Notes under the pieces: model-generated
What the model was told of the DNA's origin: nothing
What the model saw: the letters and a program-made list of their open reading frames with translations, nothing else
Database searches by the model: none
Assembly (NCBI GenBank): GCA_010093705.1
Contig: MU006094.1
Coordinates: 110,020 to 174,019, forward strand
Source of the DNA: Patellaria atrata CBS 101060
Lineage: Eukaryota
Reading direction: 5' to 3'
Length of the DNA: 64,000 bases
Made by a program: the position numbers and the translations under genes
In this document: positions 1 to 64,000 of the stretch, piece after piece
How positions within the stretch are numbered: position 1 is the first letter of the stretch
Layout of the letters: each line of letters starts with the position of its first letter

Positions 1-885
1 GAGCTTGGTATAGAGAAATACGGAAAAGGGCCAGTGTACATATTTGAGATGATATCTGAAATGGTAGAAACTAGATTATTTTACCTCTTAAGCTGGTCAG
101 CAACTCGTATATGATTTATGAATGATATTTGACATCTTTTTTCGGTTTTCTGTACTGAGACTCGATTGAAGCTTCCGGATCCGGTATTGGAGAGGTGCTA
201 TATACCCTAATACTGAGGTTGCCATTGGTCAAGTAGCTTTGTAAGTGTTTTAAATGCGCTTGTAAAAGTTGAAGAATATTGTGTGTGAAGTGATTGTGAA
301 AAGAGAAGGTGGTCAACAATTCTCTCCACGAACTCATGCTGAAAATGCTAGACCATAGATAGATTCTCCATCTATGGTTATCTCCCTATTACTTCCATGT
401 TGGGGATGTTTGGTCCTCTCTTTCGGATACTCCTCAATGCACAAAAATAAGACTTGGATCACTTTTAGATTAGAATGCTGGATATGGTACATGTAGAGTA
501 TTTCCAACCAGAAGTTTAGACCGTGATGATGCTGCATGTGGGCGAAAGCCGGATTCGTAAAAAAGTTCTGCGACCTAAAATGAAAATACAAGTTGTAGAT
601 TTAGGGTAAGTGTTCCTTAAAACGCGAAAATGAATTTTTCGCAACCGGTTCATACTCTCCATTTCAAATTTTCATCCTGGGTCGTAAATTGATCTATCAC
701 AAGACATCGGAAGGGAAATTGTCATCTCTATTCCTGCGATTGCAGACTCTATGGGTGCCGCTGGTTAAATCTGCGGAACAAAAACAATCGCCAGCCCTTT
801 TGGTGATTAAAGTAGTACTGTATAAACTGTCATGAATCATGCTGAATTGCTACCGGCGTCGTATGCTTTGACTGGAAGAATGGAA

Positions 886-1459
886 TTATGATCGCTGCAT
901 AGTACATCGTTGAAGCGCGTCTAGCAACTCTGGTCGGCTCGCCAACGCTGCGGATGCCTGGGCAAAAGTCATCCATTGTCTTGATCTCTTGTTCATCTCT
1001 GGCCAGACTTGTTCTTGCTTCTCCACGGTGGCTTCGAAGAAGTGGTACGCGGCTTTGGGTGCTTGGGTGGAGAGCTGTTCAGGTTTTCGTTGCTCCGCTA
1101 TGGTTCCCAGATCGTATGTGACCCTGACTACTATCCCTGCTTCCTCCCAGGCTTCCCGACAGGCAGCATCTTGTGCTGTAGCTTCGTCGGTTTCCCAACC
1201 ACCTTTGGGGAGGACCCAGCCTCCACGACGAGTGGACTGGATAAGGAGAACGTAATACTTGTCGGCTGATAGAGGAACAATGCCCGCAACGAGGCGTTCA
1301 CCGTTAGGCCCATAACCTATGTAACCGATCAGCCCCACAGATTTTCAATCATATCGATTTTGATGAATTTTTAGGAGAGTTCATCTGGGTCTCGTGATCA
1401 AACTTACGCTGGTTATTCCTCCCCGTTCGCGCCTCCATTGAGCGTTCTTGTTGCGCCAT
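886..1459 (-). CDS. DDP1: Nudix hydrolase, diphosphoinositol polyphosphate phosphohydrolase (Ddp1/Aps1 type)
   Basis: Exon 1 1459-1408 (MAQQERSMEARTGRNNQ), GT-AG intron 1407-1317, exon 2 1316-886. Contains RLVAG, WVLPKGGWETDE and the Nudix box REAWEEAG. Confidence 0.92.
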
Positions 1460-2724
1460 GAGTGAACCTTGAGTATCAGGTATGTGCCGTGGTAGCGAGA
1501 ATAATATGACAGCTTTTCAACACTTTTACCAACGTTTCAAGGCTCAAAGGAACAAGCAAATGTGGGAAAGAATGGTTAAACCTTTCGAGTGTCGTCTGGA
1601 GAAGGATAACGGTACGTAGCAAACACGATCAAGGTGAATTAGCACTTGTGGGAGGTTAATGCGAGATGATATAGGTGAAAAGGTAAAATCGAGGTGACAG
1701 CCTTCAGTCCCGCGGGGGACAGAGGGGCTGAAGGGATTTGGATGACCTTGAGAGGTAAGAGGAGTAAGGCATCGTGACAGGAGTGTTGTTTAGTAGTGGA
1801 TGAGGGTGGAAAAAAAAAATTGGCTGGGCTCTAAAAATGTCGTCCGGCGGAAGAGCCAAAGCATCAAGCGATTCAAGCCAATTCTTTCCCAGCTCAACCT
1901 GTCTCCCGATAGGCGCCAAGGGAAGACTTTCCGCACATGCGCATGTATTGTGTGCCTTAACGAGCATCTGAAAGACAGAATAATAATGACACGAATGCAG
2001 AATGCAGATTGCAGAATGACTATGGTACAGGCTACAGTGCAGATTGCCTGGGAGAAGGCTACACCGCGGCCGTTTTGCTTTGTTGGTTTTTTATGTGGGT
2101 GAGCTGACGATTTGACATATCAAATGGCCGACTCCCTGGGAGAGACGCCTGATCTACAACCAGTCCGTACAATCAATTCACTGCAATATGCCCAGCTATC
2201 TGCCAGTTTTCCCCAAGAGAGGTCTAAGAATGACGTTCCTGCGTGGGATGAGCACATGGAGGAGCGAGTTCTTCTGCAGAGTCATCCCCGTCGTCACCAG
2301 ACGGTTGTCAGCAGAATTCACCGTTTGTCTGCTTTATTATATTGTCTTCTTCAAGTACATGCTGCAAAGGCTGCATTCTTTAAACCAAACATAGTCAGAC
2401 TTGGTGGGGAAACCCTACCAGGCAAGAGGGAAAACACCCCTTCCTTCCTTCCCAAAGGATCCCTTCTGCAGCCACGAGAACTGCACGCAATTGTTCCCGT
2501 CACTACCTCATCTGCAGCTTTAAACAGACGTCTTCTTTTGTCTGTTTCATCTTTTCATCTTCAATATCTGAACCCTTCTTCATCTTCATCTTCTCCTACT
2601 CGACGATTCTCGTACCAAGTTCTCATCGCTTGTCTCGGCGACGGCTATTGAAATACACAACACCCCACCCCACTATCACTCCATCAAGTGCCCTGCCTTT
2701 TCTCTGCCTTCCCACGCTTAAGTC

Positions 2725-4824
2725 ATGCAGACCCCCGCTAAAGCAGTTCCTTTTCTCACACCTGTCGGTATGTTTCACCTTCCAGTAATTTTCCTCCGTT
2801 TCGGCCCGTGGTGATCTGGCTGGTTCGCATCTATCCCGCTATTAGGACCTAGTATAGATCCATGTGCTTCAACTACTGACCGATAACTAACATATTCTGC
2901 TCTTCTTCTTTAGGCTACCAGTCGGGACCATGTGGATATTGTAAAGAGAAAAACTCCAGTCAGAGAACCCCCAACTCTCGTGCGTTAGCACCAACTATCT
3001 CAACTCATATATCTCCATGGTGGATTGTTTGTTGCCTGCACCACTTGAAATACTATCTCCATTCATCTATTCGTAAAGCGATCATACTCAATGGTGGAAC
3101 GTTCCTATTTTTACTCTTTGTAGTTGCACATTCGTTTAGTTGACGTTCTTTTTCATGCTACACGATTGGTCTACGCCTATTGTTCCCTACAAGCCAATAT
3201 AACTGTACTTCGGCTTGGCAAAATGGCTTGTTATACTCGAGTTTCTTTCCCGCGGATGAATTTCAATTTTGAGAGGTGATGAGTCTCAATATATCATTCT
3301 GATTTTATGTCCTCTCAGGTGCACAATATTACGCACGGTCTAAAATACTTGACGTCGATCAGTATCAGTCTCTTATAGATCGAGGATGGAGAAGGTAAGT
3401 GACTTCAATGTCTCAGTCCCGAGTCTTACGTGCAATCCCCACGTTCCCTGCATTAGTCTTCAAATAATTAATTAGGATCTTCTTTCTTTATTAGGTCTGG
3501 CTCGCTGCTTTACAAACCTGACTTACACAGGACATGTTGCCCACACTACACTATACGGTAGGTAGTACAGCGGAGATGTTTGAGCAAAGTCTAATCTAAA
3601 CTAGTCTTCCCGGTGCATTGTTGCAGACCACGAGAGATCAAAGACAAGCACTCCATCGGTGGAATAAATTTGTCACAGGAGAGATATTTTTGAAAGAAAA
3701 TGCAAAGCTACACCCCAAGAGCAAAGAGTGCGCATAACATCATTGGCTTAAAAATGCCATCCCTCATCCACGATCAAAACTGATGAATTACTCAAAGGGA
3801 GAAGGCTCGCCAGAGAAATCAATTCGATCTACTCGACGCTATTCATGCCAGCGAGTATGATAGGCTACTCAGACCCCCAGAGCCGGCCCATAAATTTGAG
3901 GTTTCTCTCGAACCGGACGATTTCACTCTAGAAAAGTACAACCTGTACGTTGATTATCAAATGAATGTTCATCATGACAAGAGATCAAGCCTTTCCCCAC
4001 AGCAGTTCCGAAATTTTCTCTGCTCATCACCTCTTCGGAGAAGTATTCGCCAGGTTGACGGTCGAACACAGAAACTGGGCAGCTTCCACCAGTGTTACCG
4101 TCTTGATGGTCGTCTAATTGCCATGAGTGTTCTAGATCTTCTGCCTCATAGTGTCAGTGGCGTCTACTTCGTCTATCACAATGATTTCGAGAAGTGGAGT
4201 TTTGGAAAGCTGAGTGCCCTACGAGAAGCCGCATTAGCAGTAGAAGGAGGTTACCAGTATTACTACATGGGTTATTACATACACTCATGTGTTAAGATGA
4301 GGTACAAGGGCGATTACAAACCCCAGTATGTTCTCGATCCTGAGACATACAGCTGGAATCTTTTCGATGATGAACTTCGAGAGCTTCTGAACTCGAAACC
4401 ATATGTCTCATTATCCCGCGAGGGTCGTATTTCCGAAAGCGGCACGTCAGATTTTGAAGAGATCAAATATCCATCTGCTGAGGATGCAGCCACTGCAGTC
4501 TACGGTGGTTTGTCGACGTTACTCCTCGAAGTTCCAGGGGTTTTGACTGTTGAACAAATGTCGCGGGAGATTGATTTGGACTCCATATATCTGACTATTG
4601 ATGGTAAAGATGTGAATTTGATGGAGGTGAGTAGTTCTCTCGTTAGCTTGGCTTTCTCTCACGCTACGAACTTTGGAGCGTGTCCTTGACTATTATTCTA
4701 GAATCTGATCAAGTGGGAAGAAGGCTCCATACTGGATACCCATACCCTCAAAGGGCTTGTTGGAGAATTTGCTGCTTGGGTTGGTCCGGAGGTAGCGAAC
4801 GAAATGATTGTCAAACTTAGATGA
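2725..4824 (+). CDS. ATE1: Arginyl-tRNA--protein transferase (N-degron arginylation)
   Basis: Multi-exon gene. N-terminal CGYCK, LIDRGWRRSG and CCPHYTIR; C-terminal GSFHQCYRLDG, GKLSALRE, YYYMGYYIHSCVKMRYK. Last exon ends ...MIVKLR* at 4824. Confidence 0.93.
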
Positions 4825-5356
4825 TCACGCTCTCATAAAAATATATAATATTGGTCGAATGATGACAACTACTCCGCCTTGCAGCTTACAATCCTAGAGT
4901 CATGCTACTGCTTCTTTACTCTTTTTATGCTGCGCCGTTGATTATTGATTAGCCGCGTTGATAGATACTCTAATGCCTTGTGTGTGGTTCTATCATATCA
5001 TTTTGTTTACTCCAAGTCTCACCCTCACCAACTACTCTCGTCTATGGGAAACCACCACAGTACAATGTGGATGTTGTTGGAAAGTGAACATATTTCCAAC
5101 CTTCGTCGGTGTGAACCAAGCTCAACCAACACTTCAGCTTTAAAAAGTCTTCTCTTTTACTCTGCACTTACGGCTTATATCCCAGCAATATGTATAGCGC
5201 ATTGAGCTGCAAGGTATTTCTTCCTGAGCTCGAGAAAGGTATGTACAATTAGTGTGTGAAAGACCAATAAAAAAAGAAAAAAAGAAAAAGTAGCTGAATG
5301 TCCCTAGGCTCATCTTATATACTCTCTGAAATGAAAAAAATAATAATAAAATAAAA

Positions 5357-5545
5357 CAGTTCCCACCGGCTCCTGTGAGCGGCGTGGTACTTCTGCTTGA
5401 GGGGATTATTCCCCCTCTAAGGTTCGAGACACTGGACGTGTTGGTGTTTTGGCCTGATCGGTATGGTGGGGGTTTCCCACCACTAGGCCACAGGTCTCTG
5501 GGATATGAAAGCCAGTTACGGTTTGTTTGCTTATAGGCTGTAGGG
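5357..5545. ncRNA. Candidate structured non-coding RNA of unknown family
   Basis: GC-rich island in an AT-rich gap between two convergent genes. Three hairpins (5363-5386, 5399-5417, 5450-5490), A-box-like TGGCCTAGTGG on minus (5490-5480), B-box-like GGTTCGAGAC (5421-5430 on plus), and oligo-T runs downstream on minus. I could not match it to any known RNA family. Confidence 0.45.
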
Positions 5546-5959
5546 GGAAATCACGTGTTGGGGGTGTTCGGGACGAGCCATGGTGACCGGTATATCTACA
5601 CTAGTGATACACTGATACAATCATCATCTTCAGTAAGTCAAGAAACATTTATCAATCATACAAGAAGCAAAGGGTAAAAGTTGCACAAGATCACACTCGG
5701 ATAATCTTTTCTCATTCACTACCACAAATCATATAATAGGATAAGTTAATCTGCAGAAATGTAAAAGATTGGGTATAAAAACATCCACACTCTTCCCGGT
5801 AGGTAATAACTCTACAACGCCCATACCTTGCACTTCTATATCACTGATTCTTTATACAGATGAAGTCAAAATCAATATTGAAGGAAAGCCCAGTCATCCC
5901 ATCTCAGAACCTCCATAGTCTTCCCATCCCTTGTACCTCCATACACAGGATACTTCGCC

Positions 5960-6661
5960 TCATCGTGCCGTGTTCTCATATCCCGCCACGGAGTACATTT
6001 GCTCCCGTCTACGACAGCCCATACCACGAGTCGCTGCTTCGTATGAAGGAGGTGGGCTGTCCGGAAGCTCAAGATAAGCCGGAACTGCCGTCGAAGCCGA
6101 AGCCGAAGCCGAAGTTGACCTGGATGGACCATCGCGAACACCAGCGAGCTCATTCCAAAACTCAGTCGAACCGCTAGCATACTGAGCATCATCATCGAAA
6201 TCCTGCAAGTCGAGCAGTTCCGGATCAATTTCTGGAAGCAGGAGGCGTACGGGTAAGCCGGTCATGTACATGCCGATATCCCATCGCCAGACCAGAGGTC
6301 CATCGGCATCATATCCCATGAGCGAGTAGCCACGCGGTCGAGACAGTCTCCGCATCTCCAGATCGTTGTGCATGTTTACGTAGACCCTGATCACGTGGTC
6401 GCGGGAAATGATACCTTGTTTCCCGAAGCATGGATGGAGGTCTTTCAGTTCGTGCCCTCGACAATGGCGGTTGTGGTTACATGACCAAATACCCTGTGCT
6501 GACGGCTGCAACGGGAATACGGGGTTTCGACAGGAGACGTAGCAGTTCGAGGAGCAGAGGCCGCTGTGGAAGAGATGGCTGCACCAGTATTCTTGGGGTA
6601 GGTCCTGCGTCACGATGGTCCACTCTGGGTTGCAGATGACGGCGGTGTGTGCCATGTCCAT
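5960..6661 (-). CDS. Hypothetical protein with Cys/His-rich N-terminus and C-terminal PPxY motif
   Basis: 233-aa uninterrupted ORF with an ATG start and TATAAATA on minus at ~6771-6778. Contains LPDSPPPSYEAA and an SASASAS tract encoded by a GAAGCC repeat. No recognised domain. Confidence 0.6.
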   Translation of the reverse strand: MDMAHTAVICNPEWTIVTQDLPQEYWCSHLFHSGLCSSNCYVSCRNPVFPLQPSAQGIWSCNHNRHCRGHELKDLHPCFGKQGIISRDHVIRVYVNMHNDLEMRRLSRPRGYSLMGYDADGPLVWRWDIGMYMTGLPVRLLLPEIDPELLDLQDFDDDAQYASGSTEFWNELAGVRDGPSRSTSASASASTAVPAYLELPDSPPPSYEAATRGMGCRRREQMYSVAGYENTAR

Positions 6662-9292
6662 ATCGCCTTGTAAGAGTGCGATATTCTGATGAAGAGTGGG
6701 ATCTCTCTATGTAAGACTTGTGGAATGTTGAGAGAATAGAAACGTTGGAGGGTGCAGGAAGTAAGAAGCATATTTATAGTAGAGGATCCAGAATTCCCCT
6801 TCGCAACGTACGCCTGTGTTGTCAGCGTATCTACCATATCGCCCCTTTTTCTTGGTATAGGAGTTTGCAGAGCCTTACAGTGAGGTGTACAGTTACACTA
6901 AATCGATTTCGAGAGTCCAGCACAGAGGAACCCTTCGTACAAGGTCTCGAAGAAGGATATGGCAGCGCTATTTGTACAGCGCAACGGACTTGAAGATCTC
7001 GAAACTTGGTATACAGCGAATGTTGCGTTGGTCTGGGGTGAAATATAAGCTTTCGGACCATTGACATGACTTGCCCCGCCGTGTAATGCAGCATAGCAAA
7101 GACGAGGAGTTACTTACACCCAACGACTGTCGACTTTTCTCAGTGACGACATACGGGCTCCTTCTAGTACAGCAAATGCGGCGGTGGCCTTAGGCGGAAA
7201 GCGTGACTACGTACAAACTCGGACCGCTCCGTACAGTACAGTACGGCGTGACACAAGTTAAAAATAGCCGCTACTTCGGCTTCATGGAAACTCCGACAGA
7301 AAGTTTGTACGGCTGGGGACTGTACAACGGATGTTCTCTCGGCATGTTACCTGGGACGTGAAGATGTGCTAGTGCTGTACAAGTACTAGCCGTACGGTAT
7401 ACCTCCCACGGTATTTATATCTCATTTGAATAGACCGGCTTTAACTTCGTGTTAACAATCTGTGGTTCCGATCGTGAAACCGGCCCCGAATATCCGTAGA
7501 TTCTTTAGCGAACGTTAAGGGAAAGTGGTAGAGTAAAGAGGACTGGGTTGTTGACATCTCTAAGTAGGAGCACGATGCGTGGAGAACTGATGACCTCGGC
7601 TAGATCTTGTCCTATCTCAACAATAACGATGAAGAAATTTCTCGAATCTTTACCGGAGAGCAGCAACAGGGTCAGGAGCAGCACTCGATTTACCCTTTGC
7701 GGTTGAAGGTTTCGGAGGTTTTGCCATTCTTTCTTGGAGCTTTCACAGCTGTGATGGAAGGTTCAGAAGAAGTTGCTTTCTTTTCCCAGCTTTTAGAGAT
7801 GAGATGCCTCAATATTTGATCCTCGCGGTAACTTTTCCTTAATACAGACAGACTCTGAGCTAAATCCCAACCTGATATTAGACCGGCACTCACTTCATCT
7901 CAATCCGGAAAGCGAACTCTTCTAACTGCATCCGCGGCGCGGCTCGAACTGAGGGGAAGTCATGCAATCCGCCCAGGGCGGTTGAGGAAACGATGACTGT
8001 TTACCGGTCCTACTGCTGTAGTATCGCAGTATCAAATAAATCGGTGCCCACCACCTAGGCACGTCCGACATCGAGGTTACTACAAACGCCCTGGGGACTT
8101 CAAAGACACCCATCCACTTACAGAAAACCTCTAACGCGTGAAAGAATGATTTTAAACACACCTGTACACTCGACCTTCAACCTAAGCAGCACAGCTAATC
8201 GACCCCAAAATCCCCACACGATATGTACGGCCCTGTACGAACGGATCAATAGACGTCTGCGTGTCCAATTGACCTGAGCTAGAGGTCTTGAGTGTAGAAC
8301 AATGTACGACGATAGGCCGGACCGTACAGTTCCAACTGCATCCATTCCCGAAAATCCAGAACCAGGGTTGTTGCCAGTTAATGACGTCGCTTTATCGTAT
8401 ACCCGATATTCGGAGTACCCGCGTGAAGTTCAACGGGGAAAGCATGATAAGGTCCACACCAGCGAGTACTCCGTACAGTAAAGCATAATCATTCAAAGTT
8501 GAACCGAGGACACTGTTCTCTTTACCCCGTATTGGACGACTGCTGATGCGGGGACCCTCCATGTCCGCGAGGGAGACGCTTCCATATTAGCAGAACTAGA
8601 AGTTCAAGGTCAAGCCAAGTTAGAGCTCCGGTCGTCACAACGCGCACTAATGGCTAATAGGGAGTTTTATCTGTATCGATAGACCTAATACGCAGAAGCT
8701 ATACTAGGAAAACTCGCTTTATGACTTCCTTCTGGGCTTGCTGATCGAAATATACTACACCGGAAGCAACTGGAAGTACGGGATGCAGATGCACAACTGT
8801 ATTACTGGCATTTTTTCACGGTTCATCGCGGTGGAGCTTCGCATGTGTCGCTTCCCAGGGACGGCGAGGAGGACTATAGAACATTGATCGTGCGATGTAG
8901 GTTATGCTAAAACCTGCGTATCGGTTGGAAGTGGAGCTGATGTGTGAGATTAATAACTTCTGAGTCCTTGGATTCTCTGTGCTCCGAACCCCCGTAGAAC
9001 CGCTTACTGTCAGAGGTCTCATTTATTTGACTCCCCCTTCCTTTAAGGCACTGTGATGGTCAGGTAAGCATATGAGTGGAAGTAGGCGAAGGGTGATTCT
9101 AGAATGAGCAAATTGTAAACATTCCTATTATATCATCCCTCTTATGCTTAATGTAGATAGTTCCATGTATACCCTATCATTCCCAGCCTCTATCGACCTT
9201 CTAAACCTTTAACAAGAACTGCCCTGAAAACGAACGTAAAATATTTCCCGTTGTAATCTACCTATCACCCCTACCAAAGTCCACCAGACCCC

Positions 9293-10104
9293 TTAAACAA
9301 TAGCAATGCATTGATACCAATCATCATTCTGATACACACACCCGGTCCCCTTCTCGCAAACAGTGCATCCCTTCCATCCCTTTCCGCCACACTGACCGTA
9401 CCTTGGTACCGGGCAGGGTGCCGCTGAAGTGGTGGGTACAGCAGACGATGTCGAGGTCGAGGTTGGTGTTGGCTTTGGAGTAGATGAGGATGAGGGAGGG
9501 TAAGGTGGGTAGTGGCGGGTAGAGGTTGAGGTTGGGGAGGGAGGGGGCATAGAGCTGGAAGTTGATTTGGTTGAGGTTGTGACAGTGGGTGCGTCGCCTT
9601 CGACGCATTGGTGATAGAATTCTATGAGAGAATGGTAAGATTTTGAGGGGTGGAGATTTATAGCAGTTATGAGGAAGAGACCATAGGGTTATGTTCACTG
9701 AGAATTAAATGAAGCTTTGCTTACCATTCTGCCACTTGCAATACGTGCCCCTTTCACAGACTTTGCAGCCAGTCCAGTTCGCACCACCACATTGATAGTA
9801 CTTAGGAACGGGGCATTTAGTGGTGTTGGGGTCAAATGAGGTAGTTGTGGGTGTGGAGGATGACTTGGTGGAGGTGGAACCGCCGACTGTTACGTATTGA
9901 GTCTGGGTAACGACAGTGAGGAGCTCTGTGACGACCACTGTAGTGATTGGCATTGCAACACCTTGCGCTGGGATCTGATTTGAGCCAGATTAGCGAAGGC
10001 GTATTGTATGGAAAGGTCATAGCTCGAATGCAAAGAATACATACAGCAGTAGCGCCCTGGAGAAGGACCGCCACCCCAGCAAGAGAGAGGAGTAATGTAT
10101 TCAT
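9293..10104 (-). CDS. Secreted non-catalytic protein with two CBM1 (fungal cellulose-binding) modules and Ser/Thr/Pro linkers
   Basis: Three exons. Signal peptide MNTLLLSLAGVAVLLQGATA; CBM1 no.1 YYQCGGANWTGCKVCERGTYCKWQN/EFYHQC (split by an intron); CBM1 no.2 YGQCGGKGWKGCTVCEKGTGCVYQNDDWYQC. TATAAAA on minus at ~10205-10211. Confidence 0.88.
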
Positions 10105-12204
10105 TTCTATAATTGCCACAGAAGGGAATTTTAAAGAATGAGAATGAGAGTGAATGTTAATGATAACTCAAGAAATCAACTTTCCTGGAGCTGCTCTGAA
10201 GCCCTTTTATAGAGAGGAACTCCGAAGGCTTTCTAAAAATGGCCATCATGAAGCAACAGCCTGAATAGATCGAATATCATTCTAGAATGGTGGATGGAAC
10301 TATGCCCAGAGTCCGTAGATGTTCTAGCTATCCGTATCGCAAAAGCATCCAAATTCGTATGTATGCAAGCCGAAAATCTCTAGATAGACGGAGTGGGGAC
10401 TAAAATGTTCGACGCACTAGCTAGACTCTCACCACTCGGCATCGTCCATATTGTGGCTGGCAAAAACATATTCCGCACGACAGTGACAAATGGTCCTTCG
10501 CGCCGATAGAAGAAAACATGTTAGAGTACAGCGATGACGAACAGTCGCGATAGTGTAATGTTACGGCTGAGTAACGTTCACATTACGGTCTCACCTTCTG
10601 GAAATACGATATATCAGAAAGCCAAAGGTAATTCCTTCCGGGATGCGATCTCGGTTTTCCATGAGTTTGGTTTGATCAACTGCATTTGGTAGCGGTAATA
10701 TGACAGGGGTACCTTGAGTCGTTCAAAGCGGTAATCTGCCGACAGGGAATAGGCCGCTTACCTTCGATGCTAGTAAGATTCTTTAAATGAACTGTACTCG
10801 ATGTGTATCAAGACTATATGAAACACAATCACTGAGAATAATCCGACGGAAGACTCAATGCAGTCTCGTACTTACTTCGTCTAAATTCACTCCAAAAATA
10901 GGCTCCTATGATAACGCTAACACCTGTGGCTGACATCCCTAAGACCGAACAAATTGAACAACCAGCGCGAAAGAGAGATATTCCACGTTCACGAAGATAT
11001 GAGTGCTAAGATATACCCGGAGATTACTGCCATGCACAGATCTAACCCGACTGTCTGGATTCAGAATGTCATAGAACCCCAATATCCGGTTCTGAACAAG
11101 GGAGAGATCATCACAACCCGTTCCGGCCTTGGAAAAAATTATTCTTGAATATTTCGGGCATGACACCCAAGAAATCGAGACACGGAAGACCCTTACCGGA
11201 CGGAAGCAGTAATCTTTCATCTATACATGCTCGCTAAAGAACGGGATCTTCCTAGAAAAAGTGTTTTTTTTACGAGCACTTGCGATTGCAATCAATAAGC
11301 CGAGAAGAAAGGTCAGCACGATAAGGAACCAGAGGCAATTAGATGAGATGTTCGAAATGTAAAGAACGAAAATCGGAATCCAGCCGAATTATCCGTAGAG
11401 GGATCCGCCAAGATGATGTCCATGAAATATAGGAAAGATATGCTTATTTTAGGAATAGAAGAATATGTACTAAAGTCGAATACGAAAAGTATACTCAGAC
11501 AGAAAAAGATCGTACTCTAGTTTCCATTACATTGACAATATTCCAGTAAGCGTACTGAGAGAGAATGAAACACTGATATCTGCTCTCCGTAGTTTACATG
11601 ATATGAAGAGTAAACTTCCTTCCGTTACTTATGTGTGAATTCTATTATCAACAGCTTTCTCTTGCTGGAAGCTCTGATGGGAAGTAAACCTGCTATGAGC
11701 CTATTTGCTTGGTGGAAGCCTTACCAACCGGATAAGTTTGTAGACTGATGTAATTGGACTACTATAGCGATACGCAGCCAAGGTAATATGTCCTATAAGT
11801 CAGTCTTTTACTTGCACAGCATGAATCTCTCGCTCATTCCGTAGACTTGCTACTTTGCTCAATCCAGTCACCAAAGTAGTTGAAGGCGGTGAAATGATCT
11901 CACGTAGAATGCTGTATTAAACAATTGAAAAATCATGTCAGATTAGTATAGCCTAAGAGCTCAAATGGACGGTCTGAGGGATGTAATATGCAGAACGCAA
12001 TGGAAACGAGAGGTGATGTTGATGTGGAGCGCGTCCAGCCCCTGTTCGCCAACATGTTGAGCTCCGAACAATTGCCGGTTATATTGATGAGTGAGCATCC
12101 ACAACGCGCCCACAGCTCTAGCAATTTATATTCCTTCTAGCTCCGCTTCTCTGAGATTGCTCCTTTGACAATTGACGTTGGTGTATTCTGCACGCAATCA
12201 AAGC

Positions 12205-13242
12205 ATGTCTTCCAAGTCGATAACGCTCATCATCAAACCGCGAGGTAAGGCAGCCCGGCCCCCTTTTCAACTCCAAAAATCTTACGCACCTATCTACAGG
12301 CAACCCAATCAGGAATCTCCCAGACGAGACTGCCATCTTACTCTCAGATTCGGGGGCAGAACTTCACAAACAAATTGCAAAAGCATCCCAGACTTCTATT
12401 CACCGATTGCGCATTACCAAAGGCAGCGACAACTCCGTAGTCGCTAATTCCAAGGATGTGTCAATTGAAAGTACCGGTCTGCGGGATAGGAGCTCAATCG
12501 TCATAAAGGATCTAGGTATAGCTGAAAATAGTTAAAGCTTCTATCCTAATACTAACGGTTACCAGGACCTCAGATATCATGGCAGACAGTCTTTATCATC
12601 GAATATATAGGCCCAATTCTTATCCACCCGCTTCTCTACTTCCTTCGACCTTATGTCTACGGCACAAATCTCCCCCCTTCGACACTCCAAACAATCTCAT
12701 GTATCTTGGTTACACTACACTTTGTCAAACGTGAGCTCGAAACACTCTTCATCCACCGTTTCTCACTTGCCACAATGCCCTTTCGCAATGTGTTCAAGAA
12801 CAGCGCCCATTACTGGCTCGTGTCGGGCCTACTCATGGCCTGGTTTACCTACGCTCCTAATGGCCCGACACAGAAAAGCCAAGAGGACGTTTTTGGCGGT
12901 TTAGCCCTAACACAGATTGGGCTATTCCTGTACACCATTGGAGAATTGGGAAATCTCTCCAACCACCTTACGCTTAGAAACCTACGTTCAAGCGGAAGTA
13001 CGGAAAGGGGTATTCCTCAAGGTTTGGGATTCAACTTGGTGACATGCCCCAATTATATGTTCGAGACCATCTCTTGGTTAGGGATGTTCTGCGTGAACCG
13101 TAGCTGGAGTACTGTCGTCTTTATTGTCTTGGCGGTTGCGCAGATGGCCGCCTGGGCTAAGAAGAAGGAAAGGAGGTATAGAAAAGAATTCGGTTCGAAA
13201 TATGAAAAGAAGAAATACGGAATGATACCCGGCTTGTTCTAG
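12205..13242 (+). CDS. TSC13: Very-long-chain enoyl-CoA reductase (steroid 5-alpha-reductase family)
   Basis: Exons 12205-12244, 12300-12515, 12566-13242. Ubiquitin-like N-terminus, KDLGPQISW, HFVKRELETLFIHRFS.ATMP, VTCPNY. Confidence 0.94.
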
Positions 13243-13393
13243 TTTCAGTATAATCTTACTGGTAGATAAGACTGTAGGTAAACGTAACGGTATATGTAAC
13301 AGCGACAGCTACGTACTAGATCATCGCTAATAAGAGCATCAACTCACGAGCGAACAACATTTATAGGGCCCAAAGCAACATGGCTTACCACGT

Positions 13394-13790
13394 GATATCG
13401 GTCATGATAGATCTGATAAAGAGATCTCCAAAGGTAGACAAAAAGGTGCATTTAACCCGCATCTCAACCCCACCATTAGCTTTGCATCTGACGTCTCTCG
13501 GTGCTCGCCGCATTCCCCTTGCTCCAATCGCCGTCAACTTGATCTCGATAACACAAGATCTCAATCTCTCCAGCTTTAATTCGCCTCCATCTGTTTGCTT
13601 CTTCTTCTTCTCTTTCTTCTATTACTGCTACTCTTCCTCTATTCTTCGACTTAATTTCTCTTCTACAAATCCGAAGCTTCTTACTCTTCGATGCCCTTGC
13701 CACTTCGTTTGCTGGTGATTATTATATTATCATCCTAGAGCATTTGTTAAAGCTCTTACTAGACCAATGACTCGTGACTGAATGATAAGC
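13394..13790 (+). promoter_or_regulatory. Xanthine dehydrogenase promoter: GATA (AreA-type) sites plus a UaY/Ppr1-type CGG-N6-CCG site
   Basis: GATA cores at ~13394, 13406, 13415, 13546 and 13784. TCGG-tgctcg-CCGC at 13498-13511 is one mismatch from the A. nidulans UaY site TCGG-N6-CCGA. Confidence 0.55.
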
Positions 13791-13861
13791 TGATTACCTT
13801 GACAAAAATCCATTCAGTTTCATTCTACGCTTCATAATACATCTGTACATATTCTTTAACC

Positions 13862-16800
13862 ATGGCCCCTGGACTGGTCGATCCCGCAGTCTCCTCGGAG
13901 ACTCAACAATCATTAAGCTCCCTTACCGAAAGTTATGATGATACTATCCGCTTCTACCTTAATGGAACCAAAGTTACTTTGGATGACGCGGACCCTGAAG
14001 TGACTTTACTGGAGTATCTTCGTGGCATTGGTTTGACTGGAACTAAGTTGGGTTGTGCAGAGGGTGGCTGCGGAGCATGCACAGTTGTAAGTGTTAGCCC
14101 CTGCTACAGGCAGCTCCAGGATACTCATACATACAGGTCGTTTCCCAATGGAATCCCACAACAAAGAACGTCTATCATGCTTCAGTAAATGCGTGTCTTG
14201 CACCGTTGATAAGTGTTGATGGCAAGCATGTGATCACAGTTGAGGGAATTGGGAATGTGAATAGACCACATCCTGCTCAAGAGCGAATAGCAAAGGGGAA
14301 TGGTAGTCAATGTGGGTTTTGTACCCCTGGTATAGTAATGGTAAGAGCTATAGCCTTCATTTACCTCGTAGATCAATATCTGACTATGGATTAGAGCTTG
14401 TATGCACTGTTACGAAACAAACCGGATCCATCAGAGCATGATGTTGAGGAAGCCTTCGACGGGAATCTTTGTCGATGTACAGGTTACAGGCCCATTTTGG
14501 ACGCCGCCCAAAGCTTTAGCAAAAACAGAGGATGTGGGAAATCCACAGCTAATGGCGGCAGTGGATGCTGCATGGAGAATGGAAACGGCGGAGGTTGTGG
14601 AAAGAGCCTTGACGGAGACCAACCAATTAAGAGATTTACACCTCCTGGATTCATCGAGTATAAGCCCGACACGGAACTGATTTTCCCACCAACACTTAGA
14701 AAACATGAATTCAAGCCGCTCGCTTTCGGTAACAAGCGAAAGAAGTGGTTTAGACCCGTTACTCTTCAGCAATTGTTAGAAATCAAGAGTGCATATCCGT
14801 CAGCAAAGATCATTGGAGGCAGTACAGAAACTCAAATTGAGGTAAAGTTTAAGAATATGCAATACACTGCCTCAGTGTATGTTGGCGATATTCCGGAGCT
14901 TCGTCAGTTCGAATTCCACGATGATTACCTCGAAATAGGAGGGAATATTGTTCTTACAGACCTCGAGAAGATTTCTGCAGACGCTATCGAGCATTACGGC
15001 GAAATTCGCGGTCAACCCTTCGCCGCTATTCTCAAACAGCTACGGTATTTCGCCGGAAGGCAAATTCGTAATGTTGGAACACCTGCAGGAAATCTTGCAA
15101 CCGCTTCTCCAATCTCTGATCTCAATCCAGTATTTGTTGCTACCAACACCGTTGTGATTTCGAAATCATTGGAAGCGGAGGTAGCTATTCCTCTGTCACA
15201 GTTTTTCCTAGGTTATAGAACCATAGCACTAGAACCAAATGCTATCATCGCAAGCCTAAGAATACCAGTTGCAAAAGAGAAAGGAGAATACTTGCGTGCA
15301 TTCAAACAAGCGAAGAGAAAGGATGACGATATCGCGATCGTCAATGCCGCATTACGAGTATCCTTAGACGACTCGAATACGGTGGAGAGCTCTGATCTGG
15401 TGTACGGTGGTATGGCCCCTATCACAATACCTGCTAAGAAGGCATCCGAATACTTGAAAGGGAAAAATTGGACAGACCCATCGACCCTTGAAGGTGTAAT
15501 GAATGCCCTAGAACAAGACTTTGATCTACGGTTCGGCGTCCCGGGTGGAATGGCAACATACCGCAAATCGCTTGCTCTCGGGTTCTTCTATAAGTTCTAC
15601 CACGAAGTTCTCGCTGACCTTGCCGACAAAGACGTAAAAGCAGACACGCACGCCATTGGTGAAATTGAACGAGAAATATCGTTTGGCAAGAAAGATCACG
15701 ACGCCACTCAAGCGTACGAACAGAAGGTTCTTGGAAAGGAGCGCCCACATGTGGCGGCAATGAAACAGTGTACGGGAGAAGCACAGTATACAGATGATAT
15801 ACCGGTCCAGAAGAACGAACTGTACGGATGTTTGGTCTTGTCGACGAAAGCACATGCGAAGTTATTAAGTGTTGATCCCTCTCCTGCTCTGGATCTCCCT
15901 GGGGTGGTTGCATGGGTTGACCATCACGATCTTCCTAATCCTGAAGCAAACTGGTGGGGTGCGCCTAGCTGTGATGAGGTCTTCTTTGCAGTAGATGAGG
16001 TGTTTACAGCAGGTCAGCCAATTGGCATGATTCTAGCAGTTTCCGCGAAGCATGCGGAAACTGCTTCTAAGGTTGTTAGAGTCGAGTATGAGGAACTCCC
16101 AGCCATTTTCACAATCGAAGAGGCGATTTTGAAAGAGAGTTACTTCGATCATGCACACTACATCAAGAATGGGGATGTTGAAAAGGGTTTCGCTGAATCA
16201 GATCATGTGTTTACTGGTACTGCGAGGATGGGCGGACAAGAACACTTTTACCTCGAAACACAAGCCTGCGTTGTTGTGCCTAAACCCGAAGATGGCGAGA
16301 TTGAGGTCTTCAGTAGTACCCAGAATCCCGCTGAGACGTAAGTAAATATTTCCCTTCTATTCAACTTCCCGCATACTTACAGATCCCACAGTCAAGCATA
16401 CGTTGCTCAAGTAACAGGCGTCCAAGCCAACAAAGTCGTCACCCGCGTCAAACGCCTCGGTGGCGGTTTCGGCGGCAAAGAAACTCGCTCCATCCAACTT
16501 GCCGGCATCTGCGCTACCGCCGCGAAAAAGACATCCCGCCCCGTCCGCTGCATGCTCAACCGCGACGAGGACATCGTTACCTCCGGGCAACGGCACCCCT
16601 TCCTCGCCAGGTGGAAAGTTGGCGTAAACAAAGACGGCAAGCTGCAAGCCCTTGATGCGGACGTCTTCAACAACGGTGGATGGAGCCAGGATCTCAGCGC
16701 CGCGGTTATCGATAGGGGACTGAGCCATATCGATGGTGTGTATAAAATCCCGAATGTACATGTAAGGGGACGAATCGCGAAGACCAACACGGTGAGCAAC

Positions 16801-18078
16801 ACGGCCTTCCGTGGTTTCGGCGGGCCACAGGGGATGTTTATCGCGGAGACGTACATGGAGGAGGTGGCGGACCATCTCGGGATGCCTGTGGAGAAGCTCC
16901 GAGAAATAAACATGTACAAAGATCGCGAAATCACGCACTTCAACCAGGAGCTCAGGGACTGGCACGTACCGCTCATGTACAAGCAAGTGCAAGAAGAGTC
17001 AGACTATCAGAAGCGTAGAGAGGAGATCGAGGAGTTCAACAAAACTCATAAATGGAATAAACGAGGACTTGCGCTGATCCCGACGAAGTTCGGCATCTCC
17101 TTCACCGCTCTCTTCCTCAATCAAGCGGGCGCACTGGTCCACATCTACCACGACGGCTCGGTGCTCGTCGCCCACGGCGGCACGGAAATGGGTCAAGGTC
17201 TGCACACAAAGATGACGATGATCGCCGCCGAAGCACTCGGAGTCCCCCAAGATGACGTCTTCATCTCCGAAACCGCCACCAACACCGTCGCCAACACCTC
17301 TTCCACCGCCGCCTCCGCCTCCTCGGACCTCAACGGCTACGCCATCTGGAACGCCTGCTCCCAGCTCAACGACCGCCTCGCCCCCTACCGCGCCAAACTT
17401 GGCCCCTCAGCCACGATGAAGCAGCTCGCACACGCCGCCTACTTCGACCGCGTCAACCTCTCCGCAAACGGCTTCTACAAGACCCCGGACATCGGCTACA
17501 TCTGGGGCCCGAACACAGGGCAGATGTTCTTCTACTTCACGCAGGGCGTCACGGCCGCCGAGGTCGAGATCGACACGCTGACGGGGGATTGGACGTGTCG
17601 ACGGGCGGACGTCAAGATGGACGTCGGTCGCAGCATCAACCCCGCCATCGACTACGGCCAGATCGAGGGCGCGTTCGTCCAGGGCCAAGGTCTGTTTACC
17701 ACCGAGGAGATGCTGTGGCATCGCGCCTCCGGGGGCATTTTCACGAAGGGCCCCGGCGCGTATAAGATCCCCGGGTTTAGGGATATACCGCAGGAGTTTA
17801 ACGTCTCGCTGCTCAAGGACGTCGAGTGGGAGGATCTGCGCACCATTCAGCGCTCCCGAGGTGTCGGGGAGCCGCCGCTGTTCATGGGCAGCGCGGTTTT
17901 CTTTGCTATTAGGGACGCGTTGAAGGCGGCGAGGAACCAGTGGGGGGAGGAGAGCGTGTTGGCGCTTACGAGCCCCGCCACGGTCGAGAGGATTAGGGTT
18001 AGTTGCTCGGATCCGATTGTGGAGAGGGTGAGGGTTCAGCCCGGGGAGGGCGAGAAGAGCTTTTTTGTGTCGATTTAG
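13862..18078 (+). CDS. hxA: Xanthine dehydrogenase (purine hydroxylase I; 2Fe-2S/FAD/Moco)
   Basis: [40 protein letters not shown] domain, [19 protein letters not shown], catalytic GEPP. Three short introns, the last at 16338-16391. Confidence 0.97.
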
Positions 18079-18780
18079 GAGGGATGGGGTTAGTGTGATG
18101 TCGTGCGAATGGGGGTGAGGAAATGGAATCATGGAATTGAGGATGGGTCTTAGAGCCCGTAGTTGTTCGTATTGGCGTTAGTCCTAGGAATGCGTGTTTC
18201 CCTTTTTCTCTCGTTTGAGGACCTTATGTTACTTTACCTTTGTTCTATCCCGATGATTGTCTCCCTATGAGTTTTTTCTGGGCTGAGTTATAGGAGACCC
18301 GGTGGATACAGACATCGAAACCATCGGTGCGGGAACGATCTCATCCCTCACTGATTTTATTTCCTCCCTGCTGTCACAGTCCCGATAACTAAGGTAACGA
18401 CATCCCCCGCCATACTCACGAATCTGATAAGGTAGTTAAGACAGCGTGGTATCGCATATGCTATGCTTCAACCCATGTTGGAGTTGAGGAATAGAACACG
18501 TCTTCAAGCGTTTATTTTAAGTTTTAATATACTTTTATAGACGGATAGGTACAACAATCGCTGACGTAGCTCGTAGAAAACTTTTCATAGTAGATAGATC
18601 GGGAGTAGTATTCTACGCTATCTCACTATATCCCAGCAATCTCTAACGTGCCGAATGCAATTCCTACGGTTATTTTCTACGGGTCTCATATTTGGTCTCC
18701 AAGGTAGTAGTGTATTACAATGCGCCATCCCTCCATCGAACGCCGAAGATATAGATATCGCTATTCAAAAAGCCATAAGC

Positions 18781-20123
18781 TCAATCCACCGGCGCATGCT
18801 TGAACAAGAAAGAGACACTCTCCCCATTATGCGTACGTCTACAAGCCTCAGCAAGAGTTGGGCTGACATCGATGACATCGATCCTGTCGCAAAGGTCTTT
18901 CTTCTCGTTCAGGGGGACGGTGTTCGTGACGACGACCTTGGTCAACTTGCTACCGTTCAAGGCCTCGATGGCATTGCCGCTCAAGATGCCATGTGTGACG
19001 ATCGCGATGGCTTGCTTTGCCCCGTGCTGGATGACTACGTCTGCGGCTTTCACGAGCGTGCCGCAGGTGTCGGCCATGTCGTCGACGATGATGGCGATGC
19101 GGTCTTTCACGTCACCTACCAGGACCATTTTTGACACTTCGTTCGGGCGCGCTCGTTCCTTGTGGATGAGGGCGAACCCGAGATCGAGACCGTCTGCGAT
19201 GGAGGTTGCTCTGCGCAAGGGTCAATCAATTAAGCCCCTATTGCGCAATATTCGTCGTACTGTGGCTGACATGTGGGAACGGCGTAGATCGTGCAGGAGG
19301 TTGAGGTGTGGGGGATGCTTCGGTCTCTTACCTCTTCGCGCCACCTGCGTCCGGAGAGACGATAACGCACTCCTTGACGCTGAGGTTCTCCCTTATCCAG
19401 CGTAAGGTGCTTGGTTCCGCATATAGATTGTCGACGGGTACGTTGAAGAAGCCCTGGATCTGACTGGCATGCAGGTCCATGGTGATCACATGGTTGCAGC
19501 CGGCAGTCTGAAGCATGTTTGCCATCAGTTTCGCCGTTATGGGCGCGCGGGACTTGTCTTTCTTGTCCTGACGTGCATATGGGAAGTTGGGGATGACGGC
19601 GGTGATGCGGCGCGCGGAGGCGGTCTTGCAAGCATTGATCATGATAAGGAGCTCCATCAACCCATCGTTGATATCACCAGGGGCTGTAGATTGGAGTATG
19701 AAAACTAGCGGGGTAATCCGAGTGTCAGTATGTTGGATTCGCCATCTTGAGGTGGGGTCGATGCGAAACGGGAGCTTTGGTATGAGGTAGAGCCTAGTGT
19801 TGCAGATATAGAGATTTTCCAACGTACCATCTTCATCTCGTACGGATTCGCCGATAGTGACTGATGTTTCTTGGTTGGAGTATTGTAGGACCAGTATCTT
19901 GGTGAGCTCGATGCCGAGTCTGCGAAACAATTTACAAGGTCAGTTTGAGAGCGTTCGTGATAGCTGCAGAGGTGGTAAGAGGGTGCAAATTGGGAGTAAA
20001 GTCCGATGCGAGTCTGTGGGTAATTGTTGGAAATGTAGGACTCGTTTCGTACCTATCAGCCACCAGCTTTGCAAGGACAGGATGGCTGTTGCCAGTGAGT
20101 AGTTTGATTGAATTTGTTGCCAT
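18781..20123 (-). CDS. PRS2: Ribose-phosphate pyrophosphokinase (PRPP synthetase, Prs2/Prs4-like)
   Basis: [49 protein letters not shown], and the PRPP motif [12 protein letters not shown]. Four exons. Confidence 0.95.
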
Positions 20124-21700
20124 GACTATAGCTATGGCAAGTGAAGTAAGCAAAGTTCATGGTGAAAGATGTAATTTTCATGGCAAGGTCACAAGTGGGA
20201 GGTCTTTTTTCTTCGCAAGGCGACATGACACCGGCACCGCCCGCCAAATTTTGCACAAAGGCCTTCTCCGCCTTCCGCCCCGCTCGTTCAAGCCCGCCTC
20301 CACCTCATAGTTCTATCACGGCGACTATCAGAGAATCGCTTCATCATCTTATGACTGGCGGAATATTACATTTCGTCTCTACCCGCGATTCGCGACTTGA
20401 TTAACTTCCGATGGGAGACCCTAGGAGCATAGACTATAGCACAGACATACGAAGCTCAAGGGGGAAGGCCTTGGTCAGATATCCCTTGATCTTTAACCAT
20501 CAAGTTAATTCTCCGATGTCCTGAGTCGTCGCAAAGGTCACACACCCTCTTGCAATCTGTACCTATTTAACCTTAAGATCTAAGGGATACGCCACAGGGT
20601 TTATAGCAAGAAATAATGCTGAACACCAATACCGTGTCAGCTAGTCAGTTAAGCGATACTATTCATGTCCTCAAAATCAACCGTGAACTACCGTACTACG
20701 CGGTTCTGGATGCTTGACCTTCAAGGCCTCCAGGAATCCACGAGTTCGCTACGAACAAGGACAATCTCTTTTCAAGCCTCTTCATCATCGCGGTCCCCTT
20801 GGTCCAACGGGCTCCACCCGGAATGTGAGACCATCGATCAAGAAATCTCAAGGTCGCCGTATCGAACGGCAGTCTATGCGATCAGTAGTTTATTTCTGGG
20901 TCCGCTTCTCCGCGATTTCGTGACGCGTATCTTAAGATGAAGTTGTGGGGTGTTGCTGAGTGAGCTTCCTACTTTGTAGGAGTGCAGATGTAGAAGATAG
21001 GTAAATATGCTCGGGCATCTCTCCTGCAGCACACTAATAGGCGCAACAAATTTCCCTTTTGCGCATTTCAGCAAATCACGAATGATCATGGTCACTTATT
21101 AATAGCCGAATATAAGACCCTAGTGGCAATCAAAACGTTTTAAGATTTTTGTGTGCTGTTTGTAACAGCTGCCGAGTTTCATGAAACGACCTGCGGGTGC
21201 GGCCTATCATCGCTGGGCTCAACTCTCGACCTAAGCTATGTACAGAAGGATCTGAGGAAAAAACTTGGACAGGTTCGCCATGCTATTCACAGCTGGAGGG
21301 GGTATCGTTAAGACATGGATGGTGAGAGAAAAAAAAAACTGCTATCAATAAGACATGGAACGAGCTTATTGTCGAACCTGGAAGGAGCATCGCTCACTCC
21401 GCGTCGTACAAGACATCATTCGAAACCCCGGACGAACGGGAGTTGAAGAAAGAATAGAAAGAGAGGGGAAAACATGTGATTAGAAAACATATCTTTTAGG
21501 GTAGAAGCATAGACGTGGACCGTGTAAGACCGTAAACTCATGTAAGAGCAAGGAGAGCTACATGAGTATCAAGATAAGAGAAGACGGGTAAAACGCTGCA
21601 GATAGCAATAATAGTCCCTTAAACATATCAAGAAGACATCGTCATAAGGGAAATAGCGTAAGAATTTTGTACATCGTAATCATGAGACGCCTTTTGGTAA

Positions 21701-23609
21701 TTAGCATGCTTCGCACATCTTTCCGATAGCTTGCTCAATGTCTGAAAATAGACTCAAGACATGGCCATCAGCATAGATCTTGATCGACTCCACATCTTTA
21801 CGATCTACCCTGTTTGGGCTGTCAATCTTATCTGGACTCCGTGGTGGTGTGCTCTCGGCAGTCTCTCGATGAGACGGCATCGCCGGCATAGCTGGATGAA
21901 GCACTAATGCGGCAGCTACATGTTCAAGTAACTTTTGGCGTACACGCAATCGGCGGTTTTCCGCTTGTTCGATCTTGAGGATCCAGTCGTCGATAGAAAT
22001 GTCGAGCTCTGCTAGGGCTTCTTCCTGTTTCATCAAGCTCTCTCGGGAAAAGATCATCGTTTCACTTCGGGCGAGATACGAAATCATCCTGCTATGTAGC
22101 TTTTGGCGGCCTGCCCGCAATGACTTGTATGTCTTGCGTAGATATTCGCAGCGTTCGTCTAAAGCACGTAGTTCCTATCACAGTTTAGTATATCAATCTT
22201 GCAAGTATTATCCGTAAATTAGCCAACTCACCCTTGAGAGAGCATTGACATCACGAGAGCTCAGAACCTCAAATTTCTCTGCTTGACCAATAGCCTGTGC
22301 ACGCAAAGATTCTTTCTCCGCCTCTTGAAACCGAAGGTTTGCTTCACTTGCACGTACACCCTGAGGAAGTCTCCAGTTGTCCGTGGCGGGAGTACTAGGG
22401 CTTTTGGCTTCGGAACATGTGCGGCTACGTTCTCTCTTATCGGCCTTCTTCGGTGGTCTTCCTCGGTCCATAATGGATGTTTCCGATTGATTTCTAGCGT
22501 GCTGGTTGAGGATGGGATTCGGGCTTGTCCGACCGCTCCATAATTGTGGTGATGATCTTCCTTCTAAAGCACTGCGCGGTGAGATTGCACTTAATGGATT
22601 TGGAGTGACTGAGAGGTTTCCTGAGATGGCACTCAAAGGGTTTGGAGTTGTCGCCGAGAGATTTCCTGCACGTGCTGAGTACTTGGGGGCTGGAGATCCT
22701 TTGCGTAACGTGGACGGAGACTTTGGAGGAACTGAGGGTGGAACATCATCGCCATCTTTATGAGACGTATCAACTTTCAACGATGGTTTGGTCGTTAAGG
22801 TGGGACTTATAATCGGTGATAGTGGCCTAGTCATGAGAATTGGCGTGCCAAGGCGACTTTTTGGCTGCTCCGGGTCCGCCGGAGGGGTTCTCATACCAGA
22901 AGCTGGACTCATAACTGGTGCCTGGACGGGGCCGGTAACACAAGAAGTCATTGCATCTCCAAAAGGATTGCAGCGCCATTGGACACCTGGTACGCTGCTT
23001 GAACGTTCGTGAAGAAATGCCTCGCTGTACTGTTTCCGTAGGGGAAACCTTCCGGGAATAGTTGCTAAGAAGCGTTAGGAACGCAAATCAAGGCTAGAGA
23101 AGAGATACGTACGAGAGTCAAGTGCAGTCTCTTGCACAGTGGTCATGCTTGCGCCCAGTTCTGGGACACTAACTTTTCTTCTTCTTGAGAGAGATCCTGC
23201 TCTGGATCTGAGAGCACCTGGCGTTGGTGGAGGAGCAACAGCAGTATCACTAAGGGAGGTTGGAGAACGACCCATGGACAAAGCCATTGATTTTTCGGAT
23301 CCTGGCAATGGTGGACTCAATCCGGAGGGACTCTTTCTTCCTGATGTAGGCCACAATTGATATCTGGATGTAGAAGTTGCAGATGTAGGTTGCACTGGGG
23401 ATCCAGATGGGCGACGCTCGTAAACCCTCGTAACCTCTTTCTCGTCCTGATACTATTGGAAGTAAGAGGCGGTCCGTACAGAAAGATGAAGACGAAAAGG
23501 TCTAAGATGGGGATTGACTCACGCTGTTTCTTAGCCAGGACGTTTCTTCACCTATATAAACATTGGCCTTTGTGGTATCCAGTCGCATACAATTGGCGAT
23601 GTGTGTCAT
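21701..23609 (-). CDS. Uds1 (up-regulated during septation)-domain protein with Ser/Pro-rich disordered N-terminus
   Basis: Starts MTHIANCMRL; four exons. C-terminal coiled-coil DERCEYLRKTYKSLRAGR...QEEALAELDISIDDW...RVRQKLLEHVAAAL. Confidence 0.8.
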
Positions 23610-26600
23610 TGCTTGAGATTTTAAAATCATAGTTTACTAGCAAGATATGCTAAGTGCCTAGACGTGGTGAGACTCGGGAGGCTTACATGTCAAACGTGAA
23701 CCAACTCCCTGCATCGGTGAGTACGGAAACAGCTTGCTTTAAGTGTGGCTCCTGAAGAGTATTATTGCTACGCGGGAACACACAGAAATCAGCATGGTTC
23801 TGCAGGTACCAATATCCGCACAGAGTCTAGGCTTCGGGAGTCGGCTGCAGTATGGGCTGTCAGGTTGATGGTTGTCTGAAACAATCTCCCCTGTAACTTT
23901 CGGTGAAGTTGATGAGCTTTGATGCTTGCCATGCTGGGCCCTTCGTGGGGAAGATGTAGCCCGCAAGCCTGCAAGCTAAACGTGCGATGTAGCACGCTGC
24001 TGCACCTCATTCCTTGATAATAATACAGCCTATATTGCTAGAAACTAAGGGAACCTTATAGCTGTACGACCTACCGACGACGTACATGCGCTTTCCCTTA
24101 GGACATGGAGCTATCCGACCATTCACACTTTGAACACTCAACTTTCCCGACCAGATCAAATTCACTAGAAGTATAGGGACCGGTTGGTCATCTAGGTATC
24201 GTCGTCTTGTACTTTCGTGCGCTATCTTTGGACCGAGATAGAATATACAGCCACCCTTATGCGTGGTGACTCGTAAACAAAAAGCCACTGCGAATAGCGG
24301 AGAGCAAAGATTACTTCTACAGGATTAGCAGATTGCTTGATTATGTTTCTTTACCGTACAAGGTGTACCTGAGTACGGTACCGATACCTTTTCCCTAAGT
24401 TCTCCTCGATGAGCAGATGATCTTTTTTCAACGCCGTTAAAAATCCCGACACTCGAGGCGAGCTGGGAACTCAGCGGGGAGCAAGCAGGTAGACAGCCCT
24501 CTACGGATAAGGTAGGTAGTGCGTCGATGGTCAAAAGTTTAAATCCCTTGAGGGTTATGATACTTGTACATCATGAGGTCTATCGCAGCTACAAGTAGCT
24601 CCACTCTTTGGCATTTCAAGATGCAGATTCTGATGTGCAGGACGATTGACGACAGCGGACTTGCGCCGTTGCGGGCATCTCTGGAAAGGAAGTCCAATTG
24701 ATCACCTTCTTTCGGGAGAAGTTGTGATGACGAACCATGTTCTGCATCATGAATACCAGTAGAATGGTGTAACCAGTTGAAAGAGTTCAGTACTCCAGTC
24801 ATTGTCCGTCTTTCAGTACAGTTCGGCGTCTTCTCAGTCTGAAAAGGCGCTACCGTCTGAGAAGAAGCTTGTCGAAAAATGAAAATCTCGACCTGTGTAC
24901 GTTCCAGAGCTCCACTGCCCTGATCACTTCGGGTAAGACTTCGAATTGGGTAATTCAGGCCGCCAATTGGCTCCTGCACCGGTAGGAACTCCTAGGGAGC
25001 CCAGGAGGGGAAATGGGGAATATGGAGGACAAGCCCAAAATCGTCGAAGCCGTCTCGCTTTCCACGTGCTCGATGAAACGATGGGAAGATCTTTTGAAGC
25101 ATACCGGAATCCACTACTGAGTCAATCAAAAGACAATCAAAATCATGAGCTACCAGTCTGACTCGCGACTATGGGGGCTACAAAGCTACAATCGTAAGTT
25201 ATTAACCATTGATTACAGGAAGATGATGAACGACCTCTTACAGCAGTAAAAGATATACTCTACAAAACTCTAAAACTTAGAAACTATTTCAAGTTCTAGA
25301 AAAGCACGCAAAAACTCCAAACAGCTGCTATATCCCTATCTTTTCTATTCCCGTGAACGGCGACCTCCCGAACAAGGCAAGTCGGAGTTGCTTTTTTGCA
25401 AAGTGCCGGAGTACAGCGTTCATCATTTTGCGGCACGCTGCGTCAATCACATATAATGTTTGTGTCATTACTAGGGTCTTAAGGTGGCGGGAAACGTTCC
25501 AGTATGGCACAATCCCTATCACCAAAATCTCAACGGTCGATCTGTTACTTCATCCCGCTATCATCTCTTCCACCCTTATTCTTTTTGTTGTCAGTTTAAA
25601 ATGATTGTTCATGAGTCAATTATTGAGACTCAAAAGTTTCCTCTTTTTCCCGTCAGCAGCAGATGGGATACCATTTCCATCTCCTCGGATTCCACTGTCT
25701 GGCATTCCCACCTCCCATGTCTTGGCGGATGTGACGAGATGCCACAAATTGGCATGCAAATCCTTCCTTCGAGGTTTAAAATCTAGACCAATCAAGTATC
25801 TAAGTCGTATTTGACAGGATCATCAAACTTTCACCTCTTTAACGGTTATTGTTTCATACCCAAACCTTACCGAAAGCTGGTGTGACTGTACTCGTTATCC
25901 TTAATTTTCACCTATCATGCCCTCGATACCGGCTTACATACGAAAAACACAGAGATGACTACTACCGGGTAGTAGTTATTTGGGGAATATCGTTTCATCC
26001 GTATCTTACAACCCCTTATGTGCTCGCTTACTGGTGGGCACTTTAAAGACTCACTAAATTTCTTTCAGGATCTTAATCTTATCATTTTAGCTTACAGGAA
26101 GTCCATAGTGATGAGAAGGATCAAGTCATGCCATTTCTCTATGCTTCCTTCGTAGTACGTATGGGGCTGATACGCTCTTTGTTCGATTTCTCCACCTTAA
26201 AGTTCTATGATACCGATTCTCTGAGGTCATGATCTTCAGTATAGGGATATCCTTCTACGGTGGTAAAAAGGTAGGCCTTGTCGTAAGGTGAAGATCATTC
26301 CAACCCTCCTACTTTTAATTTCCCTATCGTAGCTCTAGTTTTACCCCGCCTATGGCAAAGCTTTAGTTTAGTTAGAAACTTTAGAGCGCCATTTGAAAAC
26401 AGCTCGTTCTATTTTAGAGAGGCGCTGGAGTTGTGTGTTTAAGCATTTCTCGGTACCGTAACATGAAGGTATCCGTGCAACTACCGCTTGGAAATATAGT
26501 CGACGCCTCTCAGAATTCTCGCGACCTTTGCTCTCATTATTGATATCTACTCCCTTATTATCATTAGGAACATCAGGATACGAGGGGGCCATGGTTGAAT

Positions 26601-26702
26601 CCGAGCGCTCGATCTTTAGTTCCCATCCAACCTGGGGAAAACCGGGAAACCGGAGGATTTTGAGGCTGGGAATAGATTTTCGCCGGCGAGCTACAAAGTG
26701 AG

Positions 26703-26706
<4 letters not shown>

Positions 26707-26733
<27 letters not shown>
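26707..26733 (+). repeat. (GAT)9 microsatellite
   Basis: Nine perfect GAT units, read directly. Confidence 0.95.
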
Positions 26734-29700
26734 CGGCTCACGTTTGATCTACCATCTGATCGTTGAATCGCATCATAAAATCTCCAGATATAGCCTGTCA
26801 AAGAAAGGGTGTGCTAATTTCTTACACAGTCCCCTTAGTCGCGTTCACCACCATTTTCCTTCAATAATCATTTTTACCAGCATCTTCCCGTAGACGTACA
26901 GTAGTCAGAGAGCATCATGAGCAACCTCTTCTTGCAGAACTCCTGACAGATAACGTCTGTTATCCCCCAGAGCTTGGCATTATTCAATTATCCAGCCTAC
27001 CATAAATGATATAGGCTGGCTCGTGCGGCAACGCTGTCCGCTTTCCGAAGCCACAGCTACCGAGAGCCTGGACTCCTCTCTGCTGGATTGATGAGGAGAG
27101 GAAAAGTACGAAGGAAATAGTTAGGAGGATGCCCGAATGTCTGGAGTTAAGTTCAGGCAAAAGTATTAAGTTTCTTTCCTACGGTCTGCGTATGCGGATC
27201 TTTTATGCAACCTGCAGAGTTAATTAGCTAAAGGTTACTCTGTACAGTTGTGCGAAAGGGGAGATTCAAGTTTTTGCGAGTGCGCAGGCAAGATCGTGCG
27301 AAGCGAAGATCCTTCCTGCATTCAAACCTACGTAAACTTTCAACACCATGGCTTGAACGCACATGTGAGGCGGATGTGCAGCTTGCGCTTCATGAGCCTT
27401 CATCATGGATGTCATCCTCAAGATTTGTCCAAAAGAATATCAAACTTGTGATAATCGGGACTCCCACATCGCCACAATCCCGCAACCAACACCCTCGCTT
27501 TGGGCCCTTGTTAAGACTCGTTGACCGCTCTTTCAGTCTTTCTAAACACCTCGTAAAACTTCGCCGACTCTGTTCAAGCAATTTTTCGAGCCTATCGAAT
27601 GAGCCCACACTCGCATTCCGAATTTGCGATGCTAGTTCAAAAGACAAGAACTGAGTGAGACGAACTCATGGTCCAAGGGGTTAGGTCCTTTCAACAGTTC
27701 CTCCATAACATGTCTCAAGAACCCTTACGAACATGAAGAACATAGAATTCTTAATGACGATCATGATAATTGTGATTTCAATGCGTAATGAACCCACAGT
27801 CGTCACCATCAACAAAGTCGGCGAGCAATGAGCATACATCAGAAATCTAATACGGTCCTGAATTGATACGTAAAATATCAAAAGCAAAAGGATGAACGAA
27901 TCCCACATCAGCAGCAAAAAAAAAAAAAATGATAGGATTCGGACGACTACTGTACAGTACATACAAGGTATCTTGCAGGTACCCTTATCTCTGAATGGGC
28001 TTGAATTGTTTCATGGAAACGTTTTTCATCACCTTACAGTAAGGTACATGTTTCATGCAATCACTGCATTAGCGAGCCTTGGGATCATGTCCATTCTTAA
28101 TTCCCCTTTATGCAAGCTCCTCTTTCCATTTTCTCCAAGAGTTCAAAACTGACAAACTCCAATCGTGGTCCAAGGGGTCTTAATAATAATAGCACTATCT
28201 AGTCGAGATATCGACGAGCCGTTCCGCCCAGGCGCTCTGCATACCCTTCCGCTAGCCGATATAATCTTGCGTGCTGTATCAAAATCTTTGACATATCAAT
28301 CCGAACTTTTCCCCCCACCGGTATCGCGTCCAGGGTCCTTCGACATAGTACCTCACTATATTGCCCGAGTGTGTCATCTAGGTGCAATTCCAAGGCTCCT
28401 TTAACATCCCGCCAACTTACAGCACCCGATTTTCTACGGTCGTTAGCGCATCCTACAGGCACGGTTCAGCGCAAAAATACAGCCAGTTATTCATCCAGAA
28501 CGTTCTCCTTCTTGATACCGGATTGGCTTAATTCTGAAACGAAGACGTGATTAAGTTAGACAGGAATGCTAACGACCGTAGACAAACGAGTGCTGTATTT
28601 GGACCTTTTTCATCAATGATCTCAACCAGTTGAGAGCTCCTCTTTGCCCCGCCACGCGATTCGTATCGTGAAGTGGGAACAGTGGGCACGAGTGGTCGTG
28701 AGGACAATGGATTCACTAATATCCTACTTAGTTATCGGGCGAACTACGAAGGGATCATGTATTGCTATCGCTCCACCACTACTATATCCAACACGCAGAT
28801 CTTATTATTGCGGGACTGGTAGGGGAAAGTTTTTCAAGGTCTCATTCGTACTCTTGACTCTTGATGCAATTTCACACATCGTATCTCTCACAATCAGTTC
28901 TGTTTCTCTCACAAAGTCCACCCCACTCCTATCCAAGTCCTTGCACCCTTCTATGTCTCACAATTTCCGGCTGCCTCGCCGACAAGCTTCCCCTGTATTA
29001 CCGTCTGTCCCATTGGCTTCATATTTTCATCAATATCCCCAAAGTCGGAGCCATTTCAGACCACGTATTTGCGGTTGAGGGGAACGTGCAAGTTCCCAAG
29101 TAGAGGAATCCTCCCTCAGTCAATCTATTAAGGTTTTCGGAGACCGTTTCAACTGCGGGAGCGTTTGATGCAGCTCGCCTCGCAGAGACCCCTGTGGCAA
29201 GTGCATGAGCTTAAGGTCACGTTGTTTGGGGATGTACGATCCAGATGTCCGAAGATTGGTACACTTTGCTCCCCATATTGTCACACTGGAATGGTCTCTC
29301 AACTGAAAATTCGCAAACTCTGTCGTCGAACAGATAACCGCCGATGTTTCTAAGTGAGACCCACAAAGGGATTTCGTATCGAAAATTCGCCTCTCATATC
29401 TTGATTGAGGACCCGTAATCCCTCTCGAGGAGCAGAAGCCGTTCCGTATGCCGTTTCGCCCACTTTATTTCACTTTCTTTAGTCACATACTGTTTCCTTT
29501 GTAACACTCCGGTTTCTTTCGCCACCGTACGCACTGCAGCTAGGGAAACCGGCAGAAAATTCTTACTACGAGATTTGCACCGCTACGTGCAGAACTACAA
29601 AGAAGTGGGGATTCTTCTCACTTACGAGTGCAAAGTAAACTACTTAGCGGTAGCGTGGAGAATTTTGTCTTTCAGTAAGTTGATCATCATCAATTTCAAG

Positions 29701-31384
29701 TAGTGTCTCCTCGATGGTCGTGGTTGAGATTCTTGGGCCACTGTACACTTGCTGTACGGATAATGACAAACTTGCAAAATGTCCCCGCGACAAGTTCCCA
29801 GTTTGCCGTACGGATAAGTCGAAACTTGTATCAGTTGTAAGAGTACAGTAAGCTCGATTATTATTGCATAGAGGACTTCGTCTTTCAGTGACCATATTTT
29901 CTCACATTTTAAGCGCACTCCCTCTTCAGTCGTGGCCAATACTACAATAATGTGTACGTTTTCTCCACAGATCATGTCGAACCCGTACATTTTCTCCGCA
30001 ACAAGATTTCATTTCCTCGTACGGATAAGTCAGAGCTCTTTACAATCGTGTATGTCCAATACATCAGGATAATATAGCGTAGTAGATTCTGTTCTCCAGC
30101 ATGCAAGGCAATTTTCATCTCAAATATTTATTTCTCCTTCGTTGTGGTCAACACCTTACCGCAACCGTGCGCTCGTTATACAGGTAGGACAAAACTGTCA
30201 CAAGTTTGCTCGGTACAGAATTTCATTTTTCCTTGAGATTGAGTCGAAGTCTTCTTAGTTTAAGGGAGCAAAACAAAGGTAGCATGTCGGCGCGTAGATG
30301 ACTACCCCCTTTCAGTAAACAATATCACTATCAACTGCAGAAATCTTCTCCTGTCACCGCCGGTACTCTTCAGTCACTAGACGTATACATGGTAGCAAAC
30401 GACCGAATTCGGTTGCAACGGGTTTTGAATGAGCCATACGACCGACTCAAAGTTCCCGAAGTAAAACAAGCTATGGAATGTGTCAATAAAGAAATGATGT
30501 TCTTAACTCTGTAAATATAGCTACAACAGATAAAGAGATATGCACAACCACACACGTATCTCAAACTAAGATACCCCTCCACGTAAACAGAGGTCAACAG
30601 AATCCCCAGACAAGCCGGAGGTGATCGTAGATCACTTGTGCGTACTCGACACGATTGGGCCAGAGAGAGCGGCATTGCATCATATATCGTACGACTAACC
30701 CGAGAACCCTTAATCAAGGAGGAATTCTGTCTTGTGAGTATGGCGGATGCGCTCGGGAACGCATCCTCGGGTTCGGGTTCTTTGCATGCTTCTATGCTCA
30801 TTGTTTTGAGACATATTTTGTAGACACCCCACAGTAGTAGTGGTGAGATTCAGTTTTGGTGAAGTGCAGACGGGCGCTTATGTGTCGTCGATCAGGAGTG
30901 TGATGGTGTGGCATGGGATGTGCGTGGTGTCACATCACATCTTTCTGCATACGTGCTGCAGTATGAACGGTGGGAAAGAAAATAAGCAGAAATTGAAAAT
31001 AGAGGAATTACAAAGAATACATCTTTCGAGAAGTTTTATTAAGAAGAAGTTTGTGAAACCGTATTTAGACTTTTACACGGCCTTGGACGTTCGAGAGTCC
31101 GGTAGAATATCATTTAGTCTTCGCAGTAATAGATGAATGAAGGGTAACTTTTCAGTCGATAATATGGTATCGAAGCTGAAATACGAGTGTTCAAATCGCT
31201 ACAGGAGCGTGATTCCCGACTTGAGGAGAAACTGTCTTCGTCCATTATGAAGTTCTGATAATCCACTGGAGAAAAATCTTTATACTATACACGACTATTT
31301 CACGCTCTCGACACGCTGAAAGCATGATACAATCACACACTCACCTCGCTCATACCACGATACGAATATACACTCAGCAACCGC

Positions 31385-33259
31385 TCACCTTAACTCCACC
31401 CCCAGATCCTCCGTCAATCTCTTCCTCAACTTTTCATGCAACGCATTAACCTCCTCAGCCGTGAACGTCCTCTCCAAACTACGATAATTGACCCTATAAC
31501 ACAAGCTCTTCCTCCCGGTCTTGGGGTGGACAAACTCATCCACAAGTCTCACGTCCTCGACCGCACTGCCCGCAACCTCCCTCACAACTTCCATAACATC
31601 GTTCTCGTGGAACTGCCTCGGCACTCCGCTCGTAGCGGGGAGCTGCCCACCCGCCGGAGACGTGGTAGATGGGAGCCAAAACGCAACATCTCGGGGAGCA
31701 GCAGGATACTTAGAGAAAGACTGAAAGCGCTTGACGTCCCACATCATCCCACTTTCCTCCCCCTTTCCATCCGGTTCCTTGAACTGCGACAGGAACCGCG
31801 CGTCTTTGCTCCAGAATAGCCTGATATCCGGGATGTCGAACAACAACATCGCGATGCGCTCGAGGCCGAGCCCGAACGCCCACCCCACCCTCTCCGGCAC
31901 GCCCGCATCGATCAAAATGTCCTGCTTCGTGACGCCGCAGCCGAGGACCTCGAGCCAGTCGCCTTGCCAGAAGACCTCGAGCTCCCAGGACGGCGAGGTG
32001 AAGGGGAAGAAAGCCTCGACCCAGCGCACGCGCAGCGGCTCACGGGAAGCTGTTTCGTCGGTCCCCGCGGCGGCGCGCTGGGCGTGGGTGAAGATCTCGA
32101 CGACGACGAGCTCGAGACTGCGCTTCAGGTGTGCGGCTATGGCTTCGACTTCCTCCGGCGAGTGGTGCGCTCGCTGCAGAGGGTTGCGCTCGGGGTGGAT
32201 CGTCGGGTTCGGGTCTTCGACGTCGATGTCGTGTTTCGGTAGCGCTTCGACATCGGCCCAGATGGCGTCGGCGAGGGAGACGTAGGGGCTGAAGTTACGG
32301 CGATCCCATGTCTGTGCGCCCTCCATCTGGTGGAAGACGGGGTAGTGGCTCCGGTCTACGGCGTCGCGGCGGTACACGTCGGCGGAGATGAGGTAGCCGG
32401 CGCTCTCGTTGGCACGGAAGGTGTCGGCTTCGTGGGCGGAGGTGTGGGTGCGGAGGACGGTGTCCTTGTTTATGTAGTAGGTGTCTGAGGGGGCGCGGCC
32501 GGGGTGGTCTGGAGCGAAGCCTAGGGAGTCGAAGTTTTGGTGCACCGAGACCACTGGGAAGAGGGCGTTATGGCGTTTGTGGTCTGGGAAGCGGGATTCG
32601 ATTATTTGGCGGGTGATGGATAGGGGATGGTCTTTTTGCAGATGGAGGCGGCGGGGAATGTTGGCGAGGATGGCCGGAGGTGTGTTCATGTGCGAGTCGA
32701 GGGGGTAGGTACGGCCTTCTATAGTGATGGTTTTGGGAGGTGACTCCTTTGCTGTGATGCATTAGGATGTTTTGAAGCGATCACTTTTTATTGCTCTGGT
32801 GAAAGATGATGGAAAATATATGATCCCTAGGATGAGCTCAATCTCTTGATGAATGGGTAACTAATGAAAAAAGCCGCTTGTAGAGAATAGTTGAAACTAC
32901 TCTGTATTAATAGAATAGACATCTGAAATGACAGAGATATTCGAAGACATGATGAAAGTAGGGAGCGAAACAATGACTCTAGGATGGAATCACGAATTTT
33001 TGATGTTATCAACAGAACTTCAGTAAACAAATGGAAGCGGCTTTAGAATTAGACAAAAGAGATATATGGTCTTTTCTATCGTATTTGTGATTGATAATGA
33101 ATCTAACTGATAATGAATCTAACTGACAATGACTTTACTGAATAGTAGATATTTTTGCTTACCAGAGTAATATCGTCGCCATTGAGCTCCCACGGTCCGA
33201 CTCTGCTTCGATCTACACAACGTACAGACAAACCCACTCGATCGGACCGAAACCCGCAT
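31385..33259 (-). CDS. MSF1: Mitochondrial phenylalanine--tRNA ligase
   Basis: Exon 1 33259-33163 encodes an Arg/Ser-rich presequence (MRVSVRSSGFVCTLCRSKQSRTVGAQWRRYYS), followed by a 411-nt intron. Motifs LRTHTSAH, YRRDAVDRSHYPVFHQME, FPFTSPS, GWAFGLGLER, and a C-terminal anticodon-binding domain. Confidence 0.95.
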
Positions 33260-33505
33260 CCTTTCTGATGATACCGACTATGCCGGTTAATCAATTCTGG
33301 CAATCCGCAAGTTCTCTGATGATTTGCATGCAAAGATTGAGGCTCCCCTGCCAAGCGAAGTCCCGTTTAGTCACGGTCGGGAGCAAAATCTACCTCCGCA
33401 CTCTCCGCCGGCTACGACTTCAAAACCAAGGCCGTACGAACGGACAAGTACCACACAGTTCACGTGGCCCCAGTTCCGCAAAGCTCCCAGCATGAGCCCT
33501 GAGTT

Positions 33506-34575
33506 ATGTCGGCTTCAGACAAAGAGGTGAGGAAGGATAAGAGCGTCCGAAAGGGCCCTATCCACTATCCTTTCTGGTTTGGAGGCTCGGCTTCGTGTTT
33601 CGCGGCTTGTGTCACACATCCGCTTGATCTCAGTAAGTCTTTTATGCCATTGAGGATTGACAATATATGCTAACTGTTTGGCAGTAAAGGTACTACTTTT
33701 GCTCGAGCTGGTCGACGCGTTTTAGACTTACAAACATCAGGTCCGACTCCAAACTCAGCATCATGGCGAACGACGGAACATGGCACAGATGTTCGTGCAT
33801 GTCGCGAAAAGCGATGGTTTCCTAGGTTTATACAAGGGCGTACGTCAATAGTGATTATTTGTGAGTCTCCGAAGATGTTAACCGGTCTTAATTGCAGCTA
33901 TCCGCCTCTCTACTCCGCCAATTAACCTACAGCACCACGCGGTTTGGTGTTTATGAAGAGCTCAAGGAAGTCTTCACCTCTGCCCGTTCCCAACCATCCT
34001 TCATGGGTCTCGTTGCCATGGCCTCGACATCTGGCTTCCTTGGTGGGATTGCCGGTAATCCCGCTGATGTCTTGAACGTCCGTATGCAGCACGATGCCTC
34101 GCTGCCAGCCGCAGAAAGACGGAATTACAAACATGCGATTGATGGATTGATAAGGATGTCAAGGGAAGAAGGTTGGCAGTCGCTGTTTCGTGGCGTGTGG
34201 CCTAACAGCGCGAGAGCAGTTCTCATGACAGCCTCTCAGCTAGCCTCCTACGATGGCTTCAAGCGGATACTACTGGCCAATACCTCGATGCAGGATAACC
34301 TAACTACTCACTTTTCGGCTTCATTCCTCGCGGGATTCGTCGCGACAACGATATGCTCGCCCGTCGATGTCATTAAAACTCGCGTCATGAGCGCGAAGGA
34401 TAAAAAGCCCTTGCCAGCCTTGATTCTGGATATCTATAAGGCTGAGGGCTGGCGATGGATGTTCCGCGGATGGGTCCCAAGTTTTATGAGACTTGGTCCG
34501 CATACCATCGCTACGTTTATATTCTTGGAACAACATAAGAAGATCTATCGCAAGTTACGAGGCTTTGATTCGTAA
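33506..34575 (+). CDS. DIC1: Mitochondrial dicarboxylate carrier
   Basis: HYPFWFGGSASCFAACVTHPLDL-I-K-VRLQ (includes a 5-nt microexon), LLRQLTYSTTRFG, NPADVLNVRMQ, SPVDVIKTR. Three carrier repeats. Confidence 0.93.
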
Positions 34576-35094
34576 ATATGACAGAAACACATACCCCTAG
34601 TTTTATCTTTTGGATTTGCTTGTATGGAAATGTCATGATGTCGAGCATTTACTGGTGTTGGCGGTCTTCTCTTAGTCTTGAAGTACATAGAGTAGAAGTT
34701 TTGACCTTGGAATCTGTAGAATAGTCTTATACCATTGTGGTTTATGATTAGAATACTCCCTTTTTGTCCATGCTTTTCTTTTTAATTCACATTTTATTAC
34801 GTTTAAATCACACTCGAGTTGTCGTTGTACATATCAATGACCTACACTAGATTTCACAAAAGCTCGTTGAGATATCGCATTGGATTGGATTGGTCACTTG
34901 TGATCTCGTTAGAATTTATCGGTATTTTAAGAAATTGTTCGAAATTAAAGAGCTGTGTTGTTCCTTGGTCGCCCATTACCATCTATATCAATATAAAAGG
35001 GACTATGATTCTTATACCCCCCTCTTTTCAGTCTATCATTCAGTCCTTCTAGATCCTATTATTTCTCATGGACACTGTCTTGATCCAATATCCC

Positions 35095-36928
35095 TTAAGC
35101 TCCCGCAGCCGCCGCCATAAAGAGTTTCTCTTTCTTCAACAACAGCGAACAAACCATCATCAAGGCTCCGGCCGCAATGACCAGGATATACCCATCCGCA
35201 ATAGCCTTAACGATCGCATCCACAGCCCTTGCCTTCGTCTCCTCGCTCGCTCCCTCGAATATCGCGCTCTTGGCTCCAGCTAACGCAGCATGTATCTCTT
35301 CACCAGAGAAACCCTGCCCCGCCAACGCACTCGAAAGATGTTTATAGCCAATGTTCTGAAACACCGTGCTAGTGATCGTCAAACCGATCACGATGGATCC
35401 GATCTGCGCCTGATTGATGAACCCGATCGCATCCCCTATCCTCTGCATGCCGACTTTCGCTGGCGCGATCGAGTACGCGGCTTGCTGCACGATGCCCGTG
35501 CCGAAGCCGATCAAAATCGTGTACCCGTAGATGGCGCCGTTGGAGGTCGCGGCATCGGAGACGTACATGAGCGAGCCGCCGACGAGGATGAAGATGGAGC
35601 TGAGCAGGTACCAGGGGGCGTAGTAGCCGTATCTGGGCATCAGCAGGCCGTTGGCCATGGTGCCGGTGATGTTGAGGCAGATGAAGGGGAGAAGGCGAAC
35701 GGCGGCGTCGATGGCGGAGTCGTTGTGCACGAATTGGAAGTATAGTGGGATGTAGTAGATCGGGATGAACAGCCCGCCGTTGGCTGCTGAGGTGACAATG
35801 TACAGCAGTACCATGGAACGCGATTTGAGGAAGTCTCCCGGGAAGAGTCGGTCAGATATGGTGGTGAAGAGGGGGAGGTATTGTTGGATGCTGAATAGGA
35901 TGATCGTCACACCGAAGAACACGAAGGTGATGATCGTCCGGTGGTCGTCCCAGGTCCATTGCGCACCGCCGAAGGTGAAGACAAGCACGAAGCAGGCGTA
36001 GAGAGCGGCGTTCAGTACTACCCCCACCCAGTCCATGTGCTTCAATTTTTGGCCGGTTGGAAGGTCCGGACGCGGGTTTAGCGGTTTGATGAGGAAGACC
36101 ATGATGGGGCCGATGACACCGAAGATGATGAGGTTGATGTAGAAGGCCTGGATAGGGGGTTAGTAAGGTTCTGAGAAGGAGGAGGGAAGGCAGCGAACCC
36201 ATCGCCACGTTGCGCTGCTATCCGCGAAGGAGCCACCGATTACGGGACCCAGGATACATCCGACGCCCCAGGTCAGGCCGAGGATACCCACATACAGCGC
36301 TCGCTCAAACTCGGTGGTATTGTAAGAGATAATATTCAACGCACTGAACCGCAGTCAGCATCATCCCTCACTATAACCCCAAAACCACAAAATCCAGGAA
36401 CACTCACCCCAAATACATCCCCGCACCCCCTGCGCCCGCCCACACCCGCCCCACAATCAACGCCTCCATGGTCGGCGCACCGCCGCATAGCGCGCTCCCG
36501 GCCGAGAACATCACCACGCTCCCGACGAAGAGCGCCTTGATGTCGAACATGCTGAAGGCCTTGCCCAGGCTCAGGATCGTGGCGATGGAGCCGAGAGGGA
36601 AGCCGATGCCGAGCCAGCCCAGCTTCTCGACCGAAGCGTAGGTTTCGAGCACCGCGGCTTGCACGTCTGCCACGATGGTGTTGTCGAGGCCGTAAAGGAA
36701 GGCAGAGGCGTAGACAGCGAGGAGCACGAGGAACCAGTGGAGGGGGGTGTAGGGGCGTTGGGAGGGGGTTGGTTGAGGGGGGTCTTGGGGGGTTGGGGAG
36801 GCCTTTTCGGGATCCTTGAGGGAGGGGGGTGAGGAGATGATGTGGTGGTTTTGTTTTGTTTGTTCTTTTTCTAGGGAGATGAGTGAGGTGTGGGAGGTTG
36901 AGGTCGAGCGGGTTAGGGGTTCCGCCAT
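35095..36928 (-). CDS. MFS drug:H+ antiporter (DHA2/14-TMS family)
   Basis: LYGLDNTIVADVQ, motif-B-like GRVWAGAG, WRWAFYIN, YYIPLYFQFV, many hydrophobic helices. Two introns. Confidence 0.9.
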
Positions 36929-38336
36929 TCTGGGTGTTAGTGCTATGGATAGCGGTCTGTGGTGTCTGGGTAGGAGGTTCGACGGTCCTATAGTGTCTGA
37001 TTGTTTAGCTACAATTCACTCTTCCAATTCTCCTTCTCGTAGGTACGGTATATAAGAAGCCCAATCTTCAAACAATACCGATATCTCAAACTCACAATTC
37101 CGATCTCAGACCAGCACACAACGAGGTACCACAGGTACACCTATATACCCACCATTCCCTTTCTTTGACTGATCTATATTCCCCATCCCTTCCACATTGT
37201 CAGCAAACCGGGAGCCCAAAGAAGTCCCCAATTAGCAACCAGACGCCCTAAAGGTGGCAAAGACTAATCCTAAAGCCGACCATAAACAGCGACCTTTTCG
37301 AGAAGCAAAGGGCACCATACGAGAAGGACCGGCATCGTTGAGGCTATTTTGCTTATGGAGACACCAAATAAGTTCACCGAATGTTGCGACACTCGCATTC
37401 GCATTCGCACCGTGAGTCTCGCTTACAAATTCGATCTTCAGAAGGTCTTGGTATTAAGCATTTCTCCGGTTTGTCGTTGTTGGTTATCATTTCGTGTCAT
37501 TGTGTATCGCTATATCCTGTGCGATCACTCATCATCAATCCATCCTAGTGTTAAGGAAATATTACTCGATTGGGTAAAAGGGCTATTTTTGAGTCGTGGT
37601 TGGTTTTTTATCTACTTGATCTGGTTATCTCCGCTATGACCGTGCGAGTAACTTCCCACTCCACAGTGCTAAAACAGCGAGGAGAACACGAGTGGTTGGA
37701 GTTGAGGAAATTTGGAGCGGATGACAAGTAATCTGTGCGGTTTGGGATGGGGTGCTTAGAGGTTGTAGAGAGGGTTTTGCAGGTGTGATCAGTAAACATG
37801 ATGAGCGGGTTGCTTATGCGGGATGAGTAGAGTCATAAGGAATTAGGGACGATATGGGGGATTTGTAATGAGATGGTACAAGGTGGAATATATTCCGGGT
37901 TTTCCTGTTCTGTTCTATTCTATTCTGCATCATTGGGTTGTTGCCTTGAAAAGGTTTTTTTTTAAAAAAAAAAATACTTACAAAACCGGTTTGAACCATT
38001 TTATGACATCCCCCATATCATATCTAGAAACGAACAAGATATAGAACTATATCAGACTGACTTCCATAACGTTTTGCTGCAGAAGGTCGGTTGGAGTAAA
38101 AGTAGACGTCTCACTACTCACCCGAAGTTCTTGTTTGAAAGAGATACATTATGCATTAACTTCTAATTGGAACGATACCTGTACGTTCCGCTACCAACAA
38201 CCATTACTACTATCTCCCTCCTCAATCCAGAGTACCTGGGAAACAAAGGCCCTCGTCTCCCACCCCCCTTCCCCCCTCAGTCCTCTGCACCCTCCTTCCT
38301 CTAGGAGAATCCCGCTCCATCTAAATCTACCCGATC

Positions 38337-40375
38337 CTAATTCCCCGCCCACCACGTATAATTCCCCGTCTCCTCCGGCGTATCAAACACCAACTTACTA
38401 CTACTATCTCTCGGTCTCCCCGGCCACACACTCCCCACCCCCATCCAGACCTCCACGCCCTCCACCACCGCCTCAACGCCCTCCCCAACAAACACCCCGA
38501 ACACCGTGCTGGCCAACATACTCGGATACACGCGCATGGTCATGGCAAAGCGACCGTTGACGTATACCTCTACCAAGCTACCGTCGACGAAGACGGTCCA
38601 GGCGATGGGCTCGGGGCAGCCGGCCACGGTGTACGGCTTGAAGTACCCGGTGAACGAGGTGGCGGCGTACTCTTCTATGAGGGAACTGTGGGTGCGGTCG
38701 AAGAGGACGGTGTGGTTGGATGGGTCGTAGGTGATATGGGTGTATTCGTCGCACTCGGGGGATGCGGCGATGGTCAGGCCGACGGGGCCGTTCGTGCTGA
38801 TCACTGTGGCCGTGAGCATGTAGTGGTCGCCTGCGTCGCCTAGCATGGTGGTTTCGCAGTACGGACCCGTAAAGGTCTGTTGCTCGCTGTCGGCGCGGAT
38901 GGCGTCGACTACTTCGGGTAAAGGGACGACCCCGAGCGTGTATGCAGTGTAGGAGCCGTTTGGTTGTTGTCGGTAGATGATGTTTCCTGGTTGATCCAGG
39001 TCGCTGTTTTTGACGGTAACGCCTACGGTTTTGTGGACGTACAAATGACGAGGTAGAGCTAAGGCGCCTTGGTAGCCGTTTTGAGTAATCCCAAAGCCAT
39101 TGTTGCTCTCCGGTGCCCATCCCCACTGGACACGACGGTTGTCATTCTTTACGTCGAGGAAGGAAGTCAGGGCATATAGGATTCCCCAATCCGCAGCGCC
39201 GCCCGCTGTTGGTACGTATTTCCAGCCACGGTCATCCACGAGTGAGACGTCGCCAAAGTGCCAAAGAGCCCAATGATCATCCTGGTGAAAAGGCACATTG
39301 CCCCCTTCGGTGCCCATATTTGTAACGAAGAATACTTCACCGTCATCATCCGTGATGGAGAAGAAGCCCGAGACTTCAAAGTTGAAGCCGTAAGTCCCAG
39401 TCTCTAACAATGATCCGAGAGACCCATTGATCTCAGGCTCCCAGACGGAACCAAGGAACGTCCAGTTCGTCAACTGGTCCGAATGAGCGCTGTAAATCGG
39501 CATGCGCGGGGCCTCTCCCCTGATACCAGAGCCAAAGACAGTGTAATAATGTGGTAAATGATTTGTTGCGATTATCTCATCCAGTTCCGGCCAAGGCTGG
39601 ACGAAGGGATCGCGCCAGCCGGTGATATTCCAATCTTCTGGTGGGTCAGAAAGATAGGGGTTGCCTTCCCATTTCTGCCATGTTATGCCCCCTGAGCTGT
39701 CAGTATGGCTCTCCTCATATATCGATATTGGACTCACCATCTGAAGAAGTAGCTATACACTGCTTCTCTGTCCCAGGGATATAAGGGATGCTCCAACCCG
39801 TGGGGAGTTCAGACACACAAGTGTAATACACAGTCAGAGTCCCATCCGTAGTGCCATTGAGGTTGACAGGCTGGCCTGTACCGGAGAACACTCCAAGGTC
39901 ATCGTATGAGCCCTTGGGACCGGGTCCAAGTGATTGAGCTTCGTCGTCTTTCCATCCACCAATATCGGTCCAGGTTATCATGTCTTTAGACGTGGCATGA
40001 CCCCAGGAAATATTTCCTTCAGAAGTTAGCTAAGCTATTCACTCCACAGTGTAATTCCAGGTACCCCAATTGACGTGGTTCGGATGCCACTGATAATGTA
40101 GGTGGTAGAGATCTCCCTGTGGATCGTACATTGCAGCACAAGGGTCCTAATAAACACGTTCAGTTCTCCTCTTTGAACGGAAATGAGTTGGGGGGGGGGG
40201 GGGGAAGTACATTCATCCATCCAGCAGGTGCCTGGAAATGATAGATCGGTCTCCATCTTGTGAACAAACTATTATTGCCCATAGCTGAGATGGACTCCGC
40301 AGTCAAGACCGCCTGGCCATTGACTACAGTCACCATTGCCCCGAACACGAGGCTCGCGAACTTGAACGATACCAT
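38337..40375 (-). CDS. Secreted GH32 beta-fructofuranosidase / fructosyltransferase
   Basis: Signal peptide MVSFKFASLVFGAMVTVVNG; nucleophile motif WMN/DP split by an intron; FSGT, WRDPF, NFEV; C-terminal beta-sandwich VDGSLVEVYVN. Confidence 0.93.
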
Positions 40376-40758
40376 ACCGAGATACCTCTTTACGTTGGGG
40401 TGATTCCAAGCTGCGACAGGACGAAGTACGGGGTAAGATTGCACATGAGCGGCACAATGAATAGGAGATGCGAACAGTTCCAACTGAACACAATAGCCCT
40501 CGCTCTCCTCCGAACCTCTTATAAAAGTCACCTGCGAACTGAATACGCCAAACCTCGGTCTGAGGCCCATTCCAAGCTCTCAATAGCTCTTCAACCTCAC
40601 CTCTCACCCCTCATCCCCAACCATGGGGTTCCCTCGTCATTCATGCGGGCAACAACTGGTATGATCCAATCGCGATGGACATGGACCGACTGAGGTACAA
40701 GATCGATGACGGAGCATCAACCCTTCTGGGAGGTCTGAATTGTGCAAAGTTGAGAGGA

Positions 40759-40772
40759 CGGCGTGGCTGCGG
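40759..40772. promoter_or_regulatory. Candidate InuR/AmyR-type Zn2Cys6 site (CGG-N8-CGG) upstream of the GH32 gene
   Basis: CGG-cgtggctg-CGG about 385 bp upstream of the GH32 ATG. Confidence 0.35.
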
Positions 40773-41087
40773 GAAGGGCGGCGGGTGGCTTATTTTAGAA
40801 AACTTACCCCGCAAATTCATCCCACAAAAAAACCATATCATCGGACAGTACTTACACTTATTCTCAAGTTATCACATAGGTTTATCATTTGGCAAAGATT
40901 CAAAGAGAGAGGGCAAACTAGGAAAGTGACAGTGGTCCTATCCAGATATGGACGGAGTAACTATGTTTGAAGAATTAACATTTCACAGTTATATACTCTT
41001 AGCTAGGTACAGTATTACCCTTTGTATTATACAATTGAAATTCCCCTTCATACATCATTGTGTATCATGAAGCATACGTCAGCGCCT

Positions 41088-43101
41088 TCAGTGGCCACCC
41101 TTGGCCAATTGGACTAACTTAGGGAAGATCTATCAATGACTATCAGCCCATGTCTTCCAACATCTTATCTGTGGAAGAAGTAGATGAACTTACCGGAGTA
41201 CCAAACCCAGTCACCGGATCCCAGCCCTTCGTAACTGGGAATCCGCTAGTCTCACACCCAGAGCTGTTTCCAGCCAAGATATCCGTGAAGCCCTTATATC
41301 CCTTCGAGTACAACCACGGGTTCAGGAAACCAAGAGGCTTCTTGCCAGACGAGATCAAAGCATCGTTGACGAGAGAGATGACGGCACCTGTAAGCGGGCA
41401 AGAAGCGCTGGTTCCGCTGATGGTACCTTCGGTGCCGTTCCAGACGTAGGCGAAGTATTGGCCTTGCGCCGAGATGTCGGGATAGCCGCGACCGGCTGTA
41501 TTCGTAAAGTTAGAAGTGTAAGATTTGAGAAGTGAAGAGCACATACCTTTGTTATAAAGTCCGTCATGTAGGCCGTTAAGACTCTTGATATACTTCGTAA
41601 CCACCGTCTTCTGATACTTCGGCATGGGGAAGAGGTCGCTGAAGCCGGACCCACTAGCATAGATTTCCCTGATGGTGCCGTCCGGACGGGTCTCCTGAGG
41701 GCGGAAAGCGGCGACCTCGGGTTGAAACTCGTGCGTAGCGCCGATGGAAGTTACATAAGGGCAGCTGGTCGGGAAGCTAGGTAGAAACTTTCTGGTGTTC
41801 TGGCCGTCGTTGGAGACACAGGTGTTGCGGAGGCCTACGCCACGATCACCGCTGGAAAAGAGTAGCGAGACGCCGCGGGCACCTAGTTGAGCGAATTCGT
41901 TGCAGACACGACGAGAGTATGATTCCGGAATAGTTTGTTCTGGTTCGCCATAAGAGGTGGTGATAACTTGAGGTACAACACGCTGAGCGAGAACGTAGTT
42001 GATCCAGTCGAGATAAGGTTCATTTGTGTTTTCTGGAGTGCTCAGATCAGGAATGTAAGGAGGGCTACCACCAGTTGAGTAGGCCCAGATAGGAGTAGGC
42101 CAGCCGACCACTCCTGAAATCGCCTGGACGTCCAAGTTCGCCTCACGAGAGATGCCCTCTGCGGCTTGAGTAGCGTTTAGAGGCCCATCCTGCGACGGCC
42201 CGTTAGCAATGTCAATTTGTCTGAAACTATACGCCGCCGGTACAGCTGCAGGTTTGTACTTTTTCAGGAACTTGGCTGTATCTGGGCGGATGGGAATTTC
42301 ACCAAGGTAGTTGGTGAATCCTATCTTATTAATGCCGGGAACCTTAGGTATGTAACCTTTGAATTGGTACAGCTGCGCGAAGCATTCAGGTGTGACGGAA
42401 CTAATGTTGCAGACCCGTCGGATAGCTTCATCATTGGGTGGGGAGTAGCTGGGAGAAATCCAAGGCTTTGACTGCGAATCAAGGTATGTAGCTTCTTCCG
42501 GGTGGGCCCTAAAGAAAGAGGTCGTTGGTTGAATCGTGTCCACATGCTCATGTAGATGTACTGGTAGCGACCACTTTGGCGCACGAATGAGCTCGGTGCC
42601 ATCGTCATGCTGGTATACATGGTATTCCGTGTCTAGGAGAGCTTCGATTTTCTCTACTGGAAGAATGGCCATAATCCAATCTTTGGAGGAGCTATGACCA
42701 ATATGTTCGATACCATTGCTTGACAGCCATTCCTCGACTGAGCTAAGAGCATCGTCTGCAGGCTTAACAAGTTCACTCACTTCCTCGGGGCTTAGATGTT
42801 GACCATAGCGAGCATGTTCGGGATCAGAAACTATTCATTGTATTAGAGCAAGGCCAGATCACGTTCAGAATGCCCGCGCCATACCTTCATACAAGTGACG
42901 TTCCAGTTCCTCGAATTGGCCTTGTTTCAGACCAATCTTCAGATGAACAATATGGTCGCGCGGTGCGCGATCCCGCTTCGTCCAGCCTGAGGGAAGGAAT
43001 TCTTCCTTGAGGGCATACGGAGTCCGCGCTTGAATCGGACCGGCAACTACAACAGTGGCAGCAATTGCTGCTAACGACAACAAGGTGGTGAAGCTTCGCA
43101 T
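41088..43101 (-). CDS. Secreted S53 sedolisin / tripeptidyl-peptidase I
   Basis: Signal peptide MRSFTTLLSLAAIAATVVVA, pro-domain (VSDPEHARYGQHLS), catalytic EANLD, SSGD, GTSAS, and Ca-binding WDPVTGFGTP. Confidence 0.95.
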
Positions 43102-44322
43102 ATTGGAACGGTACGGGGGAAACAGAGCTCGCAAGCTTCTCTCTCCTCGTTGGAGGCGGCAATGGAGCCCTTTTATCCACAGGACAGGACATTTTCGCTA
43201 AATAAACAGACTCGATCATGCTCGTGATTATTCGCAATCAGGAAGCTGGAGATAAATTATGATCATCCTCCTGCCCAGTGACGTTAGTTGAAGCTGCTAT
43301 GCTTCGGGCATGACCAGGGGGATGTTGACAAGCGGACCAAGCAGTTAACAAGATTGACAGCTTTCCTGGCACTCCTGGCACAGAAGCTTAGGTAGGATAC
43401 AAGTAGCTTGATTACCTGCGGGGATGCCGGCCGAGGAAGTCTCGGATAGGAAGGTGAATTGATATTGGAAATGCAGAAAGCCACCAACAATCCGGATCAA
43501 TTGCTTGAAATGCTTGTAATGACCTTGGATACGAAGCTTCGTAGTGCTTATCCTATTAGATTGTGATATCATGCAACTCTCTTGCGATATAGAAACTACC
43601 GGTAACGTAGATAGGTACTACTCTGTGCAAGGGGTACCGTTTCTCGAGGCACGGCACAGTTGATAGAACTAGTTACCGTTGTGCTAGGTATGGTTGAGGT
43701 CGAAGGAATCGCCTTCAGGTTGGGGGTTCGTGAGTTTGACAAAGAATGCCGTACCTTAGTTCTACGGTACATAACCCCGCATTGAGGCGAGAACTGACTC
43801 CTACGTTACCTCGATGCATCATAACGTACAGTACATGAGGACATTGATGGATGATGGGTTACTGCAATACGATACGAATATGTATTGATTGTGTGATCGG
43901 CTTCTACCATCACTACTCCTTGGTCTTAGTCGCCTACCTAGTTGTCAGGGAAGATGCAGCGAACGATTTCCAAGAAAGATACGCCGGGCCAAACATAGCA
44001 AGGAAAATGTCTCATTCACACGAGACATAAAGTGACCCAAAAACCGTCGGAAAATATATCCTCAAGGGCTCTATCCAGATACCAGGTAGCTGTCGCACAA
44101 TATCAATGGTAGCATCTGTCTTCTGCGTCTCGTGGGGTTAAATGTTCATCTATATCTTTCTCCCATACCACACTCATAATAAGTATAAAGTGTAGATATG
44201 TAAGGCCAGTGGTAATAGAATGGATAGCAGTCGACCATCCCATGCTGTGGTAAAAGAAAGGGTAAGGAATGCATATCTTGACACGATTTGACAGAAATGT
44301 CACGGGCAGCGATAATTCGGAG

Positions 44323-46189
44323 TTATGCACGACACTTCGAAAGCTGTGCAGCTAATAGAGCACACTTTTCTGCCTGGACCTTTCTCTCATGGTCCGTCTC
44401 CTTTGTTTTGACCGTAAGGCACGCTTCGACAACGAAGGCATATATTTCTCCACATCTTGACACAAGTTGTGGGCATATCTCTTTGATGATCGTGTTAAGA
44501 ATCCATTCGGGCGGTGCCCTCTCTATCGGACGCCCATCCGCAATCTTCTCCAGCATAACAGGTAGCGACCTCCACATACCGATCTCCAAGAGTGTAAGTC
44601 CTAATGAGTAGATGTCGTACGCTTGGAGATATCGTCGATCGGGATTCCGACGCTTGTCTGGATGATGATAAAAGTCTAGTTGGTCACCTCGACCAGCCCT
44701 CTGAACTCGCGCCGCAGGAGCAGTACTATCGATATCGTAGAGACGGTCGGATCTCGAAAGACCCCATTCTGCAATGAAGGGAGATTCCCAGTCAACGTCA
44801 CCCCTATCTATCGGGTAATCATCCTTTGGGAAGAATATAATGGCCTTCGGACGTATATTCTTATGTACCCAACCAGCAGCATGCAAAAGCAGTACGCTGT
44901 TCAGAATCTTCTTGGCCAATTCAAATCTCCACCCTAGCGGTCGAGTAGTCCCTGAATTCAGTATCGTCGCAAGATTGACTGGTCGACGCTCTTTGAGGTC
45001 CTCATCATCGTTATCTCTTATATCTTGAATGCCAAGATGGCCAGGTAACTCGTATACGAATCCGATTTTACCCGTTTCAGGTTCATCAAACATTCCATAA
45101 CATTTCAAAGTTCGTAGTCGATTGCTTGCTCTTTCATCAGTGAGGAGTTTTCCGAATTTCAATATATCGTCGTAAATCTCTTCATCCATATGCCCATTCT
45201 CGTCATGATATGACTTGTATTCTATTAATACAAGTTCCTCGGACCATTTGCCATGATTACTTGTAGACCATAAGGCGAGCACTGGTAAAGTCTTAGAACG
45301 CAATAGGTGATAATCGTCGGCACATAGAGCAAGCAGCTTGCGTCTCTGAATTCCATCCATGTGGCCTGCCGAATGAACGGCCAGTCCTTTCAAAGGAGCT
45401 AGATCTGCAAGTATTTCATAGAGATCAGAAGATTCAGGATTGCTTTCGCTAGACATCTGGGTAGCCAAAGTTTTAGTCATTATAAGGCCTGCAGGGCTGA
45501 CATGAGACCATAGATAATCAACGAGGAAGTTCATTCTCAATGTTTCGTAAGCTCCATCTGGACAAAGCACGCTGAGCGTATGGTTATGCTTAGAGATTTC
45601 CTTTGTTAGCTCAATAACCTTGTTACCGTCTCTCAAAGACCATTTGCATCTCCGTAAGATCGAAAATCTTTGCCGCAAGGTTGCGGATTTGTCTTGTAGT
45701 GCTGCGACTTGATCCTTGAAAGACGATGAAGGGGATAGAAGGTTCCGTGAAGTCCTCCCCTGGCGGACTCTTGTCAAATGTTGTTGTAATAGCTGAGATG
45801 GCAATACTCACCAACTGTATCCCCTGATCGGGTTTCAATTCGATGCCATAATCATAGTGAAGTTTCTCATGATTGGAAAGAAGATCAGCAATAGCACACA
45901 GTGCACCTTCAATTCCATCTATCTTATATCTGTTGTGGAGAAGATATTCTCCAATCTTCTTATTTTGAGCGTCTAATTGCAACCGTCCGGACTCAGTGAA
46001 CGAGGTCTTATGTCTATGGATGCCCCAATATGCACCCCATGATTTCAGAATAGACTCTTGAATTCCTAAAGCTCGGATCGCTCTAAATGCATTCGTCTCA
46101 GCCGATCGGACGTCAGAGAAAAAGATAAAGCAATCCCGACAAGCCGAATACAGGCCGACGATACCGACAGCTAAACTGACAGGATCCAT
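44323..46189 (-). CDS. HeLo (prion-inhibition)-domain protein fused to a kinase-like (probable pseudokinase) domain
   Basis: N-terminus MDPVSLAVGIVGLYSAC...QESILKSWGAYWGI; KWSLRD at the end of the HeLo region; intron 45811-45760. Kinase-like motifs VLIEYK, HKNIRPKAIIFF, YHHPD, YDIYSLGLTLLEIGMW. Confidence 0.82.
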
Positions 46190-46506
46190 TGTATAAAGTT
46201 GCACAAGCAATAGAACTTTAGCAATAGTGATGCTTCATCTTGCAAATGTGCAGTTGAGAAGTGGGGAGGTTTCTGTTTTTCAGCTCATGCAAGCCAAGAT
46301 TTTAGACGCAGGCCCTATCTCACAACTGATACACAAATTTGTGGTTCAAATATGATTGAAAACGATGCTTGAGATTAAATCAAATACTTCTGTACTATAC
46401 CGTGCAATATATCACAGCTCTGTAACAGTGGCTTAGTTCTAGTGTGATCCGATTGCTGGCAGTTCGGATAGAACTAGTTTTATGTCAGTTTTCGCAGTCC
46501 TCGTCG

Positions 46507-47385
46507 TCACAACAAGTTCGCCAGGGCCCATAAGCGTTGATTAACTTCCCGTTGGTTCTATTTCCATGGGTCAAGGCGGGGTTTTGGTTCACCGTTGTTG
46601 CAATCTTCTCTATACCATGCTTTTATATCCTCTGGATCTCTTCTCTTTTTGAAGTCACTCTTCAGTGTTTCCCAACCCGTTGTACCTCCACAATCTTCGG
46701 CGCACGGATGACCCTAGTGAAGTCAACTATGAGAATAAATATCTATTGGTAACCTTTAGGGCGAGTATAGATCTTACCTCTCCTCTCATGCAAATCGCCT
46801 CATAGTTTGAATTAGGAGCAACTAGCTTTCGGAATTTGTCACTTTTAATACCAAGGAAATTGATACTGTGGGGCCAATCGTTCGTTGGATCATATTCGTA
46901 GAATACTTGAACCTCGCCGTTATAGGGTTCACGAGCATAGACATCCTTAAGGGTCAAGTCCGAAGTCGCTCATGACCTCTCTGTGCTTTTGTCCAACATA
47001 AAGGATCCACTTGGGTAGAGGAACAAGAGTATGCGATCGCCACCCCACATCTTTCCAGCAGTATAGCGTCAGCGTCATAAAGAGCATGGATTTCAATAGA
47101 AAGAAGACTAACCCATTGCCGGTCCTCTTCATTAGGCATCCCGGTAATAAGGAAGTTATGTCTAGGTATATCACACCATCCAAATGTTATCTGGTGCACA
47201 TAATGAAACTCTTCAAATGTATACCAAGATGGCACAGAAATCAAATGCCAAATAGTTGGGTTCTCCGTGCCCGAGAGGCGAACCTGAAAGATATAATACT
47301 CCTCGTCCAGAAATCGCTAACTAGGGAAAGTACATTAGCAGATTTTAGACGATTAAGTAACTTTTTGTTTGACCATGTTTTCCAT
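46507..47385 (-). pseudogene. pRiA4b ORF-3-like (MM3350-like) gene with two in-frame stops
   Basis: Spliced reading gives YIFQVRLSGTENPTIWHLISVPSWYTFEEFHYVHQITFGW, YEYD..NDWPHSI and GEGHPCAEDCGG. In-frame TGA at 46972-46970 and TAG at 46560-46558; final stop at 46509-46507. Confidence 0.7.
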
Positions 47386-47640
47386 TTTTAGGACTGCACT
47401 ATTATGGTCTGGAGTCATATCCTACCAAAAGAATTAGTCTATCATTTCGAAAGTGCAATTCGCAATACTAACCTCTTGCTTGTGCGTCACTGAATTTTTT
47501 CTAGATCTAGTGTTCACTGACGGTGCATCCTAGGAAAGGATAATATCAGCAGGACGTACAGTATAACCAAAACAAAGTTGCGTAGGACTACTAACCTCCT
47601 GCTTAGAAGTATTTGAAGGTTGTGTACAATGAATACTCCT

Positions 47641-47672
47641 AGGGGTCACCTTTGTCAGGGGTCACCTTTGTC
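47641..47672 (+). repeat. 16-bp tandem duplication AGGGGTCACCTTTGTC x2
   Basis: Read directly. Confidence 0.9.
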
Positions 47673-48436
47673 AAGGCTCAATCTCAGATGAAAACTGAAA
47701 GGTATATTGCTATATGTATATGAAGCTTAAACTTAAGGAAGAAAGTGTTGAGATAGCATATGCTGTTCTACTAAAGTACAGCATGACTAAGCCGCTGGAT
47801 CATCCAGGGCACTTATACTTATCGGGTCTAACCCGTGACAACCTTCGTTTAGATGATTAGCAGAACTTAGGTGGGGGTTGTAGAGTACTGTATATTTCGA
47901 CGTTTCGAACTTGTTACTACTGTTAGCATACTTGGAATTTGACATCCCATCAAATTTCTGCGAGACATTGGTGTTATTGGTTGTAGTGGACGAGTCTGAG
48001 GTTTTCCTATCCTTTCCTTCTTTGTTTTCGGCAGATGTGAAGAGGTGATATTGTTATTAGTGGATGTATGATATCTAGGAACTAGATGGATTCTTCAAGA
48101 GCTAGGGGCACTCGTGAAGAAGTGATGCGAATTGATACTCGTATTATGATAATACTGCGTGTTTGACGTTGGTGACAGGAGGGAATAAGGTAGTCTCGCG
48201 CTTACGTCCAAGGGGGTCTTCCTGTCCCGTCTGGTGTTCAAACAACGACATCATACCCGCTTGAATGCACGAGCCTCTTCATGCGAACGACGCACGCTCT
48301 TGCGTGACCTCGGGCTTTAGTCCAAAAGGTGTTCTTTTGGGAAGAATGGAGATTCCTTATCTACTCCACTGTATCAATTCTTATATTCAAATGTTCGCCA
48401 GAACATATGCCTAAGTGCGAAAGCTGTTTGAATTAT

Positions 48437-49570
48437 CTAGGCTTCCTCTTCCAATCCAACCATTTTGTTGGAATCTTTCCATACCCGCTCCTCAGCTTCT
48501 TCATCGTAAATCCACTTCGCATAGCCTTGATCTGTAAGACCCAGCTTATCAACTCCTTTGTACAGTTCCACTTCCTCACAGTCAACAATATATCGGCCTC
48601 CTTTTCCTTCCCAGTCAGGACTCACCGCAGCATAGACGGTTGTCGCAGCACCTTGTTCGGGGGTTTTGGTATACTTTTTGATTGCTGGAAGTTCCCATAA
48701 CGGCTCAGCCTCAGGTGTATATTTTTGAATACCTACGGTCATTGGGTTAACTTGGGGTTATATGAAGAGTCGGCTTCGGAATTACATACCTGTCTTGATC
48801 GCACCAGGATGTAAACTGAGTGCGTGCAAACCCTTTAAACCATACTTCCTTTCGACCGCACAAGCGAAATAGATGTTAGCGGTCTTTGACTGCCCATATG
48901 CTTTACCCGGGTCATAGGGGTCCTTTTCAAAGTTATAGTCATCGAATCTCACCTGACCATAGCGATGACCGGTGGATGCAACCACGACAACTCTGGAATT
49001 GAACTCAGGGGTGCTTGATGCGAGCAGCGTGTCCTTGAGTAATTGAAAGAGAAGGAAGTGTCCGAGATGATTGGTCGCAAATTGGGTCTCATAACCATCA
49101 ACACTTCGACCTTCCGGAGCCCTCATCACTTTGATATTGTGAGTATAGCAAACATTCGCGGTTTACCAACTGGGAAATTTACCACCAGCATTGTTGACGA
49201 GTATGTTCAGCCTATCACTTTGAGAGAGAAATTCTTTTGCCCCTTTTCTGACAGACTCCAAAGAAGCTAGGTCGAATTCCAGTACATGGATAGGAGCCTT
49301 GTTCGATCCCTCTTTATTGATGATCTCGTTCGCTACCTTCTGTGCTTCAGATGCGTCTTTACCCGTTATGAAGACGGTAGCTCCGGTTTCGTGAAGTGCT
49401 CGAGCTGTTTCTATTCCAATACCAGAGGTGCACCCTGTTATTAGAGCTACTTTATCATTTAACTTACCCAGGACACCAGCATCCCGAACAATTTGCAGTG
49501 CAGTGGGCCTCGCATCTCCGGGGCCCGTTCTGTTAATGTTGGCATCGCGATACTTTTCCGATTGAGGCAT
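48437..49570 (-). CDS. Short-chain dehydrogenase/reductase (WWOX / retinol-dehydrogenase-like)
   Basis: GPGDARPTALQI, TGCTSGIG, LVNNAG, QFATNHLGHF, catalytic YGQSK, LHPGAI. Two introns; the start could alternatively be the ATG at 49579. Confidence 0.92.
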
Positions 49571-50261
49571 ATCGAGCATAGATAATAGAAGATAGTTAGT
49601 GTCAAGAAGACATTCCACAGATTGAAGTCCTTCGACAGATACGTAGTCATTCAATCCATCCTATTTATATATCATGGACGTTGATCTAGACAGACGCACC
49701 AACATAGCTTATTCCAACTTAGTTGTAGTTGGCGCGGTGTTGAAGCCCTTGGTGCGGTGTCCTAATAGGGTTACCTCCTAGTTCGTGGGATTACCCTAGC
49801 TCGGTGATCTCTTTAAACAGCAAAGGTGTACAAGACCAGGAATGCATGATATTGAAGAGATAAGGTAGGTAGGATAATCCTTCAAAACAGTGTTAGTCCA
49901 CTAAATAATAGGAGTCACGGAACTAATGTGCGTGAGGTTGCCACCGCAATTGCTAGTTTACTCTTCCATTTCGATCACCCTATCCGCTGATCCTTCCACA
50001 ATTATGTTCGACAGTGGGCACCTGACACTATTGGTTACGCGATCGATATAGTATACGGGTCAACAAGAGTGCTTTTCGGTTGGTTTCTGACGCGTCAGGC
50101 TAAATACCGAATCGTCCTGAGTTATCAGTCATTGAATTTCTAGAGATTCCATTTTCCTAGAATGTACTATCAATTGAATTCCTGTATAGAACTATCATCT
50201 CTTTTCTGCGAGTATAAAAACTCATATTTACTTTATACCAGACCAGTCATCTAATAGTGTC

Positions 50262-51431
50262 TCATAATTCATCATGCCCCATACTGTCAGATCCGGGACT
50301 CTCTTTTTCAATGGGCTTCACCTTTCCCTGAAAGATGTCAAGCATGAATATTTCCACTAATATAGTTGTAATATCCTGAATCTCTGGATACGGGAAGACT
50401 TGATCTTTCCATGCGCTGTAAAATGTCAACGCGGGAAAGGTCCCCGACCGAAGTCCTAAGCTACCAGCCATATGTCCGTATTCATCAGCGTCTATTGTTA
50501 CAAAATTGATGTAGTCAGAATACTTCCTAGCTAGTAGTTGGAGCTCTCGGCTCAAAGTTGTACGATCGGAGTCATTGTCGTAGAATATGTACGCGAGCAG
50601 CTTTTGAGACTGGGGTATGTTAGTCACTCAGAGACACAAGTACTGAATTGAACAGAAATAACTCTTACGGTCATATATCCCATCTCCGTTCTTCTGGTTA
50701 ATTCACCAATCAGAGGTCTACTGGCTTGCAATATAAACTTCCTGATAGAAGCTTTATCGAAAGGACCTCTAAAAAACTCGGTTTCAGCGCCGTCTGCCTT
50801 GAAGATTACGATTCCCGGCGCAGATAGCCCATTCCCCACAAAATATTGGCTCCCGATGACTCCAAATATGAATTCATCGTGGTACTCTTTCGCAACCTGT
50901 TCAAAGGTTCTCCTGGATGCCTTGTCTTCTTCTTCCAACGAGGCAACTAACAAGTTTATTCCCAGGTTACGATATCCTTCTATGTTTCCAGAATCCAACT
51001 CTGCAACAATGGGCAACTTAGCAAGTCTGACGAATGATGATATATCGGAAGCTTTTGGTGGTCCTCTATATCGAACAAACTCTTCTGCTCCTTTGTGTAG
51101 TCGAATTGCAGGGTAAGAATGGACACTTCTATCACTACAATATTTTTTTTCGATAGAGCAATCCACCGTAATTAGAGGAACATTTAAACTCCAAGACAAA
51201 TCTGCCCAATGTGGAAGAAGAGATGCACTTGGTCCTGTCCATGGCTGAAAGAAAGTCAGAATTTATAGAGACCAATTAGCTAGGATGACATACAATTATA
51301 TAGGCGACCAAAGCGAGCGTGTTGGATGACAATACAGAGTCAGCATGTGAGCTAGAAGTAGTGTTCCACCGCAATTCGCTTCCTTGTACAACTGCTACAA
51401 ATAGGAAAATCGTACAAAATAGAGAGCGCAT
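50262..51431 (-). CDS. ER-resident PDI-like thioredoxin-fold protein lacking the CxxC active site (a-b-b'-like, HDEL)
   Basis: Signal peptide MRSLFCTIFLFVAVVQG; introns 51293-51245 and 50668-50610. a-like domain LVAYIIPWTGPSASLLPHW...TVDC...YC...SYPAIRL; b'-like PLIGELT, INFVTIDADEYG, FPAL. C-terminus GHDEL. Confidence 0.85.
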
Positions 51432-51946
51432 ATTGTTCTATCTTTTAGGATTATTTTCATGAAGAAGTTGGGAGAGATGTTGTATTAGAGATAACAGAAC
51501 GAATATCTTCCTGAAACTCGGTATCGTAATTAGTCCATAAATGATGTCGAGACCAGGAGGTTCCTACCAGCTGCCAAATTATACTTAGTGACTGTATGTA
51601 AAAAGGAGGTAAGAAATAAAACGGGTCAACAATGAAATTTACAGAGAGACATAAAATTTCCCATTCATGTCCTTCCTCTGTTGTTTGTGCCCGGAATAAA
51701 ACAAGATATAGCAAGATTCATAACAACGAAATTGAACAGAATGGGGTACGCCTGAAACACTGAACGATCCAAAAAAAGCTTCACAATATGCAGGTTGTTT
51801 CCGACCGGCTACTTTTCTATGGGATATTTCCTTGTTGCTAACTAATCAATGCGGTCTGATAGACAGAGTATACTTCGAATATTCAAAAGCGCATTGATCA
51901 AATTTTGCACGTCCAAAATCCAAACAAGTGACGCAGAGAAGGAGAG

Positions 51947-52823
51947 ATGAAGATATTCGGAGGTGCCGGCTGTGCCGCTGTCTTCGGCATCGCACTGACC
52001 ATCAGCCGAGTCGCTTCGGCATCCCAAGCCCCTGAAAACCCACTCAACGACATCACCGAAACCTGCACCCATCCACCATACAAGATCCACATTTTCTCTC
52101 TTAGTCCGCTAGTAATATACATCGTAAACTTCCTCACACCAGAAGAACGACAGCACCTCCTCTCAATCACGTAAGTACTTCCATCATTTCCTCTCAACCC
52201 GTCAGCCCAAACTGACCCTTGAAAGCTCCAACGCCTTCACCACCTCCCAAACCGCAGACGAACATGGCACCTCCGCCCTCCGTAGCACAAGGAAGTCCCG
52301 CTCCGCAACTCCACCGCGGGATACCATAGTCCGATGTATCGAGTCCCGAGCCCTTCTTTTCCAAGGCCTTTCGACACCCCTCTCACATCTCGAACCCCTC
52401 CAACTCGTCCAATACACCCAAAACGAAACCTACGACTTCCACACCGACTGGTTCACCTCTCCCTCTCTCGCCTCCCCTTCCCACGGTGGCAATCGTCTGT
52501 CCTCATTCTTCGCATACGTTCTCGCGACCGATGATATCACGGGGGGCGGGACGACGTTCCCGTTGCTAGATGCGCCGCGGGATGAAAAGTGGTGCGGGTA
52601 TGTGGATTGTGATAGACCGTGGGACGAGGGCGTGACGTTCCTACCGGTCGAGGGGAATGCGGTGTTTTGGGTGAATATGGTGGGAGGCCAGGGGGATCAG
52701 AGGACGCTACATAGAGGGGATGTTGTAACGAGTGGGCGGAAGATGGGGATGAATATTTGGACCAGGGAGGGGGAATTGGATCCGGAGCTTAGGGGTGAAG
52801 GGTGGGAGGAAGATGAACTGTGA
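51947..52823 (+). CDS. Prolyl 4-hydroxylase alpha-like Fe(II)/2-oxoglutarate dioxygenase with signal peptide
   Basis: Intron 52171-52225. SPLVIYIVNFLTPEE, EPLQLVQY, Fe ligands HTD and LH(RG), GGGTTFP, 2OG-binding K in GRKMGMNIW. Ends EEDEL. Confidence 0.9.
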
Positions 52824-53500
52824 AGTGGTAAGTGATCATATCTTTATTCTGTCGGAAAGGGATCCTTATCGTTGTATAGTTATAGTACTGTACAGTACCT
52901 ATTGAGGAGTCTATCATATCTATCATGTTGATAGGGCTATACATGGTCAACTATATACCCCTTGCACGATTGAGATAACTTATTTAGCAAGTATTCTCTA
53001 AATGGAAATTCTAGGAGTAATACTTGAGCTGGTATAGCTTCTTAATATTTGTAGATCTTATTATCCTAAAACATCTGTAATAGATATTATATCCTCCTTC
53101 CACCTCTCAAATACTATAAGAGATATTATATCTTTGTATAAACCATAACTATTTACATCAAGAAGAAGCTATAACAATTTCAAACTAATATCACTTTGTA
53201 CAAGATAGAAAATGGTGAGCACGTGATTATAGGATATACGCTGACTAAGCGCCCGGACCGTCCTAAGGTACCCTCCTTGGTGGGCCGGTCTGCGACGCGT
53301 CTTTTACTTCTTACAACCTACTTCACCAAAAGAAAGAATCGGATCCTAATACTATTCAATTGTCCCATATGAACTGAATTGAACACTTGGGTTACCACGA
53401 TCTCTATGTGATGATCGTCCATCACTGGGAAGAGATTTTCACGTCCTTCGCAGTTCCCCAGTTCTAGTTCTATCCCGTACTGATCCAGCTGAGCTGAAAA

Positions 53501-55982
53501 TCAATGCCTGAGAATACTACTCCACCTCGAACGAGTTGATACTGTCGTTGAGGAAGTACTTGGTGGGCGGCCTGAATTTCTTGGCGCCCATTTGTCAAGT
53601 AATTTTTTCAGATCTCTATGCAAGTCTCTCGGAACCCTGGATTCGTCGATCGTTGCTCCTGCTTTTAGCAGAAATTCGACAAGAAAATAGCTGTTGGTGC
53701 TCTTCAACGCCAGAATTAGGGGTGTCCGTCCATAGTTATCCTCAAAGTCGACGTTCGCTCCATGGTCCACGAGAATTTCGACCAACGGCCGGAGCTTCCG
53801 GTTGACAGCATGATGAAGTGGAGATTGTCCTTCGTTACATCCTATATTAGGATTTGCTTTGTTAACTAGAAGGATCTGTGCAACTTGCTTCCTTCCTTTA
53901 CTAACGGCGTAATGTAGCGCTGTCAAACCTTCGTCATCCCTCAGGTCCAGATTCGGCCGGGAAACTGGATCGTTATCCTCTCGATTGCAGAGCGCACCAA
54001 CAACTTCATCTGAACTTTGGAGTATCGCATGAAATAGCGGTGTCCATTTGTTTGCGTCTTGGAGTTCGATATCTGCTCCGTTTCTCAGTAAAAGCCTAAT
54101 CATTTCAGCGCTTCCCATTCTAATGGCGTGATGAAGAACGGTCGATCCAGTGACACTACTAGGTGCGTCTAGATTAACGCCTGAGTCGACCAGCTTAACA
54201 ACCATATTTTCGTTCTTTTGGTCTACCGCATGCCACAATGGTCTCCTTCCCTGCCGGTCTGGTGCTTCTACTGATGCCCCGCGCTGGATTAATCGGTCGA
54301 ATTCGCTTGGGTCTCCGTGGATTATGGCTTCAATCAGGAGAGTAGTACCTTGTACAATCCAGTCGATGTCCCAGGATGCATTGTTCTGATCAGAAATTTT
54401 GAGGTCGACTAATTTGTCTACTACAGTAGCCTCTGGTAATACTCTTTCCACTGGTGGGAACGTCGGAACGACTGGTTCTGGGGCCTCAGGGTACATATCG
54501 CGTAGTACCATCACTTCAATTTCGTATCCTCGAAGTTCAAAGATACTCGATAACGCTTGAACGGCATCACCGAAATCTGAGGTAGATGGATCCACTTCTA
54601 GTCGTAGTTTGAAACACCTTTTCGACCATTTTTCCGCTCGATCAAGCGCGCTTTCATCCTTATGCTTGCTGTACTGTACTAACTCAATCTTTGCGAGGTC
54701 ACAGTAAAACTCAGACTGTTCTAGAGCTAGCTCCTGGGAAATGGTTTCAGACGCTCGCCGCTCCCTTTGAGATGACTCTACCTGCGCAGGAAAGTGACTG
54801 TAAAGAATCTCTCTTGCTTCGGTTTCTCTTCCGGATTCTCTCAAGATAGAAGCTAGTTCCCGGTGCATCTGATGTAAACTGTGTTTGGGATCATACGCGC
54901 GATTCCACTCTAGCACATGGCTTATCAGTCTACGTTGGTATGCCTCCAGCAAGCTCAGTTGCTGTCCGGCACGTTGTAAGTTTTTGATTGATTCAAGGTA
55001 TTGGTTGATGAGCGCAGCTAATGGTTCTCGAGGGAAAGTATCATCGAAACTTGGATCTGGATCTGACTGAATCTCGGTTGATAATTCTGATTCCAAGATT
55101 TCCATATCTGCAAATGGCCGTGAACTAGTCTCAATTTCTTCTCCTTCGCTGTCCGTATCTTCCCATGCGTCTTTATCCATAACACTATCTGTGCGGCTTA
55201 GTAAAGATTTATTCTCTGTGTCTGTTAAACTTTTCTTTTCAACCAACTTTTTAGTCGCTTTGGCCGCGATGAGACCGTTGCTCATTCGTTTCACGTGTCT
55301 TGCATGCTTTTCGGTCCATGTTTTTTCACTATCGTTACTTCCTATCGATTTTGTATCTGAGGTTGCATCAATCAATTGTTCCTCCCCCTTTTCAACTTTG
55401 CGGTCTAGATTCGCAAGAGGTTTGGCTGCTTCCGCAGACGATTGGGTCAATATCAGACTACCAATCCCATTAGCAGCAGTATATTTGCTCTTTATTCTAC
55501 GGCGAGATAACTTACACGCTAAGACATTGGAGGGACAATGACAGCTCTGCAATATGATCTGAGAGATCACGAGAGAAATCCATCAAATTCGGGTTCCGTC
55601 GATCGTATTTCAACGCCCACAAAACTTTATCAATCCACGTCATTTTTCCGTTACTCGTGACTTTTAATTTCCTCATTTCTGTCTTGAAGTTTCGTATTGT
55701 ATTCTCCCAGCTCTTTAAGGAATCATTCAGATTCATCCAGACGCAACTTTCAGCTCTTGTGGGTTCTTCGCCTTCAATCTGTCCTCTACGGGTTCTTAGG
55801 GTTATGTGGACCATAAAAAGCGTTTGTCGAAGGCTGACCGTCTTCGCAAATAAACTTTTCTCAATGCGATCAGCATTTCTAGCTTTAGCTACGAATGTAG
55901 CGAGCGATTTGTAAAGTCTAAGGGCTAATTCGATTGTGGTTGCGGCGCTCGCAAATACCTGGAGAAACTCTGACCCGGACAT
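53501..55982 (-). CDS. Fungal HeLo-like N-terminal domain + helical region + ankyrin repeats
   Basis: N-terminus MSGSEFLQVFASAATTIELALRLY...KVLWALK; intron 55515-55458. About 7 ankyrin repeats (GRRPLWHAV, GSTVLHHAI, WTPLFHAI, GLTALHYAV, GQSPLHHAV, GRTPLILAL). Confidence 0.85.
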
Positions 55983-57402
55983 AGCTTTTACACCTTCTCT
56001 ACGGTCCTGGTGAACTCAGATGCATTTACAAATGGACCAGATTGCGTGGCGGTCCTCGAAGAGTAGTTTGGCCATATACATACTATACGGTGCGTCGTAT
56101 AGAACTTAAAGGGTCTCAACGAGGAGGTGTTGCTCTTAGGATCATCCTGCGCACGCGCGAACAGACGAACTGTTCAAAGGCACGAGGCAATGGTGCAGTC
56201 AGGTCGGAAAAAGCACTGCGGACATCCGCCAAGTATTCTACGACCGCCCAAGGGCTAGGAGTTATTCAGAGGGTATTGGCGTTCTGCCTGTGGAAGCACG
56301 ATACTTTGTCCAACGCGCCGCACCGTTCCTCCCTAGCGGTGTGCTTGCACCTCATTACGTGTGAAGGTTCAGAAGCTTGGTCCCCTTGCTCTATCGACTG
56401 AAGGATCGACGCTTCCGTTGCATACCCACCAATTCTCCACTTCATTCGCATGCATGCGCTAAGATAATTCAGGCGTTACTCGCTAGTATGTCCTTTTTTT
56501 TTTGACGTCTATCCTCTTCCGAGACTATGAATCGATGTCTTTTCCTTCGAAGTTGAGTCTCTCTAAAAGCTTCTGCGCAATATACGTATCTCGGACTATG
56601 TCTTGTGTAGCGCTGAACTTTCGTGCAACATTTTCAGTGAACCGTCCAGCCTCGCCAGAACGCAGATGTGGACGTCAGACGGCAGCTTACCGGTTTGTAA
56701 GAAATAATTCATCTGCAGGAGCTCCCGTTCAGGCTATAGAAGCGAGATGTGGCGTTGATATGCTGCGGAACTTCTTCCCTTGCCTTGTGGGGGCCGTGGG
56801 GTCATCTCAACCAGACTGATGTACTCCAGCTATGGTGTTTGCTGATAATGACTGGAGTACTGCTCGGCCATTACTCACTTGGTCGGGCATCTCGATTATT
56901 ATAAAAATATGTGGCTGTAAGTTGGACAAACGTAAAGCGCCTTAAACATATCTTGGGAGTATAAAGATGGAACCTAAGATATCGACATCGTTGCACAGCT
57001 ACTTGGTTCTATGTGTCACATTTTGAGATGCACATTTTGCAGGCGCTCCAATTTGACAAAGCAAGTCAGGAGCCGCAGGTCGCGGGAATTTACCTCTACC
57101 TAAATCACGGGGCCCAAAGAGTACGTTCGCGGGATTTGGGGGCAGCCTCTTTGGTCTTATATGTCTAATTTACAGCCTTATATTCCATGTTTTCCGATGA
57201 GCGACCGTACTAGACTAGAAGGTAGGCTGTGCCTGTGAACCTTCCATCGGGACATCAATGTCGATTGGGATTATAAAGTTAATCATTCCCCGTCGATGGA
57301 TATCCATCCTGGTTATGGAATTGGGCTTTTACCCCACTGAAAAGCGAGTTTTAAGTACTGTCTAATACTTGGAAATTTGCCCCTTTGGGAGAACTCGATC
57401 CT

Positions 57403-60144
57403 ATGTCCGGCGACAAAACTATGGTATGGGACATTGAGTCTGCGTCCTCTCAGTCTTTGTAACAATTATCTAATACGTATGATATAGCCTCCCTCCGAGA
57501 GGAACGAATATACATTACAAAACCATTACCCACAGATTCTGTATGAGAATAACCTAACTGTCTAAACCAGATGTACTGACCGAATACTCATAGAATTGAC
57601 AATCCACTCCGCCAACAGACCCCTCGACAGACTGGAGAAGATGCTCGAGCTTTCCACTCCCAACATAATCTTGAAGATGTAGTCGATGTGGAGACCTTCG
57701 TGCGCGCAGCCTTGGCTGCTCGCGACCCAGACCCAGAAGCGTACAGAAATATTCAAGGATTGACCTATATTGAACGACGAGAACTAGATAAGGAAGGAGA
57801 GGGCGGTATCTTGCACCAGATATTGCACTTACCGAGAGATTATTGGATTAATCTGGCCACTTGCTGCTTTGCCGCAATAACACAGTAAGTACATCCTATA
57901 TACTTTTAATGCTTTCACCGTAACTCAAGAATCTTTTCTTATTTATACAATGTATATATCCTGCTATACTATAGTATTATTTTCGGGATCTTCCAAATGT
58001 TATTCTGCTTGTTTTATAAGTACTCCTCAGTCAGGGGTACGGACTATTTAGTTACAGAACAGAGCATACCCGGTTGTGATTCTTCACAAGAGAAGATACA
58101 TCTCGTCTTTTTTACTCCATACATAACTAACTCCCTGTTTTCATCCGCAATAGGGGTTGGGATCAATCTAGTATCAATGGCGCCAACCTTGGCTGGCCAC
58201 GAGAGTTCGGTCTCAACGTGAACCTAATGGATCCCACAACACATGCCCACGATGTTTGGCTTTTCGCCATTGTGAACGCATCGACATATCTTTCAGCGGG
58301 CATTGTTGGTTGCTGGCTTTCGGACCCTCTTAATTCACACTTTTACGGCCGCCGAGGTGCGCTATTCACTGCAGGGCTTTTCAGCTTTGCTACTGTGATT
58401 GGTGCTGCATATACGCAGAGTTGGAAGACGTTGCTCCTCTGTCGTATCCTACTTGGATTTGGCATGGGTGCAAAGGCTAGTGTGGTCCCCATCTTCGCCA
58501 GTGAGACGGCCCCTAGAGCGACAAGAGGATCTTTAGTTATCTCGTGGCAACTGATGGACGCTTTCGGCATATTCCTCGGATTTGCAGCGAATATCGTCGT
58601 ATATGATAGCTGGAGGAAGATGGTAGCGGCAGCCTTCATCCCAGCGCTACTTTTGCTCATCCTGGTACCCCTATGCACCGAGAGTCCGAGATGGCTACTC
58701 AAAAAGGGTCGTTATAAAGATGCTCTTAATGCTTTTGCTCGATTAAGAGGAGCTTCCACGCCATTATTAGCCTGCAGGGACTTATATTATACTCATGTCC
58801 AGATTCAGAGTGAGACAAAATATCTGAATACGGGTAGATATCATAGGAATGATCCAGCAAGCGGAGGTCCTGTGATCAGCCACGATGACTTTCAGAGAGA
58901 AGTCGAGATGTCCAGTTACGGAAGCCGGTTTCTTCAACTCTTCACGATTCCACGTATTCGTCGAGCCAGCGTTTCTGCATTTGTTATTATGATCGCACAG
59001 CAGACATGTGGCGTAGGCAACCCTATTCTGCTCAAGTATGTCACCCGCTGATTTTGTCTAGGTAAATGTGTTGGCCTTTTTGTCATCGACCATTTTCAAT
59101 GATGCAATTCAAGGGGAGGGAAACGCAACTCAGAACAAGTCGGCAGAGAAGAAGGCGCTCTGGTTCAGTTTTGGCATCGGACTCGCCAATTTTTTCTTTA
59201 CATGGCTTGCCATGGGCACAATTGACAGCAAGGTTAGGCTCTAATTAAATAAAGTGACTTTTGCCGCCGGCTGACATTATCGAAGGGCCGCCGATACCTC
59301 CTGCACTTTTCTTTCCCGAATATGGCGTGGACGTTGCTCGCGGCAGGACTTTGCTTTCTAATTGACAATGATGACCTACGGATAGGACTACATATATTAT
59401 TTGTCTTTCTATTCTTTGTCGTAAGTTATTTCTTGCTCTATCTCCTCATTTACGTCCACTCCCCTCTCCATATTTGGGTATTTGAAGCCCAAGTGTCGTC
59501 AATAATTTTCCATTTCTGTTATTGTGATCGAAGTCTTTGGTTTTTCTTATAATATTTTTTCGAGATCAATTCAGCAGCCTTGAAGCAACTACTAATAATA
59601 CGCTTGCAGGCATACTCAGGAGGCGAAGGTCCCGTCGCTTTTATCCTATCCAGCGAAGTGTAAGCCCCCTCCACAATCCGTCTAAGTAACAGACATCTAA
59701 CCATTCTCCAGATTCCCTCTCGTAAATCGCGAAGTCGGGATGTCCTTCGCCGTCTTCTGGAACCTCTTCGGCGCTGGAATCCTCGCCCTCGTCTCCCCGA
59801 TCCTAGCTTACGCGCTCACGTACGCGGGCCTACTGGGTCTGTTTGCAGGACTCAACCTCGTCTCCTGGGCAGCGGTATTCTTCCTCGTCCCCGAGACCGC
59901 GCAGTTCGAACTGGAGGACTTGAATAGCATTTGTAAGTTCCAGTTGTTTACGTTAGTGTTTAACCGTGGATTATGAACTGATGGGGTGATAGTTGAGATC
60001 CGCACTCTTGCGCATATCAAATATAGGTTTGCGGTCTTGAAGTGGGTTTTTAGATTGACGAAAGACGAGCCGGCGCCGTTGTATATTTGGGCAAGTGAGC
60101 AGAGGAGTAGAGGGGTGGATATGAATGAGAGAGGGAGGATTTGA
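57403..60144 (+). CDS. MFS sugar porter (myo-inositol transporter-like)
   Basis: Many exons. IDNPL, QGWDQSSINGAN, YGRRGALF, FASETAP..RGSLV, TESPRWL, QQTCGVN, GEGPVAF..SSEVFPL..RE, VPET. The start codon is the least certain part. Confidence 0.88.
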
Positions 60145-60665
60145 GATGCGGAAAGAATCATGATGTCAGGGATATTTTTGGCACATTGAGTTTATGAATA
60201 CAAAATTGGTTTTTTATTGACACGGCCATATTTGTGGGCATTTTCTAACTTTTCTATTCGAAAAACCGCCGCCCGACAAAATGGGTTGATCGCGTAAGGG
60301 GTGAACGGTTAACTAAAAGTCAATGACTCGCAGTCACGAGCACCTTCATTATTTTACAAAGTAAAACTAATATAAGATGTTTATGACTTCTTCTCGATGT
60401 GGATAGTTGGAGTCAGCTAAGACGCTACGTGTTTTTGGTCATAGTTCTCGTTTGACGGGAATTACCTAATTAGGTAGTGCTGATAAATTTCCGGTATAAA
60501 GATACGTGATTAAGTATACCCTAAACCGGTGAAATGTATATGGATATGATGTGTGACTATGAATATCTCTTTACCGGTATATTTTTGAAGCTCTATTCAA
60601 ATAAACCCCTATCATAATGCTAGTGTTATCGAGATTCCACAATCCCACATCGTGAACCCCATCCC

Positions 60666-63600
60666 CTACTTTTTATCTGATCTCCGCTTGAGTCGCCACC
60701 AGGGACGAGGTAATTGCAGACTGGTCTGAGTTTTTCTACGCCAGACTTCTAGCTGTATGGTGCTAGTGTCAGGTGGAAGCTCAAATACGGGGTTTTCGCG
60801 CTTCAGTCGATAGTTGACCATCATATCCTGCAACTTATCCCCTTGATATGCCACAACCAGAGCAGCACAAACAACAGTACCAGTAACCGGTAGTGCGGTA
60901 GACCAGAATATAGTCTGTGTCTTGTCCATGTTGCGTAGATCCGAGACGTTCATCCCAAAAAAGCTGGTTATGAACGATCTGTTCGATTTCAATTAGTTAT
61001 CGATGCGTAAGTGAGAGACAGATTGAAACCTACAAGGGTAAGAAAACAATGGTGACCATAGTGAATACCAAGATGGCTTTTCCGTGATCCTCTTCCAAGA
61101 TTTCAATATTCTGTCTGACCGCATCTTTCATACTCTGTAAGCGCTTGCAAAGAGCAAGGAATTTTCTATCTTTGGACGCTAGCCTCGCAGAAGCACTCAG
61201 GAGCAAATTGGACTCTATAGAAACCGCCGGGGCTTCAATTTGCGTCCAATAGTTTAAAGATCGCGGTTGTAACACTTTACAGATACTTTCAAACAGTGTT
61301 CTTTGCCAATCGTTGACTTTACGGATTGCTTCGATCTCTTCTTGGAGATAAATGACATCTCGTAGGAGACGTCGCCGGGGAGAATGAGTTATTTGATATC
61401 GCTAATTTGGCAAAGAAAATCATTAGTAATGGGAATTTTGCGCCTGGTGGGTTTATGAAGAGAAATTCTCTTACCAACCGCATTGAAAATTTCCCATATT
61501 TGCTTAGAAAATCTATCCTCTCCCCTTGACGCATAACAGATGACTGAAGATTTGTGAGAATCTTTCCAAGCAGTAGCTCTGGAGATACTAAGGTACGACG
61601 CGGAGGGGATTTGACAATTGTTCTATTTAGCAGGACAAAGTTGCTTTCCGTTGAATCCAGAAACAACAGGATATATTCAGCCAGTTTGACCAAGTGTGCA
61701 GTTTTTTTATCAGTATACTGTGAACAAAGATCCACCTCACCTACGATTGGTTGAGTTACTGGCAGTGAGTAGAAATGTTCAGTTATCTGTGTCATCGTAC
61801 AAGCTGTGTGCAAGAAGAATCGTATAACTTGCCCAAACATTAGGACAATCGTGTAAGGTAGCTTGCTATCCCTACTCTCCTGTATTGTGCCTATCGTGCT
61901 GTAACGCACAAGGGAAGCTCGAGTGAAAATTCGTTCCAAGTGCTCAACGACGGTTCGAAGTAAATGCCATATGTTTCGTAAAAGAACCGCCATGCGTATC
62001 TGTGAAGCTCTCACAATCCACAATAGAAGATCTTCCGTGCGCGGTGAATTGGTTGAAGCATCAAACTCGGAGAAATGACAGCGTCTAAGATGTTCCAAGG
62101 CATCTTCTTGTGAAGGATAGTTCCAATGCTGAGTACAGTGCAGGCATTCGAATAAAGCAGTTGTCGGTTCAGGAGTGGGTAGACTTGCTATGTTATTTCT
62201 CTTCTCAGTCAGGTCAATAATCATCCAGAAATCATCTTGTCCGCGAGTCTCGCCTTGCATATAGTCATAGAAAATATTTTCAAGTAGCTTAAGTCAATCT
62301 TAGTTTCCGATCATACAATGCTAAGATGGATGCTCACCACTGCTATTGTTTGATAAGAACCCCAAACCTTTCGTAGCAGTGTATGGGAGCACTGCAGTGA
62401 AACGAAGAGGTTCGTTAATCCAAAAATGGTATGGAAAAGGCGATTCAGAAGACGAATCAGCTCTACCCGTTCGCGCTCTATTTTTGGATCCTGTGAGAGA
62501 GGGTTATAAATGATATAGGAGTCGGTCGATCCACCCACACTAGAAGGCGTTTGCCCTTCGGGTACTATGTGCATAGTCTTGAGAGAATTCTCGCTTGTTA
62601 AATATGGATACTTGGCTGTAAGTCCACTCAATTCAAACTCTTCAATGCTCTTTATAGCAAGATTTTTTGATGATGCCCTTTCTATTCGAAACCTGATGTC
62701 AGTAAGTATACTTTGGACGCACTCGGATCTTTGTCTGCTTCGCTCTCGAGCTCGTTGAGCTACATTCTCTACGTTATAATGCTTTTGGGGTAATGCAGAT
62801 GAATATAGCTCGACAGCAAAATCTAAGAAACGACGAGAGATATTGATATGACCCGTAAGTTCCTCACTTGTTGAGTAAGTACACGCAAATGCACCTGAGG
62901 AGCTCTTGAGGTATGTATCCGAATTTGGAGAGATCGCCAATTCGAATATTTTCTCCCTTCGAAACGCACTAAGGTCTAAATTCTCATCCGCTAAACCTTT
63001 CAAGTTGTCTTCTGGTAACATTCTAGGTGGGACTAAGAAGTCGAAAACATTGAAATGGCAATCTGGGGTTTCATGGCGACTCTGTCTTCCCTCTGTTGCG
63101 TGGTCCTGTGAGTTACTGGGTACGGCATTTCCCACTGACTGCTCTTTTAGGATTACGTAGTGATAAGCCAATCTTTGGAAAAGGAACGAGTGACAATATC
63201 GCCAGCTTTCATCAATATTGTAACTATATTGTAGCTGTATTGAACATAATAGGTCTTTCATACGCGTAGACTCGGTCATCTCTGACTCCGTTGATCTTGA
63301 TGAGACGTTGAAGTGGGACGCATTCAGTCTTGAGAGTTCCGATCGCACTTTCATCTGATGAGCGTGAACTTGATACAGGAAAATGTACCAGATATCTGTA
63401 CGGGCCTGCGATAAGACCGTCCTGGTATTATCCCTATGGGTCACAAATTAATTTTCGAATACACAGGAGAGGAAGAAAAGCAAAATAGGTCGCCCATGTG
63501 CAATAAAACATGATTTCGTGAATTTTACCTTTGTCCCGTTCCCACCCAAAACCCGGCACTCTCTTCTACTTCTTTCATCTTCATAGAGTACAATTCACTT

Positions 63601-64000
63601 TCGCATCGAGCGCGATTCGGAGGATAAGGCACGTTTCCGCACAAAGCGCAGCGCGGTAACCAGCTCCAGATATCGAAAGGCCAGCTTGTGTCGATCTCAA
63701 CGGCGTCAAGGTCATCGTAGAGGTTGTCGTAAGGTAGCGGCATTGAAGAGACCCATGGTAATCTTGTATCAAATTCATTCGGAGTAGCCAAAGATAACAA
63801 ATTCTGGGATCCTTCCTCTCTTTCGGATGGTAGATCGCAGTCAAACGTGCCATAAATTCTGGTGGAGAACTCACTCTGAGAAGTATCGGGTTGCGAGTAT
63901 AGGTGATAACCAAAAGGATCTAGTATATAAGGTATAGGTGGTGACGGACGTGATATAAGCTACAGTAGAATATTTGAGAACAAGAGACGTTATCAAATAT
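60666..64000 (-). CDS. Large fungal protein with a C-terminal CorA-like two-helix/GMN module (5' end outside the window)
   Basis: ILEEDHGKAILVFTMVTIVFLPL/SFITSFFGMN...IFWSTALPVT. Upstream exons at about 63960-63528, 63440-62338 and 62280-61475. A probable splice acceptor near 63961 suggests the gene continues beyond the window edge. Confidence 0.75.

Follow-up and report, generated by a model that had tools for sequence, protein, structure and literature searches.

The window analysed here is a stretch of 64,000 nucleotides from Patellaria atrata CBS 101060 (contig MU006094.1, positions 110,020 to 174,019), in which two genes, here called A and B, stand head to head. Gene A occupies 50262..51431 on the minus strand and gene B 51947..52823 on the plus strand, and their ATGs (51431, minus; 51947, plus) point apart across a divergent intergenic region of 515 bp (51432..51946) that is presumed to be a shared bidirectional promoter. 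The original prediction, made from the letters of the DNA, had proposed this head-to-head layout with the same start codons and spacing, and the spliced gene models reproduce it exactly. In these models, A has three exons (51431-51294, 51244-50669 and 50609-50262) separated by GT..AG introns of 49 nt (51293-51245) and 59 nt (50668-50610), and B has two exons (51947-52170 and 52226-52823) flanking an intron of 55 nt (52171-52225). The spliced products, 353 aa for A and 273 aa for B, match letter for letter the deposited Patellaria atrata CBS 101060 proteins M501DRAFT_1056886 (P0121) and M501DRAFT_1056887 (P0001), respectively. Both proteins have a hydrophobic N-terminus, read from sequence alone as a putative signal peptide. 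The DNA around the pair in the window holds assorted unrelated genes and no biosynthetic cluster.

Sequence and structure model agree that B is a genuine member of the prolyl 4-hydroxylase (P4H) family, a 2OG/Fe(II) oxygenase consisting of a catalytic domain only. The intact HxD...H...K signature that had been noticed at the outset can be read directly from the sequence as the Fe(II) ligands H147-T-D149 (52440..52448, plus) followed by the second Fe ligand H237 and the 2OG-binding K247 (52710..52742, plus), and these residues (H147, D149, H237 and K247) proved invariant in 23/23 B homologues. T184, Y138 and Y144 are likewise invariant among the 23 homologues and align with Cr-P4H residues in a profile alignment; roles for the 2OG-binding Lys, Thr and Tyr and for the catalytic-loop Tyr of Cr-P4H are described in PMC9676403 (sections 7-8). 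Exon 2 by itself matched PF13640 at 29 bits (cut-off 27), a PDB profile search with B returned Cr-P4H (6.5e-25) and the CAT domain of human P4HA2 (7zsc_A, 2.1e-21), and Foldseek matched the fold of B to 3gze_A (Cr-P4H, TMt 0.85) and 7zsc_A (TMt 0.66). Apart from the signal peptide, the structure model contains one DSBH domain and nothing else. Peptidyl-proline 4-hydroxylase activity is accordingly predicted for B.

Among solved enzymes, the closest relative of B by both sequence and fold is Cr-P4H, with which it shares the Fe, 2OG and catalytic-loop Tyr residues. B is also the same size as the monomeric P4Hs (Cr-P4H-1, 2JIG/3GZE; the Arabidopsis P4Hs; PBCV-1 vCPH) and, like them, is limited to the catalytic domain, while the low-confidence stretch 85-96 of its model corresponds to the substrate hairpin loop of Cr-P4H (PMC9676403, section 8). 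Unlike these enzymes, B has the cysteine pattern C40, C112, C198 and C203, with no Cys after the second His, and an extended, conserved loop at 198-208. The four cysteines are invariant in B, and two disulfides are predicted.

Gene A encodes a PDI-derived a-b-b' protein. Its domains match Pfam Thioredoxin and Thioredoxin_6, and where PDI carries WCGHC a direct reading of the sequence gives W48-T-G-P-S52 (51227..51241, minus), as expected from the original prediction of a PDI-fold protein without CxxC. The same is true of the wider family: CxxC was present in 0/42 aligned A-family members, and a single Cys was kept in the aligned active-site columns (residues 47-53) of 7/42, mostly at the distal position. 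An AF2 model of A (pLDDT 92.6) shows three thioredoxin-like domains, its best PDB fold match is the Chaetomium thermophilum PDI 8pko_B (32% identity, E 1.4e-31), and by sequence A matches the fungal PDI chains 9tpa_B/29te_B at 4e-54. Of the features that mark the PDI family, A has the thioredoxin-fold a domain, the b/b' domains, a putative signal peptide and an ER retrieval signal (C-terminal HDEL, 50265..50276, minus, by direct reading), and lacks the redox-active CxxC. Because CxxC is absent, its sequence marks A as a PDI-fold protein that is no isomerase.

Two relatives help to place A more exactly. Unlike canonical fungal PDI, A is ~150 residues shorter (it has no a' domain), has no CxxC and is encoded beside its presumed partner; in a quick tree it fell in its own clade, apart from 12 canonical PDIs (SH-aLRT 96). 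The range of the A family rests on a HMMER search of a protein library, and a word-indexed protein search for A returned 2 proteins with an exon query and 11 with an alignment query. ERp44 (a-b-b', CRFS, RDEL) resembles A in its three-domain a-b-b' plan, its retrieval signal and its non-CxxC a domain (Atlas feature score 0.94). However, ERp44 acts through a single active-site Cys, where A has Thr at a position that varies across the A family, and A as an ERp44 orthologue was rejected on sequence (~1e-6 to ERp44 vs 4e-54 to fungal PDI).

The divergent arrangement of the two genes recurs widely. Two motifs of B led to 156 metagenome stretches encoding a B relative, the best 80 of which were retained, and A homologues were sought at these 80 fungal loci by tblastn with 55 A-family proteins as queries. 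An A homologue was found at 60/80 loci, always upstream of B on the opposite strand (60/60); at the remaining 20, the DNA upstream of B extends for no more than 747 bp. With at least 1000 bp upstream, every locus had the divergent pair (55/55); with at least 600 bp, 60 of 61 did. When B regions were clustered at 90% nucleotide identity, the pair was present in all 37 informative lineage clusters, and the adjacency and divergence that the original prediction had proposed looking for in other fungi are thereby borne out. In a synteny control with 34 lineage representatives, A and B were each found in 34/34 and any other non-overlapping ORF family in at most 5/34; a third conserved gene (a substrate or helper) was sought in the 10-kb flanks, and none was common to more than five of the 34 lineages. 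Recurrence of the pair is beyond chance, because all 55 informative loci have it and other neighbours do not recur. Larger extra ORF clusters near the pair are opposite-strand ORFs that overlap A or B.

Named genomes with the pair belong to Dothideomycetes, Eurotiomycetes and Leotiomycetes, and Sordariomycete-like loci agree (class assignments were checked). B genes at the loci share 78-97% identity with their counterparts in Cadophora, Hyaloscypha, Xylariaceae, Lasiosphaeria and Melanomma. All loci were found via B, and adjacency was checked from the A side in four named or ENA cases: in Exophiala spinifera, PV08_03088 (A) adjoins PV08_03087 (B), and in Knufia peltigerae, Mollisia scopiformis and one ENA contig, A and B lie on equal-sized contigs in each. 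Overall, the divergent A-B linkage is deeply conserved, across loci with named relatives in four Pezizomycotina classes.

Regulation by itself can be enough to hold a divergent gene pair together, and the linkage might on such grounds be functionally meaningless, with two unrelated ER genes joined by a compact bidirectional promoter that does not split easily. We regard this as very improbable: the pair was kept in 37/37 clusters (four classes by named relatives) while every flanking gene changed (at most 5/34), the same two families form a known enzyme in animals, and the complex model discussed below passes.

At related loci where the A match reaches the N-terminus, the gap between the A match and the B match is usually 282-768 bp (range 282-1635). 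The hexamer TGAAAC lies in the window's spacer at 51753..51758 (plus), 194 bp 5' of the B ATG, with a second copy at 51512-51517, and it occurs in 31/40 lineage intergenic regions, compared to a mean of 14.0 in dinucleotide shuffles (31 was reached in 0/300). The lineages are related to one another, and TGAAAC as a shared cis-element is a lead only, a candidate picked out from sequence. A search for sequencing runs that cover the locus listed two, from one sample of one study, both consisting of unspliced genomic contigs that may be the source of the assembly, and none recorded as RNA.

Such a spacer, short and enriched in shared motifs, together with the deeply conserved divergent linkage, argues for co-regulation, and co-regulation could be all that unites the two genes. 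A and B would then never bind and would instead be ER factors acting on the same clients: B would hydroxylate prolines, and A, as a redox-inert chaperone, would hold Pro-rich or unfolded segments via its b' pocket. This would be in keeping with the retention by A of b-b', the site of the main peptide-binding pocket in PDI (PMC9676403, section 7). However, the complementary retrieval signals of the two families (see below) are left unexplained by this alternative and the complex model scores well above its controls, and we judge it quite improbable.

Modelling the two proteins together, as the original prediction had suggested, gave an A-B complex with an ipSAE of 0.69 (runs 0.69, 0.70 and 0.68), compared to 0.01 for the best of three controls, with the proteins folded from single sequences and not from alignments. 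The same mark was reached by 51/78 solved complexes and 2/108 mismatched pairs (39/65 and 2/126, respectively, for eukaryotes). The runs shared at least 69% of their contacts, and the pLDDT of the partner was at least 80. The pass may stem from the likeness of the model to the solved human CAT-PDI complex 7ZSC. The score cannot tell family members apart, and B could in truth pair, instead of with A or in addition to it, with a canonical PDI or with the second CxxC-less paralogue.

The model places the active-site loop and the cis-Pro loop of the A a domain in contact with B near the loop before the second His, and the extended, conserved loop 198-208 of B forms the centre of the predicted A interface, facing residues 86-94 and 104-109 of A. 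In A, residues of the predicted interface show higher conservation than all others (0.58 vs 0.42, one-sided Mann-Whitney p = 0.0016); for B the difference is not significant (0.75 vs 0.67, p = 0.10). The conserved a-domain patch and the high, reproducible score suggest a defined and lasting A-B interface, as far as a model can indicate one.

A lasting interface is what would set a subunit apart from a private folding or escort factor, for which Windbeutel, which serves Pipe, is a model. By analogy, A might bind nascent B in the ER and aid its folding or the formation of its two predicted disulfides; once released, B would work by itself, either within the ER or Golgi or as a secreted protein. 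The conserved linkage and the complex model fit a transient complex equally well, B has the four invariant cysteines that such a factor could serve, and the nearest solved relatives of B are monomeric enzymes (PMC9676403). Arguing against a transient role, A has no redox site and would be unable itself to form the disulfides of B, and the reproducible interface score and conserved patch point, short of proof, to an interface that lasts. We consider transient escort unlikely, while giving it more weight than either of the alternatives above.

The C-terminal signals speak to both possibilities. In the window, A ends in HDEL and B in EDEL (52809..52820, plus), a tail seen in the alignment as peculiar to Patellaria atrata. 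The prediction that both proteins carry a signal peptide and an xDEL tail holds for the window's own pair, the signal peptides by sequence, and fails for the B family at large: a C-terminal [DE]EL was found in 1/86 full-length-like B homologues, namely the window's own. By contrast, a C-terminal xxEL was found in 52/55 A-type proteins without CxxC, and in 32 of these it reads HDEL. At the family level, then, the retrieval signal sits on the PDI-type partner and not on the catalytic subunit, whereas the window's own B is an exception. The general lack of a signal in the B family (85/86 homologues) is expected of a protein that leaves the ER, as an escorted B would. It also strengthens the analogy with an alpha/beta enzyme, in which the partner would supply the signal. 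In Patellaria atrata itself, B carries its own EDEL, and partner-based retention is therefore not needed.

That the collagen P4H of animals contains PDI as a subunit without a catalytic role is textbook biochemistry: PDI supplies the KDEL, the alpha subunit has no retrieval signal of its own, and the redox activity of PDI is dispensable for assembly. To our knowledge, the solved algal, plant, viral and bacterial P4Hs are described as PDI-independent. Like animal collagen P4H (7ZSC), the fungal gene pair sets a P4H catalytic domain beside a PDI-family protein, both predicted to be in the ER; 7zsc_A is matched by B and the PDI chains of the same structure by A. The likeness to an animal alpha/beta P4H drawn in the original prediction accordingly stands for the pairing and for the logic of retrieval, but not for the alpha2beta2 architecture, as B is a catalytic domain only and A has no a' domain. 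Unlike the animal alpha subunit, B lacks the N-terminal dimerisation domain, the peptide-substrate-binding domain and the CAT N-terminal extension. A, in turn, is a dedicated paralogue rather than a housekeeping PDI and, unlike the animal beta subunit (a-b-b'-a' with two CGHC motifs), has neither a' nor either CGHC, making the intersubunit disulfides and a' interface of the human enzyme impossible in the fungal pair. An alpha-beta dimer is our simplest guess for the A-B stoichiometry.

PMC9676403 (abstract and section 7) describes the human C-P4H-II CAT-PDI complex as held together mainly through a', b' and the CAT N-terminal extension, and algal, plant and viral P4Hs as acting as monomers without PDI, unlike our reading of B. 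Since A has no a' and B no CAT N-terminal extension, any real fungal interface must differ from the human one. The modelled A-B contact nonetheless resembles the human a-domain contact near Ser492 (same source, section 7), with the mapping between the two being our own inference. Precedents closer to A are found in fungi: its best structural and sequence relative is the PDI of filamentous fungi, as in the C. thermophilum EDEM:PDI complex (8PKO), and this complex and yeast Htm1/Mnl1-Pdi1 (8ZPW) indicate that an ER enzyme can have a fungal PDI scaffold as its permanent partner. More generally, human C-P4H, MTP and EDEM/Htm1 all contain PDI as a stable subunit (see PDB titles and PMC9676403, abstract and section 7).

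Our preferred interpretation, to which we assign a probability of about 0.6, is that the pair encodes an ER prolyl 4-hydroxylase and a dedicated, non-catalytic, PDI-derived subunit for its retention and solubility. A and B would be two subunits of one ER-lumenal enzyme, in which B, the catalytic subunit, would use Fe(II), 2-oxoglutarate and O2 to hydroxylate peptidyl proline in proteins transiting the ER. A would be a fungal PDI paralogue that lost its a' domain and CxxC and kept the a-b-b' scaffold and HDEL. Its contact with B would be non-covalent and would involve the first part of b' together with the surface of the a domain that once bound substrate, made up of the inactivated active-site loop, the cis-Pro loop and the conserved motif RYRGP. 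A would hold B soluble and bring it back from the Golgi through the HDEL receptor, a role parallel to that of PDI toward the animal collagen P4H alpha subunit, and co-expression of the two would be secured by the short divergent promoter that they share. The gene structures, domain families, intact catalytic residues, dead redox site, conserved linkage and complementary C-terminal signals are observed; that A and B form a complex, that A retains B and keeps it soluble, that the two are co-expressed and that B hydroxylates proline, with Pro-rich or collagen-like secreted proteins as its substrates, is what we infer.

A wider claim, which we advance tentatively and hold to be somewhat doubtful, is that animals did not invent the partnership of a P4H catalytic domain with a PDI scaffold, which would be either ancestral to opisthokonts or evolved twice. 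Pezizomycotina would have hard-wired it in a module of two genes, with a dedicated pseudo-PDI as beta subunit, and this enzyme would be where the peptidyl hydroxyproline of secretory proteins in fungi comes from, for instance that of the collagen-domain proteins reported in ascomycetes (bioRxiv 10.1101/2021.10.08.463732). Endogenous P4H activity was reportedly observed in Hansenula by De Bruin et al. in 2002 (cited in the same preprint). We found no description of a fungal P4H with a PDI-like partner in the openly accessible literature searched. If true, our interpretation would reveal a second version, independent or ancestral, of the animal P4H and PDI architecture, with a retention logic that can be read in the sequences (the signal on the partner, not on the enzyme), and A would be a natural example of a PDI paralogue turned pure scaffold. 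Whether filamentous fungi make hydroxyproline, and on which proteins, could also be asked by knocking out the two genes that the pair defines. Practical interest lies in hydroxylated collagen or gelatin from fungal hosts, for which heterologous P4Hs are currently used (PMC12333218).

A is one of two kinds of CxxC-less a-b-b' protein to emerge from these searches. A single family for all of them was considered and rejected, as the quick tree separates a second clade of nine members, mostly with RDEL (SH-aLRT 100). At none of the examined loci was a member of this second clade the best match, and P0227, which belongs to it, is not on the contig that bears the B gene of the same species.

The region at 50262-52823 contains two intron-bearing genes that are transcribed divergently. 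Gene A, encoding a PDI-like protein without a CxxC motif, lies on the minus strand (ATG 51431, stop 50262-50264; two GT..AG introns of 49 and 59 nt; 353 aa), and gene B, encoding a P4H-type 2OG/Fe(II) oxygenase, lies on the plus strand (ATG 51947, stop 52821-52823; one 55-nt intron; 273 aa). These models bear out the 515 bp originally claimed between the two ATGs, and their spliced products are identical to the deposited P. atrata CBS 101060 proteins M501DRAFT_1056886 (A; handle P0121) and M501DRAFT_1056887 (B; handle P0001). Pfam assigns Thioredoxin and Thioredoxin_6 to A and 2OG-FeII_Oxy_3 to B. Together with recurrence in other fungi, the gene models and domains confirm the divergent pair as a whole.

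We scanned two conserved B motifs over JGI/ENA metagenome contigs, which matched 198 stretches, 156 of them encoding a B relative; the best 80 of these 156 were retained with flanks of up to 10 kb and searched by tblastn for A-type genes, using 55 CxxC-less a-b-b' proteins as queries. An A-type gene was present in 60 of the 80 loci, and in all 60 it lay upstream of B on the opposite strand, as in the window. The 20 A-negative loci are uninformative, since they hold only 0-747 bp of DNA upstream of B and A normally starts 280-900 bp from B. The pair was found in 55/55 loci with at least 1000 bp of upstream DNA, 57/57 with at least 800 bp, 60/61 with at least 600 bp and 60/63 with at least 400 bp. 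Many of the 80 loci represent the same organism sampled again, so we clustered the B regions at 90% nucleotide identity, which gave 56 clusters, of which 37 were informative; the pair occurred in 37/37 (and in 35/35 informative clusters at 85% identity). The adjacency and divergence of A and B are thus kept in other fungi.

As a synteny control, we extracted and clustered all ORFs of at least 70 aa from 33 lineage representatives and the window. The A and B families were each present in 34/34 loci, while every ORF family outside the pair occurred in at most 5/34 (flanks up to 10 kb), indicating that the pair has been kept together while its surroundings were reshuffled. Functional coupling of A and B is very likely. 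Next in size come ORF clusters of 33, 14, 8, 6 and 6 loci, all within A or B coordinates but on the opposite strand, and therefore antisense frames of these genes. Such long antisense ORFs, over B in 33/34 lineages and over A in up to 14/34, cluster like conserved proteins; we attribute this to conservation of the sense frames and do not regard them as genes.

The pair covers Dothideomycetes (to which P. atrata belongs), Eurotiomycetes and Leotiomycetes, and would extend to Sordariomycetes by similarity only. In Exophiala spinifera, PV08_03088 (A-type) adjoins PV08_03087 (B). The contigs of the A-type and the B protein match exactly in length in Knufia peltigerae (71,278 bp), Mollisia scopiformis (1,375,738 bp) and one ENA assembly (29,836 bp). 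B genes of pair-bearing loci showed 97% identity to Cadophora sp., 90% to Xylariaceae sp., 86-89% to Hyaloscypha variabilis, 85% to Melanomma pulvis-pyrius and 78-81% to Lasiosphaeria hispida. Ascomycota dominate the Atlas clusters of both proteins.

Sequence and predicted fold mark B as a genuine catalytic domain of the P4H family. A profile constructed from 23 homologues matched Chlamydomonas Cr-P4H-1 (6.5e-25), the Bacillus anthracis P4H (about 1e-21) and the human P4HA2 catalytic domain (7zsc_A, 2.1e-21) in the PDB, as well as P4H-TM and the PBCV-1 enzyme, and the AF2 model (mean pLDDT 81.3) aligned with 3gze_A (TMt 0.85) and 7zsc_A (TMt 0.66). H147, D149, H237 and K247 are invariant in 23/23 sequences, as are Y138, Y144 and T184, which align with residues of the 2OG-binding site and catalytic loop in Cr-P4H and human C-P4H-II (PMC9676403). 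Four cysteines (C40, C112, C198 and C203) are also invariant among the 23 homologues, which fits an oxidising, lumenal location. The protein search returned 333 B homologues at E <= 0.001 out of 463 candidates; among the 120 matches listed, identity over exon 2 was 55-71% (100% for the window's own protein), consistent with a large, well conserved family. B consists of the DSBH core with no other domain, so the domains for dimerisation and peptide-substrate binding that the animal C-P4H alpha subunit carries are absent.

A, in turn, is a PDI derivative that can no longer act as an isomerase. Its best solved relative by sequence is a filamentous-fungus PDI (9tpa_B/29te_B, 4e-54) and its best fold match is the Chaetomium thermophilum PDI within the EDEM:PDI complex (8pko_B, E 1.4e-31, 32% identity, TMq 0.72). 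In the AF2 model (pLDDT 92.6), three thioredoxin-like domains (a-b-b') precede a disordered tail that terminates in HDEL. WTGPS occupies the active-site position at which PDI carries WCGHC. An exhaustive HMMER search returned 1751 relatives at E <= 0.001, the best 150 of which included 55 CxxC-less proteins of 300-420 aa. In an alignment of 42 of these 55, none carried CxxC and the usual remnant was x-x-x-S-K; a lone cysteine, mostly at the distal position, persisted in the active-site stretch of 7/42. C75 and C82 are invariant in the CxxC-less family, at what we take to be the position of the structural a-domain disulfide of fungal PDIs. The A family evolves fast, with a mean column identity of 27% versus 57% for the B family.

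We placed 60 CxxC-less proteins and 12 canonical PDIs in a quick maximum-likelihood tree, and all members known to be B-linked fell within one group of 48, divided from the canonical PDIs by a branch with SH-aLRT 96. Nine CxxC-less proteins formed a separate clade outside this group (SH-aLRT 100; P0130, P0178, P0181, P0183, P0191, P0227, P0234, P0256 and P0265), also a-b-b' PDI-like, roughly 310-410 aa long and ending in RDEL in 6/9; in the tblastn on 80 loci, no P4H-linked locus had one of these nine as its best match. One of them, P0227, is encoded on a contig other than that of the same species' B gene.

The original prediction gave both proteins a C-terminal xDEL, which is correct for the window's pair but not for the B family. 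Among the 86 full-length-like B homologues (starting with M, at least 240 aa) of the 120 matches listed, a terminal [DE]EL is seen only in the window's own protein and SEL or NEL in two others, versus an x-x-E-L end in 52/55 CxxC-less a-b-b' proteins (32 HDEL, 8 RDEL, 6 HEEL, 1 KDEL and 5 others). In most species, therefore, B has a predicted signal peptide without a retrieval signal, and its neighbour carries one. In animal C-P4H, the alpha subunit is retained in the ER through the KDEL of PDI; the retrieval signal sits on PDI rather than alpha, and the fungal pair follows the same logic at the family level. The EDEL tail of the window's B (52809-52820) is unique among the 86, and this retrieval signal may have been acquired secondarily in the P. 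atrata lineage.

Complex prediction with mature A (18-353) and mature B (26-273), run three times as single sequences without alignments, gave ipSAE scores of 0.69, 0.70 and 0.68 versus 0.01 for the best of three controls, although the score does not discriminate which PDI-family member binds, and the pass may reflect likeness rather than independent evidence because the human CAT-PDI complex (CAT, the alpha subunit's catalytic domain; 7ZSC) is already solved. This score mark was reached by 51/78 solved complexes and 2/108 mismatched pairs (39/65 and 2/126 in a eukaryote benchmark). The three runs had at least 69% of contacts in common, with partner pLDDT of at least 80. On A, the predicted interface comprises the dead active-site loop (44, 46, 49), the structural-disulfide region (75-79), the cis-Pro loop (86-94), the R-Y-R-G-P motif conserved in the family (104-109) and the b-b' junction (227-234). 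The B side is made up of a conserved GGG strand (180-183), an extended loop, C198...C203-D (198-208), and the surroundings of the second His (233-244). Predicted interface residues were more conserved than the rest in A (0.58 vs 0.42, p = 0.0016), while the difference in B was not significant (0.75 vs 0.67, p = 0.10).

In the human CAT-PDI structure, the a domain touches CAT via its CGHC and cis-Pro loops, though a', b' and the N-terminal CAT extension account for the contacts that matter more (PMC9676403). Since A has no a' domain and B no such extension, the fungal complex, if real, would be a reduced or different solution. It is also conceivable, though we think it unlikely, that A is a transient private chaperone of B, a role that the conserved linkage and the predicted interface would suit equally well. 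The best single reading (probability roughly 0.6) is a stable heteromeric enzyme, in which B would be the catalytic P4H subunit in the ER and the pseudo-PDI A would provide retention and solubility. The alpha/beta-type module originally hypothesized has thus survived the tests that could be run, namely conserved divergent linkage and complex modelling.

For A matches that extend to the N-terminus, 282-768 bp usually separate the A and B matches (range 282-1635); the 1635-bp gap, against the usual 280-900 bp, belongs to one lineage (metagenome loci L028, L029 and L031-L033). TGAAAC occurs in 31/40 lineage spacers, versus 7.2 expected from random flank segments and 14.0 +/- 2.9 in dinucleotide shuffles (0/300 reach 31), and ACCCCTG in 18/40, against flank and shuffle expectations of 1.8 and 3.0 (0/300 shuffles reach 18), though both counts overstate independence because the lineages are related. 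The usual position of TGAAAC is 120-290 bp upstream of B, and the window spacer holds two copies (51753-51758 and 51512-51517) as candidate cis-elements. Both motifs may be shared cis-elements of a bidirectional promoter; TGAAACA resembles the Ste12 pheromone-response element and AGGGG a stress element, resemblances we treat as leads only. Such a promoter would also suit co-regulated factors with no binding between them, a reading at odds with the predicted interface and one we consider improbable.

A preprint describes putative P4H domains, as well as proteins with collagen domains, as widespread in fungi and refers to endogenous P4H activity reported for Hansenula polymorpha (bioRxiv 10.1101/2021.10.08.463732), and work on hydroxylated collagen in Aspergillus niger employed human, plant or viral P4Hs (PMC12333218). 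The open literature searched yielded no account of a P4H from fungi that has a PDI-like partner.

Elsewhere in the 64 kb lie unrelated genes for a xanthine dehydrogenase, mitochondrial Phe-tRNA synthetase, GH32, a sedolisin, a HeLo-domain protein, an SDR, an ankyrin-repeat protein and transporters, a mix that does not look like a biosynthetic cluster around the pair. The sedolisin (41143-42834, minus strand; pro-kumamolisin activation domain and S8/S53 peptidase) and the HeLo-domain protein (45623-46234, minus strand; prion-inhibition/propagation family) lie a few kb upstream of the pair, and neither is kept beside it in other lineages. The xanthine dehydrogenase/aldehyde oxidase-type gene (14395-18078, plus strand) comes out as a pair of directly adjoining ORFs, 14395-16341 and 16342-18078, whose junction divides the MoCoBD_1 domain; the break between the two is a single in-frame stop, which could be located in an intron.
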